DNA of 52,911 nt from Octopus bimaculoides (taxonomy: Eukaryota), in NCBI RefSeq assembly GCF_001194135.2, contig NC_068987.1, positions 44,325,152-44,378,062 of the forward strand. Reading direction: 5' to 3'. Position numbers and translations under genes: made by a program. Every line of letters starts with the position of its first letter. Positions within the stretch are counted from its first letter, which is position 1. Below are positions 1 to 52,911 of this stretch, piece after piece. Under the pieces are notes generated by a model. It saw nothing but the letters and a program-made list of their open reading frames with translations. It was not told where the DNA came from and did not search any database.

Positions 1-223
1 TTAAAGAAGATTTTTTTATTATCGCACTATATCTCCTTGAGAACTACGATGAGGATACGCGTGTCTGTGGAGTTCTCAGCCACTCGCACGTTAATTTCGT
101 GAGCAAGCTGTTCCATTAATCAGATCAACTAGAACACTTGTTGTCGCAACCGACGCAGTGCCAGTTTACATACACGACGTAGTCTGATCAATAAGTATCT
201 CGACTGTTGCCATAGTAACGAAG

Positions 224-259
<36 letters not shown>

Positions 260-704
260 NNNNNNNNNNNNNNNNNNNNNNNNNNNNNNNNNNNNNNNNN
301 NNNNNNNNNNNNNNNNNNNNNNNNNNNNNNNNNNNNNNNNNNNNNNNNNNNNNNNNNNNNNNNNNNNNNNNNNNNNNNNNNNNNNNNNNNNNNNNNNNNN
401 NNNNNNNNNNNNNNNNNNNNNNNNNNNNNNNNNNNNNNNNNNNNNNNNNNNNNNNNNNNNNNNNNNNNNNNNNNNNNNNNNNNNNNNNNNNNNNNNNNNN
501 NNNNNNNNNNNNNNNNNNNNNNNNNNNNNNNNNNNNNNNNNNNNNNNNNNNNNNNNNNNNNNNNNNNNNNNNNNNNNNNNNNNNNNNNNNNNNNNNNNNN
601 NNNNNNNNNNNNNNNNNNNNNNNNNNNNNNNNNNNNNNNNNNNNNNNNNNNNNNNNNNNNNNNNNNNNNNNNNNNNNNNNNNNNNNNNNNNNNNNNNNNN
701 NNNN

Positions 705-778
<74 letters not shown>

Positions 779-1108
779 AAGGCGCACGTGGTTTATTAGC
801 AAATTTGGTTCACGATCATAACGTCGTAAATTCGATACACGTTAGTACGTTGGATCCTTGAGCAAGACACTTTGCTTCACGTTGCTTCCAGTCCATTTAG
901 CGCTGGCTAAAATGAGTTGTACCTAAAATTCAAAGGGTCAGCCTAATCACATTCTGTATCGCACTATATCTCCTTGAGAACTACGATAAGGATACGCGTG
1001 TCTGTGGAGTTCTCAGCCACTCGCACGTTAATTTCGTGAGCAAGCTGTTCCATTAATCAGATCAACTAGAACACTTGTTGTCGCAACCGACGCAGTGCCA
1101 GTTTACAT
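779..1108 (+). mobile_element. tRNA-derived SINE copy
   Basis: Shares the core ccttgagcaagacactttgcttcacgttgc...cagtcca with the copy at about 16030-16360; degenerate tRNA-like head. Confidence 0.65.
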
Positions 1109-1109
1109 A

Positions 1110-1400
1110 CACGACGTGGTCTGATCAATAAGTATCTCGACTGTTGCCATAGTAACGAAGCTAAATCCCACAGAGTAAAGCTGCTTGGCACAGATTGACC
1201 TTAAACTCCACTGTGAATGTGCACTAAGTTTTAACGTTCTAGCTCACTTCTACTGTTTACAGCAGTACTTGGAAGGAAGGTGTGTAGCGCGTGATTGTCG
1301 TATTGACCATGACAGATAAAGTTGAGCAGAGAATCTACATCAAATTCTGCCAAAAGCTTGGCGATATTTGTACACAGGTCAACGCAAAGTTTTCAAAAGT
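1110..1400 (+). mobile_element. mariner 5' end fragment (TIR and transposase start)
   Basis: TIR-like ggtctgatcaataagtatc... followed by MTDKVEQRIYIKFCQKLG. It is the inverted copy of 1740-1974. Confidence 0.7.
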
Positions 1401-1451
1401 TTTTCATCATTCTTGACACAAAGAGATCTTGTGCAACTGAAACCCAAGTGG

Positions 1452-1974
1452 CTATTTGGTCAGCTGAAAGCTGTTTTGGCACAAATCTACAGCGATAATG
1501 GACTGAACTGAACCGTAACTAATCTTCACATCCTCTGATAACTCACAGACGGTGATACGACGATTCCCCCTCACAGCTGCACGCACATCTGCGATGTTTT
1601 TCTCAGTTTTGCTGGTTACGGGTCTCCCAGAACATTCGTCAATATCGACATTTTTTCGGCCATCTTGGAAACGTCTGAACCACTCGTATACTTGTGTGCG
1701 GCTCATACACTCCTCTCCATACACTTTCTGCAGCTCTGCGTAGGCCTCTGAACAGATATCACCATAACAACTCTCTCTGTCATGGTCAATGCGATCATCA
1801 TACGCTACACGCCTTCCTTCTAAGCACCGCTGTAAACAGCGGAAGTGAGCTAGAACTTTAAAACATAGTACGCATGCACAACAGAGCTCAAGATCAATCT
1901 TTGCCAAGCGGCTTCACTCTGTGTGCTTTAGCATCGTTACTATGGCAACAGTCCGGATACTTATTGATCAAACC
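1452..1974 (-). mobile_element. mariner 5' fragment (HTH part of transposase)
   Basis: Translates LQKVYGEECMSRTQVYEWFRRFQDGRKNVDIDECSGRP, the mariner paired-like HTH; TIR-like end at about 1940-1974. Confidence 0.85.
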
Positions 1975-2555
1975 TATCAAAAAACCAGACGGTACTACAG
2001 GAATCAGCAGCGGAAACATGGTAACAGCAAACAGAACACTGATAAACAAAGTGCTTTACACTTCAGAAGACCCGCCCCAACTCGTTTACATCAACGTACC
2101 AGCAGCATGCAGGCCCAATGGGACGGCAGCTCAACTATACTTCACATTCGACATAACATACTTCCTAGAGGTGGAATGCTACTTCGAAGCTATGCACCAC
2201 CCACAGAAAGTAGCAACCATATGCCCGGCAGTAGCACAGCAAGCAACATACAAAGGATTCAACTACGACCTCTTCTTAGTCACGCCCCCTGGCAGGCACT
2301 TGAATCATACCACTCCCAAAGGAAAAAGGCACGGCAGAACTACATTCATAGACGAGGACGCCGCCGGAAACAAAGTGCTTAAACATCTGTCAGGCCACTT
2401 CGTTAATCGCTAAATACCAGCGACAGCGTTTACTCAACACTGGGCGGGAAAAAACTCAATATATACAGCTAACAAAACACGATTTCACCAGACAGCCGCC
2501 AGCGATGGAGCCTACAACATCAACGTACCAGCAGCATGCAGAACAATTAAAAGGT
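1975..2555 (+). other. Unknown coding-like segment, possibly a parvovirus-like capsid remnant
   Basis: A/C-rich, GC-elevated segment, open in frame to 2413. PPQLVYINVP...QLYFTFDITYFLEVECYF resembles by eye the C-terminal strands of Parvoviridae capsids. No search was run. Confidence 0.3.
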
Positions 2556-2560
2556 TCGTT

Positions 2561-2810
2561 ATTTTACCTGTTCACTATTTTACCATTTCACTATTTTAAC
2601 AGTCCATTATGTTACTTGTTCATTATTTTATCTGTCCACTATTTTATCAGTTCACTATTTTACTTGTCCACTATTTTATTTATTCATTGTGTTATTTGTG
2701 CATTATTTTAACTGCCCATTATTTTACCTCTCCACTATTTCGCCTGTCCATTATTTTACCTGTTCACTAACTATACTTGTTCACTGTGTTACCTGTACAT
2801 TATTTTACAG
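2561..2810 (+). repeat. Degenerate 16-bp minisatellite, about 15 units
   Basis: Consensus approximately ATTTTACCTGTYCACT, read unit by unit. Confidence 0.9.
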
Positions 2811-2965
2811 ATTGAAGATAATTATCTTCTTTTTCTTTTACCTGTCGCCATGTTAGTGTTTGCTGATCATCATATGTTGCATTTGATGTGTATTGTTTTT
2901 ACTTGTTTTTATTTTAGCGAGTAGTACACACACAATCTGTCGTTCTAAAGAGTGTGTGCCTAAAT

Positions 2966-3447
2966 GTATTGGGCTGGCAACTAAGTTCCCACCTTTTTTT
3001 TTTAATTTAAACCTTTTAAAAGGTTTAATAAAAAATAACAACTAATTAAGCAATAATGTATTCAACCTTGTTGTTTACAACTTCTTCCCAAGGTTCAACA
3101 AGATTTTCAATACCTTGTTGGTAGAAATCACCCAATTTCAACTCGAAAAATTGATCCAACCAAGCTCTCAATTCTGCATCAGTATTGAACGATACTCCGC
3201 GCATAGCATTTGAAGAGATCGAAAGAGGTGGAAATCCATTTGCGCCAAATCAGGAGAGTACGGCGGGTGTGGCAGCACTTCCCAGCCTTGCGTTTGAATG
3301 GCTTCCTTGGTCATATTGGCGATATGAGGGCGGGCGTTGTCGTCCAGCAGAAGAACTCCATGCTGCTGATTAGGTCTTTTCTCTTGAATAGCCGTGTTGA
3401 GTCGTTCCATCTGTTGAACATAGAGTTCCGCGTTGACCGTTCAGGCA
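2966..3447 (-). mobile_element. mariner 3' fragment (catalytic end), cut by a gap
   Basis: LLLDDNARPH...WEVLPHPPYSPDLAQMDFHLFRSL; TIR-like tattgggctggcaactaag near 2966. Confidence 0.88.
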
Positions 3448-4740
3448 NNNNNNNNNNNNNNNNNNNNNNNNNNNNNNNNNNNNNNNNNNNNNNNNNNNNN
3501 NNNNNNNNNNNNNNNNNNNNNNNNNNNNNNNNNNNNNNNNNNNNNNNNNNNNNNNNNNNNNNNNNNNNNNNNNNNNNNNNNNNNNNNNNNNNNNNNNNNN
3601 NNNNNNNNNNNNNNNNNNNNNNNNNNNNNNNNNNNNNNNNNNNNNNNNNNNNNNNNNNNNNNNNNNNNNNNNNNNNNNNNNNNNNNNNNNNNNNNNNNNN
3701 NNNNNNNNNNNNNNNNNNNNNNNNNNNNNNNNNNNNNNNNNNNNNNNNNNNNNNNNNNNNNNNNNNNNNNNNNNNNNNNNNNNNNNNNNNNNNNNNNNNN
3801 NNNNNNNNNNNNNNNNNNNNNNNNNNNNNNNNNNNNNNNNNNNNNNNNNNNNNNNNNNNNNNNNNNNNNNNNNNNNNNNNNNNNNNNNNNNNNNNNNNNN
3901 NNNNNNNNNNNNNNNNNNNNNNNNNNNNNNNNNNNNNNNNNNNNNNNNNNNNNNNNNNNNNNNNNNNNNNNNNNNNNNNNNNNNNNNNNNNNNNNNNNNN
4001 NNNNNNNNNNNNNNNNNNNNNNNNNNNNNNNNNNNNNNNNNNNNNNNNNNNNNNNNNNNNNNNNNNNNNNNNNNNNNNNNNNNNNNNNNNNNNNNNNNNN
4101 NNNNNNNNNNNNNNNNNNNNNNNNNNNNNNNNNNNNNNNNNNNNNNNNNNNNNNGAGAGGGAGAAAATTAAAATATTGAGAACGTGTTTTGTGAGTGAAA
4201 TCGTAATCTCCTGTATCGCAAACATGGGAATCGGAAGAAATTTAGGAAAAAAATACGGGGCGGGGTACAGAAATGTCACCTTGGACATGCTAAAAAGAAG
4301 AGGTAAAGGACAGAATTTCTGGGAAAACTTCCCTTTAAATTTATATCGAAGATCAGGGTTTTAAATACGCTCATCACCAACACAAATTACACAATAGATA
4401 AAGATCATTTCAATCGGGTTTGAGCTATAAATTTGCAGGTGCACACTGCAAGAATTAACATAATTCGCACAGAAGTTTTACTTAGAGTGTGTGTATGTGT
4501 GTCAAAGGAAGTTATTTTATGGCATTCTTTCATTTGAAGAAGTAAAGTTGTCAACTCAACATAGAGAGGAATTTCCGTAAAATTGTTTTAATTTCTGTAT
4601 GCTTTGAAGAGAGCAGATTTGAAAGAGAGGATAAAGTGAAAAGGTGACGTTTGCTTTGAAGTGAGAGGAGAAAGTAAAATAGAGGAAAAAGTGTAAGATG
4701 TATGTGTATATGAAATGGACATGTGTGTGTGAGAGAGAGG

Positions 4741-4803
<63 letters not shown>

Positions 4804-5317
4804 CGAGTGAGTGAAAGTGTGTGTTGTGATGTATGAAATTTTCTGCTGGTATGTGCATGTGGTACTCACTCACTCTCTCTGTCTCTCTCTCTCTCACACA
4901 CACACAATCTTTCATATACACGTGCATAAATAGGCAGAGGTAAAGAATACGCACATTACCCGTTTCGGCGTAAGCCTAACCCTAAACACCGGAAGTACGT
5001 ATTCTTAACCTTCGCCCATAAATACATGTGCATACATCTTGTTTGTGCGTGAGAGAGAGAGTGAGGCTGTATTTCCTAACATATAGAAAAATGGATGTCT
5101 TTTAATGCAATTTTTTTTATTGTGACTTATTTGAATACAATATTTATGTATACATTTTCATAACTGCTTGTCTGAGTAGAACTCTACGCATGTATGAAAC
5201 ATCGGACGAAAGTGATACATTAGAAGCAAATTAAAATACACCCACCCAAACACCCACGCACCCCCCCCCACACACACACACACACACATACGTTAACGCA
5301 TACCTGAAGCCTATCTC

Positions 5318-5361
<44 letters not shown>

Positions 5362-5363
<2 letters not shown>

Positions 5364-6019
5364 ATAATAATAAAGGAGTTACGACGCAAAAACGTATATA
5401 ATTAAATGAACATATTTATCTTCTTCAATATATATTTCAGTATAAAGAATTAATTAAGAGACTTAATAAATCAAAATTCCTTTACACATCTTCAGGAAAA
5501 ATAAATATAACACCAGAAAACTACATTCGGTTTAAAAATACAAACCGTTCGTGGCGAAAAAATTTCAGTTACAAAAACCGAAAAAAAAATTACAAAAAGA
5601 ACGCTATTACTTACATGCATGCGTGTGTTCGCGCATGAACGTGTGTGCGCGCATGAACGTGTGTGCGCGCATGAACGTGTGTGCGCGCATGAACGTGTGT
5701 GCGCGCATGAACGTGTGTGCGTGTGTGTACGGGCGCACACGCGGGTGCATGCATGTAAGTAATAGCGTACTTATTGTAAAATTTTTTTTTTAATTTTTCT
5801 ATTTTTGTAATTGTGAAATTTTTTCGCCATGAACGGTTTGTATTTTTAAACCGAATGTAATTTTCTGGTGTTATATTTATTTTTCCTGAAGATGTGTAAA
5901 GGAATTTTGATTTATTAAGTCACTTAATGAATTCTTTATACTGAAATATACATTGAAGAAGATAAATATGTTCATTTACTTATATACGTTTTTGAGTCGT
6001 AACTCCTTTATTATTATTA
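5362..6019. mobile_element. Foldback MITE with about 260-bp arms and a central 18-bp tandem repeat
   Basis: 5362-5622 is the near-perfect reverse complement of 5747-6019. The centre holds 5 x GCGCATGAACGTGTGTGC (5631-5720). Confidence 0.85.
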
Positions 6020-6446
6020 ATATAACCAAAAGGATCGATTCTTGAAGTGTCTACATACCTTCACAGGCATACCTCACCCTACGTTGTTAATTGCTTCCAG
6101 GAGACACGACTTAAGTCGAATTAACTTTCTCTATCTAGGCCGAATTTACTTGTCTCTAGGCTAAACTGATAATAACCATTCCCAGTTTTGTACTTTATTT
6201 ATGAATGCTTTTTCAGTAATACACGGTTAATGAAAGCCTATTTTAAGCTTACAAACAAATAATTTTTATTTTTAAATGCATTAAAAAAATGTAATCTAAA
6301 TTTACGAATACTGTACATCACGGACGCTTTATTTATGGATGCAGTTTGCAATAAGACATGGTAAAATAAGAGCCTTTTTAAGCTTAGAAAACAAATTCAA
6401 TAGTTATTGTTATTTTGCAATAGTAAAAAAAAAAACTAAATCATTT

Positions 6447-7930
6447 TCAATTTACCAATATGTACATTCTATTTGGTGGCTTACATCGCGGATATAGATA
6501 GCTGTGAATCGTCAACATCAACAGCTGGCTCTGGCTATTCTTGTTGTTCGATGCGCTTAAAAACCGGTTAAGAGTTTCTTGAACTGTCTTCTTTTTTTCA
6601 GGGATTACATTATAACGAGCAAAAGCTTCGTGGCAATCCCCCATAATCTTGGAAAAGCGTTGAGCATTTGAATCCATATCCTCGAACATAGAAAGACCTT
6701 TTTCGACATATGCAAATGTTTGCTGCATTCTCTTAATGGTAAAGTGACGTGGCTCAGTTTCGATTTACTATTCTTCTTTATTTTGCTGCTCTTGAAGCTC
6801 TATCAAATTCTCATTCGTCAGCAGCTACTTGTCTTTTTCAAATAAATCTGTGAAATCCTCCTCCACCAAATCCATTTCCAGTTCTTTGCTCGTAGTCACC
6901 AACGTTTTGTTGATGGCAACATTATCAAACCCCTTAAAATCATTCACGAATTGCGGACATAGCTTCTTCCATACACCATTCATAGCCGTCCTCTGTACAT
7001 CATTCCATGCCGCTGTTATGTTCTGTACAGCTTTGTAGATGTCGTATCTCTTCCAAAAGTCACGAAGTGTGATGGACTCATCAAGACCAGCTGCAGCTAT
7101 TATTTGCCGCAGCGTACACTTCATATAGTAAAGCTTGAAGATAGCAATTATTCCCTGATCCATTGACTGCAGAAGAAACGTGGTGTTCGAAGGGAGGTAT
7201 ACGACGGTAACCTCGGGGCCAAAATCTACAATATTTTCAGGGTGGTCAGGAGCATTATCTAAGATAAGTAAAACCTTAAAAGGAATCCCCTTCTCCTTAC
7301 AGTACTTCTCTGTTGCAAGGATAAAATGATTGAAGAACCAATCTTCAAAAACAACAACAGTAACCCATACTTTTGAATTAGCCATCCATATAACAGGGAG
7401 AAATGCTTTGGGTATGTTCTTCAGGACACGGGGGTTGTGTGCATGATACACAAGCAATGGCTTTAACCTAAAATCTCCTGCACAATTATCTCCCAACATA
7501 ATGGTCACACGTTCTGGAATAGCTTTCTCCTCCTTGGAAATGAATGAACAGTGTGGCAATTTTTTCCAATACAATCCAGTTTCGTCAACGTTAAAAATCT
7601 GTTCGGGAAGAAACCCGTTTACTTTGATGATTTTCTTTAATACATTGGGAACTTCCGCTGCTGCTTGTTCGTCCGCTGATGCACTTTCGCCTTGCTTCTT
7701 ATTGGAATGGTAACTTCTTCTCTCCTTAAATCTCATGAACCATCTTTGACTTGCCTTGAACTCTACATCTTTCTCATCTAGATATTTTTCTTCAGGTCCT
7801 CAAACAAAGACAACGCTTTCTCTTGAATGATTTTCTGACGGTTCAACCTAACAATCCAAAGAGAAAGAAGACTTTCCGTTTCTTCAAAGATTTTGCCTCT
7901 TTTCTTATTGATGACAGTGTTTTCATCCCT
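6447..7930 (-). mobile_element. Tigger/pogo-family transposase, frameshifted
   Basis: 303-aa ORF 6825-7736 carries IFNVDETGLYWKK, LLILDNAPDHP and YLPSNTTFLLQSMDQGII (DDE_1-type triad). N-terminal and C-terminal parts lie in other frames. Confidence 0.9.
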
Positions 7931-8043
7931 NNNNNNNNNNNNNNNNNNNNNNNNNNNNNNNNNNNNNNNNNNNNNNNNNNNNNNNNNNNNNNNNNNNNNN
8001 NNNNNNNNNNNNNNNNNNNNNNNNNNNNNNATATGTGTGTGTG

Positions 8044-8081
<38 letters not shown>

Positions 8082-8994
8082 GGTAGATCGTAGGCAGGTA
8101 TGTGGGTAGATATGTTTATGTGTATGTACACACCGACACACGCATACACAAATATATGTGAGTATCTATGTATGTATACCAAATAATGTTACCCATTACT
8201 TTTATCAGATTGAGACTAACTGTCCATATTCAGGAATGTGACACACCTGATTATTGGTCAGGGATCGAACAGATCGAAGACTATAAATATAGGTAACTGG
8301 CTGGATATATATATATATATATATATANNNNNNNNNNNNNNNNNNNNNNNNNNNNNNNNNNNNNNNNNNNNNNNNNNNNNNNNNNNNNNNNNNNNNNNNN
8401 NNNNNNNNNNNNNNNNNNNNNNNNNNNNNNNNNNNNNNNNNNNNNNNNNNNNNNNNNNNNNNNNNNNNNNNNNNNNNNNNNNNNNNNNNNNNNNNNNNNN
8501 NNNNNNNNNNNNNNNNNNNNNNNNNNNNNNNNNNNNNNNNNNNNNNNNNNNNNNNNNNNNNNNNNNNNNNNNNNNNNNNNNNNNNNNNNNNNNNNNNNNN
8601 NNNNNNNNNNNNNNNNNNNNNNNNNNNNNNNNNNNNNNNNNNNNNNNNNNNNNNNNNNNNNNNNNNNNNNNNNNNNNNNNNNNNNNNNNNNNNNNNNNNN
8701 NNNNNNNNNNNNNNNNNNNNNNNNNNNNNNNNNNNNNNNNNNNNNNNNNNNNNNNNNNNNNNNNNNGGGGGGGGGTGCAGATAGTGTTCTGTTTTCTTTC
8801 TATGTTTTCTTTTCAGATGTCTTTTACCGTGATATTTTTCATTACCTATATAAATAAATAGATAATATTACACAGCAACCCCCTCAAAACACCCGTCTAC
8901 AAGTGGCTGATATGAATATAATGTTGCATTTCAAGAATGAGATAGAAAAACCATTAAAATCTTCCTCCAAAACCCAGAATGCTGCAACTTTACA

Positions 8995-9567
8995 GCTGTG
9001 CGCACGTCATCAGCTCTATTGCTGATCTCTCAACTGCTCATACTCCCTCCATTTACTGCTCGCACCCCAGTTCGTTCTAGCATCGTTCTCGCTGACCACT
9101 TGAACGACATCTCACAAAACCTGTCTCGTAAAAACCAGTGTGAGGGACCGGATTTTTCCATACGTCCTTCTCGTGTGTTTGCTGACGTCGACTGTACGAG
9201 AAATCGGTGCAAAGCCTGTTGATATTAGACGGAGGAGATGGCTCTAAGTGTAACAGCATGGTCGACCTTCCGGCTCAGTTTTGCCACATTCACTGTTGTT
9301 CAAGGGTGTGGTGTGTGGTTACCCGTATCTAGCCCTGTCTGAGACCCCCACTTAAGGGTTACTGATTCTTTTTGTTTTAAAAAAAATACATATACTCTTC
9401 GTTATACATAACGCACACTGGTCGTCTCACACATGCAAGTAGCTACATAGATTACACGCCAAGACAAACATATATTTTTGCTTATACACCCGAGTGGTTA
9501 CTAGGCCGCCCACCCCACCGAAAACGGAAAGTAACAGTAGCAGCGGCGGTGACAAGGACGAGAGAAG
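8995..9567 (+). promoter_or_regulatory. CpG-rich promoter/5' UTR region of macroH2A
   Basis: Visible CpG enrichment against the CpG-poor background directly upstream of the ATG. CRE-like TGACGT at about 9183 and CACGTCA at about 9003. The TSS cannot be determined from sequence. Confidence 0.55.
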
Positions 9568-9739
9568 ATGACTGCCCGAGGTATAAGGAAGAAACAGAAG
9601 GCAGTGTCCCGTTCAGCCAAAGCAGGAGTGCTCTTTCCAGTCGGTCGGATGCAGCGCTATCTCAAGAAAGGCACGCATAACTTCCGAATAGGTGCAGGGG
9701 CGCCCGTTTATATGGCAGCTGTTATAGAGTACCTGGCTG
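9568..9739 (+). CDS. macroH2A: macroH2A coding exon 1 (H2A fold, N-terminal part)
   Basis: ATG at 9568 in AAGATGA context. Translates [57 protein letters not shown], typical of H2A/macroH2A. Ends in phase 1 at G|gtacgt; 172 nt. Confidence 0.95.
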
Positions 9740-12700
9740 GTACGTATGTAGGCAAGTCTACGTGTGTGTATGTCTATATAATCTATGTACAGTGAGTGTG
9801 TATATGACGATATATATATATATATATGCGTGTGTGTATATATGTAAATATATGTCGGTGGGTGTGTGTGTATATATGTGTGTATGTAAGTATACATGTG
9901 ACTATATATATATATATGAATGTGTGTATATACATATTTTTTTTTAGTGTATGTATGTGTGAGTACATGTGTGTGTGTATGAATCTATGTATGTATCAAT
10001 ATAATATATATNNNNNNNNNNNNNNNNNNNNNNNNNNNNNNNNNNNNNNNNNNNNNNNNNNNNNNNNNNNNNNNNNNNNNNNNNNNNNNNNNNNNNNNNN
10101 NNNNNNNNNNNNNNNNNNNNNNNNNNNNNNNNNNNNNNNNNNNNNNNNNNNNNNNNNNNNNNNNNNNNNNNNNNNNNNNNNNNNNNNNNNNNNNNNNNNN
10201 NNNNNNNNNNNNNNNNNNNNNNNNNNNNNNNNNNNNNNNNNNNNNNNNNNNNNNNNNNNNNNNNNNNNNNNNNNNNNNNNNNNNNNNNNNNNNNNNNNNN
10301 NNNNNNNNNNNNNNNNNNNNNNNNNNNNNNNNNNNNNNNNNNNNNNNNNNNNNNNNNNNNNNNNNNNNNNNNNNNNNNNNNNNNNNNNNNNNNNNNNNNN
10401 NNNNNNNNNNNNNNNNNNNNNNNNNNNNNNNNNNNNNNNNNNNNNNNNNNNNNNNNNNNNNNNNNNNNNNNNNNNNNNNNNNNNNNNNNNNNNNNNNNNN
10501 NNNNNNNNNNNNNNNNNNNNNNNNNNNNNNNNNNNNNNNNNNNNNNNNNNNNNNNNNNNNNNNNNNNNNNNNNNNNNNNNNNNNNNNNNNNNNNNNNNNN
10601 NNNNNNNNNNNNNNNNNNNNNNNNNNNNNNNNNNNNNNNNNNNNNNNNNNNNNNNNNNNNNNNNNNNNNNNNNNNNNNNNNNNNNNNNNNNNNNNNNNNN
10701 NNNNNNNNNNNNNNNNNNNNNNNNNNNNNNNNNNNNATATATATATATATATATACGCCAGTAGATGCAAATAGAGAATAAGAGAGGAAAATAAAGTAAC
10801 AGCCTCTTTCCCTCACGAACACAAACACCAAACATTGACCATAGTAACTATTTATTTGACTCTTCTGGTATCGAATTATTTTTACACTTCTTAATTAATG
10901 ATGACCCATTCTCTCAACAACTTTTATTCGTTGTATCTCCCTCTTTCTGCCCCTCCATCAGTTGTCACGTACCTCCCTCCGTGTCCCTTTATGCCTTGAA
11001 TATACTTATTCATTACCTACACAGACACACCCATTTATCATCTACCTCTCGCGCATAAAAACAGGCACACATACACGTATACGTACATGCATATGCGCAA
11101 TCATGCATACACACACAAACCCACAAAGTACATATATATACAAATTCATTCGTCAATACATAAATAAAAGTATACACACATACGTCCGAATACTTGTACT
11201 GTGCTATGTATATTCACATGTGTACAACAATACACACAAACCTTGTGTGTGATACAGACACTTGCAAACAGAAACACACACTCACACACTTTGGAAGGAA
11301 ATATAAAATGTGTACTATCTATTGACATGACATTTAACCAATCAACAACAGTCTCTTCTTTTTCCTGTACACATCTTACAACTCAGCATCATTCTTCACT
11401 TCTGAAGCAAAACAACACTGAGTTTTACTCTGACACAGAACTACTTTGACGCACAACACCACCACCACTGTTCTATGACACATGACATACCATCACTGCT
11501 TCTTTATCTGATGTATTACACTCTAACACTGTTCAATGATACCACACGTCCCCTGTCTAGTTATGCAATACTTTAATCCACTCCTGATACACACAACAAA
11601 ATCTGCTTTCTCTGACATAGAAACTCCCCTTTACTGGCCTCTAATAGAATCTGTGTCTGCTCCTTGGGATGTGAAAAGATACTTTGGTTATTTGGATAAC
11701 AGAAGAACCCATAGTCCTAATCATGCTTGCCAGAAGAAGTAATGGTCTTAGAGCGTCTTTGATCATAAATCTTTCTCAACCACAACTATCCCACTTTTCC
11801 TCTGACCATCTGAAAATTCCATCTCCTTTAGCTGTACCACTCTTCGGGCACTCAATATATATCAAACATCAAACTCTGTCATTGTACCATGACACTGTAT
11901 GATCTGTAGGTGTGCTCTGTATAGTTTGCTGGTCTGCTGTGAGTTTTGACATGAGTTGGAAATTAAGTGATTTCAGATTCTATCTCACCACTGAACACCT
12001 TGAGTGAGTGTCTTCTACTATTGCTCCAGATCAAGTACAGATTTGTGAATAAAACTTGGTGAAAGAGGAACCATATTGCAACCCATTGCAGGGACTGTTC
12101 TTGTACTTGTTTTGTAGGTTTAATCTATAACTCAGTTTAGCTCCACTACCACTTTGTATATCTAGTCTGTTGTAAGCATTCAGTTACAATCTCTATGTAT
12201 AACTTGATCCCTTTAGTCTTGGAGACCTTGAAATGGATCATGTAGATAGAGACCACTCTTCCATATTTCATTAAGCTAGTCCAAACAAAAAAGAAACTTT
12301 TATTACAATGAGAAGATTGCAGAATGTGCTTACTGAGTTCTTTGTGATCTGACTGCATCACAACAGACTCAATGAGAGAATCATGTCTGGTAAAATTAAT
12401 CCAATGACATGCAGGGTTTTTTGTTTTTTTGTTTTTTTTGTCTAGGTTCAACTAAAGGATTGGGTTTTAACATTGAAAAAGTACAAAGAGCTTTGCCACC
12501 TAAATAGACATTACTTTTTTTCTTTGTTTCATGTCGTGTGTGTGAATAAATGCCTCCAAAGCTATGGGTACAGACATTATTATGTTATTAAGAAGTTCTC
12601 TTTACATTACAAACATGTGGTTTGGGGTTCAAATTCACTGCATGGCACATCAGACCTCTTTCTTCTGAAATATAGTCTTCAGTTGATCAGTGACTCATGT

Positions 12701-13158
12701 GTGGAATTTTGTTGATAGAAACTGTGTTGAAGCCCATCATATATGCACACATGTTTATGATTAAGTTGTACATAAATTCACATCTGCACATTTAATAAAC
12801 ATACATTTGGCCTTACATTCTAAATTGATCATGCAATTAAACAACTAATATCACTCTGTTGACAGGGAAGGAAAATATGTTAGCTGCTCATCCAGTGTGT
12901 TTACTTCCTCATATATAGAGAGAGAAATATTAGCTAACAATTACTATGACTAGAGTTATGAAAAATTAGCACTGTTTTTGCCATTCAAAAGGCCCTGCTG
13001 GCTGCACTGCAGTTTTGCCATGACTGTCATGTGGTAAGATGAATTAGGTTCACTGTGTAGTGCTAAGTTTTTTTTTTATCTAGTGGCTTATGGTTACATG
13101 GCTGAGCACAATACAGCACTGAGTGCATGGTGGCTTACATTCATATAAGTGTGTTATA

Positions 13159-14031
13159 CAGGGTGTCCCAAAAGTCACTGATGGGTTTCAATTTTTAATA
13201 ACTTCCATAACTGTACAAATAAAGGCATGAAATTTAGATACATTTATAAAGGACATAATGGAAATTAATATGCGCAAGTCAAATTTTGCAACACCACTAC
13301 ATCTCATATGAAAAATGACATTGCTTAAATGGCAGCCATTTTCGGCTTCACACACCCATGCTCTTTCCAAAACTTACACCATAACATCCTCAAGAGTTTC
13401 AGACCCCACTCCTCTGATTTCTCTATTGGTGTTCTCCTTCAGTTGCACCAGGTTATCTGGTTTGTTGACGTAAATCCTCTCTTTCAGGTATCCCCACAAG
13501 AAAAAATCCAGGTTAGTCAAGTCTGGGGAACGTGAAAGCCATTCAAAGTAGACCTCACACATAGTTCCAGCAAGATGGGGCAACTGCTCATACCACAAGA
13601 GAAACAATGCAGTTGCTACGACAGTACTTTGGAGAGAAAATAATCTCCTATTAAGGCAATGTCAACTAGCCTTCACGTTCCCCAGACTTGACTAGCCTGG
13701 ATTTTTTTTTGTATGGATACCTGAAAGAGAGGGTTTACATCAACAAACCAGATAACCTGGTGCAACTGAAGGAGAACATCAATAGAGAAATCAGAGGAGT
13801 GGGGTCTGAAACTCTTGAGGGTGTTATGGTGCAAGTTTTGGAAAGAGCACAGGTGTGCATAGCCGAAAATGGCTAACATTTAAGCAATGTCATTTTTCAT
13901 ATGAGATGTAGTGATGTTGCAAAATTTGACTTGTGCATATTAATTTTCATTATGTCCTTTATAATGTATCAAAATTCCATTTAAGGAGGTTTTAAAAATT
14001 GAAACCCATCAGTGACTTTTGGGACACCCTG
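13159..14031. mobile_element. Tc1/mariner-derived palindromic element with TA target-site duplication
   Basis: TIR CAGGGTGTCCCAAAAGTCACTGATGGGTTTCAATTTT at both ends, flanked by TA. Both arms encode the SPDLT.LDFFL.GYLKER C-terminus, on opposite strands. Confidence 0.92.
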
Positions 14032-14758
14032 TATATATATTATCATTCTTTAATGTCCATATTCTATTTTGGCATGGGGAGAATAGTTTGACAGGATCCA
14101 GTGGGTCCAAGAACTGCAGCATGGGAACATGTGGGCATGGATGTGTGGCTTAAAAGCTTGCTTCCCAACCATGTTGTCTTAAATTCAGTCCCATTGCACA
14201 GCACTTTAGGCAAGCGTCTTCTTCTATAGTTCTATGATGACCAAAGCCTTGTGAGTGGATCTGGTAGGTGGAAACTGAAAAGAGCTCATCATTTATGTGT
14301 GTGTGTATGTTTGTAGTGTGTTTGTACTCCACCACCACTTGACAGCCAGTATTTGTTTGTTTACATTCCCATAACTTAGCATTCTACAAAAGAGACTGAT
14401 GGAATAAGTACTAGGTTTTAAAAAATTAAGTACTGGGATCAATTCGTTTGACTAAACCCTTCAAGGCAATGACCAAAAATGGCTGCAATCCAATGACTGA
14501 AACAAGTAAAAGATATATGAATATATATAATTTGTTCATTCATTCTATGGTCATTTTTTTGCATGCTTTCATGGATTGAATGGATATGTTGTTGGGGCAT
14601 TGTTTTACTGCCAGATGACCTTCCTACCACTAACCCTTACATGTATTTCAAGTCAGAGATCCCTTACTCCACATGTTTTAGAAGCATGAAATGATCAGAC
14701 AGGAGAAGCTGAGGACAACACATGGACTGTCACATAAGCAATCACAGATGTAAACACA

Positions 14759-14817
<59 letters not shown>

Positions 14818-16029
14818 NNNNNNNNNNNNNNNNNNNNNNNNNNNNNNNNNNNNNNNNNNNNNNNNNNNNNNNNNNNNNNNNNNNNNNNNNNNNNNNNNNN
14901 NNNNNNNNNNNNNNNNNNNNNNNNNNNNNNNNNNNNNNNNNNNNNNNNNNNNNNNNNNNNNNNNNNNNNNNNNNNNNNNNNNNNNNNNNNNNNNNNNNNN
15001 NNNNNNNNNNNNNNNNNNNNNNNNNNNNNNNNNNNNNNNNNNNNNNNNNNNNNNNNNNNNNNNNNNNNNNNNNNNNNNNNNNNNNNNNNNNNNNNNNNNN
15101 NNNNNNNNNNNNNNNNNNNNNNNNNNNNNNNNNNNNNNNNNNNNNNNNNNNNNNNNNNNNNNNNNNNNNNNNNNNNNNNNNNNNNNNNNNNNNNNNNNNN
15201 NNNNNNNNNNNNNNNNNNNNNNNNNNNNNNNNNNNNNNNNNNNNNNNNNNNNNNNNNNNNNNNNNNNNNNNNNNNNNNNNNNNNNNNNNNNNNNNNNNNN
15301 NNNNNNNNNNNNNNNNNNNNNNNNNNNNNNNNNNATATATATATATATATATATAGGCACATGTTGGACCACTGAACTTTACCTGGGTTTTTTCATTCTC
15401 TCTCTATTCATATCCTCTTATTCCTTTCTGTCAATGAGTGTATGCTCGAAACATAAAAGACTTTTCCATTTTTCCTGAACACCAAAAAATATACTTGCTT
15501 GTTGTTCCTACACCTGTCTTTGTCTTTTGTTTTCCTATAAATTTGAACTATGTCTGTGTGTGTGAGTATGTGTGATTATTTTTGTCATGTGCCTGTGTGT
15601 ATTATGTTCTTGTTCATACAACCAAAGCATTCGCAAAGTACATAAAGCAATCAATATTCCATGAGTAGTGGTATATTTATTTCTTTAATTAATGACTAGT
15701 TTACAAAATTATAAATGTTCTAACTCTTATGCTCTTCTGCAAACTAGTGACTTAAAATCAGTGTGGGAGTTAAAGAAGTAGCTCAGAAAGAAAATAAGGA
15801 AAGAATATCGAATGGATGATGAAAAGAAGGAAAATATGCTAGTTTTTTTAAGGAGTAGGAAAGGAAAGATAACAGAAAACTATTATGGCAGAGAACACTC
15901 TCTGCCATCATTTTCCCACCACTTTCTTCCTTCAAGTTGAGGGTACTGGGATGTATGGCTATAGAGGCTAGATACAGAATACTGATCTTTGACTTATGGG
16001 TGAATGTAGCCATTTTAAAGATAACATAA

Positions 16030-16360
16030 TGCATATGACTCAGTGGTTAGAGTGTCAGGCTCACAATCATGAGGTATTGAGTGTGATTCCCAGACTGGGT
16101 TATGAGTTGTGTTCTTGAGCAAGACACTTTATTTCACATTGCTCCGTTTCACTCAGCTGTAGAAATGAGTTGTGATATCACTGATGCCAAGCTGTATCAG
16201 CATTTGCCTTCCCTTTGGATGACATCAGTGGTGTGGAGAGGGGAGGCTGGTATGCATGGGCAGCTGATAGTCTTCCATAATCAAACTTGCCTGGGCTTCT
16301 ACCTTGGAGGGTAACTTTCTAGGTGCAATACCATGGTTATTTATGACTGAAGGGGGTCCT
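16030..16360 (+). mobile_element. tRNA-derived SINE
   Basis: A-box-like cagtggttagagtg and B-box-like gagtgtgattcc, followed by the cttgagcaagacacttt core. Confidence 0.75.
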
Positions 16361-18302
16361 TGCCTCTTTTAATGCATACCCAAATGAGGAACAGATTTTT
16401 TTTTTATCAAAAGTGGGCAATAAGTTACTTTTCATTATCATCATCATCATCATCATTTAATGTCTGTTCTACATGCTAGCATGGATTGTATGGCTTGACA
16501 GGAGCTAGCCTACTGAAGAACTGCCTGGACTCCATGTCTGTTTTGGCATGGTTCCTATAGCCATATGCCCTTCCTAATGCTAACCGCTTTACAGAGTGTA
16601 CTGGGTGCTTTTACACTGCAGCAGCATAGGTGCTTTCACGTGGCACTGTCACAAGTACTTTTTATGAGGTACCAGCACCCATGAGCCTACCAAATTAGGA
16701 TTGTTCAGTTGGAGAGAGATGCAGGGAACATGCCCCTATGCAAGAATAATCATGATTTTACTTAGCTTGACATGTCTTCTCAAGCGCAACAAACTGCCAG
16801 GAGTCTTGGTCCATTTTGAGGCCCAACATCTACTGCCATAATTCTTTCTCTTATAGGTACAAGGCCTGTAATTTTGGTGGAGGTGGGGATTGTCAATTAC
16901 ATCAATCCCAGTTCTCAACTAGTAATATTTTATTGACCTCTAAAAGATGAAAGGCAAAGTTGACCTCAACAGTATTTGAATTCTGAATGTAAAGAGATGG
17001 AAGAAATGCTGCTAAGCATTTCATCAGTGCAGTAATGATTGTGCTACCTCTAATAATAATTATAATATTAAAAGTATTGGCTTCCTTCAGTTTCTGTCCA
17101 CCAAATCTACTCACAAGGTTTTAGTCAGCCTGAGGCTATAGTAGAAGACACTTGCCCAAGGTGCCATGCATTGGGATTGAACCTAGAACCATGTGGTTGG
17201 GATACAAAGGTGATGAAAAATACAACATTAAGATCGGGTAAAAAATAAACACAGAATTGGTATGAGTTTGCCATTCATGAAATGGGAAAAAAAAGAAGAA
17301 AATGTCTTTAATGTTTCTAGAATACACTCCCCTTCTGAAAGATAGGACTGAGATGGAGATAAAAGAATGGAAAAGAAGAAATATATATATATATATATAT
17401 CATCTTCATCATCATTGTTTAACGTCCGTTTTCCAAGCTGGCATGGGTTGGACAGTTTGACTAAATAACAGAATAAATCAAAAAAACAAATAAATAAATC
17501 TCTGTGTATATATGCATATTGCTGAAAAGTCAGTTATACGTATGTTAAGTATGTCCTATAGAGATTTTAATCTAGAGCTGCTTCTATTACACAATTCAGA
17601 TAATAAATAAGATCTACACAAATATTCACAAACACACACAAACAATTGCATACATTAATAAGACCTAGTGTATGTGTGTATGTATGTTTTATCAATAACA
17701 ACTAGTCCTTGACCCATTGTATTTTATGTTGACACTCAGATTTTCCACTCAGAGTCCTTTATTCTAAGTGACCTGACCATGTTTCTTTGAAATAGTAACC
17801 CAAGATCTATGTATATTTTGTATAGAGATACATTCGAGCACGTAGGAGCAAAACAACATGAAGAAAATAGTACTCAAATACGAAAAGTAGAGTTAAATAT
17901 AGTGTTTTATTCAAGATGAAAAACTTCATTGTTTTTTCATCAACTGTCAGTTATATTATCCAACAAATTACTCCCAACTAAATACTTCCTTGGCACTTGT
18001 CTCACTTAGAAGATAACATTGGTATTACTGCTCCCTAGTACAATCTCATCATTGTTTTAATGTCCACTTTTCCATGCTTGCATAGATTGGATGGAGTTTT
18101 ATTGAGGCAGATTTTCTACAGCCAGATGCCCTTGTTACTAACCCTCACCTGTTTCCAAACAAAGTAATATTTCCCAGCGGCCAGACATGTTTGTGCAAAA
18201 TATTGGAAATCAATGATACACTTGTATGAGAGTGACACTCATTTACCACAAGTACTTGATGTCAAGACAAGGAAATACACACATGTACATACACACATTT
18301 AT

Positions 18303-18333
<31 letters not shown>

Positions 18334-18368
18334 ATGCAAGAGAGTTAGGGGTTGAGGATTCAACCCAC

Positions 18369-18398
18369 TAAGGGTTAGGGTTAGGGTTAGGGTTAGGG
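18369..18398 (+). repeat. Short interstitial (TTAGGG)4 plus one imperfect unit
   Basis: taaggg followed by ttaggg x4 at 18375-18398. Confidence 0.95.
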
Positions 18399-18509
18399 TA
18401 TATCTATCCAATATACTGCTGGGAGGGTACCCAATTATTGTTACACTAGTGTTATACCAAATGTAATAAGTGGGTGCGGGTAAAAGGGGGTCATTTTACC
18501 CTAAATTTA

Positions 18510-18668
18510 TATAGCAATAAGAAAATGGAGGAGAATATGCGATATCCATCGACTTGCAGACAGTGTATTCCATTGAATTAATTTATTTATTTTGTAACTA
18601 AAATGACAAAAACCACAACTGTCTGCAAGTCGATGGATACCGCATATTCTCCTCCATTTTTTTATTGC

Positions 18669-18672
<4 letters not shown>
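18510..18672. mobile_element. Small MITE with about 55-bp TIRs, inserted in TA
   Basis: tagcaataagaaaatggaggagaatatgcgatatccatcgacttgcagacagt is inverted at 18618-18672. Confidence 0.8.
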
Positions 18673-18700
<28 letters not shown>

Positions 18701-19100
18701 TACACATGCATATATGGGTACAGGACATCACCAACAGTAAACATGAAATACGAAAACAATGAGTTGAATACGCAAATAATGATAGAAACAAATGGAAAAC
18801 AGGACGAGTAAAATAAAGAACGACCCTTCATCAGTTTTTGGCTGTCTATTTACTCCTCATTTCGAGCATTGAACGACAACACATCCATATACATACATAC
18901 ATCCTTGCACAGGGGCCATCTGGACACCTGTCTTCGCTGTGAGCAGGGATTAATCTCCTCTTTTCACTCCTTTGCGCCACATGGGCTCAACACTCCTCCC
19001 CTCTTCATCTAACCCTCCTCCTCTCTTCCTTTCATACCTACTTCCTCTCACCCACCTCTCCTCTCTTGCTCTAGCACCTACATTCCAACCCCACCATCCT

Positions 19101-19910
19101 TATACATTCTATCCCACCCCACCCCATCCCTTAGACCCCACCCAGGCTTCCCCCANNNNNNNNNNACCACACCACCATACCACACCACATCACACCACCC
19201 CACACACACTAGCACATACCACTTCCCAGCACCTACACCATCATCCACACACCTACACATGCACACACGTCAATGTCACCATCCCCCTTCCACACACACA
19301 TGCTCCTTCGTTTTGGGATCACCACTACTTTATTGTCTTCCTATCTTCCTAGCCCTCCTGTGTAGCCCCTCTGTCTGGCATTCACCATGATAGATCGCTA
19401 GCCTCTAAACTTTTTTCTATTTCCTCTCCCTGTTTATTCCTGTGTTCCTTTCTGTCGAAGAGCGTAGGCTCGAAATGTAGAAAACTTTCTCACTTCCCGA
19501 GCATTAAACTAATACATCTGTTTGTTGTTTACACACCCATCTTCATCTTTTGGTTTTTTTTTTTTTTTTGTAAATTTTCACTATCTAGTGAAAATTTACA
19601 GGCTAGCGATTTATCATGGTGAATGCCGGACAGAGGGGCCACACAGGAGGGCTAGGAAGATGGGAAGACAATAAAGTAGTGGTGATCCCAAAACGGAGGA
19701 GCATATGCATGTGGAGGGGGGCTGGTGACATTGATGTGTGCATATGTGCATGTGTAGGTGTATGGATGATGGTGTAGGTGCTGGGAAGTGGTCAGTGCTA
19801 GTGTGATCGGGGTGGTGTGATATGTTGTGGTGTGGTGGTGTGTGGTGTTGAGGTATGGGGGAAGCAAGGGTGGAGTCTAAGGGATGGGGTGGGGTGAGAT
19901 GGAATGTATA
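19101..19910. repeat. Inverted duplication of a repeat family (Penelope pseudo-LTR-like)
   Basis: 19101-19403 is the reverse complement of 19601-19910. The same terminus family occurs at about 15400-15540 (+) and 34480-34640 (-). The Penelope assignment is inference. Confidence 0.7.
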
Positions 19911-20570
19911 GTATATATATATATATATATATACACATGCATATACATACATACATACATATATACATATATTACATATATNNNNNNNNNNAGAGGGGCT
20001 GGCACAGGACCACCAGTGATGGAGAGCACTGATGGATCTGGTCGACTCTACACATGATAGTCTCTGGGACCACTAACCTGGGATGACTCCAGCCCTATGA
20101 AGTAAGCAAACAAACAATATATACATATCTTTATCAATACGGTTGTACATAGGGTAAATGTGTTTGAAAGTTGTGGTTTCTTTGGTTTGCTTGTTCCCAA
20201 ACAACATTTATTTTAGTGTTGTTGACACTGCTGGATTGAATGGTACTGCCCAGGTGTCAAAGCCATAATGATATCCGTAGGACAACTGATGATGGAGGTA
20301 TGTTGGATCGTTGCTATGGCTGTGGAATAGTATTATAACACATCCTTTTGATATATATATATATGCTAATATCATACTGTGAGAATATACAACAGACTTT
20401 TTTCAGTTTCCGTGTACCATAATTTCTCAGAAGGCTATAATTTCTCAGGGCTATAGTAGAAGACACTTGCTCAAGGTGATACAGTGGAAAGCAAACTTCT
20501 TAACCATACAGCCACATTATAATATATTGTATTATGCTATATTATATTATTTTCCTTCTCACCATTACAG

Positions 20571-20677
20571 CTGAAATTTTAGAATTATCTGGAAATGCTG
20601 CTCGTGACAATAAGAAAATCCGTATAGTGCCACGCCATATCTTATTGGCCATCGCTAATGATGAAGAACTTCACCTT
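20571..20677 (+). CDS. macroH2A: macroH2A coding exon 2 (H2A fold)
   Basis: Acceptor ttccttctcaccattacag|, donor |gtgagt; 107 nt. Continues the frame as (A)[35 protein letters not shown]. Confidence 0.95.
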
Positions 20678-20807
20678 GTGAGTAGTTCTTAATTTGTTTT
20701 AGCAACATGCTTGTACTTTTGTAAATGTGTATGTGTGTGTATTTGTATGAGTTATTTTGGTGACTGTCATTATAAAATGTTCACTTCTTATTTTATATGT
20801 ATAAGAT

Positions 20808-20873
<66 letters not shown>

Positions 20874-22485
20874 AGTTGAGTATCCTGTCATTGCTGGTCA
20901 ATTTTCACAATAGAATGCCTTTATTTCAATTTTTTTTTTAATACTATCCGACCATGTCTTCTCCAGCAGATAGGCCACTTGATCAGGATGGATTTCTGCA
21001 CTATCTGGGGCAATTTATAATGTCTCGATAAATGAAGTTTTATGTTTTTCCATTTGGTTCATAGATGTAAAGATTTTTCTTAGCTCGCTGCTGATATTCT
21101 GTGAGGGTTTTTCAACTTTGTCACCTAAATGAAATTCCTTACAGGCATGCATATACACACACACACACTGAGCTTGAGCATTATTATGTATGGAGAGTGA
21201 GAGAGACTGTGATAAATATATAGAGTGAGGAGGAAGTGTTCAATGAGGAAGACATAAATGAAAGAGATAGACAGTGAGAAAAATCTTACCTGTTGTCACG
21301 GATTTTGAAATCTTAAAATAAGCTTTAGAATTTGGTATATTGATGAACTTTTCACCTTGAATTTGATTTTGTGATTCATTTATTCCAGAAAAATTTTAGA
21401 AAAATATTAAAGAGATTTAAAGTTTGATCACTTTTAACCAATCAGAAAACAGGATTTGGAAGCTAGCATTTTCTGCATGATAGTTGTCTGTCATAAAATG
21501 AAAGTAAACATTACCACAAAGTTTTTAAACAAAATGAAAGCAATTACATGTCACATCAAGAGAGAGAGATGGGGAGCAGTATGCCTGAGGCATATACATA
21601 TACAGACAGAGAGTGATAAAGAATGGTAAATATATAGAGAAAGGAGAAAGAAAGAGACCCTGTTGGAGACAGAGAGAGAATGGTAGATTTCTTGATATAA
21701 AAGTTGAGTTATTTTTCATAGTAAATTATATTTTTTGATTAATTATAACATGTACTCATTCATTTTATAAGTGTGTATGAAAGTGTGTGGCTTAATGGTT
21801 AAAATTTTCGGCTCACAATGATAATGTCTTAGGTTCAATTCCTGGACTAGGTTCATTGCTCCAGTTTACTCAGCTGAAATTGAGTGCTAGTCTAGTGTTA
21901 ATGCAACTCTCTCTCCTTCCTGCAGTCACATCCTCAATGTTCTTCTGGGTCAAGTGTGGAAGGGCCAAGAAGGTATCTATGTCTGGTCACAACTACTTAG
22001 GCCCTTACGATTATTAGCAGAAGTATGGTTCCTGTTACCAACTCATAGTCATTTGTGTGTATATCATCATGTGGTTGTGTGTATCATCATCATTATCATC
22101 ATTCTACATCCAATTTTCCATGTTTGCATGGGTCAGATTTCCTATGGCCAGATGCCCTTCCTGTTTGCTGACCCTCACCTGTTTCCAAATAATGTAATAT
22201 TTCACCATAGCTGCACATGTTTTCATGGAAGTCCAAAAATGAATGATCACTTGTGACACTCATTTACATCATGTGATGTCAGGACAGGGAGACAGTAACA
22301 CACACATAACAGGTTTATTTCCATTTCTGCCAACTAAATCCACCCACAAATCTTTGGTCAACCTTTGGGGCTATAGTAGAAGTTATATGTTTGATGTATA
22401 GTACAGCAGGACAGAAGCCATGACTGCATAGTTTTTAAGAAGCTTGCTTAAGAAGCAAGCTTCTTAACTAAACAACCACATCTAC

Positions 22486-22569
<84 letters not shown>

Positions 22570-23379
22570 ATCGTGGGTGAAGCAGGGTAGAGGTTTAAGC
22601 TTTAGTCAGCCGAGTCCAGTACTTGGTTTCTTCTCTTAAATATAGCTATTCTACTTCACTGACATTAATGCCTTTCATACTGTTTCCAAAGACTATTATT
22701 GAAATTAAAAATGAAGAAAGGCCAATACTTATCTGCTATTTCATGATGTTAAATAGATGAGTCTTCCCTGGATAGGTAGTTTACCTGTTGCAAGAGACAG
22801 ACCTTTAAAATCTAATGTTTATTATCAACAGCTGGTTTTAGTGATGTATGTAAAATATTCCTACCCAGATATATAGCAAAAGTAAAGTGATGTATATCAG
22901 CTCTTTCCTGTGTAATTATTCTTTTTTATGTATGAGGTGTCAAGGATAGACAGTACCTTTTTGTATTGGTCCTGCTAACTCATTTTCAGAACAGCTTATC
23001 TGCCACTGGCTCACACTTGGCATCCACTTCTCAACTCTGGCTGCAGAGACTATCAGCATGTAGCAATGCACTGCTGACTGTTCAATAGCATTAACAAGTT
23101 ATCTAAACCAGGTTGAGGAGAACTGATGAGTTTTAAATTCTTGGTGAAATTCTTTAGAGTTTGTCTCTCAATATAGTTGAAGACTGGGTTTCTGATGAAC
23201 TGCATGGAGGAAACTTGTCCATTAATGATCAAGTTTCAAGAGGCAAAATGACGGTATCCAAAGCAATTATTTTTGTTACTAGGCAGTGAGACAATCAGAA
23301 AAAATGCCTTGAATATTTCTTCTGATTCTTTACAATCAGAGTTCAATGGATAAAAATGAAGTTGACTTCTTATTTCTTT

Positions 23380-24765
23380 ATTGCCCACAAGGGGCTAAAC
23401 ATAGAGGGGACAAACAATGACAGACAAAGGGATTAAGTTGATTACATCGACCTCCAGTGCGTAACTGGTACTTATTTAATCGACCCCAAAAGGATGAAAG
23501 GCTAAGTCGACCTCGGCGGAATTTGAACTCAGAACGTAGCGGCAGACAAAATACCGCTAAGCATTTCGCCCGGCGTGCTAATGTTTCTGCCAGCTCACCG
23601 CCTTAATGAAGTTGACTTCTGTGTTACTAAAACCCAGAACCTAAGAAAAAGATGTAACTAAATACTGCATGGCACTTTATGTGAAATTTCTACACATTCT
23701 TGTTAATATGTTTAATAATAATAATGATGATGATAATTTCAATTTTTGGCACAAGGCCAGCAGTTTTGGGGGTGGGGGTTAAGTCGAATGCATTGACCCC
23801 CAGCAGTGCTCAATTGGTACTTATTTTATTAATCCCAAAAGGATGAAAGGTAAAGTCAGCCTTGGTGGAATTTGAACTCGGAACGTAATGTTGGATGACA
23901 TGCCACTAAGCATTTTGCCTGGCATGCTAAAGATCTGGCCAGCTTGCCACCTGCTGCTGCTGCTACTGGTGGCGGTGGTGGTGGCGGCGGCAGTGGTAGC
24001 AGCAATAATAATCATTTCTAAAATAGGTACGTGGCCTGAAATTTGGGAGGGTGGGTAGTTAGTTACACCAATCCCAGTACTTGACTTGTTCTGAACTCCA
24101 AATAAAAAGTGTCAGAACAAACACTGCAAACTATTTTATCTGACACTCTAGCAATTGTACCAGCTCACCATCTTTAAATAATGGTACCCTATTTCATTGG
24201 CCCCAAAAGAATGAAAGGCAAACTTGACCTCTGCATGATTTGAACTCAAAACATAAAGAGCCAGAAGAAATGCTGCTAGGCATTTTGTCTAACATGCTAA
24301 CAATTCTGCCAGCTCACCACCTTTAAATAATGGTTTCAAGTTTAGGTGCAAGGTCGCCTATTTTGAGAGGAGGGGATTAGTCAATATTATTGATCCTAGT
24401 ACTTGACTCCAAAAGAGAGGCAAAGTGACATCAACAGTATTTGAACTCAGAATGTAAAGAAATAGAAGAAATGCTACCTAGCATTTTGTCTGACACAATA
24501 ACGATTCTACCAACTCACTGCCTTAATGATAATAATAATAATAATAACTCTTTCTACTATAAGCGCAAGGCCTTAAATTTTGGGGGAAGGGGCTAGTCAA
24601 TTACACCAACGCCAATATGCAACTGGTACTTCATTTTATCAACCCCACAAAAGCATAGGTGTAATTGACCTCAACAGAATTTGAACTTAGAACGAAAAAA
24701 CAGACAAATAGCCTCTAATCATTTTGTCTAGTGCATTAACAATTCTGTCAGCTTGCTGCCTTAAT
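23380..24765 (-). mobile_element. Stack of about 6 copies of an (ATT)n-associated SINE
   Basis: Repeated reverse-complement of ...gagttcaaattc...gaggtcgactttgcctttcatcc...aagtaccag..., interleaved with (AAT)n. Confidence 0.8.
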
Positions 24766-24822
24766 AATAATAATAACAATAATAATAATAATGATTTTTG
24801 TTTTAATAATATTATTCCACAG

Positions 24823-25113
24823 TTACTTAAACATGTCACCATTCCTGCTGGTGGGGTACTGCCAAAGATCCACCCTGAATTGCTCAGCCAGCAGAAGAGA
24901 AGAGGAGGCAAAGCAATACAGCAACCATCTACATCCACTGTGAGTGGTGCAAGTACCTCCAGATCTGGAGCACAACCACCACCAACAAAAAAAGCCAAGT
25001 TGACCAATGCACAGAATAGCCATCCAGATACAACAACTGCTGCCAGAAAACCTGCTGCTGTTCCTGCAAATAAGGTTACTAAGACTGTTGATAGCAAACC
25101 AAAAGGTGTCAAA
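24823..25113 (+). CDS. macroH2A: macroH2A coding exon 3 (docking domain and basic linker)
   Basis: Acceptor ttccacag|, donor AAA|gtaagt; 291 nt, phase 0/0. LLKHVTIPAGGVLPKIHPELL has the macroH2A-type IHPELL; the linker contains PPPTKKAK (compare human PPPAKKAK). Confidence 0.9.
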
Positions 25114-26590
25114 GTAAGTACAGATTACTAAATTCTTGCTGATTCTTAGTGATGTTGTTTAGCCCTAGGTCAGTCTTGAGATAGCCGTGATCATCCTATC
25201 TTCTTTTAGAGGTAGTTTATCCAGAGTGGACCCCTTTAATTCCTGTTTTCCTCGAGTGGACCACCGTAACTATTTGGTGTTTTAAAAAATTTCATATTTT
25301 TATAATCAAATATTACTAGGAAATATATAAAAGAAATTGTTAAAATATTTTGTGTATTGTAATAGTATAAGCAACTTATGGCACATTAATTTTAACAACA
25401 AAATCTTATATGGACCCTGGTTGAGAACCACTGACCTAGAGCCACATTATATAATATGTCTTTCCTTTTTGAAGGCAATAGCTATTTCTAGCATGTCAAA
25501 CAACCATATTGAAGTTCCCTTATAGGCTTATAGTAATGTTGTTGTTTTTCTTGTTTAGCCCAGGTTGGCCCTAATCAAGCAAACCTATGATCAAGATGCC
25601 AGTCGTGGTAATTATTTTTTTCATCCATAGTGTATCTAGGACAACAATATTTAATGAGTCTTTTCTGTGATTTAAGAGAAAATTTGGTTATTTCTAGCAG
25701 ATTGCATAACATCTACTGAGATAACCACTACTATGACATCCATCACCATTGCCACACTCATCAGTACTACCACATTCACTGCCACCTCAACCATCAGCAC
25801 ACCCATGGCCACCACCACCTCCACTACTACAATCACCACACCCCAATACTACAATTACACATACTATCATCACCACTCCCACCTTGGAGCCTCTACATTG
25901 TTGCTTTACCTACTATAAATAGTAACCAAATCACTCTCTGATCCACTCTGCTATCTGAAAATATAATGAATACACTAAATAATGTGATCTTGGGTTCCCA
26001 ACACAGGTAAAAGAGGGAATGGTCATGATTGGAATGACATTGACCATGGAGCTAAACAACACCAACACTACACCATGTCAAACACTACTATTACCACTAC
26101 CACCACCACCTTATCAAGTCCACTGGATGGTGGTGAATGGATCTGTGGAAACAGGGTCCAGATATTACTGCAATTTTTTTATGGACCCTGTTATCACTTT
26201 ATAGGAAAGTGGGTTATACATCATTAGATGTATACCTGACTTTCCTATATAAAATTAAGAATATAACGGAACGCTGAACTCCAGACTATCAACATGAACA
26301 ACATTTATTTTAGGTGGAATATATACATCTTTAGCTCTTGTTTGTTGAGACGTCTTCTGTGTGTGTGAGCATGGTTGTTGGGACGTTGGTATGTAGATGT
26401 GAGCGAGCCGTCTAGCGTAAGTTCGAAAGATGGAGAGAGACAGCTAAACACGTCCTTGCTCAATCGCTGGCCAGCAAGAAAGAGACAGAATGAAGCGGGA
26501 AAGCTTGGTTGTTGAATTCCACGCATGCGTGAGACTACGCATGCGCAAGGCGTTACTACAACTTTATCAGTTATCATTTTCTTATTTCAG

Positions 26591-26692
26591 GCTCGAATAT
26601 TAAAAGATGCTGAAAATGTAAAGATGGCTGCTGCAGAGAATCTGGCTGGATTTTCGGTTTTATCTGAGAAGAAACTATTCCTAGGACAGAAG
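26591..26692 (+). CDS. macroH2A: macroH2A coding exon 4 (linker end and macrodomain start)
   Basis: Acceptor ttttcttatttcag|, donor AAG|gtgagt; 102 nt. ARILKDAENVKMAAAENLAGFSVLSEKKLFLGQK matches the macroH2A motif GFTVLSTKSLFLGQK. Confidence 0.93.
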
Positions 26693-28545
26693 GTGAGTTT
26701 TTCAACTGATGTTGATGTTGTGACCATTGTGATTTCCATTTAGTGAAGAAGGAAAGCAGTACCCATGAGCTTTTACCAAAGTCTGCAAGACAAGTAGGAG
26801 GGAGGGAGGAATGTATTTGCAAAGATGGAAACCTGGGCCAGATGCTTGCAATAGAATGAACTTCACTAAAGACGTCTAAGTGTTAAGTATGAGTGCTAAG
26901 TTTATTGCCTAAGTATGCCAATGGTAGAATTTCAACTCCGAACACAAAGAGTCAGAGCAAATACTACAAAGCATCCAGTTTCATGTTTTAACAGTCCTAT
27001 TAGTCTACTGCCCTAGAACAGTATGTTTTTGATGAATCCCCTAAAAGATTAAAAGCAAAGTCTTAACCTTGGCATGGTTTGAACTCAAAGTGTAGAGAGT
27101 TAGAACAAATACTGTGAGATAATCGTGATGGTGGTGGTGGTGACAGTGGCATTGTTGTTTCAAATTATAACTGAAGAAATATGAGATGGTCAAAGCCAGA
27201 ATAACATTGGTCATGGCTCAACTTCATCATGAACTGACCTGAGGTGAAACAACATCAAACAATGACCAACAAGATGCCCACATATCTATAAATGTATGCT
27301 GTATTTGGTTCAGTTTGTCTGTGTTGTGTGGTCAGCTTTCCAGCCTTGACCACATTGTCTCTGATGATGATGATGTTGTTAAGTGACCCCAGTCACCTCT
27401 GCCCCAACTAGCCTAAACACTGAGTTATCCCTGCAGAACTGTATCAATATATGGTACATCAAATACAGTCAGTCTTTATTGCATAGTTTGACCATGCCTG
27501 TGTGGTCAGGCACAGGCATGGCTGTGTGGTTAAGAAGCTTCCTTCCCAACTGCATAGTCTCAAGTTCAGTCCCACTACATGGCTCATTGTACAAGTGTAG
27601 AACATCTGCCTCAACAAGGGTTCCATCTTACTCATACAAGAGTGGAAAAGTGAATGTTAAAATAATGATGATGATCAGATTTCCAGTGATGACCACCTCA
27701 TCTATAATAATGTTGTTGTTGTTTAACTTCTGGTTAATCCAGATTGAGCTGACCTATGAGTAAAGGTATTCTAGCCATGACTATCTCATCTTTTTAGAGA
27801 TATTTAACATTACATTATCCCTTGTATTCTTCCTTTTTGAAGAGAATAAGGTGTGATTTGAGAGAATTAACTATTTTTAGTAGTTCAAGCAACTATGTAG
27901 ATTCATCATTTATGATGTAATTGCTAATGGTTCTTGGGTAGCCTCTGCTGGGCCTTATTATAAAGATATACACTCCTCTTTCCCTAATTTCTAAAATACA
28001 ATATTCCATATAGTTTGATCTCTCTTCATTGTCATTTGTTATATTCACTATTGGTGAAAAGCTGTTTCTCAGCAGAGACCTGTTTCCAGACAGTACAACA
28101 GTCTCCAGCACAAGAGGCTTCCTTATCAGCAAGTACATACTCCTATATTCTGTTCTCTTCCAGTACTTTTCTCATTAAATTCTCAACTTCAAAACAATGC
28201 CATTGATCTTGACTAAACTGGATGAAAATGTCTGCTGTTACCTATGAGTTTTGTTTTTCTCTATCCTTGTAATGTCTTATACTAATCCATGGGATAATCC
28301 TCCTTCCAACTCTAACTGTTATCCATAGACTTTAGTCAAACCTTAACCCGATCCACAAGGTTTTTGCCTTTTTGTGTTTTATTCTGTGTACTGTGTATAT
28401 ACTTCTAGTTTATGTTACTGTCTTGCTTTACTTGACTTATTGCTGCTTCTGTCTCCCCTTTTAACACTTTCTGACAAGTTGTGTGCATTACTACTATATA
28501 TAATAAGCTCGTTATTATGTCTGCTATTTTGTATTTTGTTCCCAG

Positions 28546-28636
28546 ATGACAGTATTGCAAGGAGACATAACCAAAATCAATGCTGATGCCATCATCCACC
28601 CAACAAATTCCACATATTATATGGGTGGTGAAGTGG
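28546..28636 (+). CDS. macroH2A: macroH2A coding exon 5 (macroH2A1.1-type macrodomain exon)
   Basis: Acceptor ttttgttcccag|, donor G|gtaagt; 91 nt. MTVLQGDITKINADAIIHPTNSTYYMGGEV(G) aligns to human 1.1 [31 protein letters not shown]. Confidence 0.95.
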
Positions 28637-30452
28637 GTAAGTACTGATCTATAGCTTAAGAACAACAACAATAACAACATAAACAACAATAAAAATATGA
28701 CTGAAAGAGCAAAACGGGTGAGTGGCATGGTATGACTGTCAGTTCAGTTCATATTTTGGAGTATTATTGGAGTGCATTCGTGTGCTTTATTGAAATGACA
28801 GCATCATTATCATTACATCATTATCATCATCACTATTATCACCATCATCCTTGCCATCGTCATCTTCATCATCATCATAATTTATCATTGTCATAATTTT
28901 AACACCCACTTTTCCATGCTTCCACAATGAGCAGAATTATAGGCAGTTGTTGTTTAGCTTCAAGTCAGCCTTGGACTAGTGAGCCTATGACTAAAGTTTT
29001 CTTCTCGCCTGGGACGCATTATAATATTATAAGTTGACTCAAGTACTTAAGTGGTACATAATTTCATTGAGCCTGGAAGTTCGAAATTCAAAATTGATCT
29101 CAACAATTTCAACTCAAAGTATAGAAGGGCATAACTACCACAAGGCATTTTGTCTCCTGCTATTACAATTCAGCCAGTTACAGCCAAGACCATCACGTCG
29201 TTTTCAAAATCTAGCATATTTAGGCGTACATGCGTTCTTTCATTGTAAAAAAAAAATTATAAAAGATTTCGCTACTATTTCTAGCGAAGCCAACACTTGG
29301 TAACTCTTCCACTGAACTTTCAATGGACGAGAGCTGGAGATTGCTAATGTAAGTGGAATAACTATTAAATCTAACTGCAGGAGTTGATTCCCTTGAATAT
29401 AAGTCTCGTATCATTGTAAGTAGTTGCACATCGTAACTTATTTTTCTCAAATTTTGGCACGTGGACTAGCAATTTTATGAGGAGTGGGTTAGTTGATTAC
29501 ACCGACACCAGGACTTATCTGGTACTATATTTTATCGAGCCCGAACAGATGAAAGACAAAGTTACTCTCGCCAGGGTTTGAATTCTCAATCTAAAGTGCT
29601 GGAAGAAAAGTCACAAAGATTTTGCTCAACACACTAATGATACTGCCAGCTCACAGCCTTACAATAACAATAATAATAATAATAATAATAATAGTAATAA
29701 GCTAAATGCATGTTTTAATATCAGTTTGTTCTAGACGGATCTTTACGTACAGACATTATGGTATATTAAAATTAAACATATATACACATTCACACACATG
29801 TTTGGGACATGTTCAATATACAGAATTGTTAGTTTATTGCATGTAGAAACACCTGTGGTGTGTTTAATATATTGACACTTAATGATGCATTTATTACATA
29901 TAGACACTTAATGATCTGTTGAATGTATAGAATTACTGTGATGTCTTATATATACAGACACACTGGGATGTATATAAACCACAACTACCATCTTATTCCC
30001 ACAGTCATGGCTGTCTTGGCTGTCTTTAGGATACCAAACTTCAATCTAAAATGACAGAAGTTCATATTCCAATAATGTCATCATGTTCTATTTCTTGCTC
30101 AATTAAAGATCAGTCAAGTACTGGAGTCTGTTTATATTCCTATAATGCATCTTAGTTGTGAATGGACTTACAACAGAATATACATTACCACCTACACACT
30201 CCATCAGTACCCCTCCATATCAATCATTACAACCATAATCGATCAATGTGCAAGACCTCACCACTTCTACATCTCTCAATTTTTCATGTTCCTCTATCTC
30301 AAAATACTATAAATACTCCACTAACCATTTCTAGATCTTTAGTCTAGTTTTAGTGTCACAGTAGGCTATTTTCATTCACATCACTGTACTATTCAATAAC
30401 TTCACAGTAATCTATTTAAACCAAACTTTTGATTATATTTTCTTATTTTTAG

Positions 30453-30539
30453 GATCAGCCCTTGAAAAAGCAGGTGGTAAAGATTTCACCGAAGAAGTAA
30501 AGGAACTAGCAGCCAAAGGGACCTTAACGATATCTGCTG
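30453..30539 (+). CDS. macroH2A: macroH2A coding exon 6 (macrodomain)
   Basis: Acceptor ttcttatttttag|, donor G|gtaact; 87 nt. (G)SALEKAGGKDFTEEVKELAAKGTLTISA aligns to human GNTLEKKGGKEFVEAVLEL. Confidence 0.93.
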
Positions 30540-30627
30540 GTAACTTCATTTTTACAGAGATTATTCCTATTTTTTCTACCTACTCTTCTCTACATTCGTA
30601 TCTCCCTCACCTCTGTCTGTATCTATT

Positions 30628-30663
<36 letters not shown>

Positions 30664-31724
30664 TCTCTCTCCCTCTCTCGCTCTCTCTCTCCACGTCAGT
30701 AATGTTCTGTGCCTATCCATCTCTGTTATAAAAGCAATCTAATCTCTCTTAAGTTGTTGATGAATCCCTCAACATGTATTATAGAACATTTAGCAAGTCC
30801 ATTATTAATCTCTAAGTTCTTCCTTTATCTGTACTTAGACATTTTAGTGAGCNNNNNNNNNNNNNNNNNNNNNNNNNNNNNNNNNNNNNNNNNNNNNNNN
30901 NNNNNNNNNNNNNNNNNNNNNNNNNNNNNNNNNNNNNNNNNNNNNNNNNNNNNNNNNNNNNNNNNNNNNNNNNNNNNNNNNNNNNNNNNNNNNNNNNNNN
31001 NNNNNNNNNNNNNNNNNNNNNNNNNNNNNNNNNNNNNNNNNNNNNNNNNNNNNNNNNNNNNNNNNNNNNNNNNNNNNNNNNNNNNNNNNNNNNNNNNNNN
31101 NNNNNNNNNNNNNNNNNNNNNNNNNNNNNNNNNNNNNNNNNNNNNNNNNNNNNNNNNNNNNNNNNNNNNNNNNNNNNNNNNNNNNNNNNNNNNNNNNNNN
31201 NNNNNNNNNNNNNNNNNNNNNNNNNNNNNNNNCTTAAAAATTTCTAGACTTTTATCCCTGATAGATTTTGGTAAATGCTACAGAGCCCAAAAGTTAAGTT
31301 CCCTGTTTCAATTTCTGATTAAAGCAAGGTCACTAATAAAGCCTTTGTGAGGGATGGATATTTCAACAATCAATGAAATCACAAAACCAGAGACTAGGTT
31401 TTCTCTCTAATTTTTACTATTTACTGTCCTATAACACATTGTAGGTGGGTTTGATGTTTCTGGACATTTATGCGTAATTTCTATTTTACACTTTTTCTCT
31501 CTCATGAAAACAAACACACATTTATACACTGTCTCTGCCTGCCCAAAATTCCACAGACCTTGTTGCTCAATTTCACTTTTCAATTGACTCATGCATTCAT
31601 TTCTCTATCCCACTCTCTATATCACTTGCTCTCTCTCTTCTCTTCCTCATGTTCTATTTTCTTTTCTCATATAGACCCCTATACACACACACACTTGTGT
31701 GTGCGTGTATATCTATATACATCA

Positions 31725-32105
31725 TATGCAGGAGTAGATGTGTGGTAAGTAGCTTGCTTACCAACCACACGGTTTCAGGTTCAGTCCCATGTGTGGCACC
31801 TTGGGCAATTGTCTTCTGCTATAGCCTCAGGCCAACCAAAGCCTTGTGAGTGAATTTGGTAGATGGAAACTGAAAGAAGCCCATCGTGTATATATATATA
31901 TATATGTATATGTTTGTGTTTCTGTTTGTTCCCCCAACCCTTGCTTGACAACTGATGTTGGTGTGTTTACGTCCCCATAACCTAGCAGTTCAGCAAAAGA
32001 AGCCAATAGAATAAGTACTAGGCTTACAAAGAATAAATCCTGGGGTCGATTTGTTTGACTAAAGGTGGTGCTCCAGCCTGGTTGCAGTCAAATGACTGAA
32101 ACAAA
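31725..32105 (+). mobile_element. tRNA-derived SINE (second family; also at about 50095-50375, 46975-47100, 27515-27600 and inverted at 17090-17215, 33195-33345, 34640-34770)
   Basis: Recurrent gtgtggtaag.agcttgctt.ccaaccac...ggttcagtccc...ttctactatagcctc...ccaaagccttgtgagtg motif. Confidence 0.75.
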
Positions 32106-32416
32106 TAGAAGGGTGTGTGTGTGTGTGTGTGTGTGTGTAGGTTCATATACCCCTAAGACATGCAGACAGTTCCTGAGACAGAGAAACTGGATTGTAAAGA
32201 ACAATTCTTCATGACAGTAGACAAAACAGGAACATATGACTGGCTGACCAACTGAACAGTGAGAAGATGAACACTTCTTTTGTACACACACATACAATCC
32301 AACTCCCTTTTACCAGCTACACATATTTTCTGTCTCTAAGAATATAATTGATGTCACTTCACTATTCATCAATCATTCTTGTCATCATCCTGTATTTTCT
32401 GCTGACTTACAGCTCA

Positions 32417-32473
<57 letters not shown>

Positions 32474-33371
32474 NNNNNNNNNNNNNNNNNNNNNNNNNNN
32501 NNNNNNNNNNNNNNNNNNNNNNNNNNNNNNNNNNNNNNNNNNNNNNNNNNNNNNNNNNNNNNNNNNNNNNNNNNNNNNNNNNNNNNNNNNNNNNNNNNNN
32601 NNNNNNNNNNNNNNNNNNNNNNNNNNNNNNNNNNNNNNNNNNNNNNNNNNNNNNNNNNNNNNNNNNNNNNNNNNNNNNNNNNNNNNNNNNNNNNNNNNNN
32701 NNNNNNNNNNNNNNNNNNNNNNNNNNNNNNNNNNNNNNNNNNNNNNNNNNNNNNNNNNNNNNNNNNNNNNNNNNNNNNNNNNNNNNNNNNNNNNNNNNNN
32801 NNNNNNNNNNNNNNNNNNNNNNNNNNNNNNNNNNNNNNNNNNTATATATATATATATATATATATCATTGTCATCATCATCATCATTTAACATCCAATTC
32901 TCTATGCTTGCATTGGTCAGATTGAATTCATTGAGGCTGATTTTCTACAGCTAGATACCTTTCTTGTCACTAATATTCACCTGTTTCTAAGCATGGTAAT
33001 ATTTCCCCAGAGTCAAACATGTTTTCATAGAAGACTAGAAACAAGGAACATTGTTTGTATGATATAAACCATCATATGATGGTTTACAACTATCATATGT
33101 TGTCAAGACAAAGATAAACAAACACATGCAATGTATGCACACTCATACACACACACATTTATACACATAAATACATACCAACATGTGTATCTATTTATAT
33201 ATACAACAGGCTTCTTTCAGCTGCTATCTACCAAATCCACTCACAAGGTTTTTGTTGACCCAGAGCTATAATACAAGACACTTGACCAAGGTGCCACACA
33301 ATGGGACTGAATCCAAGACCACATGGTCTTGGAAGCTTGCTTCTCAAACACACAGCTACACCTGCACCGAA

Positions 33372-33430
<59 letters not shown>

Positions 33431-34129
33431 TGTATATTGGATTTGAAAAAGCTCTGTATAGTGGTTAGTTTTAGGAAAGAGATCCAACCATAGAAACCAT
33501 GCCAAAACAGGCATAGGAGCTCAACACAGTCCTGCAGCTCAGTGGATCCTGTCAAACCTTCTAACCCATGCAAGCCTAGAAGACAAGTTTTAAACGATCA
33601 TGATGAAGAAGATATTTGTGTGTCATATATATTATATCCTATTTAGTCATGGCTTAGGCCACTTCTGAGATGCAGAATGACAATCCAAATTTTTCCAGAT
33701 CATATGTACTCATGGCAGTAAAATCCATGATTTCTTTTTTTTTTTTTGTCCGGTCTTGTTTCAGTTATTAGACTGTGGTCATGCTGGGGTACCACCATGA
33801 AGAATTTTAGTCGAACAAGTCAACCCCAGTACTTATTATTTTTCTGTAAAGCAGCCTACTGGTCTCTTTTACCAAACTGCTAAGTTACAGGGGCATAAAC
33901 ATACTAACACCAGTTATCAAGCAGTGGTAGAGGCAAACACATACACAACGACACACACACACACATGTGTGTGTGTGTCCGGCAAATAAAATGAGTCCAC
34001 AGCTGTAACTTACACTAGTGTCGCATAATCAGCCCACTCAGAAGTACTTTGGATCGTAGGGTGACATGCTGTGCTTGAGGAGACCCATTGAGTCAAGTAC
34101 ATCAACATCAGCAATATCAAAATCATATC

Positions 34130-34460
34130 AAATGGAAATTGTTGTTGGGCCCCGTGCTGGTAGCACATAAAAAAGACCATCTGAACATGGCCGATGCCAG
34201 TGCCGCCTTGACCGGCTTCTGTGCCGGTGGCACGTAAAAAACACCATCTGATTATAGTTGATGCTAGCTCCTCTGGCCCCTTGTGCTAGTGGCATGTAAA
34301 AAGTACCCACTACACTCTCGGAGTGGTTGGTGTTAGGAAGGGCATCCAGCTGTAGAAACACTGCCAGATCAGATTGGGGCCTGGTGCAGCCTCCTGGCTT
34401 CCCAGACGCCAGTTGAACCGTCCAACCCATGCCAGCATGGAAAACGGACATTAAACAATG
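34130..34460 (-). mobile_element. LINE-3'-like/SINE repeat with internal tggcacgtaaaaagcacc subrepeats (also at about 16455-16830, 39885-40237, 46560-46945)
   Basis: Shared tttaacgtccg.tttccatgct.gcatgggttggac...ggatgcccttcctaac sequence in four places. Confidence 0.7.
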
Positions 34461-36387
34461 ATGATGATGATATATATAGTGAGAATTTACAAAAAACAAA
34501 CGACGAAGACGGGTGTGTAAACAACAAACAGATGCATTAGTTTAACACTCGAGAAGTGAGAAAGTCTTTTACGTTTCGAGCCTACACTCTTCGACAGAAA
34601 GGAACACAGGGAGAGAAAATAGAAAATAGAAAAAGGTTTAGTGGCTAACAATCTATCATAGGCTTCTTTCAGTTTCTGTCTACCAAATTCACTCACAAAA
34701 CTTTGGTCAGCCTGAGGCTATAGTAGAAGACACTTACCCAAGGTACCATGCAGTGGGACTGAACCTGGATCGAAAATATATATCTATATATATGCTTAGA
34801 GAGCAAAAATCATTGTATATTGAGATTTTATTCAGTTGTATTAAGTTATATGATCCTAAACCCATGTTATTTGGTACTCTTATAGATTACTGTTTCCTGA
34901 GTTTAAAAAGTTTACTAATAGCTCGAAGTATAACAAAAATTGTATTTATAAACTCTCTGTTGAAGAATTTTTGCATACAAGTAGAAAGACTGGATTCATT
35001 CTGCAAAGTTTCCCTAATCTTTCCTCTTTTGTCTTTGTTTCTTCCTTTAATTATCCCTTTTTTTTTCTTTTTTTTTTTTTGACACTACATGAATTTACTG
35101 GCATGATTGCATATAATTTGGACAAATTCAGGTATTTGTTTATTTACCTTAGCTAATGATACCTCTAGCCGTACTTCTACAAAGTCAAATGGGGTAGAAA
35201 AAACACCTCGCATCCCAGTAAACTGAATATATTTTGCTATACTTAAGCCTTGAAATTCTTTTCTTTTTTTTTGATATAGTTAGTCTATGCATTATATATT
35301 ACTTACCACACACACATACATATATAGCACTTATATACAGTCTCACATAGGTTGCTATAATACATAAACATATGTAATATACATATTTATCCACATTTAT
35401 GTACTCTATATATGCCATTAGAATCAGGTGTTCTTGTTATTTAGCCCCAGGTCAGTGACAAGTGTTCTTTTTACTATTTTGTATCTACATCAAATCAATC
35501 TTTTATTTCTGGAATCTTCCCAACAACAAGAGGTTTTGATTGTTCTTTGTGAAACTAGAAAAATAGTTTTGAAAGACTAAAAATAGTAGTCAACCCAATT
35601 TACTGACAATTCATAACAGGAGATCATGATGAAACTGCTTTAGAGAGGACTCCCAGTAACTCTCTGATTAACTACATGCTTGGATTACCATACCTTCCTA
35701 TTGTCAGTCATAGTATATCTAGGACTACATTAACCAAAGCATCCTTCCCTTTCCAATACATTAGACTATAGTTTGAGAGATATTTGTTTGTCAATATTGT
35801 AACAGGTCAAGTGAGCACATAGGTGTATTTTTTTTACTGAGATTAAGTCCTATTTTTACAGTTAGATGTCATTTCCATTGTTATTTACTTTTATGATGAT
35901 TTAGTCTCTTTCCTGTAGCAGCAGCGTACCATTTTTAGAAGCTGTCTGGTATTTATAGTTATGTCCCTTAGCTCGCTGAGAAGTACATGGTATTTACAGC
36001 TAGGTTTCTTTCCTACTACATCACTAATGCTCTTCAGAAAGTTCTGCATATCACAACATCTTCCAACCTTAAAGTCACTCGACTCTGAGGGAGAGTAAAA
36101 TATGTAACAGTCACCTGGTTGTTCTTCTCTTTTTCGAATAGTTTTTCCTTGCTAATGTATGAAATAATAATATTTTCATTAGTAGTATTATTGCATTTCG
36201 CCCAACTTTACGTTCGGAGTTCAAATGCTGTCAGGGTTGACTTTGCCTTTCATCCTTTCAGGGTCGCCTATTGTAGAAAGGATTATTATTGTTTCTTTTT
36301 ATCACAGGATTTGTTGGAACTCCCAGAGTCTTGCATGCGTAGTAGGCTTGATGTCTGCAGCCTAAAGTACCAAGCTATATGTTCTTT

Positions 36388-36830
36388 TCAACCATCTAAT
36401 ACTTTCCTGGTTATTCTGGCCATGCCAAGGAGGCAAACCTTTTGTAACAGTTCTATTGGGCCCTTTATTCTGATTTCCTTTATATTCTTCTTGATACCTT
36501 CTGATGCTGTCCCCCAGAACTCAACAATAATTGGCACCATCTTCACCTTCTTTATTTTCCATAGCAGGGCTATTTCGTACTTAAGAGGGTTGTATTTATC
36601 TATTTTTTCACTTTCCTTCATGACTATTCATGAGTCAAAAGGGCACACAACATCAACTATATAGCATATGTGGTGCATCTTGTTAACCACCACTAGGTCC
36701 GGTCTGTTATGCTCAACCACCCAATCTGTTTGGATTGGAAAATCCCAGAGGATTTTGCAAGTCTTCGACTCTGCCACTCTCTGCAGTTTGTGTTCATACC
36801 ACATCTTGCCTCTCTCTAGCTCTCTATTAT
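36388..36830 (-). mobile_element. Non-LTR retrotransposon C-terminal remnant (restriction-like endonuclease)
   Basis: ILWDFPIQTD...NRPDLVV...YIVDVVCPFD, then KIDKYNPLKYEI and LLQKVCLLG.ARI.RKVL, as in R2/R4/Dong/NeSL-type RLE domains. Confidence 0.85.
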
Positions 36831-36847
36831 TATTATCATTATTATAA

Positions 36848-36900
<53 letters not shown>

Positions 36901-36904
36901 GTTA

Positions 36905-37365
36905 TTAAGATGGCAAGCTGATAGAATCATTACTACGCCAGGCAAAATGTTTAGCAGCATTTCATCTGTCTTTACATTCTAAGTTCAAATTCAACCGAGG
37001 TCAACTTTGCCTTTCATCCTTTTGGGGGTCGATGAAATAAGTACCAGTTACACACTAGGTTTGATGTAGTCAACTAACCCCTTCCCCCAAAATTTCAGGC
37101 CTTGTGCCTATAGTAGAAAGGATTATTATTATTATTAAAGTGGCAAGCTAGTAGAATCCTTAGCATGTCAGGCAAAATGCTTAGCAATATTTCGTCTGCC
37201 TTTACGTTCTGAGTTCAAATTCTGCTGAGGTCAACTTTGCCTTTCATCCTTTTGGTGTCAATAAATTAAGCACCAGTGAAAAACTGGAGTCGATGTAATT
37301 GACTAGTCCCCTCCCACAAAATTTCAGGCCTTTAGTAGAAAGAATTATTATTGTTGTTGTTGTTG

Positions 37366-37432
<67 letters not shown>

Positions 37433-37875
37433 GGCATCAAAATGGCAGAATTGTTACCATACTGAACAAAATGTGTAACAGCATTTCTTCCAGTTATTTA
37501 TGCTCTGAGATCAAGTTTTGCCTAGGTCAACTTTGCCTTTCATCTTTTTGGAGGTCAATAAAATAGAGTACCAGTCAAGCACTGGAGCCAATAGTATCAG
37601 CTAAACTTTTCCCAAGATTTGAAACCATTATTACTATTATCATTTTCAGAATTGTCAGAGTGTCAGAAAAAAAAATGCCTTGGGGTATTTAGTTGCATCA
37701 CTTTCTTTTCTGAGTTCAAATTCCACTAAGATCAACTCTGCCTTTCATCCCACCCAGATCAATAAAATAAAATATCAATTTTGTACAAAGGTTAAGGTAA
37801 TCAAGTAACCCCTTCCCCATCAAAATTGTTCACATTGTGCTTAAAAACCAAAACTTAGAAATCATCATCATCATC

Positions 37876-37940
<65 letters not shown>

Positions 37941-38330
37941 CTTTTGATATTGCTTTATTTAACAATCCCTGCCAGATGTCAACCAGATACCTAGAGTAGA
38001 TATTGTCATGTAATGGTGGTATTTCACCACATAATGTAACTGTAAAAAGCTATTGAATTAATTAAGAATCAGTATAAAGAAGCATTTATTATTATCATCA
38101 TCATCATCATCATTGAGGATGTTAAGCTGACAGAATCATTAGCAAATCAGACAAAATGCTTAATACCATTTCTTCCAGCTCTTTATGTTTTGAGTTCAAA
38201 TCCTGCTAAACTCAACGTTGCTTTTGGTGTTGATAAAATAAAGTACCAGTCAAGTACTGAGGTCAATGTAATCAACTTGGCCCACCTCCTAAAATTGCTG
38301 GCCTTTTGCCAAAATTTAAGACCTTTATTA
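36905..38330 (+). mobile_element. Stack of about 5 copies of the (ATT)n-associated SINE, opposite orientation to 23380-24765
   Basis: Repeated gagttcaaatt...gaggtcaactttgcctttcatcc units separated by long (ATT)n. Confidence 0.8.
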
Positions 38331-38332
38331 TA

Positions 38333-38394
<62 letters not shown>

Positions 38395-38500
38395 TATTAT
38401 TATCTTCACCATCATCATCATCAGAAAGTTATTATTCAACAAGTTCTAATACAATAATAATAACAATAGCAATAGTAATAAATATAAAAAGGCAATGTCT

Positions 38501-38531
<31 letters not shown>

Positions 38532-38551
38532 TAATAATAGTAATAATAATG

Positions 38552-38594
<43 letters not shown>

Positions 38595-38657
38595 TGGTGA
38601 TATTATGATCATTTACTTTTTCTTGGCAAACGTTGTCAGCTGGTTAATTTATTGCAG

Positions 38658-38835
38658 TTGCAATGTCTCGCGGCTGGAATCTGCCTTCAAAGTCTGTCAT
38701 CCACCTGAACAGTCCATCATGGGGTTGCCACAATGCCCAGAAGCTTCTCGAGAAGTCCGTGCAAAATATATTTGCCACAGCCGATAAGAATCACATGCGC
38801 TCCTTGGCCATACCACTTCTTGCCGGCACAGTGAA
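38658..38835 (+). CDS. macroH2A: macroH2A coding exon 7 (macrodomain); CDS continues to an unlocated terminal exon
   Basis: Acceptor tttattgcag|, donor AA|gtaagt; 178 nt, phase 1/2. (V)AMSRGWNLPSKSVIHLNSPSWGCHNAQKLLEKSVQNIFATADKNHMRSLAIPLLAGTV aligns to human [52 protein letters not shown]. Confidence 0.9.
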
Positions 38836-40901
38836 GTAAGTTTAACACAATGGTACAAATGTTCTGTGCCACGCCCCTTCACACACACATGCATACACAC
38901 TCATACACACACATATATGTATACACACAGACATGTGTATGTATGCAATTGTACCATGTACATTTGCATACATACAGTTTGTGAGCTTCATTTTGCCTTG
39001 CCATAATCTGTCTCTAACTCACATTCCTCTTTGTACATCTTTGATTTCTGCCTCTCTCTTATGGAATTTGGGAATTTGGCTCCTTGTTGGTGTTGTGGAT
39101 ATAGTTGTTACTGTTGTTGTTGTTGTTGTTGTTGTTGTTCTTGTGATTGTTTTGTGGTTGTTTGGATATATGGTTGAGATAGTTGTTCTGGATTGTCTGT
39201 GTTTTTTTTTTTTTTTTTTTTTTTTGAAACAATGGATGTCCAACTTCTGTTGGTATATTAAACAATCAAGTAGAGGCTTCTACATGGTTGCTTAACCTGC
39301 TAAAAATAAGACCTAGATTTCCCTGAAATTAAAAATGGAAGGAAACACGTATATCCAAAATAACATAGTCTTGACTATGCTATACTTGAAACTGTCACCT
39401 CATTTAACACCATTACCGTGTGTTCTGAGATGCCTGTAGCAGAGTCCATTCTATTGCCAGCATCCAGACTAAGTTTGTTTTGAGAATAGCTTCCTTCCCT
39501 CCTTCCCTTCCTTCTTCTCTACCTTCCTTCCATTAGTGACAAGATCCCTGAAAAGTATCATACTTATGCTGCTCTTCCTCTCAGACTATGCTATAAAAAA
39601 AGAGAACAAAACAAAATGAAATAATCAAAGCTTGAAATCCTTTCATCACAATCTACTTGACTTGGGGTTCAACAACAATAATAACTGCCAGGTGAGAGGT
39701 GAACAGTTCAATTCCTGTCACCAATTTTGTATTGTGTCTCTTACTCCTGTAACTCACTCAAAACATTTACCACCCAACAACCTCCTTTAGATGATTGAAA
39801 GTAGTTTGTTACTCTGATGTAAGCAGTAGCAGCAGTGTAGATTTAATGAATGTTTTGTTGGCCTCTACAATGCATCATCATCATCATTTAACGTCCGCTT
39901 TCCATGCTAGCATGGGTTGGACAATTTGACTGAGGACTGGCAAACCAGATGGCTACGCCAGGCGCCAATCTGATTTGGCAGAGTTCCTACAGCTGGATGC
40001 CCTTCCTAACACCAACCGCTCTGAGAGTGTAGTGGGTGCTTTTACATGCCACCGGCACGAAGGCCAGTCAGGCGGTACTGGCAATGGCCACGCTCAAAAT
40101 GGTGTATTTTATGTACCACCTGCACAGGAGCCAGTCCGGTGGCTTTGGCAACGACCTCGCTTGAATGTCTTTTCACATGCCACCGGCACAAGTGCCAGGA
40201 AGGCGGCACTGGTAACGATCACGCTCAAATGGTGCTANNNNNNNNNNNNNNNNNNNNNNNNNNNNNNNNNNNNNNNNNNNNNNNNNNNNNNNNNNNNNNN
40301 NNNNNNNNNNNNNNNNNNNNNNNNNNNNNNNNNNNNNNNNNNNNNNNNNNNNNNNNNNNNNNNNNNNNNNNNNNNNNNNNNNNNNNNNNNNNNNNNNNNN
40401 NNNNNNNNNNNNNNNNNNNNNNNNNNNNNNNNNNNNNNNNNNNNNNNNNNNNNNNNNNNNNNNNNNNNNNNNNNNNNNNNNNNNNNNNNNNNNNNNNNNN
40501 NNNNNNNNNNNNNNNNNNNNNNNNNNNNNNNNNNNNNNNNNNNNNNNNNNNNNNNNNNNNNNNNNNNNNNNNNNNNNNNNNNNNNNNNNNNNNNNNNNNN
40601 NNNNNNNNNNNNNNNNNNNNNNNNNNNNNNNNNNNNNNNNNNNNNNNNNNNNNNNNNNNNNNNNNNNNNNNNNNNNNNNNNNNNNNNNNNNNNNNNNNNN
40701 NNNNNNNNNNNNNNNNNNNNNNNNNNNNNNNNNNNNNNNNNNNNNNNNNNNNNNNNNNNNNNNNNNNNNNNNNNNNNNNNNNNNNNNNNNNNNNNNNNNN
40801 NNNNNNNNNNNNNNNNNNNNNNNNNNNNNNNNNNNNNNNNNNNNNNNNNNNNNNGGCTGAAAAAAGTATATAGGATTACTCATTACATATCTATCTATCT
40901 A

Positions 40902-40944
<43 letters not shown>

Positions 40945-41369
40945 CAGGAAAGTTTATTCTCCTTGAGTAGTTATAAATATGTCAAAGAAAAGAAGATAAA
41001 GGAGAACTACTAAATTGAAATAAATATGGAAAACTAGAGTTGAAAATGTAAGCTACCAAAGAGTATATCGGGATAGAGATCAGGAGTGTTTATTAGTGAA
41101 ATAAAAGTGAAGTGGGGGGAGACAGTGTGATTGTTGATAAATAGCTAACTGTTAATCTATTCTTTGATATTGAAATGAACACAGATCATAAAGATTAAAG
41201 AGTTTATTTTTATATACAGATATTTGAAGTATCTGTTCGTGACTAAAGCCTGAAGAAGGGAAAGAGAGTGTGTTGTGCGTGCATATGTTTATGTGTGTAT
41301 GTGTGCATGCATACATGCGTGATTTTCTTGGTAAATAGTTAAGCTTTGATGTAGTCAATCAGATATTCT

Positions 41370-42700
41370 ATAGTTTTAGAAGGTACTTGTTAAAATGGTG
41401 ACATTTAATCAAGGTCTATAACCTAGTATTCAGATTGTTTGCTGATTTAAGTTTTTCAGTATGAGGCTTTTGTCAGCTATGCATAACCCACAATTTTTTG
41501 TCATATTTCTGCATGATCTGCATGTCATCAGGATTTTCAACTTGTTGAAATCAATTGCATTTTTCTAAGTACAAAAATGATTAGTTAATTTTGTATTTTT
41601 TCTATGCTTCTTAAGGAAGATGTATAGTTGAAGTACTGCTGTTTTAAGTTTATCCTCTACTGTAGTTACATAGCATTTCTATATATTATTATTGTTTGGT
41701 TTAATTGAGGTGACTTCTGCTTTATAAATAATTAATTTGATATTACATGACTAGTTGAGGATAAATGTGTGTATTCAAATACAAGTTAGGGTCAGTTAAC
41801 ATAGTTGGTTTACAAGTTTATTTTTTATCAGTAATATAGTTGTGATTCAGTTTAAGGTTATTTCTATTGAATAGTTTTCTTCATTAATGGTTGATGGAGA
41901 AATGCTTATTCATGAAAGTTAGGAAATTTTGTTTTCATTACTATTAGATGGGAGGGGTTAGGCATGCATGTGATATTATTTTTGAATCCACTAGTTTCTA
42001 GTGTTTTATTCTAATTGGGAATTGGTGGGCAATCTCTTTACTCTATGACAGATTAGAGATTCTTCTACTAGTATCATTAATTACATTTTTCAAAATTATG
42101 GATAGTTGCAAGAGTTTATATTAATATATGTGAATTTTTGATTAAATGTACTGTAAGGTTGGTGTTTGTGGTTAAATTGATGGTAACATCTAAGAAATAT
42201 TAAGGTTAGTGATTATAATTATTTGTAGGCTGAAATTTTTGAAGGCTTTTTTCTAAATGTATTGGCTTGTTGGCTTATAGGCAACCCACCATCTCTATGC
42301 ACATCAATATCTATTGAGGTAAATTTCTTCTTAAGTGTATCCAGGATATATAAGCATACAACATTATATATCCCAGTCCTGTCAAACAAACTCATAATGA
42401 CAGTGAATGTACTTATGAGATCTGACTTTTTACCTCAAGTAGAATTTTTATCAAATAGTGAAGTTTTCCCAGTTTGCATGATGATATCTATATCATTGTA
42501 ATCTATATTGTTATATATTCTAGTAAATTTCAGGGTATTGTTGACTATAGTTTTTGAGATCACAAGTTGAAGTTCAACAATATTGAAGAGTTCTTTTTAT
42601 TAATAATATTATTAAACCAGCAATAGAGTAACTGTACTACAATCATTCTATTGCTGGAGGTTATTTCACTTCCTTACCTTTCTGCTGATATAACTTAGAG
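41370..42700 (-). mobile_element. Degenerate Penelope-like element (RT and GIY-YIG endonuclease)
   Basis: Manual minus-strand translation gives DIDIIMQTGKTSLFDKN, VVCLYILDTL and IDVHRDGGL (compare GLYRDDGL), then IIYKAEV, CGLCIADK and KCHHFNKYLL. Many stops and frameshifts. Confidence 0.8.
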
Positions 42701-42877
42701 ATTTTTTTAATAATACAGTCACAGTTTTTATATACATATATTTTAAGTATATATGTGTATGTATAATATTTTTTCATATTTATAGGCCTGTATGTGGATG
42801 CAAGTATCTATACCAAATTGCATTTATGATCACATATGTATATGTGCACATAAGCATGTTTGTGAGTGATTAGGGTG

Positions 42878-42959
<82 letters not shown>

Positions 42960-43957
42960 AATATACTAAGTATTTCACAATTCACCAGTCAATTGAGTCA
43001 TCAGGATTCAATTCCCCATCACAGCAATCTATATTTCGTTATGGGCACTGCAATGTAATAATAGTGTACCCAGCAACCTAACTTGTTGAAGGACGTTCAA
43101 CACCTGATAGGACTTGCTTCACTACATTCACATTTTAATTAAACTTGGAAAAGACATCAACACTATTGGTCCTCAGTTTATTCTCTTGTTAAACTCTAAG
43201 GTTTCATGCTTATGTACATATTCTGATGGAATTGATGGAGTGAGAAACAAAACACCTGGCAGTGTTAAGTTACATCTTTTATATTCTAAGTTCACATTAT
43301 ACCAACATCAAATTTATTTTCTACCCTCCTTGGGTCAATTAAATATTTACAAGAGAATTTAAAAAACAATAAAATGAATGCTATAAAATAAACCTAACCC
43401 TACCCTTAAATTTGTGACTCTGTTCCAATGTTAGAAATAGTTATTTCAATGTGTGCTGTATACATGTGCATATGGTATGTCTATGTGTGAATATATATGT
43501 ATAAATATGTTGTGTATCTTATGTATATCTATCTGCATATAATCATATACACTTATGCATATAGTAACACATGTGATATGCATATAGTCCTGCATGTGTA
43601 TAACAGGCATTTGTGTGCATCTAGTTACACATATATTTGCATGTAGATATGTACATCTATGCATGTAATTATACATGTGTGCATGTAGCTATGCATGTGG
43701 CATGTGGCTGTTGCTTGTTGTGAAGTGCTATTTAGACAGACGCTATGGTATGTATGTGTGTGTATTTGTGTATATATATGTGTATGTGTGTGTATATATA
43801 TATTATGTATGTATTCATATTTATATAACACAGTATTATGAATCCATTTCACTTGATTTTACCAATCAGTATCACACTCAAGAGTTAAGAAAACCTGGAA
43901 AATCCCAGCACTCATCAGAAGGTCAGAAGGGTGCATTTGTGTGTGTGTATGTATTTG

Positions 43958-44400
43958 TTATGTGCAACAGAAGCAGTATTAGTTTAAACTAGCAATTTAT
44001 ATATCATACTTAATGCTGATATATCATGGAAAGCCAAATTTACTGTGGTATCCATCCTGTGATAATATCTCTTACAAATTTACAGTGCTAAATAGCACAA
44101 AAATACCTCTGTAGCAGGCAAAAATCATCCACCATTTCTGCCTCTTTGGGCTTCATCAGTAGCAAGTACCCACTGTCAACTGCATTACTAAGACAAAATC
44201 TTAGTAAAGGGAAATGGTGATTGAATAATCACTGATATAGCAACTAGATGACTGGCTGAATAAAAATTTTTTATGTGCAACAGAAACAGTATTAGTTTAA
44301 AATAGCTGTAGGTGTGTCCTGCTTAATGCAGAAACATCGTGGAATGTCAAATTTACTATGATATTCATCCTCAGCTAATATCTCTTATAGATGTACAGTG
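43958..44400 (-). mobile_element. 1.4 copies of a 313-bp tandem unit containing a hammerhead ribozyme (retrozyme-like)
   Basis: 43961-44087 aligns ungapped to 44274-44400 with 26 mismatches in 127 nt; the period is 313 at both ends. Confidence 0.6.
44086..44164 (-). ncRNA. Candidate type I hammerhead ribozyme
   Basis: UGCUA-CUGAUGA-A-GCC(CAAAGA)GGC-A-GAAA-UGGUG...32-nt loop...UGCUAU-U-UAGCA. Core is intact; stem I has 5 bp; stem III has 6 bp including 3 G-U; the base of stem II is an A-A mismatch; the triplet is AUU. Confidence 0.55.
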
Positions 44401-44739
44401 TGTGTGTATATGTTTGTGTCTCCTTGTCTTGACACCATGAGGAAGTTATAAATGAGTGCTACTGACATACAAACAGTGTTTTTCATTTCCAGTATTCTGC
44501 AAAACCATGTCTGGTCATGGGGAAATATTATTTTGCTTGGAAACAAGTGAGAGTTGGCAACAAGAAGGTCATCCAGCCTTAGAATATCAGCCTCAATAAA
44601 ACTCCATCTAACTCATGCAAGTATGGAAAAGTGGACATTAAAACAATAAGATTGTACCAGGAAGCAATAATACCAATGTTATCTTCTAAGTGAAACAAGT
44701 GCCAGAGAAGTATTTAGTTAGGAGTAATCAGCTGTCCAT

Positions 44740-45395
44740 ACCTTTTGTTCATTGAGAGAAGGCGTATGACAAGGTTCTTCATTCTGTAAACTGGTAGCCA
44801 CTAAGGAAACTAGGGGTTGATGAATGACTAAAGGCTGTGCAAGCCATATATATAGATGTGATTAAGAAGGTGAGAGTCAGCAATGAGTTCAGTGACAAGT
44901 TTTAATGTGCAGACAGAACGTTACAGGGCTCAGTCATTATCCTCCTTTTATTTATCATTGTCTTCTAAGCTATAGCAGAGTGGTTTAAAAGCTGGCTGTC
45001 TGTAAGAATGCCTATATGCTGATGAGCTCATTCAGGTAAAGATTTGGAGAAGAAATTTTAGACATAAAAGTAAAAGCTAAAATAAAAAGGCTTGAAAGTA
45101 GATATGATGAAGACTAAAATTTTAGTAAGTTGGAGAAAAAAAAACAGAACCTTACTACTATCAGAGAAATGGCTGTGTTCAATATACAGAATAGGACCAG
45201 GTAGAAATTCTGAATGTTACATGCTCTGCATCACTCTGAAGCAGTGTAGAGGAATTGCAGACAGGCTAATGGAAGATATAGATTTCATATGTAACAGGTG
45301 GACAGGTGCAGTAAGCACTAAGAGATACCCTTGAAATAGATTCTCTCAAATGCCTGAACATGCTTTAGAGGAAGTTGATAGCTTTTGTTACCTAA
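44740..45395 (+). mobile_element. LINE reverse-transcriptase remnant
   Basis: FVH*EKAYDKV, LQGSV, LYADEL and EVDSFCYL motifs, with stops and frameshifts. Confidence 0.8.
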
Positions 45396-45809
45396 ATTAC
45401 CTCATTAGCTATAGAAGCAGGTGATCTAAAAGCATAAGAGCCAGAATAAGAGGTTAGAAAAATATCAATATTACTTCTATTGGTAAAAATAAAATGGGAC
45501 TTCTTTCTCTCTCTCATTGCTTTATTGCTTATGCTCTTTGCATCATCCTCTCTCCTATTCACTCCATTATACCGTGTAACTAGAAATTGCATTAAATCTG
45601 CCCGAACCTCTCATTTTCTCATTCGCCCTATCTCCACTCATCCTCTCCTATTCAGTGCACCATCCTGCCCATATAGCAAAGGAGAGCATTGAACCTCTGC
45701 ATATTTTGCCACCATCCTATACACTCTCCCTCCCCATCCTTGCATCCATGAAAACACATCTGGCATTTGGATCTGTACACATCTGATATATCCTTTCTGA
45801 CATACATCA

Positions 45810-45848
<39 letters not shown>

Positions 45849-47401
45849 ACAAACATTACTGTCACCCAGCACTATTTCGCTTCCATTGCTATTTTCTCCC
45901 ATCGTACCCATGCTCCTCTTGCCCATTCACCTTATCCCTTCTGTCAGTACTCTTTGTTCTGTTCAGCCTTTGCTGCTCATGCTACCTTGAACAAATGGAG
46001 ATGTTACAGGGATAAGAGGAACTTTTAGTCTCCTTGAGAGCATGACAACCTCTCCAGATCTGGTTCCACAATTAAATGCATTTAATGCTCTCTGTAAAGG
46101 TTTTAGTGTTAGAGGGGTTCCAAAAATTGGAGCATCAAAATATGGTCTTTTGGTTTTGGGGGAATGCACAAGATGTGAATAACAATTACTTTAAACCATA
46201 AAGAATTGTCCCTACTATGCCTGTCTGGAAAGCAGACATAAGATTATAAAAATGAGATTGTGTGTGTGTGTTTGTATATGTGGATGTTGTGGACTCCCCT
46301 GTTGTAGATGACAGATGAGATATCCACAGTTTCTTACTGAACAACCTGTACAAATGATTTGTTTACAGTGATCAAATGTTTGTACTGTACACTAGCTCAC
46401 TCCCTTCATCAAATCGACATTGCCTGTACAGGTGCACAGCATGCTACATGTCAGATGTCAAAGTGATCACAGAGCAATGTCAGATGAAATATTTCCCAAC
46501 CGATCCAGGAATCAAGTCCATGATCTCATGATCATGAGTGCAACATTCTAACCACTTGGTCACATGCCTGGTGTGTGTGTTTGTGTGTATTGAAGGTTAT
46601 TTCAGAATGCTGAGCCTTACAAAGGAGATTACAGAAGACCAAGATGTGGGGCATTGTTGTACTCAAGAAGATCCACCTACCACAGCAAAATTGAAATCCT
46701 AAAACCAAGGTGCCATGTAAAAGGCATTGGTGTGGGTGTTGGTGCCATGTAAAAAGCACTGGTGATGGTGTCAGATAAAAAACACCCAGTGCACTCTGTA
46801 AAATGGTTGTCATTAGGAAAGGCATCCAGCCATAGAAACCAACCCAGAGCAGACTGTGGAACCTGCTGCAGCCCCTGGCCTTGCCAATTCCTGTCAAATT
46901 GTCCAGCCCATTTCCAGCATGGAAATAAGACATTAAATATTGATGATGATGGTGCTGTGTGTGTATGTGTCTGTGATGTACATGTGGCTGTGTGAAAGAC
47001 ATTTGCTTCCCAACCACATCGTTCTGGGTTCAATCCCACTGCTCCAAGTTTACCAAAGCTTTGTGAGGGGATGTGGATGATAGAAAGAAGCCCATCATAT
47101 ACATATGCATGAGTGTGCTCGCACTTGTGCATATTTCTGTCTCCCTCTCTTGAATGTGTGTTATAGTTGCAAGCATTACTGCCATACAAATAATGTCGTT
47201 CATTTCCAAAATTCTGCAAGAATATGTCTGACCATGAGGATAAATTACCTTGCTTGAAAACAGGTGAGGATTGGCAATAGAAAGAGCATCCAGCCATAGA
47301 AAATCTGCTTTGAATAAACTCCATTTGATCCATGCAAGCATTGAAAAGTGGAAGGCAAGTGATGATAAGGATGTGTGTGTGTCTGTGTGTGTATACGATT
47401 G

Positions 47402-47670
47402 CAGCGTGGAAGGTGTTTATAAGCCATTTAAAAACACACAAAAACTGTTAGATTCACTTCAACATTTAAATTTAATTTGTCAAAGTATTTTCGTTGCTTT
47501 GAAACCGCATCCTATTCACTAACAAAATTTTGTGCTGCATGGAACTTCGTCAGTGAACAGGTTGCAGTTTTAATGCAACGAAAATACTTTGACAAATTAA
47601 ATTTAAATGTTGAAGTGAATCTAACGGTTTTCGTGTGTTTTTAAATGGCTTATAAACACCTTCCACACTG
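47402..47670. mobile_element. Foldback element with about 120-bp arms
   Basis: cagcgtggaaggtgtttataagccatttaaaaacacac...gtcaaagtattttcgttgc is inverted at 47550-47670. Confidence 0.8.
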
Positions 47671-47990
47671 AACCTGTTTTTGCTTCAGCACACGATCTCA
47701 GATCAGGTTACTTGCTCTGCAAGTACATCTCCATAATATTTATATATATATACATGTATGTGTATATATATATACATATTAATATATATATATGTATGTC
47801 TATGTGTGTATATATATATATATATTTATATATTCAGTATGAGAACATGGGTAATGGGTAAAATATTATTATAAAATTTGGTAATTATTCATATATTAAT
47901 TAATATCGATTATTTTATCAGGAGGCCAGCACATCTAAAGAATCAAAGAGATTCAGAAATATTATCTGCAATCTCAGGGGATTAAGGTAC

Positions 47991-48146
47991 ATTTTAAAAA
48001 ATAACGTCGACCACTAACGTGGACCACATTTTGGTATGCTGCTATATTTCATGTTGAGAACAATTTAGGTCTTAATAGACACAAGATGTGATCTATTTCT
48101 AGCACATTAATTGTCCACGTTAGTGGTCGACGTTATTTTTTAAAAT
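47991..48146. mobile_element. Small MITE-like element with perfect 34-bp inverted repeats
   Basis: ATTTTAAAAAATAACGTCGACCACTAACGTGGAC (47991-48024) has its exact reverse complement at 48113-48146. Confidence 0.8.
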
Positions 48147-48339
48147 ATATATTTATATATGTATGTGTGTGTATATATATTTATATATATATATGTATGT
48201 ATGTGTGCATATATATATGTATATATGTATGTATGCATATATATATGTGTGTGTGTGTGTGNNNNNNNNNNNNNNNNNNNNNNNNNNNNNNNNNNNNNNN
48301 NNNNNNNNNNNNNNNNNNNNNNNNNNNNNNNNNNNNNNN

Positions 48340-48377
<38 letters not shown>

Positions 48378-48639
48378 GTACATATAAATATTTAAAAAAT
48401 TGGTTAGTTGTCCAAAAAAGCATGCTTTAAAAAGCATTTTGAGACAGTTACATGTAGTTGTATTGATTATAGCCAGCCAGTCAGGAAGTTACTATTGGTT
48501 TCCCATCTAATTATTGCACTTGATAATGCAGAGACCTGCTGGTCAGAGGCACATAAAAATAAGTCATGGTCAGTTTGGTGGTGAAAAATCCCTGTTGTGG
48601 CAGCAGCAACAACAGCAGTAGCAGCATGAACAATATAAG

Positions 48640-48975
48640 GATATGCACAGAAATATTTTGAAGCAGTGGAGGGCCTCTTTAAGACCACACTAGATAACAC
48701 AAGTCTTCTTTTAGAATCCCAAAGAGATGCAATGTTACAGCATTAGCCAGATATATATGACATTTAAATGAAGAGGGAACACCAAGCAGAATTAGATGGA
48801 AACTACTGGAACAACCTGGACCATACTCAATAGAAGCAGTTGGTACAAACTTTGCTTGGCCGAGAGGACAATGATCCTAAAAACTTTGCATGATGTGGGT
48901 ACCTTCTTGAATTCAAAGAGTGAAATTTTTAGTCAGTGCTCTCATGATAGAAAATTTATTTTGGAAACATTGTCT
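48640..48975 (+). mobile_element. Penelope-like GIY-YIG C-terminal remnant
   Basis: HKSSFRIPKRCNVTALARYI*HL...IRWKLLEQPGPYS, then LCLAERTMIL...LNSKSEIFSQCSHDRKFIL. Confidence 0.75.
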
Positions 48976-49729
48976 TCCTCATTGTGAATGTAAAACATAT
49001 ACTGACTGATTTCAGACACAGCTGGAATCATTCAGAGGGAGGTAACTTTGCCCCTTCCAGAATGGCTATTTTTGTTTCACGGATTTTTTTCCCCCACGAA
49101 ACTGACCAAGACTGTATTTTTTACTTCCATTAGTAAAGAGATTATGTGCCTCTGGCCAGCAGGTCTAATAAGTTGCCTATATTACCAAGAGCAGTAATAG
49201 ACATGAAACCAATGGTAATTTTCTGATCCTCCGTAACCAATGATATATTACTCAACTACATAAAATATATATGCATATATATATATGTGTGTGTGTGTGT
49301 ATTAAATGAACTCAGACACTCCCATGAAAAGAAAAGTCAAGGTTTTAAAAAATATAACAACAAATTTAAAGCCATCTATAGATTTGCAAAAGTGTCTGCT
49401 TCAGTATGATACAAGATAGGATTGCTGTTCGAAGAAAATGACTCTCTGACTGCAGACCCCAAATTTGCAATACTAAAGTGTTTTCACATCTTCATTGGGA
49501 CACTCGCTAATAACTATGCCTGATGGGTTCTTCCATACCACAGCTCTACTTGAAGGGATGAATGCATGTCTGGTCATGGGAAATATTACCTTACTGAGAG
49601 TTGGTGACAGAAAGAGCGTCAAGCTGAAGAAAAGCTGCCTTAGTAAATTCTGTTCAACCTGTGCAAGCCAATTGGCTTGGCTTCAAGAATCTGTCTTGTG
49701 ATTCTTTCCTGCAACATATATATGTGTGT

Positions 49730-49767
<38 letters not shown>

Positions 49768-49891
49768 NNNNNNNNNNNNNNNNNNNNNNNNNNNNNNNNN
49801 NNNNNNNNNNNNNNNNNNNNNNNNNNNNNNNNNNNNNNNNNNNNNNNNNNNNNNNNNNNNNNNNNNNNNNNNNNNNNNNNNNNNNNNNNNN

Positions 49892-49922
<31 letters not shown>

Positions 49923-50968
49923 TGAGTGGACAAATAAAAGAAGAGGGCACATTTAGTAGGAGTTACATATATTATTTAAAACAGTTCAATTTGTTTCTAT
50001 GCTCCTTCAAGTTTCAGCATTTCTGAAGCCTAAAGGCTTGAGCTCCTGTTAAATTTGAAGTAGCACAGTACCAAACTGTTTTAAGTAATGTGTGTGTGTA
50101 TGTAGTCTTGGCTGTGTGGTAAGAAGTTTGCTTCCTACCCACATGGTTCTGGGTTTAGTCCCACTGCATGGTGGAACTAAACCATGGTACTTGGAGAAAG
50201 TTGTCTTCTGCTTTAGCCTCAAGCTGACCAAAGCTTTGTGAGTGGGTTTAGTAGATGGAAACTGAATGAATCCTGTCGTGTGTGAGTGTGTTTATGTTTG
50301 TCCCCTATCATCACTTGACAACCAGTGTTGGTTTTTTTACATCCCCATAACTTGGCAGTTTGGCAAAAAAAGATCAATTACTGATTCTATGATAGAGAGA
50401 TTTTGAACTCATGAATGTGAGCTACCTAAAATATTTATGTCAACCATTCAATCTAATCATTTTAGCCCACAATTCCACATGATCCAGCCTCTTTTGTCCA
50501 ACCTGTCCACTTCACAATCCTTCTTAATTCCTACTCTAATTCACTCTTCCACCTTAACCAAACTCATCAAGCCACAATAACCAAACCAAACATAACTCCT
50601 CACCATGAAAAGCACATCTGAACTATTCTATGTTCCACCTCTGTCAGAGTGAAGTAAATAAAGTACAGTATCTTAGAAATATAGTCTTTAGAAACATCTT
50701 AATGTAATGTTAGAGATGAGGCACATTTTTTTTTACTCTTTTTCCTCCTACTTTTCTTCACATGTTTTCTGTATCATATTTTTGATTTCTCTTTTAAATT
50801 CTATTTGTGCTTGTAATTTTACATACATGTACACACTCCATGCATACACACTTTCAAACATATGCATATAAATGTGCACACATACATATACATATATATA
50901 CATGTATACTCATGTACACCCAAATACATACATACATTTACATGCACACACATGCATACATATGCTTA

Positions 50969-51010
<42 letters not shown>

Positions 51011-51572
51011 TACCCATGTGTTTGTGATTGAAGATATTAATTTGTCTGAACAATTCTCTATCTCAATCTTTCATATTCCCTTCTCAATTTAGTTTAAATT
51101 TAGAAATAATAATCTTCCAAACTACATTCACACTTCAAAACTTTACTGAGAACATACAAAACAATTTTATCAAGAGAAAGAAATCACCCAAACCTTAAAT
51201 CGTAGTTTGGGAATTGTAAACTGTCTCTGAAAAGATATCATAGAGTACAACTGTTGGCCCTGATTGTCTTCCATACAAAATATGCCATTGGTAGAACTCA
51301 AACTTTCAATAAACATTTCACCAATTGACTGAAATCACAGGAGACAGCAAACATAAACTTAATATCCTTGTCATCATTATCATCAAGGTTTATTGAGGAA
51401 GATTTTATACTACTGGATGCCCTTCCTGTTGCCAACACCTATCTGTTCCAGATCAAGATAAATATATCCCATGGCCAGACATGTTTTCACAGAATATTGT
51501 AAATGAAGGATACTGCTTGTAGGAGAGTGACACTCATTTACAAGTATGTAATGTCAAGACAAGGAGATACAA

Positions 51573-51647
<75 letters not shown>

Positions 51648-51651
<4 letters not shown>

Positions 51652-52908
51652 GTCATTAAGAAAGAAATGTCTGATTTTGAACTGAAAGTTTATTTTACTT
51701 TATTTATCTCAACAAAAAGCAATGCAGTTAATCAAAGTATGCACCTAAATTATCAACACAGTTTTGCCATTTTATCAGTAGCTTATTTATGCCAGCAGCA
51801 AAGAATTCTGGAGAGCAAGAGGTGATGAAATCATGAAAGGCTGTTTTTGCATCTTCAGATTTGAAGTTTTTTCCTTGCAAAACGTTGTCTAATGTCTAGA
51901 AAATGTGCTAGTCAGTTGGTGCAAGGTCTGGTGAATGTGATGGATGACAGAGTACTTCCAAGTTCAGTTCCTGTAACTTGAGTAGCATTCTTTGTGCAAC
52001 ATGTGGTCAACCATTGTCTTGCAAGAGAATTGGCCTGTCTCTATTGACCAATCTCGGTTGCTTAATTGCAACTTTACTCATCATTTCATCCAACTGGTTG
52101 ATGTATACATCCGCTCTAATTGACTTGCCAGATCTCATGAAACTGTTGTGGATGACACCAGTGCTGGACCACAAAACAGACACCATTAGCTTTTTTTGGT
52201 GAATATTTTTTTCTGGATTGTATTTTGGCACTTCATCTCTATGAAACCACCATTTAGAATGCTTGCTATTGTGGAAAAGAATCCATTTTTCATCACACGC
52301 AATAATACGATGCAAAAATGATTCGCTTTTATGCCATGACAGCAAAGAACAGCAAGTTTCAAAACAACATGCTTGTTCAGTTCATGTGGTATCCATTTAT
52401 CCAGCTTCTTTACCTTACCGATCTGTTTCAGGTGGTCCTATACAGTTGGAATCGAAACATCAAACTTTGCTGCTAACCCATATGTAGTTTGAGGTGTATC
52501 CACTTCCACTACAGTTTCCAGCTCATCATTAACCACCTTGGTTTCAGGTCTACCACAGAGTAAAGTCACCAGACCAGAACTTCTCAAACCATCCACATAC
52601 AGTGTGCTCATTCACCACATCTTCACCAAACACCCCATTGATGTTTCAAACTGTCTGGGATGCGTTGGTTCCATGACGGAACTCATATTCATAAACAACA
52701 CAAATTTTTGATCTATCCATGCGTTCACAAAAATTGATTTACAAGAGAAAACTTACAATATAATCAGACACCATGAATTGCATTTCGAAAAGTGGTGATG
52801 TAACTCTTCAATGCTGTAAAACAAAGAATTACAGGATAAAACATTAGAGTTAACGACTGTCAAACTTGATGCATAAGAAAATCAAATATTTTATTCTTAA
52901 TGACCTGA
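51648..52908 (-). mobile_element. Full-length-sized (1261 bp) defective mariner
   Basis: TIR TCAGGTCATTAAGAA.AAAT at both ends with flanking TA. IIACDEKWILFHN and ILLQDN motifs are present; the ORF is broken. Confidence 0.92.
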
Positions 52909-52911
52909 TAT

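Follow-up and report, generated by a model that had tools for sequence, protein, structure and literature searches.

By gene structure and annotated isoforms, exons 7A and 7B of octopus macroH2A are mutually exclusive homologous tandem exons of one gene, of which 7B encodes the canonical diphosphate-binding loop of the macrodomain and 7A a rewritten one. The octopus most likely produces a binding-competent 7B isoform together with a 7A isoform in which ADP-ribose binding would be lost or altered. MacroH2A is the textbook metabolite-reading histone, and splicing between macroH2A1.1 and macroH2A1.2 decides whether the metabolite is read. We analyzed a stretch of 52,911 nt from Octopus bimaculoides (hereafter, the window), in which exon 7A lies. 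An earlier note on this DNA had treated 7A as the only exon 7 of the gene. That assumption failed, as 7A is one of two mutually exclusive exons and 7B is located outside the window.

The window contains the first seven coding exons of macroH2A

Six upstream exons with AG/GT boundaries and exon 7A joined into one unbroken 342-codon frame, which matched the first 342 residues of O. bimaculoides macroH2A (XP_014789810.1; P0284) exactly. The window contains the first seven coding exons of the single O. bimaculoides macroH2A gene (Table 1). The N-terminal H2A histone fold was present, as exons 1–3 aligned to human macroH2A residues 1–137 and Pfam domains PF00125 and PF16211 were detected on the full-length Octopus protein P0164. 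A K/P/S/T-rich basic linker was encoded in exon 3, and the C-terminal macrodomain was recognized as PF01661 on P0164.

Table 1. Features of the macroH2A gene in the window (window coordinates)
Feature	Position	Strand	Basis or remark
Alternative first coding exon, RefSeq X4 (MEPTTSTYQQHAEQLK)	2505..2552	+	Replaces exon 1; first half of the histone fold removed
Coding exon 1 (MTARG...EYLA; first half of H2A histone fold)	9568..9739	+	tblastn with human macroH2A1.1 and P0164; ATG start, GT donor
Coding exon 2	20571..20677	+	tblastn with human macroH2A1.1, splice boundaries
Coding exon 3 (end of histone fold and basic linker)	24823..25113	+	tblastn with human macroH2A1.1 and P0164
Coding exon 4 (end of linker, start of macrodomain; GFSVLSEKKLFLGQK)	26591..26692	+	Splice boundaries, tblastn with P0164
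Coding exon 5 (MTVLQGDITKINADAIIHPTNSTYYMGGEVG; D203 equivalent, GGEVG loop 1 = G223/G224 equivalents)	28546..28636	+	tblastn, match to proteins of solved structure
Coding exon 6 (SALEKAGGKDFTEEVKELAAKGTLTISA)	30453..30539	+	Splice boundaries, tblastn with P0164
Coding exon 7A	38658..38835	+	178 nt; entered 1 base into a split codon, ends 2 bases into the next
Rewritten-loop codons I-P-L-L-A-G-T-V and AA (giving N)	38810..38835	+	Stand where the canonical [FIL]-P-S-[IV]-[GS]-S-G-(R/N) diphosphate-binding loop is expected
Alternative terminal exon (G TGG TCC ... GTT TGA)	52432..52492	+	Joined to 7A in RefSeq X3 (XP_052825531.1): ...AGTVK WSYTVGIETSNFAANPYVV, then stop

Exon 7A is a coding exon with AG/GT boundaries, preceded by ...ttattgcag and followed by gtaagt. 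Translation of window 38658–38835 in frame 3 gave AMSRGWNLPSKSVIHLNSPSWGCHNAQKLLEKSVQNIFATADKNHMRSLAIPLLAGTV and two remaining bases, AA; the exon reads ...RSLAIPLLAGTV+AA. The earlier note had read the loop as IPLLAGTV followed by K or N, without GSG, and this reading holds: AA from 7A and T from the last exon make the residue N, so that the mature 7A loop is IPLLAGTVNGGFPK. The exon was identical in P0284, P0287, P0285 and P0286. Read-through of the 7A donor (window 38834–38839) gives AAG TAA, i.e., an unspliced transcript would end in ...AGTVK and a stop codon.

No C-terminal exon of the ...GFPK...VYFVLFD... type was detected in the readable window using tblastn with human macroH2A1.1, Smith–Waterman comparison in six frames, or a hidden Markov model of 31 macroH2A C-termini with filters off. 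We considered that these exons might be hidden in the N gaps of the window and rejected this, as they were located beyond its end in the O. vulgaris and O. bimaculoides loci. Therefore, the C-terminal exons are missing because 7B and the last exon sit past the end of the window.

Homologue searches depended on the query. With the macrodomain part alone, a single 69-aa fragment was obtained, and with all 342 residues of the partial protein, Octopus proteins of 99% identity; the word index of the search seems to be biased to matches near the N-terminus of database proteins. Among 50%-identity representatives, no cephalopod sequence was found, probably because these were folded into a scallop cluster; the search did show that the loop motif is widespread.

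Exons 7A and 7B are alternatives in one gene

Exon 7B is 175 nt long and encodes the loop FPSVGSGR. The earlier note had described exon 7 as one codon longer than expected, and the comparison with 7B bears this out: 7A has 178 nt, and the isoforms have 395 aa with 7A and 394 aa with 7B. The two exons are identical at 21 of 58 residues (about 35%). In both, 1 base of a split codon has been read before the exon starts, and 2 bases of another have been read when it ends. As both lengths leave a remainder of 1 when divided by 3, including both exons or neither would break the frame; therefore, exactly one must be used. Consistently, each of the nine RefSeq isoforms examined carries either 7A or 7B.

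In the O. vulgaris locus (L001), 7A occupies 41121–41298 and 7B approximately 59516–59690, about 18 kb downstream, and the shared last exon starts at 61873. The exon ends are ...GTG AA|gtaagt for 7A and ...GGA CG|gtaagt for 7B, and the last exon opens with T GGT GGA TTC CCT AAG. Thus, the split codon reads AA|T (N) after 7A and CG|T (R) after 7B, and both run on into GGFPK. The window is collinear with L001, its last bases corresponding to L001 54573. In the chromosome assembly of O. bimaculoides (L002), the window spans 7497–60407 and 7A starts at 46154; 7B is visible with an open frame at approximately 66263–66429, about 5.9 kb past the end of the window and adjoining an N gap at 65912–66262. 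This gap (CM046607.1, about 5.5 kb past the end of the window) covers the 7B acceptor and first codons.

The four O. bimaculoides RefSeq isoforms all carry 7A and none carries 7B, probably because the assembly gap removes the 7B acceptor. In O. sinensis, X1, X3 and X4 carry 7A, and X2 and X5 carry 7B. P0164, which is the O. vulgaris X1 and O. sinensis X3 sequence (395 aa), was 99% identical to the window protein and continues ...IPLLAGTVNGGFPKHTAAQ... P0165 (O. sinensis X5, 394 aa) shares with P0164 the first 283 and the last 52 residues, with the canonical loop between them. Full-length 7A isoforms are listed by RefSeq in three Octopus species, as computational models. No protein from transcript assemblies (Logan) was found for either Octopus isoform.

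The earlier note had allowed that a canonical exon, for example one in a gap, might be used instead. This was half borne out: 7B exists, its 5′ end lies in an N gap and it is used by O. sinensis X2 and X5, so that the canonical loop is not lost at the locus. The suggestion of a divergent paralogue was likewise correct for the exon and incorrect for the gene. Taking "the" octopus macroH2A from O. bimaculoides RefSeq would lead to the false conclusion that the canonical loop has been lost.

The 7A isoform is predicted to keep the fold and lacks the GSG loop

The macrodomain part matched solved human and rat macroH2A1.1 with E = 6e-41, compared with 2e-30 for macroH2A1.2 and 4e-26 for macroH2A2. 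The alignment with macroH2A1.1 was gapless across exon 7A up to the altered loop, as the earlier note had stated, and its confident part ends at 'aipll / afpsi'. The D203 equivalent (QGDITK) and the loop 1 G223–G224 equivalent (YMGGEVG) are intact in exon 5, again in agreement with that note, and the Phe348 equivalent is intact in QIYFVLYD of the shared last exon, outside the window (P0284, L002).

Loop 2 contacts the diphosphate mainly via backbone amides. G312-S-G314 at canonical length is absent from the 7A isoform (PLLAGTVNGG, with one additional residue) and present in the 7B isoform (PSVGSGRGG). The G314 column of 7A is occupied by V342 in the MAFFT alignment or by T341 if anchored from the left; the residue is beta-branched either way, and one residue is inserted. 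Nearly all animal macroH2A sequences sampled share the consensus [FIL]PS[IV][GS]SG(R/N)xGFPK. We aligned 53 macroH2A sequences, ranging from cnidarians to vertebrates; 48 had [FILV]P[SA][IVL][GS]SG followed by GFPK, and the G314 glycine was lost only in Octopus 7A and three ticks. Tegillarca-like P0175 (PSISSGN) and Caerostris (SFG) keep a glycine at this column.

AlphaFold2 models of the 7A and 7B isoforms had the same topology and order of secondary structure, and pLDDT exceeded 90 in most of the macrodomain. In the model, the paired-exon segment comprises a strand-helix-strand unit (E296–301, H310–327, E332–335) and the first half of macrodomain loop 2. Confidence differed little over the loop block, residues 341–350 (pLDDT of 75 in 7A and 82 in 7B). 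The 7A model superposed on human macroH2A1.1 (1ZR3/2FXK) with a TM score of 0.95–0.96 and an rmsd of 1.1–1.4 Å; i.e., the 7A isoform is predicted to keep the macroH2A1.1 fold. In human macroH2A1.1, G224E and G314E abolish PAR binding (PMC5770377). Because 7A lacks G-S-G, including the G314 equivalent, and contains one additional residue, altered or lost ADP-ribose binding is a reasonable expectation for this isoform.

Exon 7A is conserved within Octopus

We compared the exons of O. bimaculoides and O. vulgaris with the introns, in which the substitution divergence over aligned, ungapped columns was 6.0%; this reference value counts substitutions only, and BLAST percent identity, which counts gap columns, gives a divergence of about 11%. 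Exon 7A differed at 2 of 178 nt, both in one codon (S/A), with 58 of 59 residues, the splice sites and the frame kept. Against the intron reference, P was about 0.001 for 7A and about 0.03 for 7B (4/165), in a test of modest power given a local intron divergence of about 4%. The seven window exons together differed at 17 of 1028 nt (11 synonymous and 4 non-synonymous codons; P 4e-12). Thus, 7A is at least as conserved as 7B between the two species.

Unusually conserved flanks are a hallmark of regulated exons. The conservation of the 7A flanks was not clearly different from that of the flanks of other exons, and we dropped this argument.

The exon pair is older than Octopus

Tandem exons 7 in the same order were found in the gene of the scallop Pecten maximus (A then B; L003 7960–8136 and 9025–9201) and of the nemertean Lineus longissimus (A then B; L005 3966–4139 and 4613–4789). 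The isoform pairs of P. maximus and of the clam Mya arenaria differ in this exon only. Type A exons have the form ...IHVN[SG]PxWG...PSI[GS]SGN and type B exons the form ...IHC[NH]GPxW...FPSIGSGR; many further molluscs also use type A. Judging from these gene structures, the 7A/7B pair predates the mollusc–nemertean split; we claim it for molluscs and one nemertean, not for arthropods. An origin in the protostome ancestor had been considered in view of A-like and B-like forms in chelicerates, and was dropped because exon 7 is single in the scorpion and the tick: no second exon 7 was found in the genes of the hemichordate Saccoglossus, the scorpion Centruroides vittatus or the tick Ixodes hexagonus.

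GSG is kept in both exons of Pecten and of Lineus; therefore, the loop was rewritten later, on the lineage to Octopus. Octopus 7B is an ordinary type B exon, with 36–38 of 59 residues identical to B exons. Among the exons compared, Octopus 7A has diverged the furthest: it matches no A exon at more than 31 of 59 residues and has the longest neighbour-joining branch. We assigned it to type A because of its location, its final N codon and its NSPSWG motif, 7A being on a long neighbour-joining branch without clear placement.

Several further sequences touch on this distribution. The models of P0169 (Tegillarca granosa) and P0197 (Strigamia maritima) contain both alternative exons, or parts of them, in tandem and are likely mis-annotated mutually exclusive pairs; the Strigamia protein hints at a duplicated exon 7 in a myriapod. 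Cephalopod-like transcript assemblies (P0166–P0168, P0173 and P0290–P0298; MTARGIRKK..., 58–61% identical to the window protein, from many runs) were all of type B, and no 7A-type sequence was seen among them.

Other transcript variants and features of the locus

The O. bimaculoides X3 protein, which uses the alternative terminal exon, ends in ...AGTVKWSYTVGIETSNFAANPYVV followed by a stop, whereby the last strand and helix of the macrodomain are removed. O. sinensis X4 is similarly truncated (...AGTVNNIV). Such truncated 7A transcripts are probably minor or non-productive. An alternative GC donor (G|GCAAGT) lies 12 nt downstream of the exon 1 donor (window 9740–9751). Both O. bimaculoides and O. 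sinensis have an X1 isoform spliced at this donor, with GTYV inserted in histone-fold helix alpha-2.

In O. vulgaris, the exon 5 segment IHPTNSTYYMGGEV recurs unchanged in intron 4 (L001 28708–28749). This copy lies within about 226 bp that are absent from the window (between 27286 and 27299); it is due either to a partial duplication of the exon confined to this species or to an error of assembly. Window 36841–37592 matched many O. vulgaris sites (L001 39377–40940 and 62862–66692) with 68–89% identity, and appears to belong to a repeat family, dispersed or in tandem, with copies inside the gene and downstream of it.

Discussion

We propose that the 7B isoform would act as a macroH2A1.1-like ADP-ribose binder. 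The 7A isoform would retain its fold and its incorporation into chromatin, and its binding of ADP-ribose and PARP-derived ligands would be lost, weakened or re-specified. Exon choice in the octopus may thereby tune the link of macroH2A to NAD metabolism, as a convergent analogue of the vertebrate 1.1/1.2 choice acting on the other side of the pocket. Taken as a whole, a splicing switch composed of the exon pair, a canonical binder encoded with 7B and lost or altered binding with 7A is, on present sequences, a rather probable explanation. A broader version, in which an old lophotrochozoan 7A/7B choice predating the mollusc–nemertean split was remodelled in the octopus, 7A becoming a non-binder or a binder of another ligand, and gave rise to a vertebrate-independent histone–NAD/PARP splicing switch on the opposite pocket wall, is put forward more tentatively, as a serious possibility that falls somewhat short of probable.

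We also considered that the 7A isoform binds ADP-ribose about normally through a re-registered loop, with the contacts supplied instead by G340 or G344/G345 and by backbone amides, and that the A/B choice tunes affinity, partners or stability. The glycines G340, G344 and G345 do lie near the 7A loop, the remaining pocket residues are all intact, the fold is predicted with confidence, and 7A carries a vertebrate-like NSP motif that is absent from 7B; moreover, as other lophotrochozoans keep GSG in A and B, the pair there serves something other than on/off binding. However, P-S-[IV]-[GS]-S-G has been kept from cnidarians to vertebrates in 48 of the 53 sequences, the residue of 7A at the G314 column is T or V, whichever register is taken, with an inserted residue besides, and the G314E effect in human macroH2A1.1 (PMC5770377) also argues against normal binding, which we regard as rather unlikely. 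A gain of function, in which the 7A loop binds another nucleotide, an NAD metabolite or a protein partner, would be consistent with fast change on the Octopus lineage (the longest branch) followed by strong conservation within the genus. The same pattern fits plain loss of binding with the fold kept, as in vertebrate macroH2A1.2 and macroH2A2, and we consider a new function improbable.

The remaining explanations question whether 7A contributes to a working protein. If 7A were decaying or non-productive, through annotation noise or unproductive splicing, the working protein would always carry 7B; the computational origin of all known 7A isoforms, the joining of 7A to cryptic terminal exons with truncation of the domain in O. 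bimaculoides X3 and O. sinensis X4, and the uniformly type B cephalopod-like assemblies are in line with this. Yet 7A has kept an open frame, its two splice sites and 58 of its 59 residues while the introns differ by about 6% and by many indels, conservation is no lower than that of 7B, full-length 7A isoforms are annotated in three species, and many other molluscs use a type A exon. We therefore hold a non-productive 7A to be very improbable. The scaffold is gap-rich, the window having 13 N gaps, and the loop could be suspected to stem from an error in assembly or sequencing, for instance a frameshift. This was rejected, with a practically negligible probability, because the identical loop occurs in three Octopus species and three independent assemblies, among them O. 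vulgaris (GCA_951406725.2), the O. sinensis RefSeq proteins and both O. bimaculoides annotations, and because no other frame encodes a canonical loop.

The splicing switch proposed here resembles vertebrate MACROH2A1 (1.1/1.2) in that one gene has two mutually exclusive homologous macrodomain exons and the fold is unchanged. One isoform would have a complete ADP-ribose pocket and the other, in the octopus 7A, a presumably disrupted one. The octopus macrodomain is also closest to macroH2A1.1 by E value. However, the vertebrate exons cover the pocket from D203 to the G223/G224 loop 1, on its N-terminal side, whereas those of the octopus cover loop 2 (G312–G314) on its C-terminal side. The window also has just one copy of octopus exon 5, which corresponds to the vertebrate switch exon. 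Therefore, the two switches are independent. The pairs of other lophotrochozoans (Pecten and Mya RefSeq X1/X2, and the Lineus gene) share with Octopus the exon position, the A-then-B order, the phase, the lengths and the N/R split codon; they differ in having GSG in both exons, and only Octopus 7A has lost GSG and gained a residue.

Vertebrate macroH2A2 is not known to bind ADP-ribose. Its loop 2 is also off consensus (FPPFPSGRNCFPK; PDB 6FY5, 2XD7), but it is encoded by a separate gene rather than a splice form, keeps the G314 glycine and the loop length, and is altered in loop 1 too. The earlier note had proposed that the octopus departs from ADP-ribose binding by a route different from macroH2A1.2 and macroH2A2; this stands for macroH2A1.2 and only partly for macroH2A2, in which the same loop is changed. 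Tick macroH2A (Ixodes, Ornithodoros, Amblyomma) has lost GSG independently (VPPLATHSVASQK, VPALGTHSTGFTK, IPPMVSHSTSPSQK). In contrast to Octopus, Ixodes hexagonus has a single exon 7 with no canonical alternative, and the loss is constitutive; going by the residues at the pocket, the canonical ADP-ribose pocket seems to have been lost constitutively in tick macroH2A. The tick loops read VPPLATQ/H, VPALGTH and IPPMVSH (P0220, P0225, P0241 and P0245; I. hexagonus L004 19046–19222 and 35976–36137). GFPK is replaced by SQK in Ixodes and Amblyomma, and loop 1 of ticks is AGEVG or SGEVG.

The 7A and 7B isoforms are already known as computational RefSeq entries. We found no description of alternative macroH2A macrodomain exons outside vertebrates in the part of the literature open to our search. 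According to a 2025 publication by a macroH2A laboratory, the alternatively spliced exon came in with the vertebrates (PMC12551714). A survey of annelid histones kept one transcript per gene and deemed protein-changing splicing rare in histone genes, and a survey of mollusc histones did not discuss the macroH2A loop.

If the proposed reading is true, an older and independent exon pair in molluscs and a nemertean, together with the loss of the motif in octopus 7A, would revise the view that the spliced exon arose with vertebrates; control of the macrodomain pocket by splicing would have arisen at least twice. The octopus would offer a natural isoform pair differing only in loop 2, which could be used to probe what ADP-ribose binding does for chromatin.
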